64,000 nucleotides of DNA from an uncultured Bacillota bacterium (GTDB lineage: Bacteria; Bacillota; Dehalobacteriia; UBA7702), in contig CAKUYE010000003.1 in the NCBI GenBank assembly GCA_934702375.1, positions 11,589 to 75,588 on the forward strand. The letters are read 5' to 3'. A program made the position numbers and the translations under genes. Within the stretch, counting starts at the first letter, position 1, and each line of letters starts with the position of its first letter. A model generated the notes under the pieces. The model saw only the letters and a list, made by a program, of their open reading frames with translations, was not told the DNA's origin and did no database searches. Shown here piece after piece: positions 1-64,000 of this stretch.

Positions 1-1
1 C

Positions 2-763
2 GGATTTAAAGGAGTCTTTTCCTTTATCTCCCAAGGTGAAAAGACGGAAGATACGGTGGATATGACCGGTAAAACCGTAAGTGTTGGCCAGAATACTGCC
101 AATGTCTATGAAAAGGCCGATGCGAATTCTAAAGTGATCTATTCCATGAGCAATGGAGAAACCGCTACCTGCGTAGAGCAGACCGATGATTGGTTAAAGT
201 TGGAGATTATCGAAGGCGTTTACGGTTACGCTCATGCCAAACTCTTTACTTTGGCATCGGATTATTCTACCGCGAATGATTCGGAAACACAAACCACCAA
301 AACACCGGAAAAAACGTATGTTAAACCTACCGTCAATGTTCTGGATATCTATGCCGGAGAATCTTCAGATTATGATATCGTTGCAACGGTGGAGTCCGGA
401 GCTGTATTGGAATTGACAGAAAAAGGACAGACCTGGTCCAAGGTTACGACTCTTGACGGGAAATCCGGCTACGTTATGACCGAGGATATTGAAACGACAG
501 AATATGATCCCAATGCCATGGTGGTGGAAGTGACTCATAGCTTTGTAAATTTGCGCAGCGAGGCATCTTCGGATTCTGATAAGGTAGGCTCTTTAAGCGA
601 AGGGGATACTGCCGAATATTTGGGCGAAGAGGAAAATTTCTATCGTATTCGCACTGAAGACGGCACGGAGTGCTACGTAAGCAAGGATTATACGGAGTTG
701 AAGAATACCTCCGGAGACAGCGCGGACACAAGCTCCGCCAATAACGATAACACAACGGAATAA
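2..763 (+). CDS. SH3b-repeat protein, C-terminal part (5' end lies outside the window)
   Basis: The frame is open from the window edge, with no stop before the ATG at 56. It contains repeated ~65-aa units with an SH3b-like signature (DDWLKLEIIEGVYGYAHAKLF, WSKVTTLDGKSGYVMTEDI, FYRIRTEDGTECYVSKDY). Confidence 0.7.
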   Translation, partial: GFKGVFSFISQGEKTEDTVDMTGKTVSVGQNTANVYEKADANSKVIYSMSNGETATCVEQTDDWLKLEIIEGVYGYAHAKLFTLASDYSTANDSETQTTKTPEKTYVKPTVNVLDIYAGESSDYDIVATVESGAVLELTEKGQTWSKVTTLDGKSGYVMTEDIETTEYDPNAMVVEVTHSFVNLRSEASSDSDKVGSLSEGDTAEYLGEEENFYRIRTEDGTECYVSKDYTELKNTSGDSADTSSANNDNTTE

Positions 764-823
764 TTCATGAAATGCAGAAGCTCCGATATCTCTGAATGAA
801 GAGAATATCGGAGCTTTTCTTAT

Positions 824-1072
824 TTATTGCTCGAAAATGAGAATTTTGGGGTTTTCCTTTGCTGCAGCGTAAAATACTTTTAAGAAACCTCGAGGTAAGG
901 TTTTGCTTTCTTTTAAAATCAAATGGAGCTCCTCGGGGCTCTCCGTCAGGCAATCAAAGAGGGCATCCAGATTTTTGCCGTACCAATCGGGGAATTCCAG
1001 TTCCTTGAGGAGAAATTCGTGGAGTTTTTCCGCTGTTTGCATTTTCGTTGCATCGATGATGATTTCTTTCAT
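824..1072 (-). CDS. barstar-family ribonuclease inhibitor
   Basis: LHEFLLKELEFPDWYGKNLDALFDCL matches the barstar core ([26 protein letters not shown]). A GGAGAGG RBS lies 6 nt before the ATG at 1072. The gene is immediately downstream of the RNase gene. Confidence 0.85.
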   Translation of the reverse strand: MKEIIIDATKMQTAEKLHEFLLKELEFPDWYGKNLDALFDCLTESPEELHLILKESKTLPRGFLKVFYAAAKENPKILIFEQ

Positions 1073-1073
1073 G

Positions 1074-1559
1074 TTATTCCTCTCCATAGAGCAATTCGAA
1101 GGAATTGTAATGGTCTTCGGTGTAGTAGATCAAGCCATCATTGGAAAATACAATACGTTTCGCACCGCGACTGTCTTTTCCCTGGGTGTCGATATCACAT
1201 TCGGTATAGGTTCGTCCATCGGCTTCCGGAAGAAGACCTTCGTAATTGCCAAAATAACTGCCTCCAATGGATTTCCCCGGGGCATAGGGTTCTAATGAAC
1301 CGCCTTCCCATCCCAGTTCCTGGGCTTCTTTTTTGGAAATATAATTGTCTGGTAGATGTCCGTAGATATGAATATAGGCGGCTACCTCTTCCTTTGATGT
1401 ATAGGTACCATCCTCTTGGATCTCAGAGCCTGTTTGATCCTGCGTTGTTGATTCTATGGTGACGCTTTCAGTATCGCCGTTTGCTGTTGTGAAGGCACTG
1501 CAGGCTCCAAAGGAAAAGATCATGCAGAGCATAAGCAGTATGGATAATAGTTTTTTCAT
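1074..1559 (-). CDS. secreted barnase-type (N1/T1 family) ribonuclease, possible lipoprotein
   Basis: It has a signal peptide ending in FSFGAC. Barnase-like blocks follow: HLPDNYISKKEAQELGW, APGKSIGG, GRTYTECDI and RIVFSNDGLIYYTEDHYNSF. Confidence 0.9.
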   Translation of the reverse strand: MKKLLSILLMLCMIFSFGACSAFTTANGDTESVTIESTTQDQTGSEIQEDGTYTSKEEVAAYIHIYGHLPDNYISKKEAQELGWEGGSLEPYAPGKSIGGSYFGNYEGLLPEADGRTYTECDIDTQGKDSRGAKRIVFSNDGLIYYTEDHYNSFELLYGEE

Positions 1560-1682
1560 TTTGAACCTCCTTGTGATTCTTTATTATAGCGGAAATTGTC
1601 TTTGATGACAATGAAAATCTGCTGGTTTTTCGGGTATGGAAATTTCTTTTTCAGGGTAAACTGAAGAAAAAGACGGAGGTAT

Positions 1683-2123
1683 ATGAAAATGATCGAACAA
1701 GATACGATTAAATTGTTGAGGGAGTGTGATGCCGGCATCAAAATGGGGGTTTCTGCCATTGATGATGTTTTGAATGATGTTTCCGAAGTGAGTTTGAAAC
1801 ATCGCCTTGGAAAATGCAAAAATGAGCATATAAAATTGAAAGATGAAATTCAGGATTTGCTGGATCAATATCATGATGACGGTAAAGAGCCCAACCTGAT
1901 TGCCGAAGGTATGTCCTGGATGAAAACGAATGCCAAGATGATGATGGATCCTTCGGATGCTACGATTGCGGACTTGATGACCGATGGCTGTAATATGGGA
2001 GTGAAAAGTCTGAGCCGCTACTTGAACCAATATGCGGCTGCCGATGAACGCTCCAAAGATTGTGCCAAACGATTGATCCGGATGGAGTCGGATCTTTCCA
2101 CTGATTTGCGCTCCTATCTTTGA
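1683..2123 (+). CDS. hypothetical helical protein (loosely DUF2383/ferritin-like four-helix bundle)
   Basis: This is a clean 146-aa ORF with GGAGG upstream; the start is ATG 1683 or 1689. The sequence looks helical and I recognise no catalytic motif. Confidence 0.6.
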   Translation: MKMIEQDTIKLLRECDAGIKMGVSAIDDVLNDVSEVSLKHRLGKCKNEHIKLKDEIQDLLDQYHDDGKEPNLIAEGMSWMKTNAKMMMDPSDATIADLMTDGCNMGVKSLSRYLNQYAAADERSKDCAKRLIRMESDLSTDLRSYL

Positions 2124-2313
2124 TTTTTTATGGATATCCCGGCATAAGTGATTCGATACTTTGGGAAAATTTCTTTCTCCCGTATTATCTTTTATGTTCG
2201 GGATTCTTTCTTTTCCGGAGAATTCCGTAATTTTCTTGTACTTAGGCGGATAAATGATATTTACAAAACCGCCAAAAAAGTGGTAAACTATAAGTACCTG
2301 GAGGAATTTTCAT

Positions 2314-2901
2314 ATGGATGAGCTGAAACGAATCGTTGCCGAAAATCTGATCCGTTTGCGCCAAAATTCGGGAATGACTCAAGCGGATCTGGGAGAAAAA
2401 TTAAATTATTCCGATAAAACAGTATCCAAATGGGAACGGGCAGAATCGCTGCCCGATGTCTATGTTTTAAAGCAGATCAGTACCATTTTTGGTGTGACTA
2501 TTGATATGCTCCTCTCGCCCCACGGAAAAGAGGACTTTGAAATAGAATCCACAGAAACAAAAGAGAAGGAATGGTCTTATAGCAGCAATATGATCACGAT
2601 GATCTCTGTATTTAGCATATGGACCTTGGCTTTGCTTATTTTTGTGGTGCTTTGGGTAAACAAGATCGTTTTTCCCTTGGTATTTCTTGTTGCGATCCCT
2701 ATTTCTCTGGTGGTATTGCTGGTAATGCGATCTGTTTGGAATCAGGGACGCTATAATTATTGGGTTGTTGCCGCATTGGTACTCAGTTTATTTGTGTTGG
2801 TTTATTTTTGTTTTTGGAGCAGCAAACCCTGGCAAATGTGGCTTCTGGTGATACCGGCAGAGCTTCTTGTTTACATGGGATTTCGTGTGAAACGCCGTTA
2901 A
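2314..2901 (+). CDS. XRE-family HTH regulator with C-terminal multi-pass membrane domain
   Basis: The N-terminus GMTQADLGEKLNYSDKTVSKWERAESLPD is a classic Cro/C1 HTH. The C-terminal ~110 aa form 3-4 hydrophobic helices. Confidence 0.85.
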   Translation: MDELKRIVAENLIRLRQNSGMTQADLGEKLNYSDKTVSKWERAESLPDVYVLKQISTIFGVTIDMLLSPHGKEDFEIESTETKEKEWSYSSNMITMISVFSIWTLALLIFVVLWVNKIVFPLVFLVAIPISLVVLLVMRSVWNQGRYNYWVVAALVLSLFVLVYFCFWSSKPWQMWLLVIPAELLVYMGFRVKRR

Positions 2902-3077
2902 CAGGTGTCTCTACTTGGTGTAGAGTGAATATTTTGGGCCGTAGAGTTGATGGATTTCAATTCTACGGCTCATTTATTTCTTGGAGAGTTTCAAAGTGAT
3001 GGAAAAGGTTGATTTTTTCATTGGGAAAGGATAGAATATTTTAAGACTAATCAATAAAAATATTCTCGGAGGGAAAT

Positions 3078-3962
3078 ATGGCTAATTATGTTTTGAGTTG
3101 CTGCTCCACTGCAGACCTCACGGTAGAGCATTTGCGGCGCAGAAATATTTCATTTGTATGTTTTCATTTTTCTTTAGACGGTGTGGAATACGCCGATGAT
3201 ATGGGTCAGTCTATGGCCATTCATACCTTTTACGAAAAAATGATTGCCGGGGCGGAAACTTCGACCTCCCAGGTGAGCGTTGGTGAATTTTGTGAATATT
3301 TCACCGGTTTGCTTTCTGCCGGTAACGATGTTTTACATATCTGTCTTTCTTCCGGGCTTTCCGGTTCTTATTTCTCGGCGGTTAGTGCTGCGGAAATGAT
3401 GAAAGAACAGTTCCCGGATCGTAAGATCTATGTTGTGGATTCTCTTTGTGCCTCCAGTGGTTATGGTCTTTTTATGGATGGTCTTGCGGATCAGCGGGAT
3501 AAAGGTTTGGATCTGGAAGCCCTTAGAGATTGGGCAGAAGAAAATAAACTGCGGATGCAGCATTGGTTTTTCTCTACGGATTTGAAATGGTATGTGAAAG
3601 GCGGTCGGGTTTCCGCCCCTGCCGGCTTTATCGGCGGTATTTTAGGAATCTGCCCGGTACTGCATATGGATGCCGAGGGGCATTTGATTCCCTTTGCCAA
3701 AGCCCGTACAAAGAAAAAAGCCATCAAAGCGGTTGTGGATCAAATGATTGCTCTGGCGGACGGTGGTACCGATTACAATGGCAAATGTTATATTTGCAAT
3801 TCCTATTGTCTTGATGATGCCAGAGCCACTGCGGAGCTGGTTGAAAAGACCTTTCCGTATCTGAATGGTGCCGTTGAGATCTATGACATCGGTACGGTGA
3901 TTGGGAGTCATACCGGCCCCGGAACCATCTCCATTTTCTTCTGGGGAAGTCCCAGAGAATAA
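3078..3962 (+). CDS. DegV family fatty-acid-binding protein
   Basis: Length of 294 aa and motifs typical of DegV: STADL near the N-terminus, SSGLSGSY, and GTVIGSHTGPGTISIFFWG at the C-terminus. Confidence 0.9.
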   Translation: MANYVLSCCSTADLTVEHLRRRNISFVCFHFSLDGVEYADDMGQSMAIHTFYEKMIAGAETSTSQVSVGEFCEYFTGLLSAGNDVLHICLSSGLSGSYFSAVSAAEMMKEQFPDRKIYVVDSLCASSGYGLFMDGLADQRDKGLDLEALRDWAEENKLRMQHWFFSTDLKWYVKGGRVSAPAGFIGGILGICPVLHMDAEGHLIPFAKARTKKKAIKAVVDQMIALADGGTDYNGKCYICNSYCLDDARATAELVEKTFPYLNGAVEIYDIGTVIGSHTGPGTISIFFWGSPRE

Positions 3963-3980
3963 AACTTAAAACGAATCTTT

Positions 3981-4014
3981 GGAGAAGCTGCAGAGATGTG
4001 GCTTCTCTATTTTG
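3981..4014 (+). terminator. intrinsic terminator after degV
   Basis: The stem GGAGAAGC/GCTTCTC(T) is followed by TATTTTG. Confidence 0.6.
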
Positions 4015-4086
4015 ATTGGCGGTGTTGTATTGACATAAAACGGCGCTATGATACAATAGAATCATAGGAAGGGAGGGCACGATAGT

Positions 4087-4953
4087 ATGATGACAATGGT
4101 AATGATGATTTGTTGCTATCCGATCCTATGGTTGATGATTGCAATTTTTGCCTGGGCGGCAAAGCGGCGCGGAAGTATTGTTCTCGGTATGAAATTGCCG
4201 GAAGGCTGTGCAGATGATATGGAGGTAAACGCACTTGCTCGACGATGTCGCAAAGTGTTGTGGTTCTCCGGGATCCCGCTTACTTTGGTGTTATTGCCGA
4301 TCTTTTGGATCCCTTATGAATCGGTGTCCTTTACGGTTTGGATGACCTGGATCCCACTGATGATTCTTTTTCCTTTTCTTGTCCTGGGCTATTATCATCG
4401 GCGTTTGAAGAAACTCATTGCGGTAAGAGGATGGGAACTGGGCGAAGAAGAGCGCCATTGGTGGTTGGGACTGTTTTACTATGATCCTCAGGATCCACGG
4501 ACGACGGTAAAAAAGCGAATCGGAACCGGTTCAACTATGAACATAGCCCGACCCGGCTGCAAGATCGTTTTGGCCTTTGTTTTTCTTTGTCTTTTGTCTA
4601 TGCCTTTGCTGGGCATCTGGATGATGGCAGAGGACTTCTCTCCTCGGGTGCTCACGGTAACGGAAGACTCCATTACTGCCGAACATTTAGGCTCTGATAC
4701 GGTGGCTTATGACGATATCTCTGATATTGCGCTGCTTCGGGAAATGCCCCGACATCATCGTTCTTCCGGTTATGAAATGACATATATTGATAAAGGCATT
4801 TTTCATGTGGATGGTTATGGTCGCTGCAGGATTTGTATCGACCGTCGAGATCCGTATTTTTTGGTGATGATGACCGCGGATGAGACCTATATCTTTAGTG
4901 TTGCAACGCAAAAGGATGTGGAAACTGTCATCGATCATGTGGAACCGAAGTAA
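4087..4953 (+). CDS. membrane protein with DUF5808-like segment
   Basis: It has several TM helices. The stretch YYDPQDPRTTVKKRIGTGSTMNIARP resembles the DUF5808 signature. Confidence 0.7.
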   Translation: MMTMVMMICCYPILWLMIAIFAWAAKRRGSIVLGMKLPEGCADDMEVNALARRCRKVLWFSGIPLTLVLLPIFWIPYESVSFTVWMTWIPLMILFPFLVLGYYHRRLKKLIAVRGWELGEEERHWWLGLFYYDPQDPRTTVKKRIGTGSTMNIARPGCKIVLAFVFLCLLSMPLLGIWMMAEDFSPRVLTVTEDSITAEHLGSDTVAYDDISDIALLREMPRHHRSSGYEMTYIDKGIFHVDGYGRCRICIDRRDPYFLVMMTADETYIFSVATQKDVETVIDHVEPK

Positions 4954-4966
4954 CAAAAAAATAAAA

Positions 4967-5026
4967 GTAAAGCTAGCTTTACATTACAATGTTTCTATGG
5001 TATACTGTATGTAAAGTTAGCTTTAC
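4967..5026 (+). promoter_or_regulatory. promoter TTTACA-17-TATACT flanked by two 16-bp palindromic operators
   Basis: GTAAAGCTAGCTTTAC (4967-4982) overlaps the -35 (4978-4983). GTAAAGTTAGCTTTAC (5011-5026) lies just after the -10 (5001-5006). Confidence 0.6.
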
Positions 5027-5043
5027 TTTTTAGGGAGGTCATC

Positions 5044-5250
5044 ATGAAAAATCGAATTGCCGTTTTAAGAAAGGAGCGGGGCCTTACCCAGCAGGCTTTG
5101 GCTGAAAAACTCTCGGTATCCCGTCAAACTGTGATATCTTTGGAAAACGGACGTTATAATCCCTCAATCCGTTTGGCCTACGATATTGCAAAGATTTTTG
5201 ATTGTATCATAGAAGAGGTATTTCTTTTTGAAGAGGAGGATGTAAAATGA
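5044..5250 (+). CDS. small XRE/YozG-type HTH transcriptional regulator
   Basis: The 68-aa product contains RKERGLTQQALAEKLSVSRQTVISLENGRYNPSIRLAYDIAKIF. GGGAGG lies upstream. Confidence 0.9.
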   Translation: MKNRIAVLRKERGLTQQALAEKLSVSRQTVISLENGRYNPSIRLAYDIAKIFDCIIEEVFLFEEEDVK

Positions 5251-5651
5251 AAAAAATTACGGGTCGTTTTCTTTGGCTTATCGTATTGACTTTATGTGGT
5301 ATTGGTCTTATTATTGCCGCCGGTTTTGGGTTGGTGGATAGCTTTTGGTCCGGTATGGGCTGTGGATTTCTTGCAGTGGGTGGCCTTCGCCTGATTCAGC
5401 TTGTCCGGTATAAAAAGAATGCAGAATATGCAGAACGTTTGGAGGTTAGTGTCCACGATGAACGAAACCTCTACCTGGCGGAAAAAGCCAGATCCTGGAG
5501 CTTTTACTGGAGCATTCTTTTGGAATGTATTGCCGTGATTGTGTTGCGCATATGCCAGTATCCGATGCTTTCTACGACGATGGGGCTTTTAATCTGTTGT
5601 CAATTGGTGCTGTATTGGGGCTCCTGGCTGTATTTAAAGAAAAAGCACTAA
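5247..5651 (+). CDS. small membrane protein co-transcribed with the HTH regulator (DUF2178-like)
   Basis: It overlaps the upstream stop by 4 bp (ATGA). It has four predicted TM helices. Confidence 0.75.
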   Translation: MKKITGRFLWLIVLTLCGIGLIIAAGFGLVDSFWSGMGCGFLAVGGLRLIQLVRYKKNAEYAERLEVSVHDERNLYLAEKARSWSFYWSILLECIAVIVLRICQYPMLSTTMGLLICCQLVLYWGSWLYLKKKH

Positions 5652-5669
5652 AGAGAGGTTTTGTCAGCT

Positions 5670-6374
5670 ATGAACAAATCCGTAACGATGCAGGTGATTG
5701 CACATATCCACAATGATTTTAAAACGAAATTTGGATTACCTCGCCAAAGCGGTTTGGTCACGGAACTGTCTTCGGTGATCGTTTTTGAACCGCCTTACCG
5801 TGATCCGGCGGCTTGCCGTGGTTTGGAGGATTACAGCCACCTTTGGCTATTGTGGCAGTTTTCCGGCTCTCATGAAAAGAACTGGTCAGCTACGGTGCGG
5901 CCCCCGCGGCTTGGGGGAAATCGGCGTATGGGAGTTTTTGCTACACGTTCTCCTTATCGACCCAATCCTGTAGGGCTTTCCTCGGTAACCTTAAAAAAAA
6001 TTGTTTATGACGAAGGCCAAGGGCCATTACTTTACGTTGGCGGTGCAGACCTTATGGACGGTACGCCCATCTTTGATATCAAGCCCTATCTGCCCTTTAC
6101 CGATAGTCATCCCGAAGCCGTTGGAGGCTTTTCCGCTGCCATTGCTCCTTACCGGCTGCAGGTTGAGTTTCCGCCGGAGCTTTTGATGAAGATTCCTTTG
6201 GAAAAAAGAGAGAGTCTTCTTGGGGTATTGGCAGAAGACCCCCGACCGGCATATCAAAAGGATCCGGAGCGCATTTATGGAATGCCCTTTGGTTTATGGG
6301 ATGTTCGTTTTCGTGTTGACGAGAATGGTGTTTTGACCGTAACGGATCTAATCTGTGAAGATAAGAAAATATAA
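5670..6374 (+). CDS. trmO: tRNA (N6-threonylcarbamoyladenosine37-N6)-methyltransferase TrmO/TsaA
   Basis: Typical TsaA motifs are present: FGLPRQSG, GVFATRSPYRPNPVGLS and GTPIFDIKPY. I prefer the ATG at 5670 (AGAGAGG 11 nt upstream) over the TTG at 5661. Confidence 0.9.
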   Translation: MNKSVTMQVIAHIHNDFKTKFGLPRQSGLVTELSSVIVFEPPYRDPAACRGLEDYSHLWLLWQFSGSHEKNWSATVRPPRLGGNRRMGVFATRSPYRPNPVGLSSVTLKKIVYDEGQGPLLYVGGADLMDGTPIFDIKPYLPFTDSHPEAVGGFSAAIAPYRLQVEFPPELLMKIPLEKRESLLGVLAEDPRPAYQKDPERIYGMPFGLWDVRFRVDENGVLTVTDLICEDKKI

Positions 6375-6416
6375 CCGAAGGGAAGAGTTTTTATTGCTCT
6401 TCCCTTCGGTTTTTTA
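6375..6416 (+). terminator. intrinsic terminator between convergent genes
   Basis: A 13-bp stem CCGAAGGGAAGAG/CTCTTCCCTTCGG is followed by TTTTTT. Confidence 0.8.
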
Positions 6417-6430
6417 TCTGTGATTTTTGA

Positions 6431-7462
6431 TTATAGTTTGATTTCGCCGCTGAGAATTTTCTGGTAATCTTCGTAGTTTTTCCGCAGCAAGTTGGGGATA
6501 TCAAGACCATAGGGACATTTCTTTTTGCATTTGCCGCAATCTTTGCAGGTTTCGATCTTCTTCATTTCTGTTTGCCATTTTTCAGTCAGGTATGGCTGAT
6601 AGGGAGAACGGCGCATCAATAAAGACATACGGGCGCATTGATTAATGCGGATCTCCTGGGGGCAGGGCATACAGTAGCCGCAGCTGCGGCAAAATTCACC
6701 TGCCAGCTCCCGGCGATCTTTTTCAATGATGGTCTGTATTTCCGGGGTAAGGGTTGGAGGATGCTCCATGTAGCTTAAAAACTCGTCCAGCTCCCATTCG
6801 TGTTGGATTCCCCAAATCGGTAAGACGTTATCAAATTTTGCCAAAAATGCATAGGCTGCGGCAGAATGATTGATCAGACCGCCGGCAAGGGATTTCATCG
6901 CGATAAAGCCCATATTCCGTTCCTTACATTTTTTTACCAAATTCAATTCCGGTTCCCCGGCAAGATAACTAAAGGGGAATTGCAATGTTTCGTAAAGGTC
7001 GGAGTCGATACATTCCTCTGCCACGGTCAGTGAGTGAGCTGTAACGCCGATGTGCCGGATCTTTCCCTTTTTCTTTGCTTTTTCCAATGTTTCGTATACG
7101 CCGGTGCCGTCGCCGGGACGATAGCATACCGGTGCTAAATGGATCTGATAAATATCAATGTAATCGGTTTGCATCAATGTCAGCGATGTTTCTAGATCTT
7201 TTTCAATTCCCTCCGGAGTGCGGCTCATTGTTTTTGTAGCAAGATAGATTTTTTCTCTGGGAATGTAATCGCCAAAGGCACAGCCGATCTTTTCTTCACT
7301 GTCTGTATATGCCCGAGAAGTATCAAAAAAGCTCATCCCGCCATCGGCAGCTTTACGTAAAATTTTTATTGCGGTTTCTTTGTCGTCTCTCTGGATCGGC
7401 AAAGCTCCAAATGCATTTTGTTCTACGGTGATATTTGTACTTCCTAATGTGATTTTTGCCAT
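6431..7462 (-). CDS. aldo/keto reductase with C-terminal 4Fe-4S cluster domain
   Basis: It has AKR motifs (FDTSRAYTDSEE, IRHIGVTAHS). The C-terminus carries CRSCGYCMPCP and CKDCGKCKKKCP cysteine clusters. The start at 7462 has a GGAAG RBS. Confidence 0.9.
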   Translation of the reverse strand: MAKITLGSTNITVEQNAFGALPIQRDDKETAIKILRKAADGGMSFFDTSRAYTDSEEKIGCAFGDYIPREKIYLATKTMSRTPEGIEKDLETSLTLMQTDYIDIYQIHLAPVCYRPGDGTGVYETLEKAKKKGKIRHIGVTAHSLTVAEECIDSDLYETLQFPFSYLAGEPELNLVKKCKERNMGFIAMKSLAGGLINHSAAAYAFLAKFDNVLPIWGIQHEWELDEFLSYMEHPPTLTPEIQTIIEKDRRELAGEFCRSCGYCMPCPQEIRINQCARMSLLMRRSPYQPYLTEKWQTEMKKIETCKDCGKCKKKCPYGLDIPNLLRKNYEDYQKILSGEIKL

Positions 7463-7688
7463 GTTCATCACTTCCTGCGTTTTTCTTTTTATTATACCGC
7501 AAAGTTTATGTCTTTTGCAAGTGTAGAATCCTTTGAGCAGGTCATTCTCTTCTCGGGAGAGGGGATTCTCTTTGGTGAAATACCTGCGGAGCGGAGAGGG
7601 AGAGCGGCTTTATCCGGAAGTAGGTTGTGTTTCGGCTTATTTTTGATTAAGATAAAGTGCATACGGAAGAAAAAGGAGTTTGTTGGAA

Positions 7689-8549
7689 ATGATACAAATT
7701 TTTACGGATACTTCGGCGGCATTGCCTCAAGAACTGACGGATCGTTATGGTTTGAAGGTGATCCCCTTTCCCTATATGGTAGACGGAGAAGAATTCTTTG
7801 CGGCGACGGATGGTTCCTTTGACGGTAAAACCTTTTATCGGGCCATGCGCAACGGCGCGGAAGTAAAGACCTCCATGATCAACGCTTTTACGTATTACGA
7901 CGCTTTTGAGGCTGCAGCCAAAGCCGGTGACGAAGTGATCTATATTGGTATGTCCAGCGGGATCAGTGGAGCCTATAATGAATCCACCGTTGCGATGAAT
8001 TCTCTGCGAGAGCAATACCCCCACCAACGTTTTGCCGCTGTGGATACAAAAGCTGCGGCATTAGGAGAGGGTATGCCGGTTTTGATCGCTGCAAAAATGT
8101 TGGCGGATGGAGCTTCCTTTGAGGATATTGTGGAGGAACTGTATCGGCGTATTCCTCATATGTGCCAATTCTTTACCGTGGATGATTTGGAGTACTTGAA
8201 ACGCGGCGGCCGCATTTCAAAAATATCGGCGGTGTTGGGTACGGTATTGAATGTGAAGCCCATATTAAAAGGGGATGACGATGGGAAGATTGTCCTCTTT
8301 CATAAAACCCGCAGCCGGAAAAAGGCTTTGGATTATCTTGCCCAGATGTATCGGGAAAAACAGATGGATCCCGGGGAACCCGTTGGCATAGCCCATGGTG
8401 ATTGCGCCGGAGATGCGGCTTACTTGGAATCAAAGCTTCGGGAAAGCGGCTGCACCGGTGAGATCCTTACAGTTTGGTATGAGCCGGTGACAGGCTCTCA
8501 TGTTGGCCCCGGGACCGTTGCCATGTTCTTTTGGGGACACGAGCGCTGA
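7689..8549 (+). CDS. DegV family fatty-acid-binding protein (second paralog)
   Basis: Motifs are IFTDTSAALP, MSSGISGAY and VTGSHVGPGTVAMFFWG. An AAGGAG RBS lies 10 nt before the ATG at 7689. Confidence 0.9.
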   Translation: MIQIFTDTSAALPQELTDRYGLKVIPFPYMVDGEEFFAATDGSFDGKTFYRAMRNGAEVKTSMINAFTYYDAFEAAAKAGDEVIYIGMSSGISGAYNESTVAMNSLREQYPHQRFAAVDTKAAALGEGMPVLIAAKMLADGASFEDIVEELYRRIPHMCQFFTVDDLEYLKRGGRISKISAVLGTVLNVKPILKGDDDGKIVLFHKTRSRKKALDYLAQMYREKQMDPGEPVGIAHGDCAGDAAYLESKLRESGCTGEILTVWYEPVTGSHVGPGTVAMFFWGHER

Positions 8550-8579
8550 TGAAGTCATTTCTAAGGAGGCAGGAAAGAT

Positions 8580-9254
8580 ATGTTGCAAAGAATCCCTCTT
8601 GATCAAAGAGTTTTACCGGATTATACCTGGGGTGAAGAAAAAATGAACATGATCACCCATATCGTTGGCGGAGCCATTGGCGTGGTCGTTTTGGTATTTG
8701 CAGTGCTTATTGCGGCCTTTCACGGAAACGGCTGGGGAGTGGTGAGCGGCGCTGTTTATGGGGCTTCGTTGATCCTTCTTTACAGTGTTTCTGCGACCTA
8801 CCACGGTTTGCCTCAGTGTACCGGGAAAAAGGTGATGCAGGTCATTGACCATTGTACCATTTACGTTCTTATCGCCGGGACTTATACACCGATTGTGCTC
8901 ACGGCAATGCGTCCCCTTTATCCGACGTTGGCCTGGGTAATTTTTGGTATCCAGTGGGGAGCGGCGCTTATCGCTGCAACCTTTACCGCCATTGACTTAA
9001 AACGGTACAGCAAACTTTCTATGGCGTGCTATATTATTATGGGCTGGATGATTGTGTTGACCCTGAAGCCCACCATTGCAGCAGTTTCCTGGAACGGTTT
9101 TTGGTGGTTGCTGGCCGGCGGTGTGGCTTATACCGTAGGGGCGGTGCTTTATGGTAAAGGGAAAAAGAAACGGTATTTTCATTCGGTATTCCATATTTTC
9201 GTCGATCTGGGTAGTATATTACAGGCGGTCTGTATTCTTTTCTATGTGTTATAA
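8580..9254 (+). CDS. hemolysin III / PAQR family membrane protein
   Basis: It has seven TM helices plus the SATYHG, DHCTIYVLIAGTYTP and FHIFV motifs. Confidence 0.9.
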   Translation: MLQRIPLDQRVLPDYTWGEEKMNMITHIVGGAIGVVVLVFAVLIAAFHGNGWGVVSGAVYGASLILLYSVSATYHGLPQCTGKKVMQVIDHCTIYVLIAGTYTPIVLTAMRPLYPTLAWVIFGIQWGAALIAATFTAIDLKRYSKLSMACYIIMGWMIVLTLKPTIAAVSWNGFWWLLAGGVAYTVGAVLYGKGKKKRYFHSVFHIFVDLGSILQAVCILFYVL

Positions 9255-9269
9255 AATACTTTTGAACAT

Positions 9270-9313
9270 AAAAAAGGCGGCAATGCTTTAAGAAAAGGCA
9301 TTGCCGTTCTTTG
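9270..9313. terminator. bidirectional terminator hairpin
   Basis: The stem CGGCAATGC/GCATTGCCG has an A-run upstream and TTCTTTG downstream. It lies between convergent genes. Confidence 0.6.
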
Positions 9314-9328
9314 TCGATGGTAATTTCT

Positions 9329-10237
9329 TCAGGCGAGAAGGCTGACGATTTTATCGACTTCCTTTACCGTGAGATAGTTTCTCGGGTAATGAATTGCATG
9401 GTCAATCGCTGCCGGGCTGGTCAGAATGCATTCATGCTCAATGGGGCTGTTGTTGTGAATCAAGTAAGTGTAACCCTCAATTCGAGCATTGACGCCAAAG
9501 TATTTAAAGTAATGGGCTAAAATATATTTTTGCCGCCGTAGTTGGCGGATAGGATTTGTGAGAGTGGATAAGTAAATAATACCGTTACGGGAGAGGTAGC
9601 ATTTTTGCCAAATTTTGTCTTCCGCACCTCCTTGAAGGCAGCCGGAGTAATTTTTTACCTCAATAATGAACACGCCCTTTTTATTGACAATGACAATATC
9701 CATTTCGGCAATGCGATCCTGATAAGACACTACGACATTGCGAAAAATGTAATCGTCATCGTTAAGAATCGCATAGGTGATGTTATAAACAATTTCTTCT
9801 CCCAAATCTCCTGCGGCTCTGAGCCGGGCATCTAACAATGCCATCTCCCGTTTGGCCTGATCTTCCTTGAGATGTTTTTCTAAAATGAGGTTCGCTTGCT
9901 GTTCTTGAAACCGTAGTTCTTCCTTTTGTTGTTCTCTTTTTGCTTTACGGCCGGCCTTCCTCGCTTTGGCTTTGGCTGTCGGAACATTTTTATGGGAGGG
10001 CTTTTCCGGCGGAGCTTTCCGCTCTTTTGCTCGCTCTGCCTTGGATTTCTTTGATTTTGATCGTGTGGATCTTGGTTTTTTCGTGATTGCCGGTTCCGAT
10101 CTTTCCGGTGGTTTTTCAATCTCCGGCTTTTTATCTTCCGGTGATTCGTTTTCTGCTTTGCGGCTTAAAAATTCCCTGACCACCATAATGATGGATAGGC
10201 ATATAGCAATCACGATGAGAAAGATAATGACTCCCAT
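9329..10237 (-). CDS. NERD-domain protein with N-terminal TM helix and Lys/Glu-rich linker
   Basis: An N-terminal TM helix is followed by ~110 aa of K/R/E/P low complexity. The C-terminal part is NERD-like (MDIVIVNKKGVFIIEVKNYSG). Confidence 0.8.
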   Translation of the reverse strand: MGVIIFLIVIAICLSIIMVVREFLSRKAENESPEDKKPEIEKPPERSEPAITKKPRSTRSKSKKSKAERAKERKAPPEKPSHKNVPTAKAKARKAGRKAKREQQKEELRFQEQQANLILEKHLKEDQAKREMALLDARLRAAGDLGEEIVYNITYAILNDDDYIFRNVVVSYQDRIAEMDIVIVNKKGVFIIEVKNYSGCLQGGAEDKIWQKCYLSRNGIIYLSTLTNPIRQLRRQKYILAHYFKYFGVNARIEGYTYLIHNNSPIEHECILTSPAAIDHAIHYPRNYLTVKEVDKIVSLLA

Positions 10238-10499
10238 CAGGGCATCCTCCTGAATGACTCTTTTCTGCTTTTAGATCTTTTGATTCTGCTTATGTCTCTT
10301 CGTTTATCCTGCGTTAAAAAAATTAATACAAATCATCGGCTATCTATGGTTATAATTCGCTGTAGTTGCTGGAAATCCTTTTTAAAAAGTTTATTGCGGT
10401 ATATTTTGTGAAAACATTATTTTAAAAGTGTTTTCGTAAAGGCAGAAAGAAGGAAACAAGTCTTAATCTCATTGAAATAAATGGAAACGCAGCTGCGTT

Positions 10500-11042
10500 T
10501 CAATTTGGTATGCAGCTGCGTTTTGGTCTTGGGATATAGTATTTTTTCATATCAATGCCTTCCAGCTTCAGGAGGGCGATTTTTTTATCAATGCCGCCGC
10601 CATACCCGGTGAGGTTGCCGTTGACTCCGACTACGCGATGGCAGGGAATGATAATTGAAATGGGGTTGCGGCCTACGGCGCCGCCAATGGCCTGAGCGGC
10701 CATCCTTTCGATACCTCTTTGAGCGGCAATCGTTTTTGCCAGATCTCCGTAAGTTACGACCTCGCCATAAGGGATTTGACAGAGCAGCTTCCAGACGCTG
10801 TGTTGAAAGGGGCTTCCGATGGGGGTAAGCTCCAGTTCCTCCGGAGAAGGACATTCCCCGGAAAAATACCGATCCAGCCATGCTTTGGTTTCAGTGAGGA
10901 TAGGAGACGTTCCCGGACATTGTTCTTCCCTGGGAGGGAACGTTATCGTTTGTTTGCGGAGCCATAGTCCGATTAATTTTTCTTCTTTGGCGGCGAGAAA
11001 AATATTTCCTACCGGGGAAGGATAATTTGTGGTAAGAATCAT
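10500..11042 (-). CDS. ogt: methylated-DNA--protein-cysteine methyltransferase
   Basis: The active-site motif IIPCHRVVG is present, along with YGDLA and GGG..K..LL blocks. Confidence 0.9.
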   Translation of the reverse strand: MILTTNYPSPVGNIFLAAKEEKLIGLWLRKQTITFPPREEQCPGTSPILTETKAWLDRYFSGECPSPEELELTPIGSPFQHSVWKLLCQIPYGEVVTYGDLAKTIAAQRGIERMAAQAIGGAVGRNPISIIIPCHRVVGVNGNLTGYGGGIDKKIALLKLEGIDMKKYYIPRPKRSCIPN

Positions 11043-11054
11043 CGGTATTCTCCG

Positions 11055-11564
11055 TTATTGTTGATTTGCAAGGGCTACGATCTCATTGACGCAAGTTTCA
11101 ATATCTTTGCCTTGGCAGTCCAATGTGATGTCTGCGTATTTTTCGTAAAGAGGCAGGCGTTCTTTAAAGGCATCTTCCAGGCTGTTTCCTTGCTTTAATA
11201 CGATCCCGCGGGATTCGATATTTGTTACCCGCTTTTGGATTTCATCAAAGGGCAGGGAGAGATAGAGGATGGTTCCCTGCTGTTTCAATGCCAGCATGGC
11301 CTTTTCGGAGTAAACGGCAGAACCGCCGGTGGCAACTACGCTGTTTTTTATGGAGACCTGGGAGAGTACGTCTTCTTCGACTTGTAAAAAGGCGGCGATG
11401 CCCTGTTCTTCCAAAATTTCCTGGAGCAGGGATCCGGTGGTATTTTGAATGATGATGTCCGTATCTACAAAATCCATTCCCAGGGCTTTTGCTGCTAATA
11501 CTCCCAATGTGCTTTTGCCTGCGCCGGCCATGCCGACGAGAATAATATTTTTATGTTTTATCAT
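11055..11564 (-). CDS. aroK: shikimate kinase
   Basis: It has the Walker A motif LVGMAGAGKST, DTD and the ATGGG lid. Length is 169 aa. Confidence 0.9.
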   Translation of the reverse strand: MIKHKNIILVGMAGAGKSTLGVLAAKALGMDFVDTDIIIQNTTGSLLQEILEEQGIAAFLQVEEDVLSQVSIKNSVVATGGSAVYSEKAMLALKQQGTILYLSLPFDEIQKRVTNIESRGIVLKQGNSLEDAFKERLPLYEKYADITLDCQGKDIETCVNEIVALANQQ

Positions 11565-11603
11565 AATTGATCTGTTCCTGTTTCCTGATTTATTGATACC
11601 GGC

Positions 11604-13850
11604 TCAGCCGCATTTGGAAAATCCACATTCCGGGCAGATGACGCAGCCGCCTTCATGGATGACCGGTGCGCCGCATTCCGGACAAAATTTCATTCTGGAT
11701 GCTTCATAGGTGATTTCACCGGGTTCTTTTTTTCTTTCGTTGATTGCCGGAATGATCCCCTTTTCTTTTTGCATTGCTTCTTCCGTTTGGCGCAGAACTT
11801 TAGCAATGGCATCGGGGCAGGATAACACATTTAAACCCGGCTGACGAATGGTCGAGGGACAGCGAATGCCTTTTAACTGGCGGATCACGTCTTCGATCTT
11901 GATGCCGCTTCTTAATGCCAGAGATGCCAGACGGCCCACGGCTTCGGATTGAGAAGGGCAGCCGCCATGCTTTCCGTTATTGGTAAATACTTCGCAGATG
12001 CCTTCTTCATCGTAGTTTACGGTAACGTAGAGTTTGCCGCAGCCAATGCGAATTTGTTCGGTAAAGCCACGCATGATTGCAGGCCGGGGGCGAGGACTGA
12101 TGCCCTGAGGCTCATTATGTTGCATTGGTGCTTTTTCGGTGTTATCGGTTTTAAGATTCAACACTTGGGCATCGCGGCTGTTATCCCGATAGATGGTTAC
12201 GCCTTTGCAGCCCAGTTTCCAGGCGAGAAGGTATACTTCTTCCACTTCTGCCCGGGTGGCATCACTGCGGAAATTTACCGTTTTGGACACGGCATTGTCG
12301 GTGTGGTGCTGAAATGCAGCCTGCATCCGAATGTGCCATTCGGGGCTGACATCGTGAGCCGCAACGAAGATTTTTTTGATATCTTCCGGGATTTCATCGA
12401 TATGGCTCAGGCTGCCTTCTGCGGCGATTTTGTGGAGCAGTGCTTCGCTGAAAATACCGCGTTTTTCCAACTCTTCCTTGAGGATGGGGTTCACCTCGGT
12501 CAGCTCGGTTTGATCCATGACATTGCGCACATAGGCATAGGCAAAAACCGGTTCTACGCCGCTGGAAACACCTGCAATAATGGAGAGTGTCCCGGTGGGG
12601 GCAATGGTGGTTACGGTGCCGTTGCGCAGTGCAGGACCGTCTTTTAAGGTGCTTTCTTTAAATAAGGGGAAGGGACCTCTTGCTTCCGCCAGGGCGGCGC
12701 TGGCCTTGTGGGCTCTTGCTTCCATAAAGGACATAATATCTTCTGCGGTTTTAACGCCTTCTTCGGAATTATAAGCGATGCCCAGCAAGAGCAGAAGATC
12801 GGCAAAGCCCATAACGCCCAGACCGATCTTTCGGGTGGAACGGGTCATCTCACCGATGCTTTCCAAAGGATAGCGGTTCGCGTCGATTACGTTATCAAGA
12901 AGATGTACGGCAGTATCTACCGTTTCGCCTAACAGATCGTAGTCGATAACGGTTTTCCCTTCTTCTTTTTTTACCATTTTGGTGAGGTTGATGGACCCCA
13001 GGTTGCAGGACTCATAGGGCAAAAGAGGCTGCTCGCCGCAGGGGTTGGTTGATTCGATTTCTCCGATTTGCGGGACGATGTTGTCACGGTTCAGGCGATC
13101 GATAAAGACAATGCCCGGTTCCCCGTTGCGCCAGGCGGCATCTACGATTTTGCGGAATACTTCTCCGGCGTTGAGAGAACCTGCGACTTCTCCGGTGCGC
13201 GGTTCGATTAGATTATAGTTTTCGCCTTTTTCAGCGGCGATCATAAATTCTTCGGTGAGAGCTACGGAGATGTTAAAATTGGTGATGGTTTTATCTTCGG
13301 CTTTGCAATCGATAAATTCCAGAATATCAGGGTGATCAATGCGGAGAATCCCCATGTTTGCACCGCGGCGGGTCCCGCCTTGTTTTACCGCTTCGGTTGC
13401 GGCGTTGAATACCTTCATGAAGCTGATGGGACCGGAAGCAATGCCGCCGGTGGTTCGTACTACACTGCCTTTGGAGCGCAGCCGGGAAAAGGAAAACCCG
13501 GTACCGCCGCCGGATTTATGGATCAATGCCGCATTTTTGATGGTGTCGAAAATCGCTTCCATGGAGTCTTCCACCGGCAGCACAAAGCAGGCGGAGAGCT
13601 GACCCAGCTCTTTCCCGGCGTTCATCAGTGTGGGGGAGTTGGGTAAAAATCGCAGCGAGGTCATCATTTCAAAAAAGGCATCTTCGGTCTTTTGTGTATC
13701 GGCATCTGTTTTATAGTTTTTGTCCTGGTCGGCCAGAGCCTTTGCTACACGCCGAAAGAGTCCTTCCGGGGTTTCGGTGATTTGGCCATCTTCATTTCTT
13801 GTTAAATATCGTCGTTCCAAAACGACGTTTGCATTTTGGCTTAAATTCAT
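11604..13850 (-). CDS. nrdJ: adenosylcobalamin-dependent (class II) ribonucleotide reductase
   Basis: Class II RNR blocks are present in the 748-aa product: LPNSPTLMNAG, SACFVL, TNPCGEQPL, CNLGSINL and a C-terminal zinc ribbon CPECG...CVICPECG. Confidence 0.95.
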   Translation of the reverse strand: MNLSQNANVVLERRYLTRNEDGQITETPEGLFRRVAKALADQDKNYKTDADTQKTEDAFFEMMTSLRFLPNSPTLMNAGKELGQLSACFVLPVEDSMEAIFDTIKNAALIHKSGGGTGFSFSRLRSKGSVVRTTGGIASGPISFMKVFNAATEAVKQGGTRRGANMGILRIDHPDILEFIDCKAEDKTITNFNISVALTEEFMIAAEKGENYNLIEPRTGEVAGSLNAGEVFRKIVDAAWRNGEPGIVFIDRLNRDNIVPQIGEIESTNPCGEQPLLPYESCNLGSINLTKMVKKEEGKTVIDYDLLGETVDTAVHLLDNVIDANRYPLESIGEMTRSTRKIGLGVMGFADLLLLLGIAYNSEEGVKTAEDIMSFMEARAHKASAALAEARGPFPLFKESTLKDGPALRNGTVTTIAPTGTLSIIAGVSSGVEPVFAYAYVRNVMDQTELTEVNPILKEELEKRGIFSEALLHKIAAEGSLSHIDEIPEDIKKIFVAAHDVSPEWHIRMQAAFQHHTDNAVSKTVNFRSDATRAEVEEVYLLAWKLGCKGVTIYRDNSRDAQVLNLKTDNTEKAPMQHNEPQGISPRPRPAIMRGFTEQIRIGCGKLYVTVNYDEEGICEVFTNNGKHGGCPSQSEAVGRLASLALRSGIKIEDVIRQLKGIRCPSTIRQPGLNVLSCPDAIAKVLRQTEEAMQKEKGIIPAINERKKEPGEITYEASRMKFCPECGAPVIHEGGCVICPECGFSKCG

Positions 13851-13879
13851 ATCTTTGCTCCTATTATGGTTTATCTTTT

Positions 13880-13908
13880 ATTTTATCATTTTTGCCTTGC
13901 TTTTTCAA
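13880..13908 (-). promoter_or_regulatory. putative nrdJ promoter TTGAAA-17-TAAAAT
   Basis: On the minus strand the -35 is at 13908-13903 and the -10 at 13885-13880, about 30 nt before the nrdJ ATG. Confidence 0.5.
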
Positions 13909-13991
13909 TTGGCCCTGATACAGCGGATTTAGTGAAAATGCCACTTAAATGCCGTTCTTTTTAAGGAAATGACGGAGGGAGAATTTCTTTC

Positions 13992-14363
13992 TCACTTTAC
14001 GGTGTTTTGCCCTAAAACTACGGTGAGGAGGCAAAGACCTACGCTGAGGAGGATATAGCACAGCGCCGGAAGAAGTTTTCCGTTTTGCAGCAGTGCTACC
14101 GTTTCATTGGAAAAGGTGGAAAAGGTGGTAAAACCGCCGCAAAGCCCTACTTTCAGTAAGAGGGCGAAACGAGGGTCAAAGGCAGCGTTTTTTGCCGCTG
14201 CAGCTGTTATGACGCCAATGAGAAATGCCCCAAGGATGTTGATGCCCAAGGTGATGATGGGAAAACTCTGAGAGGGTACGGGGATCAATCCCAGAAGGTA
14301 ACGAAAAACGGAGCCGATTGCACCGCCGATAGCGACAAAGAGACAGTTTGAAAATGTTGCCAT
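13992..14363 (-). CDS. crcB: fluoride ion channel CrcB/FluC
   Basis: The product has four TM helices plus GGAIGSVFRY and GLCGGFTTFSTFS motifs. The start at 14363 has a GGAAGG RBS. A fluoride riboswitch lies immediately upstream. Confidence 0.9.
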   Translation of the reverse strand: MATFSNCLFVAIGGAIGSVFRYLLGLIPVPSQSFPIITLGINILGAFLIGVITAAAAKNAAFDPRFALLLKVGLCGGFTTFSTFSNETVALLQNGKLLPALCYILLSVGLCLLTVVLGQNTVK

Positions 14364-14393
14364 GGTAAATCCTTCCTTTTTGTATGAGATCAA

Positions 14394-14482
14394 TAAAAAA
14401 AGCCGATACTTCTGTTAAAGAAACAGAAGCCATCAGCATAAAAGCGGTTTGGGCAAAGCCCGGGGAGTGCTTCATTCCCATA
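14394..14482 (-). promoter_or_regulatory. fluoride riboswitch (crcB motif) with terminator expression platform
   Basis: The minus-strand RNA reads GGGAAUGAAGCACUCCC..AAACCGC..GCUGAUGGCUUCUG. GAAGC and GCUUC can form the pseudoknot. The terminator CUUCUGUU/AACAGAAG plus a U7 run overlaps the 3' end of the aptamer. Confidence 0.85.
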
Positions 14483-14487
14483 ATATC

Positions 14488-14516
14488 ATCATAGCACATT
14501 CTTAGGATTGTGACAA
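14488..14516 (-). promoter_or_regulatory. promoter TTGTCA-17-(TGc)TATGAT for the riboswitch-crcB unit
   Basis: On the minus strand the -35 is at 14516-14511 and an extended -10 at 14493-14488. The predicted TSS falls just before the aptamer. Confidence 0.6.
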
Positions 14517-14649
14517 GAGGTGGTTTTGTGGTTGAAATGTACACATTTTTTACACAAATTTCACCCGGTTTGGTTGTTGATAAATAACGGCGCTTGGATA
14601 ATAATTTAACTATATTCTGATTGTGGAATCGAAAAGAGAAGGACATTAA

Positions 14650-15186
14650 ATGAGTAAAAAACATACAGCAGCATCCGTTTTGGAAAAGGTGTATTATTAT
14701 GCCGGCGATGTGATCGCCTCCGATCGTTTGAAGCAGGAAGCAAAATACCGTCACCATGGCAGCGTGAGCTGCTATGAACACTCCGTAGCCGTTACGTTGT
14801 TGAGTGTTCGCATGGCAGACCGCCTTGGTTTGAATGTGGATATGGAAAGTATGGTAAAGGGTGCTTTGCTTCACGACTATTTTCTTTACGATTGGCGGGA
14901 GACCGGTTGCGGTCGCCGGGGTCATGGTTTTCATCATGCTCGTTGTGCTTTGGCAAATGCTCAGCGTGATTTTGAGCTTACTCCCATTAGCTGCGATGTG
15001 ATCGAAAAGCATATGTTTCCCTTGAATATTCGTTTGCCGAAATATAAGGAAAGCGTAGTGGTGAGTATTGCGGATAAGCTTTGCGCCACAAAGGAAGTTT
15101 ACCACTTTGTGATCGGCAAGCTGAGAAGTGATAAGGACGGATCCGTTGGTTATGGTCGAAAACGGCTGGAGCCAAATATGGATTGA
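14650..15186 (+). CDS. HD-domain phosphohydrolase
   Basis: Motifs are HSVAV..., GALLHDYFLYDW and HH. Length is 178 aa. Confidence 0.85.
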   Translation: MSKKHTAASVLEKVYYYAGDVIASDRLKQEAKYRHHGSVSCYEHSVAVTLLSVRMADRLGLNVDMESMVKGALLHDYFLYDWRETGCGRRGHGFHHARCALANAQRDFELTPISCDVIEKHMFPLNIRLPKYKESVVVSIADKLCATKEVYHFVIGKLRSDKDGSVGYGRKRLEPNMD

Positions 15187-15283
15187 CCGAAAATCTGTAA
15201 ATGATGGGGTGTGTTCCAAAATGCCGGGCATTTTGAAATGCGCTCTGTTTTTTTATTCTATTTGTTGTTGGGAGGAATGAACA

Positions 15284-15988
15284 ATGAAACCTGTGATTGG
15301 TCTCTCCCCTTTGTGGGATGGGGAAAAGGACAGCTATTGGATGCTGCCCGGATATATGAAGCTGCTGGAGGATTGCGGTGCTTTGCCATTGATGCTGCCC
15401 CTTACGACGGACAAAGCTTTGCTGCGCCAGTGTGTGGAGCTTTGCGATGGATTGTTGCTGACCGGTGGTCACGATGTTTCTCCGAAGCTTTACGGTGCGG
15501 AGGTTTCTTCATTTTGCGGGGAGGTTTGCGAAGCTCGGGATGAAATGGATTGCTTTTTGTTGATCGCCGGGATCGGTGCAGATATGCCGGTATTGGGGAT
15601 CTGCCGCGGGTTGCAGCTGATGAATGCAGCTCTTGGCGGCACCCTTTGGCAGGATTTACCTACGGAACGGGAAAGCACCGTAGAGCATCATATGACACCG
15701 CCCTACGATCGCAGTGTTCATCAGGTGGATATTCTGCCGAATACTCCGTTGAGGGATCTTTTCGGGGTGGAGCGGATTGGTGTAAACAGCTACCATCATC
15801 AGGCTGTGAAGGAGCCTGCGGCGGCTTTAAAGCCTATGGCTGTTTCCGAGGATGGTTTGATTGAGGGGATGTATTTACCGGAAAAGAGGTTTATCTGGGG
15901 GGTTCAGTGGCACCCGGAATTTGCCTATGAAGCCGATGAAAACTGTAAAAAGATTGCGGAGGCCTTTGTGGAAGCCTGCGAAAAATAA
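15284..15988 (+). CDS. class I glutamine amidotransferase, gamma-glutamyl-GABA hydrolase (PuuD/peptidase C26) family
   Basis: Motifs are LTGGHDVSP, GICRGLQLMN, NSYHHQAV and GVQWHPE. Confidence 0.9.
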   Translation: MKPVIGLSPLWDGEKDSYWMLPGYMKLLEDCGALPLMLPLTTDKALLRQCVELCDGLLLTGGHDVSPKLYGAEVSSFCGEVCEARDEMDCFLLIAGIGADMPVLGICRGLQLMNAALGGTLWQDLPTERESTVEHHMTPPYDRSVHQVDILPNTPLRDLFGVERIGVNSYHHQAVKEPAAALKPMAVSEDGLIEGMYLPEKRFIWGVQWHPEFAYEADENCKKIAEAFVEACEK

Positions 15989-16003
15989 GTGTATTTTATA
16001 GCA

Positions 16004-16041
16004 AAAGCACCTGCCGATGGGGGCAGGTGCTTTCGTTTTTT
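16004..16041. terminator. bidirectional intrinsic terminator
   Basis: The stem AAAGCACCTGCC/GGCAGGTGCTTT is followed by a T-run. It lies between convergent genes. Confidence 0.8.
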
Positions 16042-19000
16042 TTATAGGGACAGGAATACGGAGATCATTTTTGCTGCTTGTGCTCTGGTGGCGTTGCCTT
16101 GAGGGGCGAAGGTGCCGTCGGGGAAGCCGCTGATGATGTTGGCTTGCTGCATGGCGGATACGGCTTCTTTGGCCCAGGCTGCGATCTCTGCTTCGTCGGT
16201 GAAGGTGATGGGTGCGTTTGTCTGGGGAAGGGTGATGCCTTTATAGTCGGCATATCGCTTGATCATGACTGCCATTTCCTGGCGAGTGATGTTGGCGTCG
16301 GGGGCGAATTGGGTGTCGCTCTTGCCGTAAACGATTTTGTTGGTGTAAGCCCAGTTGATGTTGGCTTTGGACCAATGGGCGTTGGCATCGGCAAAAACGC
16401 TGTCGCCGCTGTAGGCGGAAAGATCATCGCCGGAGGCATAAGCCAAAATCTTTACAAACTGACCGCGGGTAATCTTCCCTTCGGGATCAAAGGTGGTAGG
16501 CGTAATGCCGTTGATAATCCCTTTCCCTGCCAGGTCGTAAACGTAAGATACATACCAGGCATCGGCAGCTACATCGGAGAAGTTGACTTCCGGAGTCTTG
16601 GAAACAACCGTAATTTCGCAGGCAGCGGTTTTGCCTCCATCGGCTGTGGATACAGTGATGGTTGCTGTACCGGCTTTTACGGCGGTTACTTTGCCGTTGT
16701 CTACCGTGGCCACGGAAGCATCAGACGTTTTCCACGTAACGGCTTTGTTGGTAGCGTTGGCAGGCGCTACGGTTGCGGTTAAAGTGGTGTTACTTCCTTC
16801 TTCTAAGGACACTGTTGTTTGATCTAAGGTTACGCCGGTGACGTTGATGGCAGCCGGATCTTTTTTTATTACGATTACTACACAATCCGCGGATTTATTA
16901 CCGTCTGCTGTTGTAACTGTAATGACGGCTGTTCCGGCATTTACTGCAAAAACAGTGCCGTTATTAACAGTGGCAACCGAGGTATTTGAAGATTTCCACG
17001 TAACGGCTTTGTTGGTAGCGTTGGCAGGTGCAACAGTTGCGGTTAGCGTTGTGCTTCCGCCTTCCTCCAATGCAACAGAGAAAGAATCTAATGCAACAGA
17101 AGTGACATTGACAATACCCGGTGTCTTTTCGGTAACAGTTACTTTGCAAGTAGCGGTCTTATTGCCGTCGGCAGTGGTTACGGTGATGGTGGCGGTACCG
17201 GCATTTACCGCGGTAACTTTGCCGCTATCTACTGTGGCAACGGATGCATCGGAAGATTTCCACGTTACTGTTTTGTTTGTTGCGTTTGCAGGGGCTACGG
17301 TAGCCGTTAGTGTTGTGCTGCTACCCTTATCCAGGGTTATGGCCGACTTATCTAATGTTACTCCGGTTACATCAATATTTATGGGAGCATTCTTTTCTAC
17401 GATAAAGCCCATGTTTGCAATGTTATAAGTTGATCCTTCAACCGGAAGGTCATTCCATTGACCGTTCGATTTAAATATCATTGCGAAGTGCTCCGTACCC
17501 ATACTGGGTTCTTTTTCTGCCCAATTTGTATAGGTAAAGGATTCTCCGGATACCCAATGATATTTCTTTTGTGAATCAGCGAAATTACTTGCGCCGATCC
17601 AATAACAGGTTTTACTGCCGTTATTTTTAATTAAGTTATGAATTGCGGTATTTTCGTTTGCATCGGTAATGGATGTCAACTCGCCTCCCAGCCTTTTTGC
17701 GGCAAGGTTTGCGGTTCTCCAAGATGCAGGATTATCATATAGCTCGTAGATTTTTCCATTATATGTTACAGTGGAAACAGGTTTGTATGAACTCACATCT
17801 AGCTTATCAACAACCTTGATTGGTGCTTTATTACTAAAGGCGCTGATTCCGTTAGTACAACGTGCAAATACATAGATAGAGTAATCGCCGGTTTTATCCA
17901 TTTGGAAAGCGTAGTTGTTATCTTTTGTAATTGCGCTCTTGCATATATCACTCCAGCCGTAAGGGGCTTTGGTTACGTATACATAATAAGAGGTTGCGGT
18001 GGGAAGTTTTTCCCAGCGGGCAGTTACCAATCCGCCTTTTTCGGTGACGTCCGTATCTAGTTTAATGGTTGTTGCGCTTAGATTTGGCGGTACATTTGTC
18101 GTGCAGAAAAACTTGTGTGAAGTTAATACGGTTGTGTCTGTAGCATTTTTTACCTTAATGTAATAGAGGTACGCGGCTCCTGATTTTGTTTTTGTAAAGT
18201 CAAGCCGTTTTGTCCAATCGGCCAAATCTACGGTTCTGGTGCTACTGGAGGGTAGCAAAGAATATCCGGTTACAAGTCTGCCGCAGTCATCGTATAAATC
18301 GACAAGTACATATTCAATATCGCTTTTTGAGGTAATAGTTCCGCCGCAGGTAAAAGCTAACCCGGGGGTTCTATAAGCGGTAGGAAGCTGTAAGCCGCTC
18401 ACCGTTACGGTGGGTTCGGTAAAAGTTGTTTTGGGAGATATCGTAAAGGACGTAGTTACGGCGCTTCCTGTATATGCTTCGTTGACCGGTATCAATTCCG
18501 CGGTATAATTTCCGGCCTCTAAATTGTAGCCATAGAATATTTTGGATTGGGCAGCGGTATTGGATTGAAAATAGACGTTGACCCCATCTCGATACAGATA
18601 CAAGCGAAATGTCTCAACGTTATTACCTGTATAGGTAAATGTAACAGCGTCGCCTAGAGTATAATTTGTTGCCCCGGTTTTTAATGTTACTCCATTCGGT
18701 TTGCAGCAAGAATAATTGGCTAAATAACGAGTTTTTCCTGTATACCGTGTAGCACCGCAGGAACATTTTTGATATTCTCTATGAGGATGTGCTGCTTCAT
18801 ATTCGGTAGTGGCGTAGTTGTGTTGGTGGACTACTGTGGGGCATTTTCTTACCCATTCGAAATTTGTAATTTGGGATTTTGTAATGTATCTATCCCATTT
18901 GATGGAACAATCATAGCCATAATTGCCTTCGGCCAAAGATATTCCGCCATAGTTATTTACGGCAATAACAAACACTGAATGGCCATTGTAGCGAATAATA

Positions 19001-19539
19001 TCACCGACAGAAAGATTGTCTAAGGAATATTGTACTGTCCATGTGGACGGGCGTATACCGCCAGTATAATCATAACCTAGTTTGTATGCAAAACCAAAAC
19101 ATTGTATTCCGCCATCAAAGTAATTACAATCATATTGCCCCACGCTTGCAGTGCCATTATGAGTTGCGCATGGATATTGGGTAACGGTATCTGCATAGGC
19201 TTCATTGCGATTGATTATTAAGTTGTCACCGTTATTGCTAACTGCCGTGACTTTATGGTTCCAATGGTATCCGTTTGGAAATTTTGCTCTTAACTGTGCA
19301 ATAGTTAGTGCTGATGCGGAAGGTTTTACACTGTTTAAGCCAATCCCCTGAGAGTAAAGTGAAGGCTCTGTTGCATTTTGTTTTAAAAGGATATCTGACA
19401 CTGATTTGTTCTGTAATGATTGTGTTGCTATTGTTGATAATTCTGCATAAGGATCATTAGGCAAAGAACTTGCAGATACAGGCAATGAAATGTATAGGAC
19501 TAGAAGCATTACTAATATCATCTGCCAAAGCTTTTTCAT
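16042..19539 (-). CDS. S-layer-anchored multidomain surface protein: CHAP/NlpC-like cysteine peptidase, Ig/Fn3-like repeats, C-type lectin, 3x Big_2, 3x SLH
   Basis: It has a signal peptide and a Cys-His pair (GGIQCFGFAYKLGY ... GHSVFVIAV). A C-type lectin block follows (WRTANLAAKRLGGELTSI...YWIGAS...WNDLP). Three 87-aa Big_2 repeats and three C-terminal SLH repeats (FSDV..AWY.., F.P....TR.Q.A) complete it. Confidence 0.95.
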   Translation of the reverse strand: MKKLWQMILVMLLVLYISLPVSASSLPNDPYAELSTIATQSLQNKSVSDILLKQNATEPSLYSQGIGLNSVKPSASALTIAQLRAKFPNGYHWNHKVTAVSNNGDNLIINRNEAYADTVTQYPCATHNGTASVGQYDCNYFDGGIQCFGFAYKLGYDYTGGIRPSTWTVQYSLDNLSVGDIIRYNGHSVFVIAVNNYGGISLAEGNYGYDCSIKWDRYITKSQITNFEWVRKCPTVVHQHNYATTEYEAAHPHREYQKCSCGATRYTGKTRYLANYSCCKPNGVTLKTGATNYTLGDAVTFTYTGNNVETFRLYLYRDGVNVYFQSNTAAQSKIFYGYNLEAGNYTAELIPVNEAYTGSAVTTSFTISPKTTFTEPTVTVSGLQLPTAYRTPGLAFTCGGTITSKSDIEYVLVDLYDDCGRLVTGYSLLPSSSTRTVDLADWTKRLDFTKTKSGAAYLYYIKVKNATDTTVLTSHKFFCTTNVPPNLSATTIKLDTDVTEKGGLVTARWEKLPTATSYYVYVTKAPYGWSDICKSAITKDNNYAFQMDKTGDYSIYVFARCTNGISAFSNKAPIKVVDKLDVSSYKPVSTVTYNGKIYELYDNPASWRTANLAAKRLGGELTSITDANENTAIHNLIKNNGSKTCYWIGASNFADSQKKYHWVSGESFTYTNWAEKEPSMGTEHFAMIFKSNGQWNDLPVEGSTYNIANMGFIVEKNAPINIDVTGVTLDKSAITLDKGSSTTLTATVAPANATNKTVTWKSSDASVATVDSGKVTAVNAGTATITVTTADGNKTATCKVTVTEKTPGIVNVTSVALDSFSVALEEGGSTTLTATVAPANATNKAVTWKSSNTSVATVNNGTVFAVNAGTAVITVTTADGNKSADCVVIVIKKDPAAINVTGVTLDQTTVSLEEGSNTTLTATVAPANATNKAVTWKTSDASVATVDNGKVTAVKAGTATITVSTADGGKTAACEITVVSKTPEVNFSDVAADAWYVSYVYDLAGKGIINGITPTTFDPEGKITRGQFVKILAYASGDDLSAYSGDSVFADANAHWSKANINWAYTNKIVYGKSDTQFAPDANITRQEMAVMIKRYADYKGITLPQTNAPITFTDEAEIAAWAKEAVSAMQQANIISGFPDGTFAPQGNATRAQAAKMISVFLSL
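16591..17375 (-). repeat. three tandem ~261-bp coding repeats (Big_2 domains)
   Basis: There are three near-identical 87-aa units (VTGVTLD...TLTATVAPANATNK.VTWKSSD.SVATV..GKVTAV.AGTATITV.TADG.K). Confidence 0.8.
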
Positions 19540-19641
19540 TTTTTCCTCCGTTTTATGTTTTAAATAGACTTAGATTTGTTAACCTCGATGTGCTTTGGAG
19601 CCTTCCTGGCAGAAAGATTTGCCTCCTTTTTTGATTACCGG

Positions 19642-19678
19642 GGAAAATAAAAAGTGCTGTGTACGTTGTACACAGCAC
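19642..19678 (-). terminator. intrinsic terminator ~100 nt upstream of the SLH-protein start codon
   Basis: On the minus strand the 11-bp stem GTGCTGTGTAC-aac-GTACACAGCAC is followed by TTTTTATTTT. Confidence 0.7.
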
Positions 19679-19762
19679 CGGAATTGCTCCATATGCAAAC
19701 AAAGCCTTGTCAACTACGGAAAATCCCTTGAAAAATGGAAGAATTTACCGTATAATGAATAG

Positions 19763-19886
19763 GCGGTATGAGCAAGGGGAATATTATGATTATTCATTGA
19801 CTTGCTTTGGTTTAGGTGCTGCTTTCACCTTAGCTGACCTCTCGGTGCTGGTAACACCGGGAGGATGCCGCAATATTTTATTTTCC
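19763..19886 (+). ncRNA. candidate structured RNA, copy 1 (cloverleaf-like four-helix fold); strand uncertain
   Basis: TTGAAA-17-TATAAT (19728-19756) lies just upstream. The fold has P1 19763-69/19865-71, P2 19770-76/19801-07, P3 19814-30 and P4 19838-64, then a U-rich tail. G.U pairs fit only the + strand. Confidence 0.45.
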
Positions 19887-19916
19887 TCGGGTGGGAGGGA
19901 ATCCCACTCAATTCGT

Positions 19917-19945
19917 ATTATACGAAAATTCCATTGGATTTGCAA
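19917..19945 (-). promoter_or_regulatory. minus-strand promoter TTGCAA-17-TATAAT reading through element copy 1 toward the SLH gene
   Basis: The -35 is at 19945-19940 and the -10 at 19922-19917, with an exact 17-bp spacer. Confidence 0.55.
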
Positions 19946-20065
19946 GTGTTCTGGCATAATTTTTTCACAAAAAATCCAATATTGTAAGATAAAGGCAGGA
20001 GAATGCTGTATTTGAAAGAAAAATGAAATCCGTGGGGCAGCGTTTCCTTTCCTTATCCTTCCCTG

Positions 20066-20105
20066 CGGAAAACAAAAAGTGCTGTACTCTTTTGGGGTAC
20101 AGCAC
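20066..20105 (-). terminator. intrinsic terminator ending the distal (copy 2) minus-strand unit
   Basis: On the minus strand the stem GTGCTGTAC/GTACAGCAC is followed by TTTTTGTTTT. The shared context CAGCACTTTTTnTTTTCC also appears at the 19642-19678 terminator. Confidence 0.7.
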
Positions 20106-20198
20106 TGATATTTCTATCTAACACAAATCAGACCACCTACCTGATTATCGACGTTAAAAACACTTGAAAAGCAAGGGTTTTTAACGTATAATAGGTAT

Positions 20199-20297
20199 GC
20201 GGTGTGCGCCTTTCGGCGCTGACTTAGGTGCTGTTATCACCTGACGAACCCTGCGGTGCTGGTAACACCAAAGGGACGCCGCGTTATTTTATTTTCC
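20199..20297 (+). ncRNA. candidate structured RNA, copy 2 (paralog of 19763-19886); strand uncertain
   Basis: TTGAAA-17-TATAAT (20164-20192) lies just upstream. The fold has P1 20199-205/20276-82, P2 GCGCC-UUUC-GGCGC, P3 20226-42 and P4 20249-75, then the tail GUUAUUUUAUUUUCC. Confidence 0.45.
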
Positions 20298-20305
20298 GTA
20301 TTATA

Positions 20306-20334
20306 ATCATACCCGAAATCCCGGGAATTTTCAA
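20306..20334 (-). promoter_or_regulatory. minus-strand promoter TTGAAA-17-TATGAT reading through element copy 2
   Basis: The -35 is at 20334-20329 and the -10 at 20311-20306, with a 17-bp spacer. Confidence 0.5.
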
Positions 20335-20455
20335 GTGATTCCCATAAAAAATATTAAAAATCGCTTTATTTTGATATTCCTCTCTTTTCCGCAACAGAGG
20401 GTTGCTTTGTTTTCTCTTGATGTTATGCTATACTTAGGAATAGAGAGGTGATGAA

Positions 20456-20902
20456 ATGGAAACGAAAGATGTTATTTTGGCGCTCCGGGCAAAGCAGGGG
20501 CTTTCCCAGGAGGAGCTGGCAGAAAAGGTGTTTGTTACAAGGCAGGCGGTATCCCGATGGGAAACGGGAGAAACGATTCCCAATACCGAGACGTTAAAGC
20601 TGCTGTCGAGGCTCTTTGAGGTATCCATCAATACTCTTTTAGGTTCTCCGCAAAAATTGATTTGTCAATGCTGCGGTATGCCCTTGGAGGATGTCGTGAT
20701 AAGCCGAGAGCCCGATGGATCTTTTAATGAGGAATACTGCAAGTGGTGTTATGCCGATGGGGCCTTTACCTATACAGATATGGAAACGCTGATTGACTTT
20801 TGCGTTGCTCATATGGCAAATGAGAATTGGTCCGGAGAGCAGGTGCGTGGTCATATGGAGGCATTGCTGCCCCGGCTGAACCATTGGAAATCAGAAAAAT
20901 AG
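20456..20902 (+). CDS. XRE HTH regulator fused to a C-terminal zinc-ribbon domain
   Basis: The HTH is GLSQEELAEKVFVTRQAVSRWETGETIP. The C-terminal part has a CQCCGMPL...YCKWCY cysteine pattern. Confidence 0.85.
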   Translation: METKDVILALRAKQGLSQEELAEKVFVTRQAVSRWETGETIPNTETLKLLSRLFEVSINTLLGSPQKLICQCCGMPLEDVVISREPDGSFNEEYCKWCYADGAFTYTDMETLIDFCVAHMANENWSGEQVRGHMEALLPRLNHWKSEK

Positions 20903-20925
20903 AAGAGATGCTACCTATATAATTA

Positions 20926-20960
20926 TAATATCCGGCTTATTTGGCCGGATATTATTTTAT
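20926..20960 (+). terminator. intrinsic terminator
   Basis: The stem AATATCCGGC/GCCGGATATT is followed by ATTTTATT. Confidence 0.7.
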
Positions 20961-21053
20961 TACAGAGCGTGATAATGGATATGGGTTTTCATTGATTTTC
21001 CCCTGCTTATGGCGTATACTAATCAGTATCGAAAAAGGAAGCAGGGTTGTTGG

Positions 21054-22799
21054 ATGAAGAATCTTAAAAATTACCTGAAACCATATAAAAAGGAATGTAT
21101 TTTGGCCCCGGGTTTTAAGCTTTTAGAGGCGGTTTTTGATTTGCTGGTGCCTTTGGTGGTGGCCCGGATGATTGATACGAATATCTTAGGCGGCAGCCGC
21201 GGAACAGTGTTTCTCTATTTTGGGGTGCTGTTGCTGATGGCGGCGGTGGGCCTTGGCTGCACGGTGCTGGCTCAGTATTTTTCCGCCAATGCCAGCACCG
21301 GGTTTGCCGGGGCTTTGCGCCAGGGGCTTTTTGAGCATATCCAGAAATTTTCCTACAGTGATTTGGACACGCTTGGCAGCGATACTTTGATTACCCGACT
21401 TTCCGATGATGTGAATCAGGTGCAAACCGGTTTGAATATGGGGCTGCGGCTGCTGCTGCGAAGCCCCTTTATCGTGATGGGGGCGATGGTGATGGCTTTT
21501 ACCATTGATCTCCGCTGCGCTCTCGTCTTTGCGGTAACGATTCCCATTCTCTTTGCCGTGACTTTTTTTCTTATGAAAATCAGCATTCCCCTCTTTGGCA
21601 GAGTTCAGGCGGGATTGGATCGGGTTACGACTTTGACACGGGAAAATCTTACCGGCGTTCGGGTGATTCGTGCCTTTTGCCGGGAAGAACAGTCCATCGA
21701 GGAATTTGAAGGGAGCAACCGGGAGCTGACCCGGCTCAATCTTTTTGTGGGACGCATTTCCGCGCTGCTGAATCCTTTGACCTACGCTTTTATCAATATA
21801 GCGGCGGTGATTTTGATTCATCAGGCTGCAATACAAGTAAATCTCGGTGTGATTCCCCAGGGGGAGGTTGTGGCTCTCTATAACTATATGCTCCAGATCA
21901 TTGTGGAACTGGTGAAGCTGGCTGCGCTGATTATTACCTTAAATAAGGCCCTGGCTTGTGCTAAAAGAACCTCGGCTGTGCTGGCGATTGCTCCGGAGAT
22001 GGACTATCCGGAGACCGATGCATCGGAGGATAAAGGCTCTGCCGCCGTGGCCTTTGAGGATGTTTCCTTTACTTATCCCCGGGGCGGTGCGCCTAGTTTG
22101 CGCCATATCTCCTTTACCGCCAAGGTCGGGGAAACGGTGGGGATCATCGGCGGTACCGGCAGCGGGAAAACGACGCTGGTTCATTTGATCCCCCGGTTTT
22201 ACGATGCTACCGAAGGCCGGGTTGTTGTTTTTGGCAGGGATATGAAAAGTGTTACCGCAAAAACTCTTTGTGATGCCGTTGGCATCGTGCCCCAAAAGGC
22301 GGTGCTGTTTCAAGGCAGTATTCGGGAGAATCTGCGGTGGGGCAATGAAAAGGCTACCGATGAAGAGCTTTGGCAAGCCTTGGAAATCGCCCAGGTAAAG
22401 GATGTGGTGGAAGCCAAAAGCGGCGGCCTTGATTTTCGATTGGAGCAGGGGGGAAGTAATCTTTCCGGTGGTCAAAGGCAGCGACTTACCATTGCCCGGG
22501 CTTTAGTGAAAGGAGCGCCGATTTTGATCCTTGACGATAGCTCCAGCGCATTGGACCAGGCCACCGATGGGGCTTTGCGGAAAGCCCTTGGCGCTCTTTC
22601 CGGCGTTACGACCTTTATTGTTTCTCAACGGATCGTGTCCGTTCGCGATGCCGATAAGATATTGGTGCTCCACAACGGAGAGCTTGTGGGCTGCGGTAAC
22701 CACGAGGATTTGATGGAACATTGTCGGATTTATCGGGAAATCTATGCTTCCCAATTTCCCGAGGATGCTGCATCTCGGCAGAAAGGGGGTAAGCGGTGA
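21054..22799 (+). CDS. ABC exporter, fused permease/ATPase subunit (heterodimeric multidrug-type, first subunit)
   Basis: A six-TM domain is followed by Walker A GGTGSGKTT, the signature LSGGQRQR and Walker B ILILDD. The ORF opens at 21009; I prefer the ATG at 21054 (MKNLKNYL). Confidence 0.9.
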   Translation: MKNLKNYLKPYKKECILAPGFKLLEAVFDLLVPLVVARMIDTNILGGSRGTVFLYFGVLLLMAAVGLGCTVLAQYFSANASTGFAGALRQGLFEHIQKFSYSDLDTLGSDTLITRLSDDVNQVQTGLNMGLRLLLRSPFIVMGAMVMAFTIDLRCALVFAVTIPILFAVTFFLMKISIPLFGRVQAGLDRVTTLTRENLTGVRVIRAFCREEQSIEEFEGSNRELTRLNLFVGRISALLNPLTYAFINIAAVILIHQAAIQVNLGVIPQGEVVALYNYMLQIIVELVKLAALIITLNKALACAKRTSAVLAIAPEMDYPETDASEDKGSAAVAFEDVSFTYPRGGAPSLRHISFTAKVGETVGIIGGTGSGKTTLVHLIPRFYDATEGRVVVFGRDMKSVTAKTLCDAVGIVPQKAVLFQGSIRENLRWGNEKATDEELWQALEIAQVKDVVEAKSGGLDFRLEQGGSNLSGGQRQRLTIARALVKGAPILILDDSSSALDQATDGALRKALGALSGVTTFIVSQRIVSVRDADKILVLHNGELVGCGNHEDLMEHCRIYREIYASQFPEDAASRQKGGKR

Positions 22800-24190
22800 T
22801 GTCGGTACAAAGAAAACAAAGAAAAGACGAAGAAACCAAAACGGGATTCTTCGTGCTGAAAAAGCTATTGCCCTATGCCCTTCGGCATAAAGGCGCCTTG
22901 GGTTTGAGCTTGTTGCTGGCAATTGCTGCGGTGGTGATGCAGCTGTATATTCCCATCCTCTTTGGCAAGGCCATTGACCATGTTGTTGCTGCGGGAAAAG
23001 TGGATTTTGCCGGTATGTGGGTTTATCTCCGCCGGATTCTGTTTTTTGCCGTGGCGGCGGCCCTGGCCACCTGGTGGATGAACCTGTTGAATAATCGCAT
23101 TACCTATGGTATTTTACGGGATTTGCGTTCCCAAGCTATGGCCCATATTCAAAAATTGCCTTTGGCTTATCTGGATAAGCATAGCTCCGGGGATATTGTC
23201 AGCCGTATCGTTACCGATACCGACGTTATTGCCGATGGGCTGCTTTTGGGGTTTAGCCAGCTTTTTGCCGGTGTTGCTCTTGTGGGTGTGTTGCTGATTC
23301 CCGGCGGCAGTCTTACCGTTGGCGGTCTTTCCGCATTGTTGGCCTATGCTAATCAATATATGAAGCCCTTTAACGATATCAGTGCCGTGGTAACGGAATT
23401 GCAGAATACTCTGGCTTGTGCCAATCGTGTTTTTGAGCTGCTGGAAACGCCTGCGGAAACTCCCGATGCCCCAGAGGGAATTGCCGAGGTAAAGGGGCAG
23501 GTAGATTTTTCTCATGTGTTCTTTTCCTATGACCCGGAGCGGCCTCTCATTGAGGATTTGGATCTGCAGATATCGCCGGGGATGCGTGTGGCCATCGTAG
23601 GCCCTACCGGCTGCGGAAAAACCACGTTGATCAACCTCTTGATGCGCTTTTACGATGTAAATGACGGCTCTATCGCCCTGGATGGCACGCCGATTGATCA
23701 GATATCCCGCCATGCCCTCCGCAGCAGCTTTGGCATGGTCTTGCAGGAAACCTGGCTGAAAAACGGCACGGTGCGAGAGAATATCTGCTTTGGCCGCCCC
23801 GATGCTGCCGAGGAAGATATTATTGCCGCCGCCAAAGCGGCCCATTGCTGGGAGTTTATCCAGCGGCTGCCTGCAGGCCTTGATACGGTGCTGACGGAAA
23901 ACAGCCTTAGCCAAGGTCAAAAGCAGCTGCTGTGCATTGCCCGGGTCATCCTCTGCCGTCCGCCGATGTTGATTTTGGACGAAGCCACTTCCAGTATTGA
24001 CACTCATACCGAAATGCAGATCCAAAAGGCCTTCGATGCCCTAATGGAAGGCCGCACCAGCTTTGTTGTGGCCCACCGGCTTTCCACCATCCGAGATGCT
24101 TCCCTGATTCTGGTGATGAAGGATGGGAAAGTTGTGGAGAGGGGGGTGCATAGTGATTTAGTTGGTGCAGGGGGGTGTACAGTAAATTAA
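22796..24190 (+). pseudogene. ABC exporter second subunit with ~120-aa internal TMD deletion and aberrant C-terminus (probably decayed)
   Basis: Walker A (GPTGCGKTT) sits at residue ~270, against ~390 in the partner. The sequence jumps from the start of TM3 (GFSQLFAGVALVGVLLI) to the post-TM6 block (GGSLTVGGLSALLAYANQYMKPFNDIS). It ends GAGGCTVN* after a G6 run. Confidence 0.55.
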
Positions 24191-24222
24191 CGTTGGGCGC
24201 GCGGGCGCGCTAAACGCACAGA

Positions 24223-24580
24223 ATCGGGCAAACCTGCCCAAAGCCGAGCTTGCGGGTACCACTTAGTACACCGCAAACTCATCTTCGGTCACGTTTACCC
24301 GATTCAGAACGTTTATCGCACCCTTCCCGGGCGTTGAGTGGCTGATGCCGGGCAAAATCCCCAAACCACAGCTGACCGGATACGTCTTTGTATACCGGTC
24401 AACTGCGCTTCGGGGCTTTTACCCGGCCTAAGCCGTTTATCGCACCCTCTCCAGGGTAGGTGGCTGATACTCGGCAAAATCTTTGCGCCGCGGCTGCCAG
24501 GATACGTTTATGTATACCTGCCAACCACGCCCCAAAGCTTTTGCCGAGTTCAGCGTGTTTATCGTGTCCTTTTTGTGTCG
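24223..24580. repeat. three tandem ~115-124-bp structured repeats
   Basis: The units are at 24223-24344, 24345-24466 and 24467-24580. Each has an outer stem, an inner hairpin with a conserved bulged A, and a linker containing GTTTATCG(C/T)... and GGTGGCTGAT. Confidence 0.8.
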
Positions 24581-24582
24581 TT

Positions 24583-24608
24583 AAACAGCCTTTTAATGCT
24601 GTTTTTTT
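24583..24608 (+). terminator. intrinsic terminator after the repeat array
   Basis: The stem AACAGC/GCTGTT is followed by TTTTT. Confidence 0.7.
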
Positions 24609-24664
24609 GCGAATAAGACAATTTATGAGATGTATTGCAAATATTTAAACTGTACAGGAGCGCC

Positions 24665-24677
24665 GGGGGGGGGGGGG
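24665..24677. repeat. homopolymeric G13 tract
   Basis: I counted 13 consecutive G in the sequence, 10 nt upstream of a TGtaTATAAT -10-like element (24684-24693). Confidence 0.95.
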
Positions 24678-24789
24678 TAAAATTGTATATAATAATGTGT
24701 GCACTAGTCAACGAAAAGTAGACACAAGATTTAAAAAGTAGACATTTCAAAAGGGGAAAATACCCCAACAGAATAAATCGTAAGATCGT

Positions 24790-24981
24790 CCAACCTGTGA
24801 TGGGGAGGGCAGGGGAGAGAATCTCTCCCTGTGGAAGCCGGTGAGAACCCGGAGCTTAACCGTTAGCCGTATTGCGAAAGTTTGTACAACATAGGGCGAA
24901 AGCCGCCATTGTGGGAATCCATGAGAAGGTTGTGTACAGGCGCAGAGGGAAAACCTCGAGATCGCTAAGCCGGAAGACTTG
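24790..24981 (+). promoter_or_regulatory. cobalamin-riboswitch-like leader (divergent)
   Basis: Three blocks match the cobalamin consensus and the canonical copy at 63678-63836: GGAAGCCGGUGAGAACCCGG (24833-52), GCCAUUG-hairpin-AGAAGG (24905-29) and AAGCCGGAAGACUUG (24967-81). The central CCCGCnACUGU core is poorly conserved. Confidence 0.5.
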
Positions 24982-25025
24982 ATTTTGTGAGAGAAAAAAG
25001 AATATAGATTTTGTGGGAATAAGGC

Positions 25026-25075
25026 GGCCGCAAAGTTACGTTTTTTTAATGTAGCTTTGCGGTCTTTTTATTTTA
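25026..25075 (+). terminator. intrinsic terminator between the leader and the giant ORF (putative expression platform)
   Basis: The stem CCGCAAAG/CTTTGCGG (25028-35/25055-62) is followed by TCTTTTTATTTT. The gene's RBS and ATG follow ~80 nt later. Confidence 0.7.
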
Positions 25076-25157
25076 TTGGCGCACAAAGCCCTTGCTGCGC
25101 ACCGGGGTCTCAACGTCACTCATAGAATTTTTATTTGGAAAGGATGGAAAAAGGATC

Positions 25158-28100
25158 ATGAACAAAAAACTTATCGTTCTGGTCTGCGTGCTGATCAGCG
25201 TATTTGCTTTCAGTGCCGGTATTTTCGCTGCCGACCCCACTCCCTGGGATGGCACCGTAGATACCAGCTGGTACAGCACGGACAAAACAAGTTTTGAAAT
25301 CAACGATGCAAAACAGCTGGCCGGGTTGGCGGCCATCGTAAATGGTACGGCAAAAGATATCACCAAAGATACCTTCGCCGGAAAAACCGTTTCTCTTACT
25401 GCCGACCTGGATCTTGGCGGTGTGAAGAAATCCAATGGGAAATTGGAAGGAACGGCTTACGTTCCCAGCGTTTGGGAAGGCCAAAATTGGACACCTATTG
25501 GGAGAAATACCTGGTCTGATTACTTTCAGGGAACTTTTGATGGTAAGAATCACACGATCCGCAACTTATATATCAACAGTACTTCCGGTTATATCGGGTT
25601 ATTTGTGTGTATTGGCGGTACAGTGAAGGATCTTAATCTGGAAGATGGTTTTGTGACTTCTTCCAATAGCTATAACCCCAATGGTGCTCTTGCCGGTAGA
25701 GTCAACAGCGGTTGTTTCGTATATCATTGTAGCAGCAATGTAGAAACTTTTATGAAAAGCTACGGCGGTACCGGTCTTGTTGGGAATAACTCCGGTACTA
25801 TTGCCTATTGTTCCAATAGCGGTACTATGTACAGCACCAGCTATAATGTAGGCGGTATCGTCGGGCAATCTGCCGGCGGGAAGGTTGTCAGCTCATTTAA
25901 CAGCGGTATTGTTAAAGGTACCTACAACCTTGGCGGTATTGTCGGAAAAATAGGAAGCGGTACTTTTTCGATCGTAAATTGCTATAACGTTGGTGAAATA
26001 AACGGCTTTAGCAGCAGAGGGAATTACGCCGGTGGTATTGCAGGTTATTCTGCTTCGGCTGGAAATCTTGTTGCCAATTGCTACAATGCCGGTAAATTGA
26101 CTAATTTAGATGCAGAGGGTGTACAGTCGAAGAACGCTGTTGGTGCTCTTGTCGGCGGCAAAGCCATTGGTTCCTCGAATAACCTTTATCTTGCCGTCGG
26201 AGATTTAAAAGGTCTTGGCAGTACCGATAATGGCAGCTCTGATATTTTGGGTATGAGCGGTATTGCTGCCGATGCTTTGAAAAATTCCGAAGCAGATCTG
26301 GGCAGTGCCTATACCGCAGACAGTTCTAACATTAACAATGGCTATCCGATCTTGACCTGGCAGAAGGATGGCAAATATTCTACGGAACTGAAAGAAACGG
26401 AAGGGCTGGATATTGCCGAAATCAAGGACGCTACCAACAAGGGCTTTACGGTAGTGATGAGCGATCTTTTGTATTACTCTACTTTGAGCGAGGATGACTT
26501 TACCGTAGAAGCTATGGTAAACGGTACAAAGGCGGATGTTATATCTCTTCGCGGTTCCTATGTCTTGACGGAATACAACGGAAAAGTTGTCAGCGCCTTT
26601 ACTTTTACCTTTGATAATATGAAGCCCGAAGCAGACATCGTTTATTCCGTAAAATACAAAGAAAATGCGGCTAAGACCTATTCTTTCCGTTCTCCTGCAA
26701 CGGATCAGTGGTATGATTATGTTGCTGATGGTGTCTCCGGTACCGGCACCAAGGATGATCCTTATCGGATCTCCACGGCGGAAGAACTCTCTTACTTCGC
26801 TCGTTTTGCTCCGAGCAGCAAGTATAATGGTGAATACGTTGTTTTGACCAACGATATTGATATGGGGGCAAAATACTGGACGCCATTTGAATTTAGGGGA
26901 AATCTTGACGGTCAGAACTATGCGATCAAAAACCTGAAAATTGATGATGCCAACGGTGACTACTTTAACGGTGGATCCGGTTTGTTTTCCTCGATTGCTA
27001 TGAGCAGCAGTTACATGGGAAAAGAAGTCAGTTATATTTCGAATCTACGTTTTATTGATCCGGATGTAAAAGGTACTTACAGTGTCGGTATTTTAGCCGG
27101 AACGGTTTGCAATACCTTTGTTGAAAACTGTTCTGTTACCGGTGGTAAAGTGAGCACCAATGACTTAAATTACTATGCCGGCGGTCTTGTGGGAAGCGCA
27201 GATAGTGAAACGGATATGACCACGGTCTTCCGTCGTTGTTCTGTTGATTTGGATCTTTACACTCATGGCTGCGGCGGCAGCGTTGTTGGACATGTCAATC
27301 ATGGCAATACGAGCTACGGTTCTCTGTACATTGTTGATTGCCAAAGCTCCGGTACTGTGACTTCCGACAGCGCGGCAAAGAATAGCCAAGTAGGCGGCAT
27401 TCTTGGTAATGTTTGGAGACTCAAAGGTGTTGTTATTGAAAATTGCTATAGTGATGCAACCTTATCTACTACCGGTACTTGCGCCGGCGGTATTGTTGGT
27501 AAGGTGTTTGTCAGCGGTAACAGCAACCAGTATATTGGCCCTGACGGTATCACCATTAAAAACTCTGTTGCCCTGAATCCCTCGGTAAAAACTACAGAAC
27601 CTACCGGTAAGGCCGGTCGAATCGTTGCGGATGCCGATGACATTGTTGGTGCAACCAAAGGTTATTTTGATCAAAACTATGGTTTAGATACTATGGACGT
27701 TGCCGGTGGTCTTAGTATGGATATTGGCGGTTCAGGTACCGATGTCACCAAGGCCGAAGCGGAAACCAAGGAATTTTGGGCTTCCAAAGTGGGCTTCGAT
27801 TTCTCCGAAAACGGTGCCTGGATCTGGGACGACGCTCAGAAAAAACCGGTTTTGAATCATGATAGAAAAGCTGAAATCAAGGTCGTTATTGACCGTCAGC
27901 CTGCCGATGCTACCGCCTATCGCAATCAGCCTGCGCTCTTTGGGGTTGTGCCTTCCGGCGGTACAATGAACTACAACTATCAGTGGGAATCCAGCACCGA
28001 TGGGGAAACCTGGACTGCCGTGGAAAGCGGTACAGCACAGACATTGTCCATTGCCTTTGATGGTGGTTACACCGGCGGGACTCTCTTCCGTTGCGTTGTT

Positions 28101-30509
28101 ACCGATGGTGCCGGATTTACTGCAACCAGTGATTCTGCAAAGCTCAGTATTGTTTTGGCAAAATATACGCCGAAGGATGCTGTAAAAGCATTAAAGAACT
28201 ATTATGCTGAAAAGGGCACTCTTGACACTGCCCGAGAAGCTTTTGCCGCGAAGGATCTTTTAGGCGATATTACAGATTTAAATGTCAACTTGCCTTTTAG
28301 CTCTACCTATATCGGTGTTTCTTCTCTTGATTACGAAAAATTCATTACGCCCTCTTGGCTCTTTATGGATTCCTATGCTTTAGGCAACGATCCTCATCAA
28401 TATGTCAAAGTGGATGGCGGTCTTGTAGAAATTGCAGATGCTTTCCAATGGATTTTGGGCGCACAGGATGCGGAAACCGGCGTTATTACCGGGTTGACCT
28501 ATAAGGACAAAGACTATAACTATATGCCTTCTTTCATTACCGCAATGGAAATGTACTATCAGGGACAACCCTGGGGCAATGAAAAAGAAGGAACCAAACT
28601 TGGTTGTGACGGTGCCATCGAATATACTTTTGCGCAGCTGGTGGATCACGAATGCGGCGGGAAAACCTATGGTAAGCTTTCAAAGACTTATACCGGTAAT
28701 AACTTTAATGATCTAATTGCTCAGTCGGAATTCATCATGTTGATGGCTCGTTTGTCCGATGACCCTGTTTACGGTGAACAGGCCCAAGAAGCAATGGGTG
28801 ATGTATTGAAGACGATGGAATATCTTTATGAAGAAACCACTGTCCTCAATAAATATGTGGAACCCTTTGGTTTCTATGCTTCGGCTCTCTTTGCTGCTGC
28901 CGACACTACCGACAGCTACTTTGAAAAATCGGCTTATTTGGATATGGCACAGAGAGTGATTACCGAAAAGATTATGCCTTCGGTCGCTGCCGATGGTGGT
29001 TACAGTAAAGAAGTTGGGAAACAGGATATTTCCGGCGATCCTTATGCTACCGTTGCCGCTACCATGGCTTTGGCCGATTATGTAAAAGAAAAATCCTATG
29101 TCAGCTCCTTTGATTATGTACTTTCCGATGTTGATGCAGTAGCTCGAGACCTTGCTGCGATTGATTTGGGATCGGTTATCGTTGGTGATCTTGATTTACC
29201 GACAATAGGCCAATATGGCAGCACCTTCACTTGGGAAAGCTCCGATCAGAAGATTATTGATGCAAAGACCGGTAAGGTCAATCGTTTTGCCACCGACCAG
29301 GCTGTTACATTGACGGTTACCGCTGTGAAAGGGAAGGAAACGGCCAGCCGTATTATTAATGTAACGGTCAAAGCCGATGCCGATAATGATACCGATAACG
29401 TAGATGCGGTACTTTCCGGTTTGCAGATACCCTTTATGGCGATCAGTGATATCACGGTTCCCGATTCTTCCGTTGAGGGGGTATCTCTTGTTTGGACTTC
29501 CAGCAATTCCGATGTTCTTGGCATTGACGGTAAAGTGACTCGTCCTGCCATTGGTGCAGAGGATGCGGTTGTAACGCTTACTGCCACTGCGACTCAAGGG
29601 AATGTTACCAAAACCAAAGACTTTTCGGTAACGGTTTACGCACTGAGCAACGATTCTTTAAAAGAAGGTTACTATCTTACCCAGAGTAAGTATTTGGCCG
29701 ATCGAGCCATTAAAGGGTATTGGAGTATTTTTGCAGCTTATGCGGCTCTTGGTGATTATATTACCGACCCAGACAATGGCTATAGCTTTGTATTAGCATC
29801 TCCTCAGGCAAATTGGTATGGCGTTCAGTACGGTGCCACCGTTATGGCTCTTTGCGCCATGGGAGAAAATCCATACAATTATAACGGTGAAAACTGGGTG
29901 CAAAAGCTGTATGATAATTTTGGTGATCCCTATGCCGGCGGTCTCTACTCTGCCTTTGGTATGGAAGCAGCCGGTGCCAACAGCACTTTATATACTCCTG
30001 CCGGTGATTATCAAGTTGGCCAGCTTTCGGAAAAGAGCATGATATATGGTATTGATATTTCCGGTTGGGCTTCGGTCTTAGTTGCAAAACATCATGACTT
30101 CCCCGGTTATGAAGAAAGTAATGCTGCTGCATTGAAAGCATGGCTCAACTATCTGAAAGGGTTGGGGATCGACTCCGATGGTAACTTTGTCGGTTGCAAC
30201 GATATCTCCACCGGTTGTGCCATTACCGGTTTCGCCGCTCTTTACAGCATTGGTATGACTGATGTTGATCCTGCCCTTGATACCTGGAAAAATGCGGCTA
30301 CAGGTAAAGGTATCATCGATGCCATCTATGAACAGGGGCTTGTTGAAGACAGAATCCCCGGCTACATGACTCAGATGGAAATGGCTATCTGTGATATGTA
30401 CAATGCTAAATACAATGGCAGCACCTCCACGGCAAAGATGGGAACATATTCGATCCCAAAGGCAGTACCACCAGAGCGGAAGTTGCCGCGGTGCTCCACC
30501 GTTTCCTGA
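25158..30509 (+). CDS. giant secreted protein: 2x GLUG/beta-helix-like modules, Ig-like domains, two alpha/alpha-toroid (prenyltransferase/transcobalamin-alpha-like) regions
   Basis: The ATG at 25158 has GGAAAAAGGA upstream and is followed by a signal peptide (MNKKLIVLVCVLISVFAFSAGIFA). FQGTFDGKNHTIRNL and repeated GGIVG/GGLVG units suggest GLUG-type repeats. Two small Ig-like units are present (GSTFTWESSD...VTLTVTA). DGGY and DSDGNF helical repeat regions suggest the toroids. Confidence 0.9.
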   Translation: MNKKLIVLVCVLISVFAFSAGIFAADPTPWDGTVDTSWYSTDKTSFEINDAKQLAGLAAIVNGTAKDITKDTFAGKTVSLTADLDLGGVKKSNGKLEGTAYVPSVWEGQNWTPIGRNTWSDYFQGTFDGKNHTIRNLYINSTSGYIGLFVCIGGTVKDLNLEDGFVTSSNSYNPNGALAGRVNSGCFVYHCSSNVETFMKSYGGTGLVGNNSGTIAYCSNSGTMYSTSYNVGGIVGQSAGGKVVSSFNSGIVKGTYNLGGIVGKIGSGTFSIVNCYNVGEINGFSSRGNYAGGIAGYSASAGNLVANCYNAGKLTNLDAEGVQSKNAVGALVGGKAIGSSNNLYLAVGDLKGLGSTDNGSSDILGMSGIAADALKNSEADLGSAYTADSSNINNGYPILTWQKDGKYSTELKETEGLDIAEIKDATNKGFTVVMSDLLYYSTLSEDDFTVEAMVNGTKADVISLRGSYVLTEYNGKVVSAFTFTFDNMKPEADIVYSVKYKENAAKTYSFRSPATDQWYDYVADGVSGTGTKDDPYRISTAEELSYFARFAPSSKYNGEYVVLTNDIDMGAKYWTPFEFRGNLDGQNYAIKNLKIDDANGDYFNGGSGLFSSIAMSSSYMGKEVSYISNLRFIDPDVKGTYSVGILAGTVCNTFVENCSVTGGKVSTNDLNYYAGGLVGSADSETDMTTVFRRCSVDLDLYTHGCGGSVVGHVNHGNTSYGSLYIVDCQSSGTVTSDSAAKNSQVGGILGNVWRLKGVVIENCYSDATLSTTGTCAGGIVGKVFVSGNSNQYIGPDGITIKNSVALNPSVKTTEPTGKAGRIVADADDIVGATKGYFDQNYGLDTMDVAGGLSMDIGGSGTDVTKAEAETKEFWASKVGFDFSENGAWIWDDAQKKPVLNHDRKAEIKVVIDRQPADATAYRNQPALFGVVPSGGTMNYNYQWESSTDGETWTAVESGTAQTLSIAFDGGYTGGTLFRCVVTDGAGFTATSDSAKLSIVLAKYTPKDAVKALKNYYAEKGTLDTAREAFAAKDLLGDITDLNVNLPFSSTYIGVSSLDYEKFITPSWLFMDSYALGNDPHQYVKVDGGLVEIADAFQWILGAQDAETGVITGLTYKDKDYNYMPSFITAMEMYYQGQPWGNEKEGTKLGCDGAIEYTFAQLVDHECGGKTYGKLSKTYTGNNFNDLIAQSEFIMLMARLSDDPVYGEQAQEAMGDVLKTMEYLYEETTVLNKYVEPFGFYASALFAAADTTDSYFEKSAYLDMAQRVITEKIMPSVAADGGYSKEVGKQDISGDPYATVAATMALADYVKEKSYVSSFDYVLSDVDAVARDLAAIDLGSVIVGDLDLPTIGQYGSTFTWESSDQKIIDAKTGKVNRFATDQAVTLTVTAVKGKETASRIINVTVKADADNDTDNVDAVLSGLQIPFMAISDITVPDSSVEGVSLVWTSSNSDVLGIDGKVTRPAIGAEDAVVTLTATATQGNVTKTKDFSVTVYALSNDSLKEGYYLTQSKYLADRAIKGYWSIFAAYAALGDYITDPDNGYSFVLASPQANWYGVQYGATVMALCAMGENPYNYNGENWVQKLYDNFGDPYAGGLYSAFGMEAAGANSTLYTPAGDYQVGQLSEKSMIYGIDISGWASVLVAKHHDFPGYEESNAAALKAWLNYLKGLGIDSDGNFVGCNDISTGCAITGFAALYSIGMTDVDPALDTWKNAATGKGIIDAIYEQGLVEDRIPGYMTQMEMAICDMYNAKYNGSTSTAKMGTYSIPKAVPPERKLPRCSTVS

Positions 30510-31162
30510 CCTACAAATACGAAGACTTTGTAAAAGTCGATGATACCGATAGCGTGATCGTCGATATCGAAAAATTCACCTTCGGCCAGGGCTTCATCAT
30601 GGAGCCTGTAGTTGTGAAATGGGAAGAAGGGGACACCGCCGCCGATGTAACGATCCGCGCTGCCGAACAGGCCGGAGTGGAATTGCAGTATCGTGACAGC
30701 GACTATGGTTTCTATCTCTCCGCAGTAAGAGATGATGAAACAAGGGAAGCCAATATTCCACAGTACATTCTCGATGCTATGGAAAAAGCCGGGGCAGTGT
30801 TGATTGGTCGGGAAAGCCAGACCTGGCTCAGCGAAAAAGATTACAACAGCGCCCAGGGTGGTTGGATCTATTGGGTAAATCATGAACATATGGGCGTCGG
30901 TGCCGGAAATGCAGATGTAAAAGCCGGCGATGTCATTCGTTGGCAGTTCAGCGTGTATGGCATGGGTCTTGACCTTGGTGCAAAGATCAAAAATCAGGAT
31001 CCCTACGTCACTGTAGGTGAAAAGGATGCTCTTATCCATGCCATGGCCGTAGCCAGCAACCACGAAAAAGCCGGTCAGGCTTACGAAAATGCTGTGAAAG
31101 TAATGGAGAAGATGGATGCTACCCAAGCTGAAATCAACGCTGCTACGGAAGCACTCCAATAA
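30404..31162 (+). CDS. DUF4430 (transcobalamin-like C-terminal domain) segment; probable continuation of the giant ORF in the -1 frame
   Basis: This frame is open from 30404 and overlaps the end of the previous ORF. It reads GKDGNIFDPKGSTTRAEVAAVLHRFL, then the DUF4430 signature GGWIYWVNHEHMGVGAGNADVKAGDVIRWQFS. There is no independent RBS before the ATG at 30491. Confidence 0.75.
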
Positions 31163-31262
31163 AAAAAGTAGGCGCCCCGCTATGGCTTCTCCTCGAGGAG
31201 AAGGCTTGCGGCTTGCCAAAGCGGATAGCTTATTATGGCCTTTCGTATCATTCATTCATATA

Positions 31263-31312
31263 AAAGACCCCGGTGCAGATGCTTTTGCCTAGGCACCGGG
31301 GTCTTGCTGTTT
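31263..31312 (+). terminator. intrinsic terminator after the giant gene
   Basis: A 13-bp stem AAGACCCCGGTGC/GCACCGGGGTCTT is followed by GCTGTTT. Confidence 0.8.
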
Positions 31313-31739
31313 GATATGATGGGCGACGGTGTGTGGCAAAATGATTGTTTATTGACTATGTGAAATTCTATTTAGTTTCCTAAAAAAACTTGATGTTATT
31401 TTTTACATCCAGCGTGTTATTTTTTACATTTCCCTTTTCTTTTTTCCAAAATGTGGTATAGTAGAAAGTACCGATAGGCCTATCGGATCGTTTTTGTTTC
31501 TAAATACCTTTTTTCGATTAGGATGTCTCTTCATGAGCGTGCCATTACAGTCTCAATTCAGGCGGAGACTTTTGGCGTGTTATTCCTTCTTAACCTGCTT
31601 TCCGGCAGGTTTCTTTTTTTGCGTGCAAATATTTTGTATTTGATGTCGTTTTCCCTCAATTTACTTTTCGGTATGCTTCTTATATAATGATAACATGCAG
31701 TAAATGCTATGGCAGACTGCTGCAAAGAGGAGCGTTTTT

Positions 31740-32201
31740 ATGAAGATTATTGTTTTTTCTGATTCTCACGGTCGAAAGGATGTCATGTGGAATATCGCCG
31801 AGGAAGAGCGTCCGGATATGATTTTTCATTTGGGCGATTATGAGCCGGACAGTGATTTGTTTTTAGGAGTGATCCCGGTGGTAAAGGTTCGAGGCAATTG
31901 TGATTACAATTCTTATGAAGAGGCAGAGCGTTTTCTCGATTATGGTCCTACAAAAATCTTATTGACCCACGGCCACCTTTATGCGGTGAAACAGGGATTA
32001 ATGTATCTCATTCAGGAAGGAACCGCCAAGGGGGCTACGGTGATCCTTTATGGTCATACTCACCGTGCCTATTTGGATAAGGCTGCGGGCAGGGTTGTGA
32101 TGAATCCGGGAACACCGGATAAAAGCTATGGTGTTTTGGAATTGAAAAACGGTGTTCTGGTGGATGCCCGATTGGAGGAAACCCGAGCTGAACTGCGGTA
32201 A
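31740..32201 (+). CDS. YfcE/MJ0936-family metallophosphoesterase
   Basis: Motifs are MKIIVFSDSHG, HLGDY, GNCD, LTHGH and GHTH. GAGGAG lies upstream of the ATG at 31740. Confidence 0.9.
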   Translation: MKIIVFSDSHGRKDVMWNIAEEERPDMIFHLGDYEPDSDLFLGVIPVVKVRGNCDYNSYEEAERFLDYGPTKILLTHGHLYAVKQGLMYLIQEGTAKGATVILYGHTHRAYLDKAAGRVVMNPGTPDKSYGVLELKNGVLVDARLEETRAELR

Positions 32202-32270
32202 AAATATTGCAAAATTGGGGCATTGCCTGTATAATGATAGTGTATATAGAAATGAAAGCGAGGAAAGCTT

Positions 32271-33338
32271 ATGTGGTATTGCAGCGAGTGCGGCCAGAGA
32301 AACGAAGGCCGTTATTGCCAGAACTGCGGCGCAGAATTTGTGGACCCGATGGCAGATTCTCCAAAATCCATGTATGACGTACAGCCCCGGCCCCAACCGC
32401 CGGAAAAAAGTAATAAAGGCCTGATTATCGGTATTATTGCCGCTGCGGCGGTGATTATTATTGGCGCATCGGTTGTTGTCGGTGTAATGATCGGCAGCAA
32501 TGGCTCAAAAAAAGAGGATGTTGCCGCCAGTACTCCGGAATCGACGGTTACTGCACCGGCGGATGCCCAGGATACCGGTGCTTCCAATGACGGAGCGTTG
32601 CCTTCTTTGGGAGAATATTACGTTACCGAAACCAGTTCCTATCTTTCTCTGCGAGAAGCACCTTCCGGTGATTCCACAACTCTGGCACGGCTCAGCAATG
32701 GCAGCCGCGTTTCTCTGTTGGAGCGTACGGATACGAAATACTGGTATGTTTATGACCAGAGCAGCGGCCAATACGGCTATATCCTTAGCAAATATCTTAC
32801 CGATGACATCTCTAAAGTACGTGAAGCTTATGAACCGGCGGTGGTAAAGCCATCCAGCACGAAGATCATTGCCGATTATTACGTCAGCGGCACGAAAAAT
32901 TACCTTGCGATTCGGTCTACTCCCAGCTTCGCGGCGTCTTCGGAAATCGGAAAGACGTATAACGGTTACGCTGTCGGTGTTATAGAAAAGACCAATAAGA
33001 CCTTTTGGTATGTATATGACTACAACAGTGGTCTTTATGGTTATGTGAAATGCGGGTATCTTTCCGGCAGCCGTCCGGCATCCCCCTATGTGGATGTAGC
33101 ACCTACGCCCTCCGATGATACTTTAGTTCTCGCTGATGATGAATATATCGTTTCCGGCGTGAAAAACTACCTTGGTATACGGAACGAACCTTCCTCTTCC
33201 GATGAAGCGGAAATTGGTCGCTCCTACAATGGAAACACTGTGAAAGTCATTGAAAAAACGAACGATACCTACTGGTATATTTATGATTACAGCACCGATC
33301 TTTACGGCTATGTGAAATGCCAGTACCTGGTTAAATAA
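32271..33338 (+). CDS. zinc-ribbon / single-TM / 3x SH3b protein
   Basis: The N-terminus is MWYCSECGQRNEGRYCQNCG. One TM helix follows (IIGIIAAAAVIIIGASVVVGVMI). Three SH3b-like units each end in YWYVYD...YGY..(S/C).YL. Confidence 0.85.
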   Translation: MWYCSECGQRNEGRYCQNCGAEFVDPMADSPKSMYDVQPRPQPPEKSNKGLIIGIIAAAAVIIIGASVVVGVMIGSNGSKKEDVAASTPESTVTAPADAQDTGASNDGALPSLGEYYVTETSSYLSLREAPSGDSTTLARLSNGSRVSLLERTDTKYWYVYDQSSGQYGYILSKYLTDDISKVREAYEPAVVKPSSTKIIADYYVSGTKNYLAIRSTPSFAASSEIGKTYNGYAVGVIEKTNKTFWYVYDYNSGLYGYVKCGYLSGSRPASPYVDVAPTPSDDTLVLADDEYIVSGVKNYLGIRNEPSSSDEAEIGRSYNGNTVKVIEKTNDTYWYIYDYSTDLYGYVKCQYLVK

Positions 33339-33498
33339 TGATTTAAAACAACAATTTTTGCGTCCCTGTGGCAGCCATTGCTTCGGGACGCAATTTTTGT
33401 TTTAAAGGGAGAGGTTTTGTCGACAGTTTTACGTCAAAAAGTTGCATTTTTCGAGGTTGTCCACTATAATATAAAAAAGAAAAAAAGTGGAGGACATT

Positions 33499-35244
33499 AT
33501 GTGGTACTGCAGTGAATGCGGAAAAAAGAACAATGGCAAATTTTGCACCCGTTGCGGCACAAAATATGTGGAAATTGACGATGATCCCCCGATGATGTCT
33601 GTGAAAAAGACAAGTGAAAATGAAACGGAAGCTGTATCGAACCTTCAAGGTGAGAGATATTCGGAGTCGGCTGCAAATGAGGACGACAGTTTTTCCAGTG
33701 CGGCGGCGCTGTTTCGCCGCGGCTGTGAGGAAGAGTCTGATCCTCTTACCGATATTGAGATTCGCGTAAAGGAAGTCCATCCCCCTGTGGAAACGGAGGT
33801 TTCCGAAGAAACGGAAACACTTCCGTTGGAACAGGAGATTTCTGATGTTGAGAACGCCTCTTCCGAAACGGATGTTGTTGCGGATGAGATTCTTCCGGAA
33901 GAAAAATCTCTTGCGGAAGATATCCCGGAAGCTTTGGATCTACCGGAGGAACCCGTATTTGTTTTGCGTGGTTCCGGCCTTTGCGAAGAGGAATCTGAAG
34001 CGTTTTCGGAGCGGTCTCCGTTTTTGCACGGAGATATCCAGGCGGAGGAAGAGAACGGTGGGGCGGAATTTCTGCGTCGCGAATATAAAAACAGCGATAC
34101 GGTTGCTGATTTACCTTTGGAGGAATTGGAAAATACCGCAGAGGTCATTTCTCATCGACGGCCCCCGGAAACTACGGAGGATAAAGAGTGGAAGTACAGT
34201 AAGCGGGCATTGATCGCAGTTGGGGCGATATGCGGTGTAGTGATTCTGGCACTTATTATTCTGATCGGATCTCTTTTGACCCAGCATAAAGAAGAGACAA
34301 CAATGCCTGCCAGCACCGGAGTATATTATTACGTTTCCGGTGTGGAAGATACCGCTGCCCTTTACGAAGATAAGAGCATTAAAAGCGATGTTCTTGCGGA
34401 GTTGAAAAACGGCTCCCCGGTGGAATATCTGGAAAAGGTCAACAGTGAATTTATTCTCGTCTACGATCATGATTCGGAACAGTATGGCTACGTTCGTGCT
34501 GCGGCTTTGGTCAAGGATAAAGGCGATATTGACTTTGGCGAAGTGAGCAATGAATATGATTCGGAAAAATCTCTGGGTTATTACTATGTGACGAAAACCG
34601 AAAATTATCTGACCCTTTGGGAAAATGAGGACGGCGGTGGTACCGTAAAGGCAAAATTGAAAAACGGCTATAAAGTTTCACTGTTGGAGCGAACCAACGA
34701 TTCCTTCTGGTTTGTCTTTGACTATACTTCTGCGGAGCGGGGCTATGTCCGCAAAGCTTACCTTACCGATAGTAAGAGTAAGGTCGTCGGCGTTTATCAT
34801 GAACCCAAGGATAAAACGATTACCGGAGATTATTTTGTGAAAGGTGTGAAGCAGTATCTGCCGATTTGGTCGAAACCGGATAGTACCTCCTCCTTGCGCG
34901 GACGGCTGCAAAATGGAGATAAAGTGGGGCTTATTCAGAAAACCACAAGCTCTTACTGGTATGTCTATGGCTATGAGCGTGGGGTCTATGGATATGTTGC
35001 CAATAGTTATCTTACAACGGAGGATCCCAATCCCAAACAGGAGGTTTCTGCCTACACCGTGACCGGCACCGAAGAATACCTGCCGGTACTTAGTGAGGCT
35101 GCCGAGGGCAGTGAGGAAGTGACCCAGCTTCATAATGGCGATAAAGTAACGGTGTTGGATTCCGCCAACGATACCTTCTGGTATATCGAAGCTCAAAGCA
35201 CCGGCGCCAAAGGCTATGTCGTAAAAGATTATCTGACACAGTGA
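33499..35244 (+). CDS. zinc-ribbon / acidic linker / single-TM / 5x SH3b protein (paralog of the preceding gene)
   Basis: It begins MWYCSECGKKNNGKFCTRCG, with GGAGG 6 nt before the ATG at 33499. A ~200-aa Glu-rich linker and one TM helix follow. Five SH3b-like units complete it. Confidence 0.85.
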   Translation: MWYCSECGKKNNGKFCTRCGTKYVEIDDDPPMMSVKKTSENETEAVSNLQGERYSESAANEDDSFSSAAALFRRGCEEESDPLTDIEIRVKEVHPPVETEVSEETETLPLEQEISDVENASSETDVVADEILPEEKSLAEDIPEALDLPEEPVFVLRGSGLCEEESEAFSERSPFLHGDIQAEEENGGAEFLRREYKNSDTVADLPLEELENTAEVISHRRPPETTEDKEWKYSKRALIAVGAICGVVILALIILIGSLLTQHKEETTMPASTGVYYYVSGVEDTAALYEDKSIKSDVLAELKNGSPVEYLEKVNSEFILVYDHDSEQYGYVRAAALVKDKGDIDFGEVSNEYDSEKSLGYYYVTKTENYLTLWENEDGGGTVKAKLKNGYKVSLLERTNDSFWFVFDYTSAERGYVRKAYLTDSKSKVVGVYHEPKDKTITGDYFVKGVKQYLPIWSKPDSTSSLRGRLQNGDKVGLIQKTTSSYWYVYGYERGVYGYVANSYLTTEDPNPKQEVSAYTVTGTEEYLPVLSEAAEGSEEVTQLHNGDKVTVLDSANDTFWYIEAQSTGAKGYVVKDYLTQ

Positions 35245-35250
35245 CATATA

Positions 35251-35280
35251 AATACCCGAGTTTTACTCGGGTATTTTTGT
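35251..35280. terminator. bidirectional terminator
   Basis: The stem AATACCCGAG/CTCGGGTATT is followed by TTTT. It lies between convergent genes. Confidence 0.75.
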
Positions 35281-35322
35281 ATATTGGTCGAATGCGTGTT
35301 TTATGGAAAAGCCTTGGACTTG

Positions 35323-35856
35323 TTAATCCAGTTTTTTTGGCAGGATTCCTTTGACTGTATAGTCTTTCCATAATTTATTGTACTTTGCCGTGCCGTAGCT
35401 GGCAAGAAATCCGGCAAAGATCCAGATAAAGGTAATTTGTCGGAAAAGAACAAAGCAGATAACGGAAAAGATCACCGAGATCAGTGTGATCAGCAGTGCA
35501 CAGGGGAAGTTCTTTTTCAGGTGAAATCCCAAGGTCAGAACAAGTAACAGTGCTGCGGTGATGAGAAACATGATATCGACGGTTTTTACGTTGCCCAAAA
35601 AGAGCGTTCCGACGGTAAGAAATAAATACAATGCCGAGTAGAGGTATGACATGATCGCTCCCACCTGAATACAAAGGCGTATGGAGTATGGCACGTAGTT
35701 TTGGGTAAATTCCTTTTGTGAGATCCTGGGGGGAGTTATTTCTGCTTGATTCGGTATCTCCTCCGGCGTTGGCGCTGCTTTTGGCATCGGGTTGCCGCAG
35801 TTGGTACAAAAATCAATGCCCCGGGGGACGTCGTATCCACAGTGTTTACAGATCAT
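35323..35856 (-). CDS. zinc-ribbon membrane protein (4 TM)
   Basis: It begins MICKHCGYDVPRGIDFCTNCG, then has four hydrophobic helices. I chose the start at 35856 because the longer ORF would overlap the upstream gene. Confidence 0.75.
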   Translation of the reverse strand: MICKHCGYDVPRGIDFCTNCGNPMPKAAPTPEEIPNQAEITPPRISQKEFTQNYVPYSIRLCIQVGAIMSYLYSALYLFLTVGTLFLGNVKTVDIMFLITAALLLVLTLGFHLKKNFPCALLITLISVIFSVICFVLFRQITFIWIFAGFLASYGTAKYNKLWKDYTVKGILPKKLD

Positions 35857-35869
35857 AGTGATTTTAACC

Positions 35870-36418
35870 TCAGTTGAATTTCCTGCCGATCTCTTTTGCC
35901 TCGGCAATAAGTCTGTCGTTGTTCCATGCCGGGATCGTATTTTCCGATGCTCCGGCGAAAAAAGTTTCCAGTTGCGCCCCAATGTAGCTGCATACCGCCG
36001 AAAGAGAGTTCTTTACTATGGTGTAGCCTTCGTTGGTCGGTTGGGATTCCCCGGTCATGATCAGATGAATGGTTTTCCCTGCAAAACGGGAAAAAGGGAT
36101 TCCGTAAAACCGGTCAATACAGCCTTTTAATGTGGCGCTGACATTCCACCAGTAAAGGGGTGAAGCCATAAAAATATAATCGGCATCGGTGATGGCAGCG
36201 GCAATTTGCTGCATATCGTCCTTTTGGAAACAGCCGCTGCTGTTGGGGCGTCGGCAAACACCGCAATTGATGCAGGGGTTGATGTTCATTTTGGTCAGAT
36301 CGCAGCGCAGGATCTGATGATTCCCGCTGCGGTTGATCTCACCGATGATTGTATCCAGCAAATAGCCGGAGTTGCTTTGCCCCCGGTGAGGACTGCTGTA
36401 GAGCGCTAAGATTTTCAT
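35870..36418 (-). CDS. flavodoxin-like fold FMN reductase / iron-sulfur flavoprotein family
   Basis: It reads MKILALYSSPHRGQSNSG...CINCGVC...ASPLYWWN. An alternative start is at 36442. Confidence 0.8.
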   Translation of the reverse strand: MKILALYSSPHRGQSNSGYLLDTIIGEINRSGNHQILRCDLTKMNINPCINCGVCRRPNSSGCFQKDDMQQIAAAITDADYIFMASPLYWWNVSATLKGCIDRFYGIPFSRFAGKTIHLIMTGESQPTNEGYTIVKNSLSAVCSYIGAQLETFFAGASENTIPAWNNDRLIAEAKEIGRKFN

Positions 36419-36660
36419 AAAACTTTCTTTTAACCTCCCCATACCTTCATAATAAAAATGATAGTATTAAAGCAGAAAATTGTCAAGGATTTCGAGGAAT
36501 ATGTTTATCATGTGAACGAAGGGTGAATTTTGTCTTGAAATGTATTAATTTTTGCATAAAATTACCGAATTTTTCCGAAAATGGGAGGATTTAGTGGTGC
36601 ATTTTCAAAATCATGTGGTATAATTACAATGTATCTTTATTGTTAAAATAGGAGGAAAGT

Positions 36661-37359
36661 GTGAAAATGATCAGTCTTCAGGGCGTGTCTAAGAAATATG
36701 ACAACGGACATCTTGCCCTTGACAACGTTTCAATGGAAATTGAAGCCGGTGAATTCGTTTTCCTTTGCGGCGCCAGCGGTGCCGGTAAAAGTACCCTGAT
36801 TCGTTTGCTCTTTCGGGAAGAAGTTGCCACCAGCGGCAAAATCAATGTGAACGGCCGCAATTTAAGAAAGATTAAACGCCGGGAGCTTTTAAAGCATCGC
36901 CGTTCCATGGGAATGGTCTTTCAGGATTACCGACTGTTGCCAAAGAAAAATGTATATGACAATGTTGCCTATGCCATGGAGGTTACCGAGTGCAAGGGCA
37001 AGGATATCAAAAAACGGGTTCCGGAAATTCTGGAAGTCGTTGGTCTCAGTGATAAAGCCCACAATTTCCCTTCGGAGCTTTCCGGTGGGGAGCAACAGCG
37101 GGTTGCCATTGCCCGAGCTTTGGTAAATCGCCCTGCCATTCTCATTGCCGATGAGCCTACAGGGAACCTGGACCCCCAGAATGCCTGGGAATTGATGGAT
37201 GTGCTGCAGCGCATCAACGAAAAAGGCACCACCATTGTGATGGCCACCCATGCCAAGGATATTGTGGATGCTATGCACAAACGCGTTATTATGCTCAGTG
37301 AAGGGCATATTGTCTACGATGAAGCGGAAGGAGGCTATCATGAAGTTACGGTCCTTTAG
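36661..37359 (+). CDS. ftsE: cell-division ABC ATPase FtsE
   Basis: It has Walker A GASGAGKST, the signature LSGGEQQRV and Walker [13 protein letters not shown]. It is followed by ftsX. The start is GTG 36661 or ATG 36667. Confidence 0.9.
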   Translation: MKMISLQGVSKKYDNGHLALDNVSMEIEAGEFVFLCGASGAGKSTLIRLLFREEVATSGKINVNGRNLRKIKRRELLKHRRSMGMVFQDYRLLPKKNVYDNVAYAMEVTECKGKDIKKRVPEILEVVGLSDKAHNFPSELSGGEQQRVAIARALVNRPAILIADEPTGNLDPQNAWELMDVLQRINEKGTTIVMATHAKDIVDAMHKRVIMLSEGHIVYDEAEGGYHEVTVL

Positions 37360-38242
37360 ACGCTTCTTTGTTGAAGCCTTCCAATCCATGGGGCGCAACT
37401 TTGCCATGACTATGGCCTCGGTTGCTACCATTGCTCTGACCCTTTTTGTCTGTGGTGTTTTTTCGGTGCTGGTATTGAATATTAATAAATTTGCCGGCGA
37501 CATTGAATCCACCGTTGAAATCCAGGCTTTTATTGACGATAGCGTCGATGCCGATGGAGCAACGGCTCTGCTCTCCTCTATACGGGATATTGACGGTGTA
37601 AACACCGTAACCTTTATCTCCAAGGAAGAGGCCCTTGCCGATATGGCAAATCAGCTGGAGGAAACTCCCGAGGGGCTGTTGGATAGCCTTGGCGAAAACC
37701 CGCTGCCGGATTCCTATATGATCACGGTAGATTCCGCGGAATACGTTTCCCCTGTGGCCGAAAAGGTTGTGGGGTTAACGGGTATCAGTGATGCCAAATA
37801 CGGTGAAGATACCGTGGACAACCTCTTCACAATGTTGAAATGGGTTCGTTACTTTGGTATTGCTCTTATCATCTTCCTGGTGGTTGCCTCCATTGTGATC
37901 GTGGCCTTTAATATTAAAATCACCGTGGCCAGCCGTAAATCCGAGATCGTGATCATGCGCTATGTAGGGGCCTCCAATTGGTATATCCGTTGGCCCTTCT
38001 GTATTGCCGGTATGGTGATGGGCTTCTTTGGAGGTATCATTGCCGTGGCGCTGCTTTATGGCGCTTACTCCCTCTTTATCGATCAGCTTGGCTCGGTGCT
38101 GATGTTTATGAGTCTGGTTAAGATCAATATGCAATTCGTCTATATGTTTGCGGTTATGGTTCTCTTTGGGATTATCCTTGGTTCCGCCGGTTCTATGGTA
38201 TCCCTTAATGTCTACCTGAAAGAACGTAAAAAGAAACAGTGA
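37340..38242 (+). CDS. ftsX: cell-division permease FtsX
   Basis: The ATG at 37340 has a GGAGG RBS inside the end of ftsE. The product has an extracellular domain plus a C-terminal FtsX 3-TM block (EIVIMRYVGASNWYIRWPF). Confidence 0.9.
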   Translation: MKLRSFRRFFVEAFQSMGRNFAMTMASVATIALTLFVCGVFSVLVLNINKFAGDIESTVEIQAFIDDSVDADGATALLSSIRDIDGVNTVTFISKEEALADMANQLEETPEGLLDSLGENPLPDSYMITVDSAEYVSPVAEKVVGLTGISDAKYGEDTVDNLFTMLKWVRYFGIALIIFLVVASIVIVAFNIKITVASRKSEIVIMRYVGASNWYIRWPFCIAGMVMGFFGGIIAVALLYGAYSLFIDQLGSVLMFMSLVKINMQFVYMFAVMVLFGIILGSAGSMVSLNVYLKERKKKQ

Positions 38243-38272
38243 GTTTAAAAAGAAAAGGATCGTGATCTTTGA

Positions 38273-39439
38273 ATGAAAAAAACGATAAGAAAACCTATTA
38301 TATTCCTGGTGATCGTGCTCACTGCCTTTTTTACCGTCAGCAGCGTATTATTGGCAGCCAATGTAGACGATCTGAAGGATAAGAAAAATAATATCGATAA
38401 ACAGATTCAGGACAAGCAATCGGAATTGAAGGATAACAAAGCCCAGCAGGATAATGCTCAGGCACAGCTTGATACGATCAATGCCAATCTTGACGCTGTA
38501 CAGGCTGAGATTGATAAAATCTACAATGACCTTGCCGTTGCCGAAGAAAACCTTGCCAATCAGCAGGTGGAATATGACAATATCCAGCAGCAGTTGGCCG
38601 ATTCCCAGGCCGCCTTGCAAAAGCGGGTATCCTCCATCTATAAAAATGGAGATGTTTCCTATTTGGATGTTTTGTTCAGTTCTGAAAATATTGAGGACTT
38701 TATTTCCGGTTTTATCTTTTTAAGTAAAATCGTGGAGCAGGATCAGAAAACCATCAATACGATTCAGGAAAATAAAGTTCTTGCAGAAGAAAAGCTTCAC
38801 GAATTGGAAGTGACCAGAAATGAAATCCTGGCGCTGCAAAAGAAGAAGGAAGCCGAAGAAGCAGAATACGCCAAACAGGCCGAAGCAAAGGTTGCTCTCT
38901 TGGATACTCTTGAAAGCGCCCAGGTCGAGCTGGAAAAGGATTTGGAAGAAATGCAAAAGCAATCCAGCAGCATTGCCGCGGAAATTAATTCCTACTATTC
39001 TTCTCTTTCCGTTTCCGACCCCGGCTATACTTATACCGGTACCGGCGTGTTTACCTGGCCTCTTTCTATTAGCGGTACGTTGAGCTCTAATTTTGGATAC
39101 CGTATCCATCCCATTTCCGGTACGCGGAAGCTCCATGCCGGGGTAGATATTGCCGCACCGGCCGGAACGCCTATTTTGGCAGCGGAAAGCGGCACCGTTG
39201 TTTCGGTAAAATACCTTACCACCGGTTACGGCAAGCACGTGGTTATCAGCCACGGCAGCAATATTGCCACCCTTTACGGTCATATGTCCTCTATTAGCGT
39301 GACCCCCGGTCAAACCGTCAGCCGCGGTCAGCAAATCGGCGGCGTTGGCACCACCGGGGCCAGCACAGGGAATCACCTTCATTTTGAAGTCCGTGTAAAC
39401 GGTTCCCCGGTTAGCCCCTGGGGATATATCTCCAAATAA
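38273..39439 (+). CDS. coiled-coil M23 peptidoglycan metalloendopeptidase (EnvC/PcsB-like FtsEX partner)
   Basis: A signal/TM segment and a long Q/E/K coiled coil precede the M23 motifs HAGVDIAA, GHMSS and NHLHFEV. Confidence 0.9.
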   Translation: MKKTIRKPIIFLVIVLTAFFTVSSVLLAANVDDLKDKKNNIDKQIQDKQSELKDNKAQQDNAQAQLDTINANLDAVQAEIDKIYNDLAVAEENLANQQVEYDNIQQQLADSQAALQKRVSSIYKNGDVSYLDVLFSSENIEDFISGFIFLSKIVEQDQKTINTIQENKVLAEEKLHELEVTRNEILALQKKKEAEEAEYAKQAEAKVALLDTLESAQVELEKDLEEMQKQSSSIAAEINSYYSSLSVSDPGYTYTGTGVFTWPLSISGTLSSNFGYRIHPISGTRKLHAGVDIAAPAGTPILAAESGTVVSVKYLTTGYGKHVVISHGSNIATLYGHMSSISVTPGQTVSRGQQIGGVGTTGASTGNHLHFEVRVNGSPVSPWGYISK

Positions 39440-39558
39440 AAATCGCATCAAAACGGGACAGCCCTTGGGCTGTCCCTGTGATTTGTATGAGTGATTTTGT
39501 TTGTCCGGTGTTCTTTTTGCATAGAAATTTTTCAACGGCATATATTTTGATCTAAGGA

Positions 39559-40743
39559 GTGATTTGTTTGAAAGATAAAACATACGCAAAAGGCGTTGTT
39601 ATGGGGATTCTGGTAGGAATCGCCATTCCTTTGGTGGTCCTTTGCACCATGATGTTTTTCAATATTGGGAATGTCGGTAATTTTCTCCGTACCGTAAAAA
39701 TCCTGGATAATTATAGTTTAGAGCCTCTTTCTCTTTCCCAAAAAGCAGAGGGTGCAATCACCGGTATGGTGGATCAGCTGGGAGATCCCTATTCCTACTA
39801 TCTTGATAAAGATGAGTACGCCGATCTCATGACGGAAGTCAGCGGCTCCTATGAGGGCTTGGGCATCTACCTCGCCACCGAAGAAGGGGCAGATTACACT
39901 ATCGTTATGGCGCCGATCAAAGGTTCCCCGGCCTTTGATGCCGGTCTTTTGGCCGGAGATGAGATCGTGAAAATCAATGGCGAGGATATGGCCGGTGTCT
40001 CTGCGGATCAGATTGCCACAAAAATCAAAACCGGTGAGGAAACCCATTTTGTATTGGAGGTGCGTCGCAAAGGGGAGATGCTCACCTTTGAGCTGGATCG
40101 CACGAAAATAGATATTCCTTCGGTAGACGGCCAATTCTTGGAAGGTCAGGATGGCATTGCCTATATCAGTATTTCCTCCTTTGCGGAAAATACGCCGACA
40201 GAATTGAAGGATACCATTTCCGGCTTGGAGCAGGAAGGCGAGATCAAAGGGATTCTATTGGACCTGCGTAATAACCCCGGCGGCAGTGTTTCCGCTGTAC
40301 TCCAGGTGGCAGATATGTTCCTGACCCAAGGCGACCACATCCTCTGGGTGGAAGAAAAGGACGATGAAACCTGCTACGATGCGGAAAACACCAATCCTTA
40401 CAGCTATCCCGTGGTGATGCTGGTCAATGAAAACAGTGCTTCGGCTTCGGAAATTCTCTCCGGGGCGATGCAGGATAACAAGCGTGCTACGATTGTCGGC
40501 ACCACCACCTTTGGCAAGGGGATTATTCAAACGGTGTATGCTCTTTCCGATGGCGCTGCGGTAAAAGTCACCACTGCGGAATATCTCAGCCCCGATAAAA
40601 ACAAGATCCATAAAGTCGGCGTAAAGCCCGACGTCGAAGTGGAGCTGGGCAGCGATGATATCAGTATTATTTATTCCCTTGATATGTCTCTTGACCCTCA
40701 ATTGGCCGAAGCCAATAAGATTTTACAGGAAAAAATCAAGTAA
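39559..40743 (+). CDS. S41 carboxy-terminal processing protease
   Basis: It has a TM helix, a PDZ domain (GDEIVKINGED) and S41 motifs (DLRNNPGGSV, NENSASASEI, TFGKGIIQ). The start is uncertain: GTG 39559, TTG 39568 or ATG 39601. Confidence 0.9.
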   Translation: MICLKDKTYAKGVVMGILVGIAIPLVVLCTMMFFNIGNVGNFLRTVKILDNYSLEPLSLSQKAEGAITGMVDQLGDPYSYYLDKDEYADLMTEVSGSYEGLGIYLATEEGADYTIVMAPIKGSPAFDAGLLAGDEIVKINGEDMAGVSADQIATKIKTGEETHFVLEVRRKGEMLTFELDRTKIDIPSVDGQFLEGQDGIAYISISSFAENTPTELKDTISGLEQEGEIKGILLDLRNNPGGSVSAVLQVADMFLTQGDHILWVEEKDDETCYDAENTNPYSYPVVMLVNENSASASEILSGAMQDNKRATIVGTTTFGKGIIQTVYALSDGAAVKVTTAEYLSPDKNKIHKVGVKPDVEVELGSDDISIIYSLDMSLDPQLAEANKILQEKIK

Positions 40744-40760
40744 AATCCATAGAAAAGCAG

Positions 40761-40796
40761 AGTCCCGTATCTTTTATTGATTCGGGACTTTTTTCT
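40761..40796 (+). terminator. intrinsic terminator
   Basis: The stem AGTCCCG/CGGGACT is followed by TTTTTT. Confidence 0.75.
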
Positions 40797-40844
40797 TTGG
40801 ATGGTTTGTGATATAATGCAAATTGGAAAAGGAGCATATTTTTT

Positions 40845-42002
40845 ATGATATATTTAGATCACTCTGCAACAACACCGGTAAAACCGGAGGTTCTGGCATT
40901 TATTAACGATACATTGGCGCAGCATTTCGGCAATCCTTCCTCTCTTTATGATTTAGGGATTGCCTCGGAAAAGATTCTGAAGGAAAGCCGCCGCATTGTG
41001 GCCAAAAGCCTTAAAGTACAGGAAAAAGAGATTTACTTTACTTCCTGCGGCTCCGAAAGCAACAACACGGTACTTCGAGGGGTTGCCGAGGGATATCGCA
41101 AACGGGGCAATCATTTGATTTGCACTGCAGTGGAGCATCCCTCCATTTTACGCACCATGGAATATCTGGAAAAAGAGCAGGGCTATCGCCTTACAAAACT
41201 TGGGGTGGATAAGAATGGAAATCTTGATTTGGAGCAGCTGAACAAAGCCGTGACAAAGGAAACGGTTCTTTGCGCCGTGATGATGGTAAATAACGAGGTG
41301 GGCACCGTTTTCCCATTGAAAGAGATTGCCGATATCGTTCATCATGCCAACCCGGATTGTGTTTTTCATGTCGATGGTGTCCAGGGCTACGGCAGAATTC
41401 CTATTGATCTGCCCAAAACCGGTGTGGATACCTTTTCGCTCAGCGGTCACAAGCTTGGCGCACCGAAGGGCATTGGAGCACTTTACATTCGAGAAGGATT
41501 GCGGGTACTGCCGTTGATCTATGGCGGTGGTCAGGAGCGTGGGCTTCGGGCGGGAACGGAAAATACCGCCTATATCGGCGGCTTGGGTCTTGCTGCCAAG
41601 CTTTGCCTGAAAGACCGCAGTGTAAAAAATCAACATATGGCTGAGGTAAAACAGGCTCTTTTGACGGCCCTTGAGGAGGAAGGCGTTGATTATATCCAAA
41701 ACGGAGACCCGGAAAACGCCGCTGCCCATATTTTGAATTTGCAGTTCCCCGGGATCAAGAGTGAGGTTTTGCTCCACTTTCTGGAGGGGCAGCAAATCTA
41801 TGTTTCCCAAGGCTCTGCCTGTCATAACAACACGAAAAGCGGCAGCGAAACGCTGATGGCTATGGGGCTTGGCTCGGAAGAGCGGGACGGTTCTTTGCGG
41901 TTCAGCTTTGGGGATGATACGGCTGCTGACGATATGAAAATCGTTGCTGCCGCCGTAAAGCAGGGCGTAGATATGATCAAAACGATGCGGGGGAAAAAGT
42001 AA
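40845..42002 (+). CDS. class V aminotransferase cysteine desulfurase (NifS/IscS-like, ThiI partner)
   Basis: Motifs are YLDHSATTP, the PLP lysine SLSGHKLGAPKGIGALY and the active-site SQGSACH. Confidence 0.9.
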   Translation: MIYLDHSATTPVKPEVLAFINDTLAQHFGNPSSLYDLGIASEKILKESRRIVAKSLKVQEKEIYFTSCGSESNNTVLRGVAEGYRKRGNHLICTAVEHPSILRTMEYLEKEQGYRLTKLGVDKNGNLDLEQLNKAVTKETVLCAVMMVNNEVGTVFPLKEIADIVHHANPDCVFHVDGVQGYGRIPIDLPKTGVDTFSLSGHKLGAPKGIGALYIREGLRVLPLIYGGGQERGLRAGTENTAYIGGLGLAAKLCLKDRSVKNQHMAEVKQALLTALEEEGVDYIQNGDPENAAAHILNLQFPGIKSEVLLHFLEGQQIYVSQGSACHNNTKSGSETLMAMGLGSEERDGSLRFSFGDDTAADDMKIVAAAVKQGVDMIKTMRGKK

Positions 42003-42061
42003 TTTTCTGCCCGGAGAATTTTTGAAAGGAGACAGCGGAAAGAATTTTCCGTTAGGATGAA

Positions 42062-43240
42062 ATGTATAAATTATTATTACTTCGCTACGGCGAATTAGGT
42101 TTAAAAGGAAAGAATAAAGGACAGTTTATTTCTCGACTGGAAGGTAATATCCGCCGGGCTCTCCCCGATAAAGAGGTTCTTTCTACCTGGGGGAGACTCT
42201 GGGTGCGATTAGATGACGATCTGGAAGAAACCGTGGAACGACTGAAAACGGTGTTTGGTTTGTATTCTGTTAGCCCGGTCATTGAATGTGACCGCAGCTG
42301 CAGTTTGGAAGAAATTGCCGATGCTGCGGAAAAGGTTCTTGTGAGCTCCCTCCCTAGGGGAGGGTCTTTCAAATTCGAAAGCCGCCGCAGTGATAAAACT
42401 TTTCCCTTGACCTCGCCGGAGCTGAGCCAGAAAATCGGAAGTATGGTTTTGCCCCGATTGGGTAAAGAATATTATGTAGATGTACGTCATCCCCAGGAGC
42501 GGGTTGATATTGAAGTGCGCAAAGAGGGGATCTACGTTTACGGGGAAACGATCCCTATGTCCGGCGGTTTGCCCGTAGGCTCCAGCGGCAAAGGCGTGGT
42601 GATGCTTTCCGGCGGTATCGACAGTCCGGTTTGCGCCTATCTTGCCATGAAGCGGGGGGTGAAAGTGGAAATGATTCACTTTCATTCCTTCCCCTATACC
42701 AGTGAACGGGCAAAGGAGAAGGTCGTGGACCTCGCAAATGTATTGGCTCATTATTCCAATGCCGGCATCAAGCTTCACGTGGTTCATTTTACCGATATCC
42801 AAATGGCAATTCGGGAAAAATGCCGTGAAGAATATACTATCACGATGATGCGGCGGTTTATGTATCGCATTGCCCAACGCATTGCCGAGGAACGCGGTGC
42901 CAAGGTAATCTTTACCGGTGAGTCCGTGGGCCAGGTTGCCAGTCAGACCGTGGAGAGTATGTATGCCATCAACCAGGCAATCTCCATGCCGGTGCTGCGC
43001 CCCTTGTGTTGTTTCGATAAAGAAGAAATCATTGATATTGCCCAGCGTATCGGAACTTTCGATATTTCCATCCGTCCCTATGAGGATTGTTGTACCATCT
43101 TCCTGCCGGATTATCCAAAGATTCGCCCGGTTTTGGAGGATTGTCTGGAAATGGAAAAAAATCTCGATATTGACGGCCTCATCGATGATGCTCTGAAAAA
43201 GAGTTACGTTCTTCATATCAGAAAGGAAACGGAAATCTGA
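42062..43240 (+). CDS. thiI: tRNA 4-thiouridine synthase ThiI
   Basis: It has a THUMP N-terminus (YGELGLKGKN) and the PP-loop LSGGIDSPV. Length is 392 aa. Confidence 0.92.
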   Translation: MYKLLLLRYGELGLKGKNKGQFISRLEGNIRRALPDKEVLSTWGRLWVRLDDDLEETVERLKTVFGLYSVSPVIECDRSCSLEEIADAAEKVLVSSLPRGGSFKFESRRSDKTFPLTSPELSQKIGSMVLPRLGKEYYVDVRHPQERVDIEVRKEGIYVYGETIPMSGGLPVGSSGKGVVMLSGGIDSPVCAYLAMKRGVKVEMIHFHSFPYTSERAKEKVVDLANVLAHYSNAGIKLHVVHFTDIQMAIREKCREEYTITMMRRFMYRIAQRIAEERGAKVIFTGESVGQVASQTVESMYAINQAISMPVLRPLCCFDKEEIIDIAQRIGTFDISIRPYEDCCTIFLPDYPKIRPVLEDCLEMEKNLDIDGLIDDALKKSYVLHIRKETEI

Positions 43241-43249
43241 TTGAAAGCT

Positions 43250-45376
43250 ATGGAAAAACGAATCCTCGATTTTATGAATGATAAAAGCTATGTTCCGTTA
43301 AAAGCCGAGGAGCTTGCCCCGGCAATGGAAATCGAGGATGATAAGCTGAAGCTGTTTTTTGATACCCTGCGTAAACTGGAAAGAGATGGCAGGGTGATTC
43401 TAAGCAAAAAGAAGTGCTATTGCCTTTGCCAGCATATGCAGCTTCTTTCCGGCCGTATCGAAGGAAAAAGCGGCGGCTATGCCTTTTTTATTCCCGATGC
43501 CGAGGGGCGGGGAGATCTTTTTCTTCCTTCCGGCAACCTTCATGGTGCTCTTCATAATGACCGGGTACTGGCGAAGGTGGTTCATTCTCCTAATGTGGTT
43601 AATGGCAATGATGAAGGGGAAGTCGTACGGATTCTGCATCATGCCAATTCCAGAATTCTAGGATATTATGTGGCAAAGGAAGGCGGCGGTGTGGTTTATC
43701 CCGAAGATAACCGCATCGTTTGCGAAGTTGCCGTGCCCAAAAGCCGAAACGGCGGTGCCGAAGATGGTGATGTTGTTATTGCCGAGGTCGCTTCCTGGAG
43801 CAACAAGGGAACAAAGGTTCGCGGGAAAGTTGCCGGGGTTATTGGGCGAAAGAATGAGCCGGGAATGGATATGGAAACGGTGATCCGTAAATTCCAATTG
43901 CCGGAAGAGTTTCCGCCTGCGGTTCTTGAAAATGCCGCAGCGGTGGCAAAGATTACACCCAAGGATCTGGAAGGCCGCAGAGACCTGCGCAATGATTTAT
44001 TGATTACCATTGACGGAGAGGATGCCAGGGATCTTGACGATGCCGTTTCTCTAACGATGATGGAAAACGGTCATTTCCTTTTAGGCGTGCATATTGCCGA
44101 TGTGGGGCATTATGTGACGGTAGGCTCACCTTTGGATAAAGAAGCCTATAGCCGCGGTACCAGTGTTTATTTCCCGGATCGGGTAATTCCCATGCTGCCA
44201 AAGGAACTATCCAACGGTATATGCAGCTTGAATCCGAAGGAGGATCGCTTAACGTTGTCCTGTACCATGGAAATCGACCGGAAAGGGCGCGTGGTTACCT
44301 ATGATATTTTTGAATCGGTGATTTGCTCCGTTGCCCGGATGACCTATCGGGATGTCAATGCCATTTTGGCCGGAGATGAAGAATTGCGGGAAAAGTATGC
44401 CTTCCTTGTGGAAATGCTGGAACAGCTGGATCAACTGCGGGCGGTTCTTACCAAACGGCGGCAACGCCGGGGAGCGTTGAATTTTGATTTTCCCGAGGCT
44501 AAGGTGATTTTGGACGAAGCCGGAGAGCCTTTGGAAATCCGAAAAAGAGTTCATGATCGGGGAGAACAGCTCATTGAAGAATGTATGATCGTAGCCAATG
44601 AAACCGTGGCCGGGGAATTTTATCACCGGGATATTCCCTTTATTTATCGTGTTCACGATTGCCCTCCCGATGATAAAATGCTGGAGCTGCAGGATTTGAT
44701 TGCTCCCTTTGGCCTGACTTTAAGCAATAATATGGGGGATGTAAGATCCGGTCATTTTCAGTCGTTGCTGACGAAAATTGAGGAGCTGCCGGAAAAACCA
44801 TTGTTGGAAATGATGATCCTCCGCACGATGAGCCATGCTCTGTATGATACGGAAAATCGCGGTCATTTTGGTTTGGCCTCGGATTGTTATACCCACTTTA
44901 CTTCGCCGATTCGCCGTTACCCGGATCTTTCCATTCATCGGGTGATCAAGGATACGCTTCATTTCCGTATTTCGGAAGAGGATAATCATGGCCGTATTCT
45001 TCGCCGCCTGGAGGATGCTGCCTTGCAAAGCAGCACCCGGGAGCGTTTGGCCGAGGAGGCGGAGAGAGAGGCTACGGATATAAAAAAAGCCCGCTATATG
45101 GCGGCCCATATTGATGAAGAATTTACCGGCATTATTTCCGGCGTGGTGTCCTACGGTTTCTTTGTGGAATTGGAAAACACCGTAGACGGTTTTGTGCATG
45201 TCTCAACCTTGCCTAAGGAATATTTTTCCTTTCATGCCAACAGCAAGAAGCTGGTATGTAAAAAGCTGAATATCAGCTTCCGCATGGGAGATGCCGTTCG
45301 TGTAAAGCTGGTGCGGGTAAATGTGGATCTGCACCACGTTGATTTTGAATTTATTGATTTTGTAAAGGAGGAGTGA
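43250..45376 (+). CDS. rnr: ribonuclease R
   Basis: It has an RNB domain (TIDGEDARDLDDAVS, HFGLASDCYTHFTSPIRRYPDL) and a C-terminal S1 domain (GIISGVVSYGFFVEL). Confidence 0.92.
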   Translation: MEKRILDFMNDKSYVPLKAEELAPAMEIEDDKLKLFFDTLRKLERDGRVILSKKKCYCLCQHMQLLSGRIEGKSGGYAFFIPDAEGRGDLFLPSGNLHGALHNDRVLAKVVHSPNVVNGNDEGEVVRILHHANSRILGYYVAKEGGGVVYPEDNRIVCEVAVPKSRNGGAEDGDVVIAEVASWSNKGTKVRGKVAGVIGRKNEPGMDMETVIRKFQLPEEFPPAVLENAAAVAKITPKDLEGRRDLRNDLLITIDGEDARDLDDAVSLTMMENGHFLLGVHIADVGHYVTVGSPLDKEAYSRGTSVYFPDRVIPMLPKELSNGICSLNPKEDRLTLSCTMEIDRKGRVVTYDIFESVICSVARMTYRDVNAILAGDEELREKYAFLVEMLEQLDQLRAVLTKRRQRRGALNFDFPEAKVILDEAGEPLEIRKRVHDRGEQLIEECMIVANETVAGEFYHRDIPFIYRVHDCPPDDKMLELQDLIAPFGLTLSNNMGDVRSGHFQSLLTKIEELPEKPLLEMMILRTMSHALYDTENRGHFGLASDCYTHFTSPIRRYPDLSIHRVIKDTLHFRISEEDNHGRILRRLEDAALQSSTRERLAEEAEREATDIKKARYMAAHIDEEFTGIISGVVSYGFFVELENTVDGFVHVSTLPKEYFSFHANSKKLVCKKLNISFRMGDAVRVKLVRVNVDLHHVDFEFIDFVKEE

Positions 45377-45379
45377 TCC

Positions 45380-45850
45380 ATGGCCAAGGAAAAAACCGGA
45401 ACAAAGGTTGCGGCAACCAACCGCAAGGCCCATCATGAATATTTTATATTGGAAACGATGGAAGCCGGTATTGCTCTTACCGGTACCGAGGTAAAGTCGT
45501 TGCGCCAAGGCAAAGCCAACCTGAACGATGCCTTTGCCCGAGTGGATCAGGGGGAATGTATTCTCTACGATATGCACATCAGCCCCTATGATTTCGGAAA
45601 CCGCTTCAATCCGGATCCAAAACGTCCCCGAAAGCTCTTGCTTCATAAAAGGGAAATAATGAAGCTGCACAGTGAGATCAAAGAAAAAGGTCTTACGCTG
45701 ATTCCGTTGAAGGTTTACTTTACCAGGGGTATGGCCAAGGTCGAGTTGGGATTGGCCAAAGGGAAAAAACTTTACGATAAACGAGATGATATGGCAAAGA
45801 AAGAAGCAAAACGCCGAATTGACCGCGCCATGAAAGAGTATCGCGGATAA
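45380..45850 (+). CDS. smpB: SsrA-binding protein
   Basis: It reads [29 protein letters not shown] ... LLLHKREI ... [13 protein letters not shown]. Confidence 0.95.
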
Positions 45851-45871
45851 AAGAATCTCTGAGGATAAGGT

Positions 45872-46648
45872 ATGAAGGGAAAGTATAAAATCAACGAGGT
45901 CGCAAAAATGCTGGGAGTTTCTACCTCGGCGATTCGTTTTTATGAAAAAAAAGGGCTTTTTTCTGCTTTGAAAAATGAGGAAAACGGATATCGAACTTTT
46001 GATGACCATGATGTCTATAAGATTTGGAGTATCATTTATCATCGCAATATTGATCTGAGCGTTAACGATATTTATCGTTTGAAACATTCCGGTACCCTTG
46101 GCGATGTCGCGGAGATGATCGCGCAGCAAAAAGCAGATACTTTGGAGCGTATTACTGCGGAACAAAGAAAATTGGCTGTTTTTCAATATTATGATCGACT
46201 CATTGAAAAAGCCCAGCGCCATAAGGAACCGCCGCTCAAGTTAGACACCGGTGATCTCTATTTCTTTCAGCGCAGAGCCTTTTATGAAAGCTGTTGTTCC
46301 ACTTTTCCTGTCAGTAACCCCTGTGATGTATTTTTATCGTCCAAGCAAAGGAATGAGGATGGCACCGACTTTTGCCTGATCTTTGGGGAGGATATGGATA
46401 TTGTTGCACCGGAAGATCGCAGCAAAGTAGAGAAGATGGTTCCTTCTTTCCGAGGGTTATCGGTTATTGTAAGCTTTGAGGGGGATTTTGATCCCGGCAA
46501 GGCATTTTCTCTGGCTCTTGAAAAAGCCGCCGGGGATGAATGGGAGCCTGCATTTCCCTGTTATGTGATCTATTTGATGTCCACCGGTGATTGGGAGCAT
46601 GCCGTACGTTATTACGAGGTGCTGCTGCCTTTGCCGGATGCCGAATAA
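45872..46648 (+). CDS. MerR-family transcriptional regulator with C-terminal effector-binding domain
   Basis: The N-terminal MerR HTH is YKINEVAKMLGVSTSAIRFYEKKGL. Length is 258 aa. Confidence 0.85.
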   Translation: MKGKYKINEVAKMLGVSTSAIRFYEKKGLFSALKNEENGYRTFDDHDVYKIWSIIYHRNIDLSVNDIYRLKHSGTLGDVAEMIAQQKADTLERITAEQRKLAVFQYYDRLIEKAQRHKEPPLKLDTGDLYFFQRRAFYESCCSTFPVSNPCDVFLSSKQRNEDGTDFCLIFGEDMDIVAPEDRSKVEKMVPSFRGLSVIVSFEGDFDPGKAFSLALEKAAGDEWEPAFPCYVIYLMSTGDWEHAVRYYEVLLPLPDAE

Positions 46649-46667
46649 AGAAAAGAAATGACCTCTA

Positions 46668-46698
46668 TTGACTTTCATCCTTGTTGAAGGTGTAAAAT
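46668..46698 (+). promoter_or_regulatory. MerR-type promoter: TTGACT-19 bp-TAAAAT with CCTTgttgAAGG dyad in the spacer
   Basis: The -35 is at 46668-73 and the -10 at 46693-98, with a 19-bp spacer. The inverted repeat CCTT/AAGG is centred in the spacer. The promoter lies between merR and the SMR gene. Confidence 0.65.
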
Positions 46699-46734
46699 AA
46701 GTTCATAAAAACAAGGAAGAAAAGAGGTTCTTTT

Positions 46735-47064
46735 ATGAGTACATCGGTTGCCTGGATTTTATTGTTTATTGCTGCTTGTTTTGAAGTTGCCTGGGCCGGT
46801 ACAATGAAGCTGACGGAAGGATTTACTCGGTTGTTGCCGTCTATCATTAATTTGGTGTGTATGGGGTGCAGTGTGTTTCTGATTGAAAATGCAGCAAAGG
46901 TGCTGCCGGTAGGCACTGCCTATGCCGTTTGGACCGGGATCGGTGCCGTTGGCGCTGTGATATTGGGGATCGTGGTCTATCATGAGCCGGTAAGCGCATT
47001 ACGGATTTTGTTTCTGTTTCTGATCATTGCCGGGATCATCGGCTTAAATTTAACAACGCATTGA
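46735..47064 (+). CDS. SMR-family small multidrug/guanidinium exporter (SugE/Gdx-like)
   Basis: The 109-aa product has 4 TM helices. Motifs are AWILLFIAACFEVAWA..MKLTEGFT and PVGTAYAVWTGIGAVG. Confidence 0.9.
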   Translation: MSTSVAWILLFIAACFEVAWAGTMKLTEGFTRLLPSIINLVCMGCSVFLIENAAKVLPVGTAYAVWTGIGAVGAVILGIVVYHEPVSALRILFLFLIIAGIIGLNLTTH

Positions 47065-47075
47065 GGTTTTGTTTT

Positions 47076-47702
47076 ATGGCTGTGTTATGTTTTGATTTTG
47101 ACGGCACCATTGCCGATTCCCTTTCTCTGGAGGAAAAGTATTACTTACCTTCATTACTCGATTATGGCATTACCTGTTTCTCTTCGATGAACGATGTTAA
47201 AGCTGCCTGCCGAGAAAATTATTATGACTTTTGTCGGAATCAGGGTATCTCTTCGGAGACATTGACAGAGCTGGATTCTCTTTATAAAAAGGCACTGAAA
47301 GAAAATGATGTGATTATTCCGCTCTTTCACGGCATTCCCGAGATGTTTGATGCACTTTGCAAGAAACACCGAATCTATGTGGTATCTTTGAATTCGGTTT
47401 TAGAAATCCGCCGTACTTTATCGCATTATGGCGTTACATCGGTGCAGGCGGTTCGTGGCTGGGAAGATGATCGCAATAAAGCAGCTGCTTTAAGACGAGT
47501 TAAAATGGAGTTCCCCGATGAGGATATCGTGTTGATCAGTGATTCTGTTGGTGATATGAAGGAAGGCAAGGTCGCTGAGATCGCAAAAGTGATTGCCGTG
47601 ACTTATGGTTGGGGCGATCGGGCGGAGTTGGAAGCTGCCGGTGCAGATGTCCTTTTTGACGATATTTCTTCACTAAGTGCCTACTTAATGACGTTGAACT
47701 GA
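47076..47702 (+). CDS. HAD-superfamily hydrolase
   Basis: It has DFDGTIADS (motif I) and the C-terminal motif ISDSVGDM. Confidence 0.85.
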   Translation: MAVLCFDFDGTIADSLSLEEKYYLPSLLDYGITCFSSMNDVKAACRENYYDFCRNQGISSETLTELDSLYKKALKENDVIIPLFHGIPEMFDALCKKHRIYVVSLNSVLEIRRTLSHYGVTSVQAVRGWEDDRNKAAALRRVKMEFPDEDIVLISDSVGDMKEGKVAEIAKVIAVTYGWGDRAELEAAGADVLFDDISSLSAYLMTLN

Positions 47703-47712
47703 GGTTTTTGCT

Positions 47713-48657
47713 ATGCTTTATTCTCTTACGGCCCGTTGTATCGGAGGCCGTCACCAATTGGATCATTTCTTTGCTTTTTTGCCGGCGATGAAAACCGCCG
47801 GCTTTGCCTATATCAATCTTTGTTTTGCCGAGTTTCAGGAACTTTTAACCGCAGATTTTGATATATGTGGTTTTAAAGAGCGATTGGATTCTTATGGCTT
47901 GAAAGTGAATTTTGCCCACGGACCAATGAAGTACCCGTTTTTATATCATTGTCCGGATCTGTTTGTGGAACATGATAAAATGATGAAGGCCCTTGAGATT
48001 TCTGCTGCTCTTAGCGTGAAATCATTTGTGATTCATCTTGGTTCGGTGTTAGATGAAAAAGGATATGTTTTGCCGGAGCGTTCCTTTGTCGAAAATGTAA
48101 AGTATCTGCGTCCGTATATTGAGTATGGCGCATCCCATGATATCGGCATTGCCATCGAAAACGGTACAAATCAACCTTGGGATGTTCCGATGGATAGCGG
48201 CAGATCCTCTGAACCGAAGATGATGCAGGAGGTTTCCCCTTCTTTTGACGAATTGATTGCAATCTCCGATGCCTTTTTCCGGGAATACGGTAAACGTGTC
48301 TGTGGTATTTGTTTTGATACCGGCCATGCCTTTCTTGCCGGCCTTGATTTGCAGAAGGAGATAAATAAAGTTGGGGAACGCCTTATGGTGACTCATATTC
48401 ATGATAATCATGGGGCGACGGATGAGCATTTGCCCATTGGCCAAGGGGTGATCCCCTGGTCGGAGGTTTGTCAGGGATTTGCGAATATTCGCTATAACGG
48501 TGAGCTTTCCCTGGAACTGTATTTTCCCGAAGAGGTTATGGCTGTATCGAAATTTTCGGATGTTCTGTTCTCTGCGGGTGAAGGCTTGAAACGGCTGGGA
48601 GAAAAGATCGGCTTATCCGTTGCAGAATCGCAGGCCGATTACTCCGATAAAGAGTAA
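47713..48657 (+). CDS. sugar phosphate isomerase/epimerase (xylose isomerase-like TIM barrel)
   Basis: Motifs are FVIHLG, IAIEN, FDTGHA and THIHDN..TDEHLPIG. Confidence 0.85.
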   Translation: MLYSLTARCIGGRHQLDHFFAFLPAMKTAGFAYINLCFAEFQELLTADFDICGFKERLDSYGLKVNFAHGPMKYPFLYHCPDLFVEHDKMMKALEISAALSVKSFVIHLGSVLDEKGYVLPERSFVENVKYLRPYIEYGASHDIGIAIENGTNQPWDVPMDSGRSSEPKMMQEVSPSFDELIAISDAFFREYGKRVCGICFDTGHAFLAGLDLQKEINKVGERLMVTHIHDNHGATDEHLPIGQGVIPWSEVCQGFANIRYNGELSLELYFPEEVMAVSKFSDVLFSAGEGLKRLGEKIGLSVAESQADYSDKE

Positions 48658-48815
48658 TCCCAGAAAAAATAATTTTTTAGGGGAGCGGCTGCAACGATGA
48701 CGGATGGTATGAGCAGAGTGAAGCCATGGGAGAGCTTCATGAAGTAGGCCCAAAGGATCTCTAATAGTCCTGCGGCGATAAGGCTTCGCCATGCATTGGG
48801 AGTGTTGTTGTTCAT
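48639..48815 (-). pseudogene. truncated SMR-family gene remnant
   Basis: MNNNTPNAWRSLIAAGLLEILWAYFMKLSHGFTLLIPSVIV matches only SMR TM1 and TM2. The frame then degenerates and runs into the convergent gene. Confidence 0.5.
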
Positions 48816-49001
48816 TTGATCACCTCTGTTTTTTGTTGTAAAAAAAAACGTCTCGCTGCACATTCCTTCTGAGGCCTATCGGAATGGAGCAAGACGTAAC
48901 CCGGCGGTTAAATATAAAGAATTTATTTGTCGGTAGCAGTATAATACATAGAACCGATAATGTCAATATGGAAAAATCATAAAAAGAAAGCAGGAAGAAA
49001 A

Positions 49002-50030
49002 ATGGTATCTTTTGAAAGTGACTATATTGCCGGCGCACATCCCCGTATTTTGGAACGCCTTAGTGAAACCAATATGGAGCTGCATTCGGGATATGGGGAA
49101 GATATTTTTTGCCAACAGGCAAAAGAAAAAATTCGGACAGCCTGTGCCTGCCCGGAAGCGCAAATAGAATTCCTTGTCGGCGGAACTCAAACCAATGCTC
49201 TGGTGATTGATTCCCTTTTGCCGCGCTGGGATGGTGTTATTGCTGCCGATACCGGCCACGTCAGCACCCATGAAGCCGGTGCCATCGAATACACCGGGCA
49301 TAAGGTAATAACCCTCTGTTCGGAACAGGGTAAACTTTCTGCTGTTGCGGTAAGGCAGTGGCTTGAAGATTTTTACAATGACGGAAATTGTGAGCATATG
49401 GTACAACCGGGGATGGTTTATATCTCTCATCCCACGGAATACGGCACTCTTTATACGAAAGCGGAATTGACCGCTCTTTCCGAGGTCTGCCGTGAATACC
49501 GTATCCCCCTTTTTCTGGATGGTGCCCGGTTGGGCTATGGCTTGATGAGCAAGGAAAGCGATATGGCATTGCCGGATATCGCGGCATTATGTGATGTCTT
49601 CTATATTGGCGGTACGAAGGTAGGTGCTCTTTGCGGCGAGGCCGTAGTTTTTACCCGAGGGAATCGCCCTGCCCATTTTATTAATTTAAAGAAAAAACAC
49701 GGTGCTTTGTTGGCAAAGGGGCGGTTGCTGGGGATCCAGTTTGATACTCTGTTTACCGATGATCTGTATTTCAAAATCTCTTATCATGCCATTACCATGG
49801 CAGAAAAATTGAAAAAGATTCTGAAAGAAAAGGGGTTTTCGTTTTACCTTGAGTCCCCAACAAATCAGCAGTTTGTTATTGTAGAAGATGATAAAATGGA
49901 AGATTTAAAAGAAAAGATCCTCTTTAGCTTTTGGGAAAAGTATGACGACACCCACACGGTAATCCGTTTCGTGACCAGTTGGTCTACGCAAGAGGAGGAT
50001 CTTATTGCGTTGAGAGCGGCTCTTTCTTGA
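49002..50030 (+). CDS. low-specificity threonine aldolase / beta-eliminating lyase family (PLP)
   Basis: It reads SDYIAGAHPRILERL, GGTQTNALVI and FYIGGTKVGALCGEAVVF. The ATG at 49002 has AGGAAG upstream. Confidence 0.85.
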   Translation: MVSFESDYIAGAHPRILERLSETNMELHSGYGEDIFCQQAKEKIRTACACPEAQIEFLVGGTQTNALVIDSLLPRWDGVIAADTGHVSTHEAGAIEYTGHKVITLCSEQGKLSAVAVRQWLEDFYNDGNCEHMVQPGMVYISHPTEYGTLYTKAELTALSEVCREYRIPLFLDGARLGYGLMSKESDMALPDIAALCDVFYIGGTKVGALCGEAVVFTRGNRPAHFINLKKKHGALLAKGRLLGIQFDTLFTDDLYFKISYHAITMAEKLKKILKEKGFSFYLESPTNQQFVIVEDDKMEDLKEKILFSFWEKYDDTHTVIRFVTSWSTQEEDLIALRAALS

Positions 50031-50089
50031 TCTTCGGATTTTTGAATTTCTGGCGTCTATGCTTTAGAGGAAAGGGATGGTGATATACA

Positions 50090-50770
50090 ATGGCGGCCCA
50101 TATTTTAATCGTGGAGGATGACCGGCCTTTGGCGGAAGGAATTTCCATGGCGCTGAAAAGTGAAGAGTTTTCCATTGCTACAGCAGCCACGATAAAAGAA
50201 GGTAAAGCTTATCTTGATTCGTATCGTGTGGATCTGATGATCCTTGATATCAACCTTCCTGACGGCAATGGTTTGGAGTTGCTTACTTCTTTGCGCTCCC
50301 ATTCTTCTCTTCCGGTGATTTTACTTACCGCTAACGATATGGAAACCGATATTGTTTATGGTTTGGAAAGCGGCGCTGATGATTATATAACCAAACCTTT
50401 TGGCCTTGGAGAGCTGCGAGCTCGAGTCCATGCAAGGCTGAGGCGGCATGAGGAACATTTTCGTGAAGTTTACCGCAAAGACGGGTTTGTTTTCGATTTC
50501 CCGAATCAATCCTTTACCAAAGAGGGTGAAGCATTGGAGCTGAGTAAAACAGAACAAAAGCTTTTGCGGCTGCTGGTGATGAATGCCGGACAGATCCTGC
50601 CTCGGGAGCTTTTAATGGAACGAATCTGGGGAAGTGATGAGTTTGTTGATGAAAACGCCCTTTCTGTTGCCGTGCGTCGATTGCGGCAAAAATTGGAGCA
50701 AACACCGTCCCTTCCCAAACATATTATGACGGCTTACGGTATCGGCTACGGTTGGGAGGTTACTTCATGA
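50090..50770 (+). CDS. OmpR-family response regulator
   Basis: The receiver has ILIVEDD and DLMILDINLPDGNG. The winged helix has LSKTEQKLLRLL and YGIGY. Confidence 0.92.
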   Translation: MAAHILIVEDDRPLAEGISMALKSEEFSIATAATIKEGKAYLDSYRVDLMILDINLPDGNGLELLTSLRSHSSLPVILLTANDMETDIVYGLESGADDYITKPFGLGELRARVHARLRRHEEHFREVYRKDGFVFDFPNQSFTKEGEALELSKTEQKLLRLLVMNAGQILPRELLMERIWGSDEFVDENALSVAVRRLRQKLEQTPSLPKHIMTAYGIGYGWEVTS

Positions 50771-51699
50771 CGGCTCTGTATGTCTGCTTTTTTCTGGTAA
50801 TCCTTCTCTGTTTGTTCGGCGTTTGTGTGGCTATTTTTCAAACGCGAAAAGCGCGGCATACTCTTGAACTGCTGGATGAAATGGTGGAACGAGCGGTAAA
50901 AGGGGATTTTGACGGCAGCCTTTACGATGAATCTCTGTTGTCTTCGGTGGAAAATAAATTCTGTGATTACCTCTCGTCTTCTGTCCTTCTGGAAAAAAAT
51001 CTTGCGGAAGAAAAGGCGCGTATTCATGAACTGATCTCTGATATTTCCCATCAGACAAAGACGCCCATTGCTAATATTTTACTGTATAGTGACCTTCTTG
51101 CAGAACAATCCCTGACGGCAGAGGGGCAACTGTGTGTGGCTCATTTGCGGAGCCAGGGAGAACGGCTGCGATTCCTCATCGATGCTTTGATGAAGATATC
51201 GCGATTGGAAGCAGGAATCTTATCTCTTTGTCCGGAAGTTCGCGCTGTCGATTCCTTTGTCGAAACTGCTCTTTCCCAGGTGACGCCGAAAGCGGAAGCG
51301 AAAGATATTTCGCTGCAGTTTACACCTTCGGGAAAGATCGCTGTTTTCGACGAAAAGTGGACGGCAGAAGCGCTTTTCAACCTTTTGGATAATGCGGTAA
51401 AATACACTCCGGCCGGAGGTAGAGTTGCTGTTATGATTACCGATTATGAGTTGTTTTGTCGTATTGATGTTTCGGATACCGGTGTGGGGATTGCTGCAGA
51501 AGAGCTTCCTCAGATTTTTCAGCGTTTTTACCGTGGAACGGCAGTGCGTCAGGAGGAAGGCGTTGGTCTCGGACTTTATCTCGCCAGGCAGATCGTGATG
51601 AGTGAAGGCGGCTATATGAAGGTGTCTTCTGTACCGGGAAAGGGCAGTGTTTTCTCTCTGTTTCTTCCTCGAGAGGAATTGCGGAGTCCTTCTCGGTGA
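50767..51699 (+). CDS. sensor histidine kinase with minimal (single-TM) input domain
   Basis: Its ATGA overlaps the RR stop. It has one N-terminal TM helix, the H-box ISDISHQTKTP, the N-box LLDNAVKYT and the G-boxes DTGVGI / GLGLY. Confidence 0.9.
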   Translation: MTALYVCFFLVILLCLFGVCVAIFQTRKARHTLELLDEMVERAVKGDFDGSLYDESLLSSVENKFCDYLSSSVLLEKNLAEEKARIHELISDISHQTKTPIANILLYSDLLAEQSLTAEGQLCVAHLRSQGERLRFLIDALMKISRLEAGILSLCPEVRAVDSFVETALSQVTPKAEAKDISLQFTPSGKIAVFDEKWTAEALFNLLDNAVKYTPAGGRVAVMITDYELFCRIDVSDTGVGIAAEELPQIFQRFYRGTAVRQEEGVGLGLYLARQIVMSEGGYMKVSSVPGKGSVFSLFLPREELRSPSR

Positions 51700-51860
51700 C
51701 CTTTCCTCTGTTTTTCGGAATCGAAAGAATCTTTCAAAACTGTAAGGTTCTTTTTGCTTACGGAAAGAAAAGAGAAAGATTTCTTTGTTAAACTTAAAGT
51801 ACGTTGAGAGGGGCGAGAGCCTTCAAACGTACTTTTTGTTTATCATAAAGGAGTGAGAAT

Positions 51861-52541
51861 ATGAAAATTTTAGAGACCAAAGGGTTAAAAAAGATCTATG
51901 GCAGCGGGGCAACGGCAGTGCACGCCTTGGATGGCGTTGATCTTTCGGTAGAAAAGGGAAAGTTTGTGGCCATTGTCGGCACCTCCGGCAGCGGCAAATC
52001 GACGCTTCTTCATATGCTGGGTGGTTTGGATCGTCCCACCGCCGGAAAGGTGTTTGTGGACGGCAAAGATATTTTCAACCTGAAGGATGAAGCTCTTACG
52101 ATCTTTCGCCGCCGTAAAATCGGGTTTGTTTTTCAAAGCTATAATTTGGTACCGGTGCTGAATGTGTGGGAAAATGTGGTGCTCCCTATCCAGCTGGATG
52201 GCAGATCGGTTGACACGGATTTTGTCAATGATATTCTCGTGACACTGGGGATTTCTGACCGAAAAGATGCCTTGCCAAATGCCCTTTCCGGCGGACAACA
52301 GCAGCGGGTTGCCATTGCCAGAGCTCTGGCAGCAAAGCCTGCCATTCTTTTGGCCGACGAACCTACGGGAAATCTGGACAGTAAAACCGGTCAGGATGTT
52401 ATGGGGCTGCTCAAGGTCAGCGGCAGTCGCTTTGGTCAAACCATTGTTATGATTACCCATAATGAAGAAATCGCCCAGCTTGCCGATGAGATCATTCACA
52501 TTGAAGATGGGCGGATCGTAGGTGGTGATGGGCAATGCTGA
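51861..52541 (+). CDS. ABC transporter ATPase (MacB/BceA-like)
   Basis: It has [24 protein letters not shown] and [12 protein letters not shown]. Confidence 0.92.
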
Positions 52542-55057
52542 AGGTAAAAAATCAAAAGGCTATTCGTCGTTTGGCGGCGCGGAATTTCCGAGCCAGCGGC
52601 ATGCGTAATATTGTGGCGATCCTTGCCATTATGCTTACCGCCATCTTATTTACCGCTCTTTTCACCATTGGCGGCAGCATGATCCTTTCCATGCAGCAAT
52701 CGACCATGCGCCAGGTGGGGACCTCTGCCCACGGTGGCTATAAGTTTCTTACCCAGGGACAATATGATACTTTGAAAAAAGATCCGGAGCTTAAGGATAT
52801 TTCCTATAATATCATCGTGGGCAATGGTGAAAACCCGGAGCTGAAAAAGACCTATACTGAGATCCGTTATACCGAACCTAAGGCAGCAAAGTGGTCTTTC
52901 TCCATGCCGACCACCGGCACCTTGCCGAAGGAAAAATATGATCTGGCCACAACAACACAGGTTTTGGATGCTTTAGGGATTCCCCATCAGTTGGGGCAAA
53001 CGGTACCTCTTGATTTTTCGGTAAACGGTGTGGCTTATCATCAGGATTTTACCCTTTGCGGTTTTTGGCAAGGGGATGAAGTGATGGCGGCCAACGAGAT
53101 CTTTGTTTCTCGAGCTTACAGTGATGAGGTTGCTCCGGTAATCACAACGCCCCTTTACGAAGAGAAGAATCTTGATCCTACCAATCCTTATGCCGGTTCC
53201 ATCAATCCTACCTTCTGGTTCTCCAACAGCTGGGATCTGGAAGCAAAGGTGGAGGCTTTGAGTGAACGCTGTGGTTTCGATCCGAAGCTGGTCAATTCCG
53301 GTGTGAATTGGGCCTATGCTTCTTCCTCAGTGGATTTGCGCACCATTGCCCTTGTTGGCGGATTATTGGTTCTTGTTGGGGTGAGCGGCTATCTGATTAT
53401 CTATAATGTGTTTTATATTTCCGTTTCTCGGGATGTTCGGTTTTACGGCCTGCTGAAAACGGTAGGGACGACAAAACGCCAGATCAAACGCATTGTTCGT
53501 TATCAGGCACTGTTGCTTTGCGGTACCGGTATTCCTCTCGGTCTCGTTTTGGGCTGGCTTTGCGGTAAAGTGCTGCTGCCCTTTGCCGGGAAGATCACAA
53601 ATTACGAGCACTTTGCCGTATCCTTTGACCCTCGAATTTTTGTTGTGGCGGCGCTGTTTACACTCCTTACGGTTTTTATCAGCTGTATTCGCCCGGCAAG
53701 ATTGGCGGCAAAGGTTTCGCCGGTAGAGGCCATTCACTGGACCGGCGTTTCCGTCTCTCAAAAGAGAATCGAAAAGAAAGGGAAAAGGATATCGTCTCGA
53801 ACCTTGGCCGGGGCAAATATCCGTCGGGATCGAAAAAAAGCTGTTCTCGTTGTTGTATCGTTAAGCCTTTCTCTGATTTTACTGAATGCCACTGTTACCA
53901 TTGTGAAGGGCTTTGATATGGATAAATACCTGAAGGAAGAGGCCGTTACTGACTTTACCCTCGGTGATGCGGCATTGATTTTCAAACATAACCTGGAAGA
54001 TCCGGAAGTGATCTCTGCCGATATCGTTGCCGATGTAACGTCTCAACCCTGGGTGAAGGGCTATGGTTGCGTTTATATGCGGGAATCTCAGCACAAAATT
54101 TCCGGAGCCCTTGCCAAAAAGGCCGAGGCTTATATGGCGGATCAAGCCGATACTCCCTGGGGAAAAGAGGCTCTTCAGGGATTGAAAAAGCATCAAATGG
54201 AAAGTCATATTTACGGTGTGGATCCCTACCTTTGGCCGGAGCTGGAAATTCATGATCCCATTGCAGATTGGGATACCTTTGGCACCGGTGATTATGTCAT
54301 CGTATCCTCTTTCTGGGATGACGGCACCGATCGTTACTACGAACCCGGAGATAAAGTGACCATTGATTTTGGCAACGGAAAACAAAAGGGATATACGGTA
54401 TTTGCCATCGGTGATCTGCCATATCCTCTGGGACCGGAGCATGGTCATAGTCTTGATATCTATTTCACACTGCCCGGGGCGGAATATCAGGCTCAAATCG
54501 GCCCTGTCGGCGGGATGAAGCTGGCCTTTGATGTTACGGATGGCAGCATTGATGAAGCGGAAGCCTGGGTAAGCTCTTATTGTGATGCTTCTTCCACCCT
54601 GGATTACGTTTCCTTAAATACTTTTCGGGAGCAATTTGATAATGTGAAAGAAACGTATGCCGTTGTCGGCGGCTCTTTATCGCTGATTTTAGCATTGATC
54701 GGCCTGCTCAATTTCATCAATGCCATGGTGACCTCGGTCTATGCCCGCCGTCGTGAGCTGGCCATGCTTCAGAGCATCGGTATGACGGAAAAACAGCAGC
54801 GTCATATGCTCCTTTGGGAAGGACTGATTTATGCCCTGTTGACCTTTGTGATTACGTTGACTGTTGGCAATTTGATCTGTTATGGCTTCGTTTTGCTCAT
54901 GGCAGGCCAGATATGGTTTTTCACGTATCACTTTACCTTGTTGCCGATCCTTTTCTGTTTGCCCTTCCTGTTACTGATCGCCGTGGCGGTGCCCCGCGTT
55001 TGCGGTCGAAAAATGGCAAAACAAAGCGTTGTAGAGCGCTTGCGCCAGGTTGATTGA
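52535..55057 (+). CDS. FtsX-family ABC permease with two FtsX modules and a large extracytoplasmic region
   Basis: The 840-aa product overlaps the ATPase gene by 7 bp. It has two RR.E.a.L..IGmT-type FtsX blocks (FYGLLKTVGTTKRQI, ELAMLQSIGMTEKQ). Confidence 0.9.
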   Translation: MLKVKNQKAIRRLAARNFRASGMRNIVAILAIMLTAILFTALFTIGGSMILSMQQSTMRQVGTSAHGGYKFLTQGQYDTLKKDPELKDISYNIIVGNGENPELKKTYTEIRYTEPKAAKWSFSMPTTGTLPKEKYDLATTTQVLDALGIPHQLGQTVPLDFSVNGVAYHQDFTLCGFWQGDEVMAANEIFVSRAYSDEVAPVITTPLYEEKNLDPTNPYAGSINPTFWFSNSWDLEAKVEALSERCGFDPKLVNSGVNWAYASSSVDLRTIALVGGLLVLVGVSGYLIIYNVFYISVSRDVRFYGLLKTVGTTKRQIKRIVRYQALLLCGTGIPLGLVLGWLCGKVLLPFAGKITNYEHFAVSFDPRIFVVAALFTLLTVFISCIRPARLAAKVSPVEAIHWTGVSVSQKRIEKKGKRISSRTLAGANIRRDRKKAVLVVVSLSLSLILLNATVTIVKGFDMDKYLKEEAVTDFTLGDAALIFKHNLEDPEVISADIVADVTSQPWVKGYGCVYMRESQHKISGALAKKAEAYMADQADTPWGKEALQGLKKHQMESHIYGVDPYLWPELEIHDPIADWDTFGTGDYVIVSSFWDDGTDRYYEPGDKVTIDFGNGKQKGYTVFAIGDLPYPLGPEHGHSLDIYFTLPGAEYQAQIGPVGGMKLAFDVTDGSIDEAEAWVSSYCDASSTLDYVSLNTFREQFDNVKETYAVVGGSLSLILALIGLLNFINAMVTSVYARRRELAMLQSIGMTEKQQRHMLLWEGLIYALLTFVITLTVGNLICYGFVLLMAGQIWFFTYHFTLLPILFCLPFLLLIAVAVPRVCGRKMAKQSVVERLRQVD

Positions 55058-55168
55058 GTACTCTATTATTTTGTGAATATCAAAATATTGTACTTTCCTT
55101 TTTAATTTGCTTGTGAACCGCCTGCTACTTATGGTATAATCCCGATATAGGGTGGTAATAGGTAGATT

Positions 55169-55831
55169 ATGAATAGAATTGTTGAAGCTTATATTGGTGA
55201 ATATGCCTCAGGGAAAAGTGAAAACGCTGTAAATCGTGCCATTTCCCTGGCTCAAGAGGGGCGAAAAGTAACATTGGTTGACCTGGATTTGGTAGAACCG
55301 GTGTACACCTTGCGTCCCCTCATTCCGTTGCTGGAAGAAAAGGGTGTTCACGTCATTGCCTGGAAAACCGAAGAAACCCTTGGCTTGGGGGAAGCCGGCT
55401 CTGTGCTGCATCCTGCCATGCGTTGGGCTTTGCGAAACGAAGGCGATGTGATCCTTGATATCGGTTACGGTGCGAAAGGCAGTGCAATTTTAAATCTACT
55501 GGAAGGTATCGAAGATGAAAAGGATCTGAAAGTCCTTTTGGTAATTAATACGCTTCGTCCGATGACTGATTCTGTCGAAAAGATCATAGAATATCTTGAT
55601 GAAACCGGACCCGCCCAAGGCTTCATTGCCAATACGCACTTGGGTAAAGATACTACCGTTCCGCTGATGATGGCCGGTCTCGCAATGGTTCAAGAGGCTG
55701 CAAAGAGGGCAAATGTTCCTGTGGTTGCCATGTCTGTGGATGAACGGTTTCGTGATGATTTTCCCGGGGATACGGTAGACGGTGTTCCTTTGCGGATTTT
55801 GTCGCGATATCTGCCCATGGGTTTTTGGTGA
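55169..55831 (+). CDS. P-loop NTPase of unknown function (MinD/CooC-like fold guess)
   Basis: It has a Walker A-like GEYASGKSE and VTLVDLDLVEP. Length is 220 aa. It lies directly upstream of the OFOR operon, after TTGTGA-18-TATAAT. Confidence 0.7.
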   Translation: MNRIVEAYIGEYASGKSENAVNRAISLAQEGRKVTLVDLDLVEPVYTLRPLIPLLEEKGVHVIAWKTEETLGLGEAGSVLHPAMRWALRNEGDVILDIGYGAKGSAILNLLEGIEDEKDLKVLLVINTLRPMTDSVEKIIEYLDETGPAQGFIANTHLGKDTTVPLMMAGLAMVQEAAKRANVPVVAMSVDERFRDDFPGDTVDGVPLRILSRYLPMGFW

Positions 55832-55888
55832 TCTCAGAAAAGGATCATGATATGGAGAGACTTTTTTAGGCTGAAAGGAGTAATCGAA

Positions 55889-56977
55889 ATGGCCACAAAA
55901 CCGATTGAGAAGGATACCAACGTATTCGTGACCGGGAACGAAGTCGTAGCTTGGGCAGCTCTGGCTGCCGATGCACAAATCATGTATGGCTACCCCATCA
56001 CACCTCAAAATGAAATTATGCACTATTGGACCAGATTGGCACCGAAATATGATCGCCACTTCCTCCAAACTGAGGATGAGCTTTCTGCCGGCTTTACTAC
56101 CTGCGGCGGTGTTATGACCGGTACCCGTGCATTTACCGCCACTGCCGGCCCCGGCACCATCTTGATGCAGGAACCGATCACCATGGCGGAAATGATGCGT
56201 ATTCCCCTTGTCGTTGTTGTTCAGCAGCGTGGGGGCCCCTCTACTGCAACGGTTATTTATTCCCAGCAGGAAGTAACTCTTTGCTGCTATGGCGGTAATG
56301 GGGAAGGTTTCCGTGTGGTTTATTCCACTTCCGGTCATCAGGATCTTTATGATTATACGATCAAAGCCTTTAATACTGCTTGGAAATACCAGGTTCCCAC
56401 CATTGTATTGGGCGATGGTTATCAGGCAAAAATGAGGGAAGCTGTTACCATGTACGATCCCGCCAGCCGTGGTATCGAAATGGAACCCACAACACCCTTT
56501 GTTGGTGCTCCCGGCTGCCCCGGTATTGACCGTGAACCCAGCTTCTATAGAAATACCTACAACACCGAAGAAGAGCTTCTTGATGTTGTTACCGATTTAA
56601 AAGCACATTATGAATCCTTCAAAGAAGAAGTGATTGAATACGAACAGATGGATGTGGAAGATGCCGAGATCGTTGTTGTCGGTCACGGTGTTGTAAGCCG
56701 TGCCTGCAAAGAAGCAGTCAAGATGCTGCGTAAGGAAGGCTATAAAGTTGGCTACTTCCGCCCCATTACCTTACGTCCTTTCCCCGATAAACAGCTTGCT
56801 GCTGCCGTCGAAGGGAAGAAGAATATTCTCGTTGTGGAAAGCGCCTTAGGTCAAATGAAGCGCTTTATTACCGAAGGTCTCTACGGTATGACCGTTCCTA
56901 TTTCCGAGTACTTTAAGCCCGGGAAAGGGGTCAGCTCCGATGAATTGGTAGACCATGTGAAAACCATGATGAAATAA
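55889..56977 (+). CDS. 2-oxoacid:ferredoxin oxidoreductase alpha subunit
   Basis: It reads GNEVVAWAALAADAQIMYGYPITPQNEI. Length is ~360 aa. An AAAGGAG RBS precedes the ATG at 55889. Confidence 0.9.
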   Translation: MATKPIEKDTNVFVTGNEVVAWAALAADAQIMYGYPITPQNEIMHYWTRLAPKYDRHFLQTEDELSAGFTTCGGVMTGTRAFTATAGPGTILMQEPITMAEMMRIPLVVVVQQRGGPSTATVIYSQQEVTLCCYGGNGEGFRVVYSTSGHQDLYDYTIKAFNTAWKYQVPTIVLGDGYQAKMREAVTMYDPASRGIEMEPTTPFVGAPGCPGIDREPSFYRNTYNTEEELLDVVTDLKAHYESFKEEVIEYEQMDVEDAEIVVVGHGVVSRACKEAVKMLRKEGYKVGYFRPITLRPFPDKQLAAAVEGKKNILVVESALGQMKRFITEGLYGMTVPISEYFKPGKGVSSDELVDHVKTMMK

Positions 56978-56992
56978 GGAGGGTTCGATTCA

Positions 56993-57763
56993 ATGGCTGT
57001 TGAACTTACTAATATTGCACCGCCAATGCCTGCTTGTTGGCGTAAAGAAACGAAAACGCATAAATTCTGCCCCGGTTGTGGTCATGGTATTGTATTGAAA
57101 GCTCTTGGCGAAGCCATCGACGAATTGGGGATTCAAGACCGAGTGATTTTCACCGTTGATATCGGCTGCTGTCTCTTGGCCATCGATTTTTTTGATATCG
57201 ATACCGTTCAGACCCACCATGGCCGTACCAATGCGGTTTGCACCGGGATCAAAAGAGCTACCCCCGATAAGATTTGTATCGCTTATATGGGCGATGGCGG
57301 CGGCTACGCTATCGGCTCTCAGCATCTTGTAAATGCGGCTGCCCGTAACGAAAAGATTACCTCGATTCTTGTAAACAATACCAACTATGGTATGACCGGC
57401 GGTCAGATGGCTCCCACGACTCTTCCCGGTCAGAAAACGGAAACCTCGCCCTATGGCCGAAGCGTAGAACAGCAGGGGGAACCGACTCATGGTCCCGAAA
57501 TGATTGCTGCCATGGCCGGTGAAGGCGCTTACGTTGCCCGCGGCACCGTATCCAAACCCAAACAGCTGAAAAAATATATCAAAAAAGCACTGGAAGCACA
57601 GATGAACGGCAGCGGCTTTGCCTTTGTGGAAGCTCTTTCCACCTGCCCCACCAACTGGGCCACCAATGCCAAAAAGACCTGGGCCTTCCTGGAAGACCAG
57701 ATGATGGCTGAATATCCCACCGGTGAATTTAAAGTCCCCGGAGAAGGAGGCAAAGCAGAATGA
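56993..57763 (+). CDS. 2-oxoacid:ferredoxin oxidoreductase beta (TPP-binding) subunit
   Basis: It reads FCPGCGHG, GDGGGYAIG and NNTNYGMTGGQ. Confidence 0.9.
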   Translation: MAVELTNIAPPMPACWRKETKTHKFCPGCGHGIVLKALGEAIDELGIQDRVIFTVDIGCCLLAIDFFDIDTVQTHHGRTNAVCTGIKRATPDKICIAYMGDGGGYAIGSQHLVNAAARNEKITSILVNNTNYGMTGGQMAPTTLPGQKTETSPYGRSVEQQGEPTHGPEMIAAMAGEGAYVARGTVSKPKQLKKYIKKALEAQMNGSGFAFVEALSTCPTNWATNAKKTWAFLEDQMMAEYPTGEFKVPGEGGKAE

Positions 57764-58326
57764 GTGATCTGAAAAGAATCATGCTCGCCGGTGAAGGCGG
57801 CCAGGGCGTACAGTCTGTTGCAATGATCCTGTCGGAAGCTTCCTACAAAGCAGGAAAACAGGTCATGTATATCCCCAATTTCGGCGTAGAACAGCGCGGC
57901 GGTGTATCCGTGGCTTTTATGCAGATCTCTTCCGATGTGATCGGTTCGCCGAAATTTGATAATGCCGATATTATCGTTGCTTTGAGCGACCGTGCCGTGA
58001 AACGTGTGCAGATGTTTGCCAAACCCAACACGATCTATGTTTATGATTCCGCAATTTCCGAAGAAGCCAGAAAGGACCTGCCCAAGGAAGGCGAAGTTGC
58101 CAAACTGGTAGAAATTTCCGCCCAGGAAATCGCCAATACCGAGCTCCATGTTCGCGTTTTCAACGTGATCATCATGGGTGCTGTTTTGGGGCTTACCGAT
58201 ATAGTTTCCATCGATGCCATTAAAGAGTCTTTGGATAAGAAATTTGCGAAGAAATTTGAAGCGAATCCCGCTCTGCGTGATATGAACTATACCGCGCTGA
58301 TCCGAGGGATGGAGCTTGTTCGCTAA
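57760..58326 (+). CDS. 2-oxoacid:ferredoxin oxidoreductase gamma subunit
   Basis: It overlaps the beta stop. It reads GEGGQGVQS...GVEQRGG. Confidence 0.9.
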   Translation: MSDLKRIMLAGEGGQGVQSVAMILSEASYKAGKQVMYIPNFGVEQRGGVSVAFMQISSDVIGSPKFDNADIIVALSDRAVKRVQMFAKPNTIYVYDSAISEEARKDLPKEGEVAKLVEISAQEIANTELHVRVFNVIIMGAVLGLTDIVSIDAIKESLDKKFAKKFEANPALRDMNYTALIRGMELVR

Positions 58327-58337
58327 GGGAGGTAACG

Positions 58338-58580
58338 ATGAGAGAATTCAAATCTGTAATGACCGAATGCGGTAAAGGTAAATTCTATCTCTTTACCGAA
58401 CTTTGCAAAGGCTGCGGCCTCTGCATTGAAAAATGCCCGAAAAATGCTATTGGCTGGGCCGATCGCCTTGGGATTTATGGTGCACCTACCGTAGAACCCG
58501 GCCATGGCGATGATTGCAACGCCTGCAAAACCTGCCAGACGATTTGCCCCGAATGCGCAATTTTGATCGAAAAGATCTGA
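58338..58580 (+). CDS. 4Fe-4S ferredoxin (OFOR delta subunit)
   Basis: It has two CxxCxxCxxxCP motifs (CKGCGLCIEKCP, CNACKTCQTICP). Confidence 0.85.
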   Translation: MREFKSVMTECGKGKFYLFTELCKGCGLCIEKCPKNAIGWADRLGIYGAPTVEPGHGDDCNACKTCQTICPECAILIEKI

Positions 58581-58672
58581 GTTTGAGGCGGTAATACGAG
58601 TTGAAAGTCCACCTGATATCTTTGATCGGGTGGACTTTACTTAAAACAATACTTTTATAAAGGAGAATAATC

Positions 58673-59503
58673 ATGGCTGATAAAAATGTTTATGTGATTA
58701 CCGGTGGTGCCGGCGGCATTGGTCTTGCCGCTGCAAAGCAGTTTACGGATGGCATTGTTATGATCTCCGATGTTAATGCCGCTGCATTGGAAAAAGGAAA
58801 AGATGTTCTTACCTCTGCGGGAATCGAAGCCGTAACGAAAGTGTGCGATATTTCTGACCGCGCCCAGGTTGAAGCAATGGCGAAAGAAGCCGCCGCTCTT
58901 GGAAATGTGAAGGGTGTTGTTCATTCTGCCGGTGTTTCCGGTGACTGCGGCAAGTTGGATCTGGTATTAAAAATCGATCTTTTAGGTACTTACTACCTCA
59001 TTGAAGAATTTTTGAAAGTTATGGGTCAGGGAGGCTCCATGGTGTTGATCTCCTCTATGATGGCCGATGTAATTCCGCCCAATCCCGAACAGGATGCCTT
59101 GCTTGCCGCTCCGGATCAGGATGGCATTTTGGAAAAGCTTGCGCCTTTCTGCAATAATGACCCCCACTATGCTTACGATGTGACAAAACGCGGTGTTCGT
59201 TTAATGGCACAAAAATATGCCGCAGCCTTTGGGAAGAAGGGGGTTCGTATCAACTCTGTTTCCCCGGGAGTTATCATGACGGAAATGGCAATGAAGGCAG
59301 CAGAGGAGCATCCGGAACAGATGAAATTCATGGAATCCGTGGCACCTCTCGGTCGAAACGGCCGCCCCGAGGAAATTGCCGATGTTGTTTCTTATCTCTG
59401 CTCCGATAAAGCATCCTTCATTACCGGCATTGATATCAAAGCTGATGGCGGCGCTATGAATGCTGTGATTGAATTTAAAAAACGACAGGCCGCTGCAAAA
59501 TAA
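58673..59503 (+). CDS. SDR-family oxidoreductase
   Basis: It has the Rossmann motif TGGAGGIG, the catalytic Y..K (YDVTKRG) and PG.I.T. Confidence 0.9.
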   Translation: MADKNVYVITGGAGGIGLAAAKQFTDGIVMISDVNAAALEKGKDVLTSAGIEAVTKVCDISDRAQVEAMAKEAAALGNVKGVVHSAGVSGDCGKLDLVLKIDLLGTYYLIEEFLKVMGQGGSMVLISSMMADVIPPNPEQDALLAAPDQDGILEKLAPFCNNDPHYAYDVTKRGVRLMAQKYAAAFGKKGVRINSVSPGVIMTEMAMKAAEEHPEQMKFMESVAPLGRNGRPEEIADVVSYLCSDKASFITGIDIKADGGAMNAVIEFKKRQAAAK

Positions 59504-59528
59504 CGGCCTGTGAAATGAGGTTTTTCTC

Positions 59529-60524
59529 TTGAGTTTTCAGCTCGTAGAAATGTATGTGATTTGGCTGGTCTTTTACGGTGTGGTCGGTTGGCTTTACGAA
59601 AGTTTTATCTGCTCTGTAGATGCCCGCAAATGGATTAATCGCGGTTTTTTAAACGGTCCCTATTGTCCGATCTATGGATTTGGCGCTGTATTTGATATCC
59701 TTTTGTTGGGGCATATCCAAAATCCGGTGGCATTGTTTTTCCTTGGAGTCGTTGTAACTTGCTCTTTGGAGTATCTGACTTCTTATCTGATGGAAAAATT
59801 GTTCCATGCTCGGTGGTGGGATTATTCGGAACGAAAATTTAATATCAACGGACGTGTCTGTCTTCTCGGTGCCGTGGTATTCGGTCTTTTTTCCGTGGTT
59901 CTTATTAAGGTGATCCATCCCATCGTGGTTTATTATACCGAGCTTTTGCCGGCTTGGGCCATTCATTGTTTGGCAGCATTTTTGTTTCTCGGTGTGGCGG
60001 TGGATACCATCGTTACCGTTGGCGGCTTTGCCGGTTTCAATGAACGGTTGAAGGAATTTGAATCTGCGGTAGAGCAGGCAAAAGCCGAAAGTCCACGTTA
60101 CCAGGAGCTTTCCGCAAACCTGGAACGATTGAAGGAAGAAGCCGGAGAAAAATTACGTACCGCTCTGGCGGCGGAAAAACGCAAAGTTTCTTTGGCCGTT
60201 GTTCGTGGCGAATATCGTCCTTTTGCCAAAGGGCTTAATGGTCAGCAACGCCGTATGCTCAAGGCCTTTCCCCATTTGAGATCGGTTTCTCATAACAATG
60301 CATTGAAGGATCTGCGAGAAGCCTTGAAAAATTTAGATCTGAAGGAAAAGCTTGAAGAAAAGAAAGAAGCCTTGGAAACAAAACTGGATTCCAAAAAGGA
60401 AGAGATCTCCACAATGATTGACTCCAAAAAGGATGTTTTGGAAAACAAGCTCACTTCTCAAAAAGAGCTTTTCGATACGAAATTGGAACAGAAAAAAGAA
60501 GAGATTCGCCGAAAAAAAGAATAA
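59529..60524 (+). CDS. membrane protein (putative ABC-transporter type IV/CmpB-like) with Lys/Glu coiled-coil tail
   Basis: The N-terminal part reads GWLYES....RGFLNGPYCPIYGFGAV. The C-terminal ~150 aa have repetitive K/E heptad-like sequence. The start is TTG 59529 or ATG 59550. Confidence 0.75.
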   Translation: MSFQLVEMYVIWLVFYGVVGWLYESFICSVDARKWINRGFLNGPYCPIYGFGAVFDILLLGHIQNPVALFFLGVVVTCSLEYLTSYLMEKLFHARWWDYSERKFNINGRVCLLGAVVFGLFSVVLIKVIHPIVVYYTELLPAWAIHCLAAFLFLGVAVDTIVTVGGFAGFNERLKEFESAVEQAKAESPRYQELSANLERLKEEAGEKLRTALAAEKRKVSLAVVRGEYRPFAKGLNGQQRRMLKAFPHLRSVSHNNALKDLREALKNLDLKEKLEEKKEALETKLDSKKEEISTMIDSKKDVLENKLTSQKELFDTKLEQKKEEIRRKKE

Positions 60525-60546
60525 TGTTTTTTACTGCTTCCCTTGT

Positions 60547-60660
60547 GATATGTACCCCAATACTGAGTGTCCGGTATTGGGGTACATATCAATTTGTCAA
60601 TGCCTTTTCTAACCGTTTTCTGACCAAATCTAACCATAAAGGTGGTTAGATTTGGTTAGA
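60547..60660. repeat. two long inverted repeats between convergent operons
   Basis: The first is a 17-bp perfect IR GATATGTACCCCAATAC/GTATTGGGGTACATATC (60547-60590). The second is a 13-bp IR CCAAATCTAACCA/TGGTTAGATTTGG (60624-60655). The second contains TCTAACC x2 and GGTTAGA x2. Confidence 0.7.
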
Positions 60661-60676
60661 AAAACATTTTTGCAGG

Positions 60677-60856
60677 TTATTGCTTGCGTGCCAGGGCGTA
60701 GTCGTCCAGAAAGCGGTAGTAGGGGCAGCTTTCTGTGGCGTAGCTGAGGAAATCTTCCATTTCATCCTGATCCAGATCCACCAGACAGATATAGCAATCG
60801 CTGAAATCATCGTAGATGTAGTTCATGCAGTCATCGCAACAGCATTTTTTACTCAT
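60677..60856 (-). CDS. small acidic cysteine-rich protein (59 aa)
   Basis: It reads MSKKCCCDDCMNYIYDDFSDCYICL...SCPYY. Its ATG overlaps the upstream stop (ATGAGTAA), which suggests translational coupling. Confidence 0.6.
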   Translation of the reverse strand: MSKKCCCDDCMNYIYDDFSDCYICLVDLDQDEMEDFLSYATESCPYYRFLDDYALARKQ

Positions 60857-61592
60857 GACATTCCTCCTCGGAGAGATACCCCTTTTCTCTTTCCAGAATG
60901 GCCGGGTTGGCTGCCAGCTCTCCGGTGGCATGGACGATGATTCCGCTTTGCAGTAAATCTTCCTGCCCTTCGGGAACGAGCTTGTCCGGGAATACGATCT
61001 CGATGTCGCCCTGCTCTGTATGGAGCAGACCAAACAGGAAACGGGTCATGGTGCCGCCCATGTAAGTGGTTTCTCCTCGGCGGAAGCCGATGGCTTCGCC
61101 CCAAATATCTACGGTATCCCCTTCTGCCGGGGTGATTTTACCCAAGGCTTCTCCTGCCTTTTCCGCGGCTTCCGCCGGGGGGTAAAAGGCAAGGGTTTCG
61201 GGATAGGCGGCGACTTGAACTTTAAGGGTGGTACCTTCGCGGTAGTCCGTCAGAATATCGCCGTTGATCAGGGGGAGGGGCAGAATTTCGCCGTTGTTAT
61301 CAATGATTAGGGTTTTGGCGGTGATGTCCTCCGACTCTTTGCATCCTTGAATTGTGCAGTCCCAAAGGCAGCAGCCTTTGGCGTGGGAATCAAAGCCGGT
61401 GATATAATCCAGGTCTTTTTCTTTGTCGTAAGCGGTACGGATTACGAGAATCATATCGCCCATATGAAAATTGATATAGTTGCCGTGGGCACCGGGGATC
61501 TTAACTCCCTTGGTCACGGCTTTTTTTACGATTTTCCCAAAAAGATCCGGTGTGAGAAAATCCAGTTGAAAGCTTTGCAGATGATCGGGCAT
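60849..61592 (-). CDS. hypothetical protein (247 aa), no family recognised
   Basis: This is a clean ORF with AGGAG upstream. It contains a CCLWDCTIQGC cysteine cluster. Confidence 0.75.
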   Translation of the reverse strand: MPDHLQSFQLDFLTPDLFGKIVKKAVTKGVKIPGAHGNYINFHMGDMILVIRTAYDKEKDLDYITGFDSHAKGCCLWDCTIQGCKESEDITAKTLIIDNNGEILPLPLINGDILTDYREGTTLKVQVAAYPETLAFYPPAEAAEKAGEALGKITPAEGDTVDIWGEAIGFRRGETTYMGGTMTRFLFGLLHTEQGDIEIVFPDKLVPEGQEDLLQSGIIVHATGELAANPAILEREKGYLSEEECHE

Positions 61593-61708
61593 GGTGCAGC
61601 TCCTTTATTTTGATATAGTCTGTAAAAGAAAGTATAACGGAATTTATCCCTTTTTTCAATAGACGCTGTTGTTTTCTTTTGTTATAATAGAAAAATAAAG
61701 GGGGCAAT

Positions 61709-62035
61709 ATGGCTTATCTGTACATTGTGTTATGCGAGGGAAATACATATTATACAGGCATTGCGGTAGATATCAATCGTCGCCTGGCAGAACATATGGA
61801 GCGTGGAAAAAAGTGCGCACGGTACACTCGGGCACACCCGGTGAAAAGGCTTGTCGCCTTGTGGCAAACGGATAGCTATGCCCATGCCGCAAAGGGAGAA
61901 TATGCGGTAAAAAAACTTTCCCGCTCAAAAAAAGAGTACCTTATCCGCCACCCTGAGCAGCTGTGTTTGATGTGTCCGGCATTAAATCTCCTGGAGTTTA
62001 AAGTATGTGAATTTGCGGCTTTGGATGGTGAATAA
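61709..62035 (+). CDS. GIY-YIG nuclease superfamily protein (UPF0213-like)
   Basis: It reads YLYIVLCEGNTYYTGIAVDINRRLAEH. Confidence 0.85.
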   Translation: MAYLYIVLCEGNTYYTGIAVDINRRLAEHMERGKKCARYTRAHPVKRLVALWQTDSYAHAAKGEYAVKKLSRSKKEYLIRHPEQLCLMCPALNLLEFKVCEFAALDGE

Positions 62036-62065
62036 TTTTCTCCGAATTAATTTCAGGTAAAAATA

Positions 62066-62094
62066 TTGACATTTCGCTGTAGCTGTGGTATAAT
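62066..62094 (+). promoter_or_regulatory. strong promoter TTGACA-17-(TGg)TATAAT
   Basis: It has consensus -35 and extended -10 elements, ~300 nt upstream of the alcohol dehydrogenase ATG. Confidence 0.65.
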
Positions 62095-62395
62095 TATATA
62101 CAGATAGAAAATACCCGGCGGCGGTGTGCCGAGTCGTTGTCCGGGGTTATGGTTCATAAAAGGGAAAAGAATGAAAATTAAATATTTATGAAATTGGCTG
62201 TTATATTATGCATGAAATGGAGCGACGCTCCATTTCATGCCGCAGTCTCTTACTTCGCTCATTTATGTTTGGCAGAATTCTTATGGGAAAAGCACTTTTG
62301 GCCGGCCCCAAAGCGTTTTCCGTGGGTAAAAGAGTGTTTTTTTATTGCAAATTAGCCGAAGGGGTTGCCCTGAGGCATTAGGAGGTAGATTTATT

Positions 62396-63550
62396 ATGAC
62401 AGTATCTTATTTCATGCCGAATCGTAGTTATTTTGGCGCCGGGTGCATCGCAGAGCTGAGCGGCTTGTCTCAAAGCTTTGGGATGAAAAAACCGATGATC
62501 GTAACGGATCATGTTTTAGCGGAGTTGGGCATGGTCGATAAGATCCGGGCAATACTTGATGATGCCGGGATCGAGTGCGATGTGTTTGCTCAGGTCGAGC
62601 CAAATCCTACCGATACTACGGTTGCAAAAGGTGTCGCGCAATATCAAGCCCAGGGCTGTGACGGTTTGATTTCATTGGGTGGTGGTTCTCCCCATGATTG
62701 TGCGAAAGCGATTGGCATCGTTCTTGCCAACGGTGGAACGATCCGAGACTATGAGGGTGTTGATAAATCAACAAAGAATATGGTTCCGTTTGTTGCCGTG
62801 AATACGACGGCGGGTACTGCAGCGGAAATGACACGTTTTGCGATCATCACGGACACCGATCGTCATGTGAAAATGCCCATTATTGACTGGCGCACAACGC
62901 CTTTGGCTGCAATCAACGATCCGGAATTTATGATTGGAATGCCTACATCTCTTACGGCTGCAACCGGTATGGATGCTTTGACCCATGCCATCGAAGCCTA
63001 TGTGTCTACCGCAGCGAATCCTCTCACTGATTGTGCAGCCTTAAAGGCGATAACTATGATTGCCGAATTTTTGCCGAGAGCATTTGCCAATGGTGAAGAT
63101 CTGGAAGCCAGAGATCAAATGGCATATGCTCAATATCTTGCCGGCGTTGCATTTAATAATGCTTCCCTTGGGTATGTTCATGCGATGGCACACCAGCTGG
63201 GTGGAATGTATGATTTACCCCACGGCGTTTGCAATGCGGTATTGCTGCCCCATGTATGCGAATTTAATATCGTTGCTCGTATGGAGCGGTTTGCGGATAT
63301 TGCAGCTGCTCTCGGAGAAGAAGTGGAAGGCCTTGCACCCTATGAAGCTGCGGTAAAAGCCATTGAAGCCGTTAAAAAATTGAATCGTCTTTTAGAAATT
63401 CCCAGGAATTTAGAGGAACTGGGAGTCAAACCGGAGGACTTCTCTGTTATGGCAGATCATGCCAAAGCCGATGCCTGCTGCCTCACGAATCCTCGAAAGG
63501 CAACAAAAGAGCAGGTTATTGACATCTATCGTCGAGCTTACGAAGGATAA
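62396..63550 (+). CDS. iron-containing (group III) alcohol dehydrogenase (FucO/DhaT-like)
   Basis: It reads GGGSPHDCAKAI, TTAGTAAEMT and HAMAHQLGG..D.PHG. AGGAGG precedes the ATG at 62396. Confidence 0.9.
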   Translation: MTVSYFMPNRSYFGAGCIAELSGLSQSFGMKKPMIVTDHVLAELGMVDKIRAILDDAGIECDVFAQVEPNPTDTTVAKGVAQYQAQGCDGLISLGGGSPHDCAKAIGIVLANGGTIRDYEGVDKSTKNMVPFVAVNTTAGTAAEMTRFAIITDTDRHVKMPIIDWRTTPLAAINDPEFMIGMPTSLTAATGMDALTHAIEAYVSTAANPLTDCAALKAITMIAEFLPRAFANGEDLEARDQMAYAQYLAGVAFNNASLGYVHAMAHQLGGMYDLPHGVCNAVLLPHVCEFNIVARMERFADIAAALGEEVEGLAPYEAAVKAIEAVKKLNRLLEIPRNLEELGVKPEDFSVMADHAKADACCLTNPRKATKEQVIDIYRRAYEG

Positions 63551-63627
63551 AAACCGTGAAAGCAGCTCCGAAAAGATTTCGGGGCTGCTTTTTTGTCAAT
63601 GATTGAGAAAAATTTGTCGATTTTGGT

Positions 63628-63656
63628 TGACATGATTTTTTGTTTTTGGTATAATC
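63628..63656 (+). promoter_or_regulatory. promoter TTGACA-17-(TGg)TATAAT for the cobalamin riboswitch unit
   Basis: The -35 is at 63628-33 and the -10 at 63651-56. Confidence 0.6.
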
Positions 63657-63677
63657 TTCTATAATGAAATGAAATAT

Positions 63678-63836
63678 GTTTTACGGTGCCTCGGGAGAGG
63701 AGAATAGGGAAACAGGTTAGATTCCTGTACGGACCCGCCGCTGTGAGCAGCTGTTGATACCGCATAATGCCATTGCGAAAGCGAGAAGGCGCGGCAATTC
63801 GGATAAAGCTGTAAGTCAGAAGACCTGCCATAAAAC
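63678..63836 (+). promoter_or_regulatory. cobalamin (B12) riboswitch
   Basis: It reads AAUAGGGAAACAGGUUAGAUUCCUGUACGGACCCGCCGCUGU, then GCCAUUGCGAAAGCGAGAAGG, then the B12 box AAGUCAGAAGACCUGCC. The closing stem is GUUUUA/UAAAAC. Confidence 0.85.
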
Positions 63837-63857
63837 GAATGATCTCGAAATGAAGGT

Positions 63858-63910
63858 AAAGTTTCGGTAGAATGTGTTCTTTTCGCATTCCACCGAAACT
63901 TTTTTATTTT
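63858..63910 (+). terminator. riboswitch expression-platform terminator
   Basis: The stem GTTTCGGT/ACCGAAAC is followed by a T-run. GGAGG and a start codon (GTG 63931 or ATG 63950) follow, opening a gene that runs off the window. Confidence 0.75.
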
Positions 63911-64000
63911 GCCCAATGGAGGATTTGAGCTGTGTGTACCGATATCGTTATGGACGTAAAAATTGACCGATTGACCTTTCCGCCATCGGAACAAGCCGTG

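Follow-up and report, generated by a model that had tools for sequence, protein, structure and literature searches.

Two predicted tandem small RNA genes that precede a variable surface-protein gene of an uncultured gut Clostridia bacterium resemble an undescribed family of phage RNAs

In the systems of pIP501 (RNAIII), pT181 (RNAI/II) and pAMbeta1, promoters are convergent, the promoter of a multi-hairpin antisense RNA lies inside the sense leader, and an intrinsic terminator stands in this leader upstream of the regulated ORF. Their targets are plasmid replication genes, and their preemptor/terminator alternative is well defined. Other antisense RNAs, namely sar of P22 (arc-ant), c4 of P1/P7 (icd-ant) and RNAII of pMV158 (CopG-RNAII-repB), complement the ribosome-binding region of the next gene. 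The icsA gene encodes a surface-exposed outer-membrane protein. In Shigella flexneri, RnaG provokes premature termination of the icsA mRNA, whose product has been termed an invasion protein, together with interference between convergent promoters (PMC2879508). According to work cited in PMC4981023, attenuation by RNAIII of pIP501 depends on two pairs of loops together with a U-turn loop. A review of 2014 stated that transcription attenuation driven by an antisense RNA had not been seen for chromosome-encoded sRNAs of low-GC Gram-positives (PMC4152353).

The locus analyzed here resembles systems of the pIP501/pT181/RnaG type by (i) predicted convergent promoters and an antisense RNA overlapping the sense leader in both of its units, an arrangement kept in the paralogs and in the strains, and (ii) two terminators, T1 and T2, located downstream of the overlap and upstream of the ORF. 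It consists of a 693-nt block that precedes the variable surface-protein gene, in a window of 64 kb (the whole stretch of DNA that was analyzed) from the genome of an uncultured Clostridia bacterium of the gut. All the promoters, helices, U-tails and terminators of the original prediction were found again at the positions assigned to them. The features are the following (window coordinates):

16042..19539, - strand, surface-protein gene (1165 aa; Lectin_C, Big_2 and SLH domains according to Pfam), candidate regulated gene
19642..19679, - strand, intrinsic terminator T1 (stem 19679-19653, U-tail 19652-19642), ending - strand RNA 1
19642..19910, - strand, predicted - strand RNA 1, ~265 nt, fully antisense to sRNA copy 1 and its promoter
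19728..19756, + strand, predicted sigma-70-type promoter of sRNA copy 1, TTGAAA-17-TATAAT (11/12 consensus)
19763..19886, + strand, predicted sRNA gene copy 1, four-helix fold (P1-P4) closed by P1, with a U-rich tail
19763-19769 / 19865-19871 (P1), 19770-19807 (P2), 19814-19830 (P3) and 19838-19864 (P4), + strand, helices of copy 1
19889..19909, strand unassigned, hairpin between the tail of sRNA copy 1 and the - strand promoter
19917..19945, - strand, predicted promoter of - strand RNA 1, TTGCAA-17-TATAAT (10/12)
20066..20106, - strand, intrinsic terminator T2 (stem 20106-20078, U-tail 20077-20066), ending - strand RNA 2
20066..20299, - strand, predicted - strand RNA 2, ~230 nt, antisense to sRNA copy 2
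20164..20192, + strand, predicted sigma-70-type promoter of sRNA copy 2, TTGAAA-17-TATAAT (11/12 consensus)
20199..20297, + strand, predicted sRNA gene copy 2, paralog with a short P2 (GCGCC-UUUC-GGCGC) and a U-rich tail
20199-20205 / 20276-20282 (P1), 20206-20219 (P2), 20224-20244 (P3) and 20249-20275 (P4), + strand, helices of copy 2
20306..20334, - strand, predicted promoter of - strand RNA 2, TTGAAA-17-TATGAT (10/12)

The four-helix structure belongs to the + strand. Its stems include G.U pairs (5 of 38 pairs in copy 1 and 2 of 27 in copy 2), and all seven become A.C mismatches when read on the - strand, in agreement with the earlier claim that they work on the + strand only. Furthermore, copy 1 folds at -46.4 kcal/mol on the + strand (z -4.15) compared to -33.1 kcal/mol on the - strand, and a covariance model built from phage sequences alone points to the same strand (see below). 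The two strands of copy 2 barely differ (-39.1 kcal/mol on the + strand, z -2.87; -37.6 kcal/mol on the - strand). Between the copies, P1 differs by a single swap from A-U to G-C and the lower stem of P4 by two swaps, and P2 of one copy is replaced by an unrelated hairpin in the other; this covariation is real but thin since n = 2. As the chromosomal form is carried by one species only, the evidence for P1 and P2 is confined to these two paralogs. The sequence GGTGCTGNNNNCACC, with at most one mismatch, occurs six times in the 64 kb compared to 0.43 expected, and five of these occurrences are within the two-element locus. The predicted start of the copy 1 promoter (19728-19756) is the first base of P1, its hexamers are conserved in the paralog, and the tail UUAUUUUAUUUUCC comes after both copies. 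The best explanation is a predicted + strand sRNA of ~100-125 nt that would extend from the first base of P1 to the U-rich tail. Its termination is uncertain because the U-run comes after P1 and not after the hairpin corresponding to H2 of the phage relatives; in both copies, the 3′ strand of P1 (7 nt) and a further 4-5 nt lie between P4 and this run. It should also be mentioned that the + strand sRNA has little single-stranded seed. A scan of the elements with Rfam 15 recovered no known family, even at E up to 10, and ARAGORN found nothing in them; the initial statement that the fold matches no named class therefore holds. No small ORF is conserved between the copies: the one ORF of at least 60 aa at the locus (19659..20015, + strand) spans copy 1 and has no equivalent in copy 2, and the shorter candidates seen on inspection of the sequence have neither frame nor start codon in common between copies.

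Pattern scans seeded from the window elements revealed a related small-RNA gene at about 30 gut-phage loci. This family surfaced only once the stems of the scan were relaxed and the loop retained, whereas earlier viral scans demanding GGTGCTG stems gave nothing or coding noise only. Its members are preceded by a sigma-70-type promoter, vary at the 5′ end and fold into two hairpins (H1 and H2) with invariant CUGGUAA loops, the second hairpin doubling as terminator, so that each member has its own promoter and U-run terminator. The CUGGUAA pattern is matched by all 28 phage loci obtained from a scan that left the first loop free. Among the 19 distinct sequences, 94.7% of the cells are paired compared to 71.2% in shuffles (0 of 500 shuffles equally high), sliding the partner columns drops pairing to 36-51%, and changes on both sides affect 12 of the 17 pairs of the stems. 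These alignments indicate that the family is a real structured RNA. In the phage gene maps, the RNA gene is internal; its neighbours on the two sides are the integrase gene and a repressor module, or else an RHH gene and gene X. It is antisense, upstream of the integrase gene or of another gene co-oriented with the upstream repressor-type gene. In 10 of 15 loci, its 5′ end is complementary to the Shine-Dalgarno (SD) region of the gene next to it on the opposite strand. Given this position and this complementarity, the phage RNAs look like antisense or anti-SD regulators. The tRNA sets found near the phage sRNA genes comprise Asn, Met, Ile, Phe, Gly and Ser but no Thr. An Rfam scan of the phage loci gave no match, BLAST of representative phage sRNAs against GenBank phages found nothing, and a literature search with the loop sequence yielded miR-200 papers only. 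This RNA family is previously undescribed and is absent from Rfam 15.

The covariance model (R1), from which the window sequences were left out, retrieves copy 1 (19802-19881, + strand, 43.4 bits, E 1e-11) and copy 2 (20214-20292, + strand, 27.8 bits, E 1e-6), in both cases on the + strand only, and its next best match in the 64-kb window reaches 11.5 bits; these matches are partly circular since the phage family was gathered with patterns derived from the window elements. P3 and P4 are the counterparts of H1 and H2, and P4 of copy 1 shares a 21-nt identity with a phage H2. P3 and P4 had initially been viewed as a repeated unit sharing a GGUG-stem hairpin: the phage homologs agree with a repeated unit, but its invariant part is the 7-nt loop CUGGUAA and not the stem. 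This loop is carried by P4 of both window copies; the loop of P3 is CUGCUUU or CUGUUAU, or CUGUGUU in strain variants. The window elements have a same-strand sigma-70-type promoter and a U-run, the latter set off from P4, but have no anti-SD 5′ seed of the kind that typifies the phage family. They are no more complementary than shuffles to the regions around the surface-protein or XRE translation starts; pairing in trans with these starts was rejected, the apparent 7-8-nt matches being lost in strain L127. The best explanation of the window copies is a chromosomal variant of this family of gut Bacillota phages that is closed by P1, seedless and nested antisense in the - strand units.

Among strains, the 693-nt block is 97.1-99.6% identical, compared to 94-95% for XRE and ABC coding DNA and 73-95% for flanking non-coding DNA in the three diverged strains. 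The block is more conserved than the adjoining coding DNA, whereas the flanks and the surface-protein gene vary, the latter differing in length and N-terminus between strains. Judging from these identities, the whole block is under strong purifying selection. There is no variable site in the P1, P3 and P4 stems among the strains. The + strand promoter of copy 1 has one variable site among the seven strains, in its spacer, and the - strand promoter 19917-19945 is invariant; the - strand promoter 20306-20334 has four variable sites, three in the spacer and one, at 20308, in the -10 hexamer (strain L175 only). A strain substitution at 19658 produces U.G on the - strand and C.A on the + strand, so that the pairing of T1 is kept only on the - strand, and the variation of T2 is limited to a 1-nt indel in its loop. 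The element is missing beside XRE homologs of 81% identity or less (L129 and L130) and in sister species (L181-L185), whose syntenic site lacks the surface-protein / RNA / XRE-ABC block; a weak R1 match in L181 turned out to be an ordinary terminator. Neither the 64-kb window nor ~420 kb of related loci yielded a further copy, the region had no BLAST match among plasmids or GenBank phages, and a scan of genome contigs with the pattern GGTGCTGN4CACC-N6-24-GGTGCTGN4CACC retrieved only high-GC coding tandem repeats among the matches listed.

The window scan detected five promoters compared to 3.1 +/- 1.7 in shuffles, which is not significant alone; the weight of the promoter predictions comes from their identical placement in both paralogs and their retention in strain variants. 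The - strand promoter 19945-19917 is convergent with sRNA copy 1, and an inverted repeat (I2, 20151-20187) covers the -35 of the + strand promoter of copy 2. The stem of T1 has 12 bp, including six G-C pairs, and is followed by TTTTTATTTT on the - strand. The scan assigned its score for the T2 hairpin (20078-20106) to the + strand; on the - strand, CTTTTTGTTTTCC comes after this hairpin. T1 and T2 are paralogous (repeats D6 and D9; paralog alignment), and both - strand terminators, kept in the two paralogs, look functional. The bracketing of each element by its own - strand promoter and a strong intrinsic terminator, claimed initially, is thus confirmed in silico. The whole - strand units fold with z values of -7.7 (RNA 1) and -9.6 (RNA 2). 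In RNA 1, the 5′ A-tract is complementary to the 3′ U-tract (repeat I3, 15 nt, 93%), and the hairpin 19889-19909, which has no counterpart in copy 2, would be the 5′ hairpin; repeat I13 is associated with RNA 2. In truncated folds of both units, the 5′ arm of T1 or T2 can pair with the antisense of P3. This long-range pairing of 7-8 bp, much weaker than the 12-bp local terminator and devoid of covariation between units, is a candidate antiterminator, which sRNA binding would remove.

The tail of T1 ends 92 nt upstream of the GGAGG ribosome-binding site of the surface-protein gene. In line with the claim that this gene has no separate promoter, neither a promoter scan nor reading of the sequence found a convincing sigma-A-like promoter between 19642 and 19539. 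However, its leader of ~100 nt holds a 33-nt block (19599-19631) that is invariant in the strain comparison, and the gene could have an unrecognised promoter there. We favor, with about even confidence, the explanation that the two tandem + strand sRNA paralogs act as cis-antisense RNAs limiting - strand read-through into the surface-protein gene. The + strand sRNA would pair with the nascent - strand RNA, starting at the U-turn-like loops of P3 and P4, and this pairing together with convergent transcription would set the passage of - strand transcription beyond the terminators into the surface-protein gene, the overall logic being that of antisense-RNA-mediated attenuation. Transcription of both strands, the RNA-RNA interaction and the surface-protein gene as target are inferred. 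The original reading of antisense sRNA genes in a terminated leader thus gains from the strand of the structure, the phage sRNA homology and the - strand terminators, while it is the position of the surface-protein gene that suggests its control.

Alternatively, the elements could be independent sRNA genes of the + strand (perhaps also of the - strand) acting in trans on targets located elsewhere, the surface-protein gene having its own, unrecognised promoter and the adjacency being incidental, for example if an acquired island brought in the sRNAs and this gene at once. In favor of this view, the phage relatives are separate sRNAs that possess seed regions, strong terminators end both predicted - strand RNAs, sister species have no surface-protein / RNA / XRE-ABC block at the syntenic position, and the invariant 33-nt block of the 5′UTR could hide a promoter. 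Nevertheless, the interval between 19642 and 19539 yielded no sigma-A-like promoter, the + strand sRNA offers little seed, and the convergent promoter pairs are precisely kept in both paralogs, which argues for a cis relationship. We therefore consider action in trans unlikely, although it is the most serious competitor of cis-antisense attenuation.

A DNA-level element (phage attachment site or remnant, operator array, or miniature transposable element with short terminal inverted repeats) seems very improbable. Such an element would be consistent with the 21-nt identity between P4 of copy 1 and an H2 adjoining phage integrase genes, with the 15-nt inverted repeat CCGGGGAAAATAAAA / TTTTATTTTCCTCGG bounding unit 1 and with the locus being a species-specific island. 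However, this repeat consists of nothing more than the two terminator tails, the ends show no target-site duplication, the search of the window and of the ~420 kb of related loci found no other copy, and the covarying stems with an asymmetric loop fit an RNA. The attachment site was rejected, as the RNA is internal to the phage genome in the gene maps, where it lies upstream of int in antisense orientation and not at a prophage end. Marginally less probable still are tandem riboswitch-like or protein-binding attenuators on the - strand, in which the terminators would respond to a ligand or protein sensed by the leader fold. Each unit does have a promoter, then a structured region, then a terminator upstream of a gene, and the z values of the - strand units and invariant loops that could bind a factor would also suit this second original reading. 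It is unsupported since the fold is antisense to the leader and turns seven G.U pairs into A.C mismatches there, the phage-built model matches the + strand only, and the homologs occur as sRNAs in their own right. The fold and the terminator are not on the same strand and lie ~80 nt apart, with a promoter in the interval; in addition, a separate promoter for each unit is not what tandem riboswitches have, and Rfam gives no match even at E up to 10. A T-box was also discarded (no Rfam match; GGGUGGUAC stretch of L126 not conserved in relatives).

This work extends the repertoire of phage RNAs with a family absent from Rfam 15, of which about 30 examples are reported and many more probably exist, since a neighbouring 126-aa protein family has >3,600 members. 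It proposes a simple, testable design rule for this family, in which a 5′ anti-SD seed that varies is attached to a two-hairpin scaffold that does not. Within a locus whose surface-protein gene is exchanged between strains, no stretch is more conserved than the chromosomal version. If cis-antisense attenuation does gate this gene, the locus would provide an RNA switch for surface variation in an abundant uncultured gut Clostridia lineage and a case of chromosomal antisense-mediated attenuation in Bacillota; if not, it would still illustrate cleanly how a host chromosome can take over a regulatory RNA of phages. More speculatively, and with a probability that we regard as low, the paired hairpins with their invariant CUGGUAA loops, similar to an anticodon loop, could be a new widespread scaffold module of Bacillota phages, read by a common cellular partner (protein or RNA) as are Hfq-binding modules in Proteobacteria, with a domesticated chromosomal form, in tandem and closed by P1, attenuating transcription of a strain-variable S-layer-type surface protein by means of antisense RNA.

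The window elements share with tRNAs a four-way junction closed by a 7-bp helix and 5-bp stems with 7-nt loops, and CUGGUAA resembles the anticodon loop of tRNA-Thr(GGU). However, they have neither a D or T loop signature nor a CCA context, ARAGORN and the Rfam tRNA model are negative, and the hairpins of the phage relatives are carried by long variable stems. A mimic of the tRNA-Thr(GGU) anticodon arm was thus rejected although the loop fits, as ARAGORN and Rfam detect no tRNA and the nearby phage tRNA sets include no Thr; the resemblance is unexplained. With type I toxin-antitoxin systems (par of pAD1, bsrG/SR4; PMC4152353), the locus has in common predicted convergent overlapping small transcripts, terminators and a YUNR-type recognition loop, but neither of its strands carries a conserved small (hydrophobic) ORF. 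The phage relatives are comparable to sar, c4 and RNAII by their antisense position, with a small gene of repressor type (RHH or cI-like) on one side and the next gene on the other. They are unrelated to them in sequence and fold (no match in Rfam scans, assumed to include C4 models), and the window copies have neither the adjacent ORF nor the anti-SD seed. Like RnaG of icsA, the window sRNAs would be cis-antisense RNAs convergent within a leader; unlike them, RnaG is 450 nt long and belongs to a Gram-negative host, and the icsA terminator forms only upon RnaG binding (PMC2879508), whereas the window terminators are predicted to be stable without a partner. Compared to pIP501, pT181 and pAMbeta1, the locus has no sequence or Rfam relationship and its alternative pairing is a weak candidate; it further differs from them by being chromosomal, duplicated in tandem and located before a surface-protein gene.

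The intergenic space 19540-20455 separates a surface-protein gene from an XRE-type gene. The features of the locus are as follows:

16042-19539, − strand, surface-protein gene (1165 aa; Lectin_C, Big_2, SLH)
19642-19679, − strand, predicted intrinsic terminator T1
19763-19886, + strand, sRNA copy 1 (helices P1-P4 and U-rich tail)
20066-20106, − strand, predicted intrinsic terminator T2
20199-20297, + strand, sRNA copy 2 (same organization)
20456-20902, + strand, XRE-type gene (zinc ribbon); two ABC exporter genes come next

All the elements listed in the original prediction were found at their coordinates: two predicted + strand promoters (11/12 consensus matches each), two predicted − strand promoters (10/12 each), two predicted − strand terminators (strong hairpin and U-run) and two four-helix folds, each directly followed by UUAUUUUAUUUUCC. 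The two units are paralogs spaced by 425-436 bp. They have in common the terminator arms and tails, the promoter hexamers, P1, P3, P4 and the U-tail, while P2 and the spacers diverge; the shared parts are exactly those that look functional. In the window, the heptamer-hairpin pattern GGTGCTGNNNNCACC occurs about 14 times as often as expected, with five of its six occurrences within this locus, and no conserved ORF was found on either strand of the RNA units. Each sRNA gene is enclosed by a predicted − strand promoter and terminator, so the RNAs expected from the − strand, of about 265 and 230 nt, would be perfect antisense partners of the sRNAs. An extended motif resembling CACTTGAAAA (in one case CCCTTGAAAA) is present in all four −35 regions (19720-19734, 19935-19947, 20156-20170 and 20328-20340) and may be the signature of a common regulator or sigma factor. 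Immediately before an extended −10 promoter of the XRE gene (TGcTATACT, 20426-20434, + strand) stands a terminator-like hairpin, GCAAC-AGAGG-GTTGC then TTTGTTTT (20391-20413, + strand), which strain L127 retains with an altered loop. This hairpin would shield the XRE gene from + strand transcription running on past sRNA copy 2.

The four-helix fold belongs to the + strand. As initially proposed, its G.U pairs (5 of 38 and 2 of 27 pairs) work only on this strand and become A.C mismatches on the other. The + strand fold is better by 13 kcal/mol for copy 1, whereas the strands barely differ for copy 2 (−39.1 on + versus −37.6 kcal/mol on −), and in both copies P1 begins at the predicted + strand start. 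The terminator hairpins act on the − strand: apart from a weak + strand tail at T2, their U-runs are found there only, and the sole strain substitution inside T1 (19658) gives U.G on the − strand versus C.A on the + strand. The locus matches no known RNA class in Rfam (gathering thresholds and E up to 10), as expected from the original prediction, and no tRNA according to ARAGORN.

A metagenome scan for the two-hairpin-plus-T-run architecture, with loops left free, gave a single match (L126), in which both loops are again GUAA, i.e. CUGGUAA. Contigs with homologs of the L126 neighbour protein and three viral scans with relaxed stems together yielded about 30 gut-phage or prophage loci sharing one gene plan: a sigma-70-type promoter, a variable 5′ end, hairpins H1 and H2, and an immediate U-run. 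Loci of this family are L126, L135, L136, L138-L144 and L148-L173 (for example L152 6079-6160 (−) and L135 2821-2905 (−)). The tip of H1 is invariant (GUG-CUGGUAA-CAC) and its lower stem varies; H2 has the same loop, and its stem covaries (GGUG/CACC, ACUG/CAGU, UCCG/CGGA or GCCG/CGGC). Among 19 distinct phage sequences, paired cells reach 94.7% versus 71.2% in shuffles (none of 500 as high), pairing drops to 36-51% when the partner columns are slid, and 12 of 17 pairs show both-sided changes. The two-hairpin structure of the phage set is well supported. The family is absent from Rfam, and nothing similar to its sequences was found in GenBank phages. In L163 (7652-7725, −), a lone GUGCUGGUAACAC-tipped hairpin with a U-run forms the ordinary terminator of a gene, so the hairpin module also occurs by itself. 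Some phages have arrays of tRNA genes (Asn, Met, Ile, Phe, Gly, Ser) no more than a few kb away from the sRNA gene:

L135, 92-505, tRNA array
L139, 2368-3085, tRNA array
L143, 2238-2540, tRNA array

The phage RNA gene always lies on the opposite strand to, and just upstream of, a gene X. X takes one of two forms: it encodes a 120-130-aa protein, preceded by a small gene that looks RHH-like by eye but has no match in Pfam or PHROG, or an integrase of the tyrosine or serine type, with a cI-like repressor plus accessory genes before it. Upstream of the RNA lies a gene that is co-oriented with X and ends within the RNA's terminator. The 126-aa family of the non-integrase X comprises over 3,600 proteins and matches neither Pfam nor PHROG. 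Covariation between phages is seen in three short elements, namely the antisense of the X Shine-Dalgarno region, a complementary promoter-spacer segment and the sRNA 5′ end. This 5′ end pairs with the X Shine-Dalgarno region in 10 of 15 loci (−12.7 to −21.3 versus −5 to −8 kcal/mol in shuffles). The 7-nt loop, with its YUNR-type start (CUGG), is invariant although stems and seeds differ. It resembles the tRNA-Thr(GGU) anticodon loop; neither ARAGORN nor the tRNA genes near the phage sRNA revealed any tRNA link. With a variable seed on an invariant scaffold, the phage RNA is laid out like sar, c4 and RNAII-type antisense translation repressors, and its anatomy suggests such a repressor role.

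R1, a covariance model built from the phage sequences only (window excluded), scores 43.4 bits at 19802-19881 (+) and 27.8 bits at 20214-20292 (+), compared with 11.5 bits for the runner-up in the 64 kb; the two scores are partly circular because the phage set was collected with window-derived patterns. The alignment equates P3 with H1 and P4 with H2, and copy 1 P4 has 21 bases identical to H2 of many phages. Evidence free of this circularity indicates that the phage sequences form a real RNA family, whose two-hairpin layout the window elements share. Unlike in phages, the 5′ end of the window sRNAs is no free seed but pairs with the 3′ end as P1, which closes a four-way junction. Furthermore, the H1-equivalent loop has drifted (only CUG is left of CUGGUAA), the U-run follows P1 instead of H2, and the adjacent ORF is absent. 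No complementarity above chance was found between the window sRNAs and the surface-protein or XRE start regions. This chromosomal form comes from one species.

Among seven strain variants from human-gut assemblies, the 693-nt block carrying both units (19642-20334) has 27 variable sites (3.9%), none in the P1, P3 or P4 stems, compared to 26 in the 102-nt 5′UTR of the surface-protein gene and 39 in the 121 nt that precede the XRE gene. Its pairwise identity is 97.1-99.6%, versus 94-95% for the adjacent XRE/ABC coding DNA in three diverged strains. Strains differ by allelic replacement of the surface-protein gene (734, 748, 1165 and 1280/1281 aa; window, L127 and L175-L179), homology breaking about 10 codons into the ORF. 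The RNA units are therefore the most constrained part of a fast-changing locus. This locus is also species-specific: two sister species (L181 and L182; ribonucleotide reductase 80-83% identical) keep the CrcB-HD-GATase synteny and lack the entire surface-protein/RNA/XRE-ABC block, which thus constitutes an island (about 16000-24200, possibly beyond). Inside the otherwise highly variable 5′UTR, an invariant 33-nt block (19599-19631; hairpin GGCA-N8-UGCC and AAGGAGG) may serve as a translational element or as a promoter recognised by another sigma factor. The window also carries two cobalamin riboswitches, at 24833-24978 (+, 33.4 bits) and 63667-63846 (+, 107.4 bits). Downstream of the former come the gene of a 1805-aa aBig_2 surface protein (25092-30509) and a DUF4430 gene, an arrangement suggestive of a surface B12-capture locus under B12 regulation.

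The antisense-sRNA reading of the original prediction is favoured by the strand of the fold, the phage homologs and the − strand terminators, whereas control of the surface-protein gene is suggested by position. As a whole, we give the antisense pair an even chance; that it gates the surface-protein gene is a tentative prediction, which we consider rather doubtful. Independent trans-acting sRNAs, incidentally adjacent to this gene, are an unlikely explanation, and a DNA-level element (attachment-site remnant or miniature transposable element) is highly improbable. Tandem riboswitch-like attenuators on the − strand, also proposed initially, are scarcely credible, being contradicted by the fold strand, by the kind of homologs found and by a fold and terminators that share no strand.

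In agreement with the original prediction, no sigma-A-type promoter was found between T1 and the start of the surface-protein gene, so the simplest expression route for this gene is read-through from the − strand promoters across T1, or across T2 and T1. In both units, folding the nascent − strand RNA without the terminator 3′ arm leads to pairing between the 5′ arm (GGUGCUGU or GUGCUGU) and the P3 antisense (GCAGCACC or ACAGCAC). If the + sRNA bound the P3-antisense region, this alternative pairing would be lost and termination favoured; convergent transcription would add interference. Because the alternative helix is short and the terminator is stronger, the sRNA-induced termination step is hypothetical. 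The proposed logic is that of RnaG/icsA (PMC2879508) and of pIP501 RNAIII, for which two loop pairs and a U-turn loop are reported to be required (PMC4981023). Overall, a cis-antisense sRNA of the phage type is a known kind of system; the family is undescribed in Rfam, and its P1-closed, tandem, terminator-flanked chromosomal form is a new variant.

What the first reader, a model, noticed from the sequence alone, without database searches (positions are those of the whole stretch)
24223..24580. Three tandem ~120-bp structured repeats with covarying stems in the 3' region of the ABC operon
Each unit folds into a long hairpin whose sequence differs between units while pairing is kept. The outer stems are CGGGCAAAC/GUUUACCCG (A), CCGGGCAAAAUCCCC/GGGGCUUUUACCCGG (B) and CUCGGCAAAAUCUUUG/CAAAGCUUUUGCCGAG (C). 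The inner hairpins are GCGGGUAC/GUAC-A-CCGC, GACCGGAUAC/GUAU-A-CCGGUC and CAGGAUAC/GUAU-A-CCUG, with the same bulged A in all three. Units are joined by a conserved linker (GTTTATCGCACCCT...GGTGGCTGAT). A C-A mismatch on the + strand in units A and B becomes a U.G pair on the - strand, so the functional strand is unclear. The array lies between the aberrant stop of the ABC gene (24190) and a + strand terminator (24583-24608). It is not a CRISPR array, because the intervening parts are homologous to each other. It also matches no repeat family (BOX, REP, attC) that I can recognise.
Basis: seen in the sequence. Interest (0 to 1): 0.7.

Follow-up and report, generated by a model that had tools for sequence, protein, structure and literature searches.

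The report
Dispersed palindromic repeat units in tandem
The three hairpins after the ABC genes are real, but they are copies of a small palindromic repeat family that sits at several places in related gut Clostridia genomes and is gained, lost and truncated between close strains, so it looks like REP/ERIC/MITE-type repeat DNA rather than a dedicated regulatory RNA of this operon.

Summary
Window 24203-24569 holds three head-to-tail units of 118-121 nt (A, B, C; period 124 and 122 nt). Each is one long imperfect hairpin (z = -8 to -11), and the stems differ in sequence while keeping their pairing.

The units are not specific to the ABC operon. Related units occur at four or more loci in related human-gut metagenome contigs, in arrays of one to three full units. 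These arrays include truncated remnants, one internally deleted unit, and differences between contigs that encode an identical neighbouring protein. Each window unit is closer to a unit at another locus than to its neighbours in the array.

Twelve distinct units share three features:
- terminal inverted repeats GGGCRCGCTAAACG / CGTTTATCGCACCC;
- a tip GGATAC-N6-GTAT(A)CC with a bulged A;
- variable stems, with two-sided compensatory changes at 17 of 32 pairs.

Wobble pairs favour the minus strand in 10 of 12 units. A sister-lineage copy at the same site shows the opposite polarity.

There was no Rfam match, no similarity in plasmids, phages or E. coli, and no transposase or integrase in the 64 kb window. 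Target-site duplications were not seen, and the sampled copy density is low.

Best reading: a new, lineage-restricted family of palindromic interspersed repeats (ERIC/REPIN/MITE-like). This is a modest, ordinary kind of finding.

The parts
24203..24323 (-). Unit A. A 121-nt imperfect palindrome with left terminal repeat GGGCGCGCTAAACG (24203-24216), tip GGGTAC-N6-GTAC(A)CC (24254-24272) and right terminal repeat CGTTTATCGCACCC (24310-24323). The strand given is the better-folding one.
   Evidence: Arms are 24203-24255 and 24271-24323. RNA folding gives -82.5 (minus) against -57.4 (plus) kcal/mol. It has 7 A.C mismatches on plus and 0 G.T. Its nearest relatives are L143u1 and L143u2, at another locus, at 72-73% identity.
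24329..24447 (-). Unit B. A 119-nt imperfect palindrome with tip GGATACGTCTTTGTATACC (24378-24396) and right terminal repeat at 24434-24447.
   Evidence: Supported. The inner stem is 90% identical to unit L067u2, which lies after an unrelated SLH-protein gene.
24452..24569 (-). Unit C. A 118-nt imperfect palindrome with tip at 24500-24518 and a degenerate right terminal repeat TGTTTATCGTGTCC (24556-24569).
   Evidence: Supported. Its outer parts match the single unit of the sister lineage (L007 13098-13232), which shares the GTGT changes in the right end.
24195..24210 (.). GGGCGCGC x2 duplication at the left junction of the array. Homology with the sister lineage ends at 24200.
   Evidence: Reported by Tandem Repeats Finder. 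The BLAST breakpoint is at window 24200 = L007 13111.
22796..24190 (+). Decaying second ABC transporter gene whose 3' end abuts the array.
   Evidence: ABC_membrane matches only profile positions 2-134 of 274. The G-run is 1 nt shorter than in L007, which shifts the frame and creates the stop at 24188-24190. In L007 the operon is split into three ORFs.
24583..24608 (+). Weak terminator-like hairpin (AAACAGC/GCTGTTT plus a T-run) just after the array. It is not part of the repeat family.
   Evidence: Seen in the sequence and folded. It was not called by the terminator scan and is absent after the arrays at other loci.

Best explanation
The three units are members of a lineage-restricted family of about 120-bp palindromic interspersed repeats, the same kind of object as ERIC, REPIN and MITE elements.

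**Anatomy of a unit (shown):**
- 14-nt terminal inverted repeats;
- a conserved hairpin tip with one bulged base;
- variable stems in between.

**Behaviour (shown).** Units sit in non-coding DNA at or overlapping gene 3' ends. They form head-to-tail arrays whose content turns over quickly. Neighbours in an array are not each other's closest relatives.

**Mechanism (inferred).**
- Arrays grow by arrival of copies from other loci next to a resident copy, through transposition or ectopic recombination at the shared terminal repeats.
- Arrays shrink by deletion between those repeats or across the palindrome.
- The hairpin, mainly that of the bottom (minus) strand, is the form that a trans-acting enzyme or the spreading process needs. 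This would explain why stems co-vary and why wobble pairs sit on one strand.
- Any effect on neighbouring transcripts is a by-product.
For: **Dispersal.** Units or remnants are found at four places:
- the ABC 3' end (window, L001-3, L007-9);
- directly after the stop of a 1468-1479-aa SLH protein (L067, L135-L143);
- upstream of the 570-aa gene (L138 8026-8066, L140 44-90);
- a diverged single unit at L143 6458-6592.

**Turnover.**
- The SLH locus carries zero, one, two or three full units plus a constant left-end remnant.
- L135 and L136 encode the identical protein P0063, yet differ by a full unit.
- L142 carries an internally deleted unit.
- L135, L136 and L138 keep only about 15 nt of the right end where L143 has a full unit.

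**Relationships.** winA is closest to L143u1/u2, and winB to L067u2 (90% in the inner stem). Adjacent window units are only 43-61% identical.

**Hairpin maintained.** 17 of 32 pairs show two-sided compensatory changes, for example GGGC/GCCC against GCGC/GCGC. The covariation score is 0.47 against 0.20 in shuffles, and it collapses when partners are slid by one to three columns.

**Strand polarity.**
- The minus strand is more stable in 10 of 12 units.
- In non-redundant variable stems there are 21 minus-strand wobbles against 3 plus-strand wobbles, and all 3 are in L007u.
- The polarity holds with DNA parameters too.

**Other support.**
- Assemblies break at these repeats.
- The neighbouring ABC operon is a decaying pseudogene-like locus.
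- MITE and REP features are as reviewed in PMC3184786.
Against: - **No target-site duplication.** None is visible at any junction.
- **No enzyme.** No transposase, RAYT or integrase lies in the 64-kb window or next to any array (gene tables).
- **Low copy density.** About four loci were found in roughly 170 kb of non-redundant related sequence, three of them within about 8 kb. No further copy is in the window or 10 kb beyond either end.
- **No clean empty site.** No truly empty site was recovered, so insertion cannot be told apart from deletion or ectopic recombination.
- **Uniform orientation.** All copies seen have the same orientation on the G-rich strand. A randomly inserting element would not show this.
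- **Stability here.** The three-unit array is identical in the window and three further same-species assemblies.
Confidence: 0.6

Rival explanations
1. The hairpins are host-selected cis-acting RNA structures. Transcribed as part of neighbouring mRNAs, they would block 3'-exonucleases, act as insulators between convergent units or attract RNase III, as shown for some REP, ERIC and Correia copies. That RNA role would be what keeps the stems paired.
For: - The hairpins are very stable on both strands.
- Stems co-vary.
- Wobble pairs concentrate on one strand.
- Arrays start within 0-12 nt of a stop codon at two loci.
- At L007 and L143 6458-6592 the better-folding minus strand is the sense strand of an adjacent gene.
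Against: - Units are missing, truncated or internally deleted in very close strains, with no change in the flanking gene.
- The better-folding strand is antisense to the upstream gene at the two main loci.
- The ABC operon here is decaying.
- No U-tail follows the hairpins on either strand.
- L007u has the opposite wobble polarity at the same site.
Confidence: 0.15
2. The units are single-stranded-DNA recombination sites, analogous to integron attC sites. They would be folded from the bottom strand, recognised by a recombinase through structure and an extrahelical base, and would mark junctions where gene modules are exchanged.
For: - The bottom strand folds better, including with DNA parameters.
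- A bulged base and the terminal ...TAAAC / GTTTA... boxes are conserved while the centre varies.
- Units lie 3' of ORFs in the ORF's orientation.
- The bottom strand lies on the strand complementary to the G-rich strand at all loci.
- Synteny breaks exactly at the arrays, both window against L007 and L135 against L142.
- Adjacent modules are B12-riboswitch/DUF4430 surface-protein operons.
Against: - No tyrosine recombinase lies in the window or next to any array.
- Units are adjacent to one another, with 4-5 nt rather than ORF cassettes between them.
- The R boxes do not fit RYYYAAC / GTTRRRY: GCTAAAC has one mismatch and GTTTATC has two.
- There is only one bulge, and it sits near the tip.
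- No second array bounds the window's downstream block within 50 kb.
Confidence: 0.1
3. The array is a stand-alone non-coding RNA gene cluster. It would be transcribed from the minus strand, starting at the promoter-like site 24711..24682, and processed into about 100-nt hairpin RNAs.
For: - The minus strand folds at -240 kcal/mol over 431 nt, with z = -15.4.
- A 10-of-12 sigma-70-like match lies upstream on the minus strand.
Against: - One such promoter match is what chance gives: 1 found, 1.4 expected.
- No comparable promoter or terminator accompanies the arrays at the other loci.
- Copy number varies from none to three full units, and copies decay.
- There is no Rfam relative.
Confidence: 0.07

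Closest known systems
ERIC / IRU elements of Enterobacteriaceae (about 127-bp imperfect palindromes, classed as MITEs; PMC3184786)
   Same: Both are a full-length imperfect palindrome of about 120-127 bp with no ORF. Both lie in non-coding DNA close to genes, vary in presence between strains and are associated with regions of genome plasticity.
   Different: There is no sequence similarity: blastn against 5,426 E. coli genomes found nothing. These units form head-to-tail arrays of diverged copies, show a strand-polar wobble pattern and come from an uncultured gut Firmicute lineage. Sampled copy density is low.
REP / BIME clusters and REPINs with their RAYT transposases
   Same: Both are extragenic palindromes that occur singly or in clusters, often at gene 3' ends. 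In both, the hairpin rather than the sequence is conserved. A REPIN is a hairpin of about 70-110 nt thought to move as single-stranded DNA (my own knowledge of Bertels & Rainey 2011; REP and BIME features from PMC3184786).
   Different: REP units are 20-40 nt and number in the hundreds. BIME neighbours alternate in orientation, whereas here neighbours are head-to-tail. No GTAG-type 5' tetranucleotide and no RAYT gene were seen.
Bacterial MITEs (Correia, RUP, bcr1, Nezha)
   Same: Both are small, non-coding, carry terminal inverted repeats, fold into a long stem-loop, occur in several copies and are polymorphic between strains.
   Different: No target-site duplication was found, and no parent IS with matching ends. 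The whole unit is a palindrome rather than only its ends. Units accumulate next to each other.
Integron attC sites
   Same: In both, structure is conserved and sequence is not. Both have a bottom-strand folding preference, an extrahelical base, a length of 57-141 bp, a position 3' of ORFs, and AAC...GTT in the terminal boxes.
   Different: The R-box consensus is not met. There are no cassettes between sites and no IntI nearby. Integrons are not typical of Firmicutes (my own knowledge).
Pneumococcal BOX elements
   Same: Both are Firmicute intergenic repeats that form stable stem-loops, with a variable number of tandem modules.
   Different: BOX is boxA-(boxB)n-boxC, where only the internal 45-bp module repeats. 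Here the entire palindrome is the repeating unit.

Membership tests
MITE | Terminal inverted repeats | tested here: met
   GGGCRCGCTAAACG and CGTTTATCGCACCC are conserved in most of the 12 units and pair with each other.
MITE | Small (under about 400 bp) and without a transposase gene | tested here: met
   Units are 118-132 nt. No gene was called in the array. A six-frame translation found no protein relative.
MITE | Several dispersed copies, polymorphic between strains | tested here: met
   At least four loci were found, with unit gain and loss and remnants. Sampled density is low, about four loci in roughly 170 kb.
MITE | Target-site duplication flanking each copy | tested here: not met
   No direct repeat flanks the single unit L143 6458-6592 or the arrays. 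The apparent 14-nt repeat at L138 against L135 is the unit's own left end.
MITE | Parent IS or transposase with matching ends | not testable with these tools
   None lies in the window or in the fetched loci. No whole genome could be scanned.
REP/BIME, REPIN-RAYT | Short (20-40 nt) GC-rich palindromes, or a REP doublet hairpin, present in hundreds of copies | tested here: not met
   The unit is one palindrome of about 120 nt. The 64-kb window plus 20 kb of flanks holds only one locus.
REP/BIME, REPIN-RAYT | Cluster members alternate in orientation | tested here: not met
   All units in all arrays are head-to-tail on one strand.
REP/BIME, REPIN-RAYT | Associated RAYT (Y1 transposase) gene | not testable with these tools
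   No Y1_Tnp hit appears in any Pfam scan or gene table. The genome-wide search could not be run.
Integron attC | R'' RYYYAAC and R' GTTRRRY boxes | tested here: not met
   The boxes are GCTAAAC (one mismatch) and GTTTATC (two mismatches). Only the AAC/GTT cores fit.
Integron attC | Bottom-strand fold with extrahelical bases | tested here: inconclusive
   The minus strand folds better in 10 of 12 units, and one conserved bulge is present. However, the bulge lies next to the tip rather than in an L box.
Integron attC | Sites separated by gene cassettes, with intI or an attC cluster context | tested here: not met
   Only 4-5 nt separate the units. There is no Phage_integrase hit in the window.
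CRISPR array | Short identical repeats separated by unrelated spacers | tested here: not met
   The whole 122-124-nt period is homologous between units, and units are only 43-61% identical.
Any Rfam family | Covariance-model match at or near the gathering score | tested here: not met
   Only sub-threshold miRNA-type hairpin hits were found, with E at least 0.28. The gathering scans found nothing in the arrays.
Intrinsic terminator | GC-rich stem followed by a U-run | tested here: not met
   No T-run follows any unit on either strand.

The most novel reading that the evidence does not exclude
The units would be structure-specific, bottom-strand-folded recombination sites, an attC-like system in a gut Firmicute. 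Their arrays would mark the junctions at which B12-riboswitch-controlled surface-protein modules (aBig_2, SLH, DUF4430) are swapped between genomes. This reading would account for four observations:
- the strand polarity;
- the conserved bulge and terminal boxes;
- the uniform orientation;
- the coincidence of arrays with synteny breakpoints.
Probability: 0.08. Interest if true: 0.75.

Novelty: new member of a known kind. Interest (0 to 1): 0.3.

Why it matters
If the main reading is right, this adds one more lineage-specific palindromic repeat family to the many already known. Its practical value would be threefold:
- It explains assembly breaks and strain-level structural variation around surface-protein loci in an uncultured human-gut Clostridia lineage.
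- It warns against annotating these hairpins as regulatory RNAs.
- It gives a compact example in which compensatory changes and strand-polar wobble pairs occur in repeat DNA, a pattern that covariation-based RNA discovery can mistake for a functional RNA.

Only the minority reading, a structure-specific recombination site, would be of wider interest.

Tried and rejected
**Searches that found nothing useful**
- Tandem Repeats Finder found only an 8-bp duplication, because the units are too diverged.
- Rfam at E <= 10 gave only miRNA-like noise.
- A 20-nt degenerate pattern scanned over genome contigs gave 23 matches. None matched the unit profile at E <= 1e-3 apart from one weak partial hit in L032 (E = 7e-4), so they look like chance. 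That used the only genome scan, so copy number in a whole genome could not be measured.
- Two scans of viral contigs each gave a single match. The first is a chance match inside coding sequence. The second was not examined further.
- blastn against plasmids, phages and E. coli genomes found nothing.
- A chimeric six-frame translation of the units, used as a protein query to find ORFs miscalled over other copies, found nothing.
- Extending the sample by about 90 kb of unique sequence around the window ends and the SLH locus gave no new loci.

**Ideas rejected**
- Assembly artefact: the array is in at least four independent assemblies, and relatives are in more than ten.
- Local tandem duplication as the origin of the array: neighbours are only 43-61% identical, and each has a closer relative elsewhere.
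- Mutation bias as the cause of the strand polarity: the plus strand is G-rich. My reasoning is that C-to-T decay on it would give G.T pairs on plus, as seen only in L007u and winC, and not the A.C mismatches seen elsewhere.
- Minus-strand promoter: a single consensus match at chance level.

Full report

Yes. Window 24203-24569 contains three head-to-tail units: A 24203-24323, B 24329-24447 and C 24452-24569. They are separated by 4-5 nt, and the period is 124 and then 122 nt.

The 'conserved linker' is not a linker. GGGCGCGCTAAACG and CGTTTATCGCACCC pair with each other, so almost the whole unit is one imperfect palindrome. The arms are 53, 49 and 33 nt with 15 nt between them.

Folding is far beyond chance on both strands. 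As RNA the minus strand gives -82.5, -76.5 and -62.5 kcal/mol (z = -11.2, -9.4, -8.0). The plus strand gives -57.4, -62.5 and -52.0 kcal/mol (z = -7.8, -7.6, -5.4). DNA parameters give the same order of strands.

Tandem Repeats Finder reports nothing, because the units are only 43-61% identical. The array is 99.5% identical in three other assemblies from different samples, so it is not an artefact. The only difference over 620 bp is the length of a poly-G tract.

**2. Context**

The window is chromosomal DNA of an uncultured human-gut Firmicute, seen in Hadza and other gut metagenomes, at about 46% GC. The genes are housekeeping ones, including RNase R, SmpB, ThiI, a 2-oxoacid:ferredoxin oxidoreductase and FtsEX. 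There is no transposase or integrase.

The array follows the second gene of an ABC exporter pair, and that gene is decaying:
- Its membrane domain matches only positions 2-134 of 274.
- Its stop at 24188-24190 results from a frameshift in a G-run, relative to the sister lineage.
- In that sister lineage the operon is split into three ORFs.

Downstream lie a weak terminator-like hairpin (24583-24608), a 13-G tract, a cobalamin riboswitch (24833-24978) with a terminator-like platform, and a 1805-aa aBig_2 protein followed by a DUF4430 protein.

**3. The units are a dispersed, polymorphic family**

A sister lineage with 93-97% identical flanks (L007, L008, L009) carries a single unit at the same place. 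Flank homology ends at window 24200, the start of unit A, and the genes beyond the unit are entirely different.

A degenerate pattern that matches all known units was scanned over the metagenome collection. It returned one true hit, L067. There, two units begin inside the stop codon of an unrelated 1468-aa SLH/Flg_new/DUF4430 protein.

Following that protein's cluster into other assemblies gave a series of alleles:

| Contigs | Content after the SLH gene |
|---|---|
| L135, L137 | only a ~35-nt left-end remnant |
| L138 | one full unit plus the remnant |
| L136 | one full unit, the remnant and an unrelated ~280-bp insert |
| L067, L140 | two full units (the contigs end a little beyond the second unit) |
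| L142 | one full unit, one internally deleted unit and the remnant |
| L143 | three units (the first lacks part of its right arm) plus the remnant |

L135 and L136 encode the identical protein P0063 and still differ by a full unit.

Two more sites exist:
- A left-end remnant (L138 8026-8066) or a right-end fragment (L140 44-90) lies upstream of the 570-aa gene.
- A diverged single unit lies at L143 6458-6592. There L135, L136 and L138 retain only about 15 nt of its right end, so they carry a deletion rather than an empty site.

Several contigs start inside or beside these repeats, as expected for multi-copy sequence.

Each window unit has its closest relative at another locus. winA is 72-73% identical to L143u1 and L143u2. 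winB is 79% identical to L067u2 overall, and 90% in the inner stem. Neighbours within the window are only 43-61% identical. The array therefore did not arise by local duplication.

**4. What is conserved**

Twelve distinct units were aligned (A3, A4). They share:
- the terminal repeats;
- the block GGCAAA(A/C) with its partner (T/G)TTT(A/G)CC;
- the tip GGATAC-N6-GTAT(A)CC with the bulged A.

The stems in between fall into about five sequence types.

RNAalifold finds 17 of 32 pairs with two-sided compensatory changes on the plus strand, and 16 of 24 on the minus strand. With the pair-counting tool:
- 92.6% of cells pair, against 77.2% in shuffles (0 of 500 shuffles reach this);
- the covariation score is 0.47, against 0.20 in shuffles;
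- all measures collapse when partners are slid by one to three columns.

A clear example is CAATGGGCATAC/GTATAGCCCATTG against CAATGCGCATAC/GTATAGCGCATTG.

**5. Which strand?**

Most mismatches are A.C on the plus strand, which means G.U (or G.T) on the minus strand.
- The minus strand is more stable in 10 of 12 units, by 10-28 kcal/mol.
- In non-redundant variable stems there are 21 minus-strand wobbles against 3 plus-strand wobbles, and all 3 are in L007u.

The exception is the sister-lineage copy at the ABC site, L007u and L008u. It has 14-16 G.T pairs on the plus strand, and its right end looks decayed by C-to-T changes. winC shares part of this pattern.

The plus strand is the G-rich strand at all loci, and all copies have the same orientation on it. 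I reason that deamination bias on that strand would produce plus-strand G.T pairs, not the A.C mismatches that dominate. The polarity of intact units is therefore more likely inherited or selected than mutational. RNA and ssDNA folding cannot be told apart with these data.

**6. Explanation**

The anatomy and behaviour fit a palindromic interspersed repeat family of the ERIC, REPIN or MITE kind (features as reviewed in PMC3184786):
- small palindromic units with terminal inverted repeats;
- several loci;
- rapid gain and loss;
- remnants and internal deletions;
- location in non-coding DNA and over the ends of a dying gene;
- no Rfam relative.

I infer that units reach new places, or replace each other, by transposition or ectopic recombination at the shared ends, preferentially beside a resident copy. 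I also infer that the bottom-strand hairpin is what the process needs.

The weaknesses of this reading are:
- no target-site duplications;
- no cognate enzyme in any sampled DNA;
- low sampled copy density, about four loci in roughly 170 kb, three of them around one operon;
- uniform orientation of all copies;
- no clean empty site.

For these reasons I give it 0.6.

**7. Rivals**

- **A host-selected RNA role (3' stabiliser or insulator).** This is possible for individual copies. It is hard to reconcile with loss and truncation between near-identical strains, with the antisense polarity at the two main loci, and with the decaying ABC operon. Confidence 0.15.
- **An attC-like ssDNA recombination site.** This would explain the polarity, the bulge, the ...TAAAC/GTTTA... 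boxes, the orientation, and the coincidence of arrays with synteny breaks. It fails three tests: the R-box consensus, cassettes between sites, and a nearby integrase. Confidence 0.1.
- **A stand-alone minus-strand ncRNA cluster.** This rests on one promoter match at chance level. Confidence 0.07.

**8. Comparison, novelty and score**

The closest analogues are ERIC (same size and full-length palindrome) and REPIN or BIME (clusters in which the hairpin, not the sequence, is conserved). There is no sequence similarity to anything in E. coli, plasmids or phages. The MITE definition fails on target-site duplications.

It is a new member of a known kind. The head-to-tail arrays of diverged units and the strand-polar wobble are its distinctive traits.

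Interest is 0.3. It is a sound, well-delimited repeat family and a useful caution for covariation-based RNA discovery, but it is not a surprising new system.

The most novel reading not excluded is the recombination-site idea tied to B12-riboswitch surface-protein modules. I put its probability at about 0.08 and its interest, if true, at 0.75.

Noticed in passing
window 24665-24677: The poly-G tract has 13 G here and 10 G in three same-species assemblies (L001-L003). This is the only difference over 620 bp. It lies between the hairpin array and the cobalamin riboswitch of the 1805-aa surface-protein gene, so it is a candidate slipped-strand (phase-variable) tract.
   Followed up: partly
window 24833-24978, 25026-25064 and 63667-63846: There are two cobalamin riboswitches. 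The weak, 5'-truncated match (33.4 bits) with a terminator-like platform precedes the 1805-aa aBig_2 ORF (25092-30509) and a DUF4430 ORF (30491-31162). The strong match (107 bits) precedes an ABC ATPase and a CbiQ gene, as seen in the contigs that extend the window.
   Followed up: partly
window 22796-24190; L007 10668-13167: The ABC exporter operon is decaying. The second gene lacks half of its membrane domain and is frameshifted at its 3' end. In the sister lineage the operon is broken into three ORFs.
   Followed up: yes
L136 ~14587-14870 (empty in L135 ~14441-14462); also L142 ~14666-14957, L143 ~5100-5535, L135 ~7800-7957: A second, unrelated repeat family lies next to the hairpin units. 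Its ends are ...TGCCTTTCCCTTGAGGGGAAG and CTTCTCCTCAAGGAGAAGCCATG. It forms inserts of about 280-450 bp flanked by a 9-bp direct repeat GAGGRGAAG, which looks like a classical MITE with a target-site duplication.
   Followed up: partly
window 24200-31162; L142 7226-14660; L067 1855-6490: All loci that carry hairpin units lie beside B12-riboswitch or DUF4430 surface-protein operons. L142 has a cobalamin riboswitch at 7226-7451 upstream of the 570-aa and SLH genes. Residues 868-1091 of the L067 SLH protein resemble the window's DUF4430 protein (29% identity). With so few loci this may be coincidence.
   Followed up: partly
window 24140-24160 and 24169-24189: A 21-nt direct repeat (AGGGGGGTGCATAGTGATTTA / AGGGGGGTGTACAGTAAATTA, 81% identical) lies inside the last codons of the ABC gene, just before the array.
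   Followed up: no
L156 and L159 869-2438 (compare L155 1-2435): In some strains cas9, about 16 kb from the SLH locus, is cut down to 127-128 aa, and a phage-integrase gene (Arm-DNA-bind_4 plus Phage_integrase) sits beside it. Other strains keep an intact cas9 of about 1350 aa.
   Followed up: no
L002/L184, L144/L178, L146/L179 (sample pairs): Samples that hold window-type contigs also hold L142-type contigs. The L142 arrangement of the SLH locus (one full unit, one deleted unit and a remnant) is therefore probably that of the window's own species. This is inferred from co-occurrence only.
   Followed up: partly
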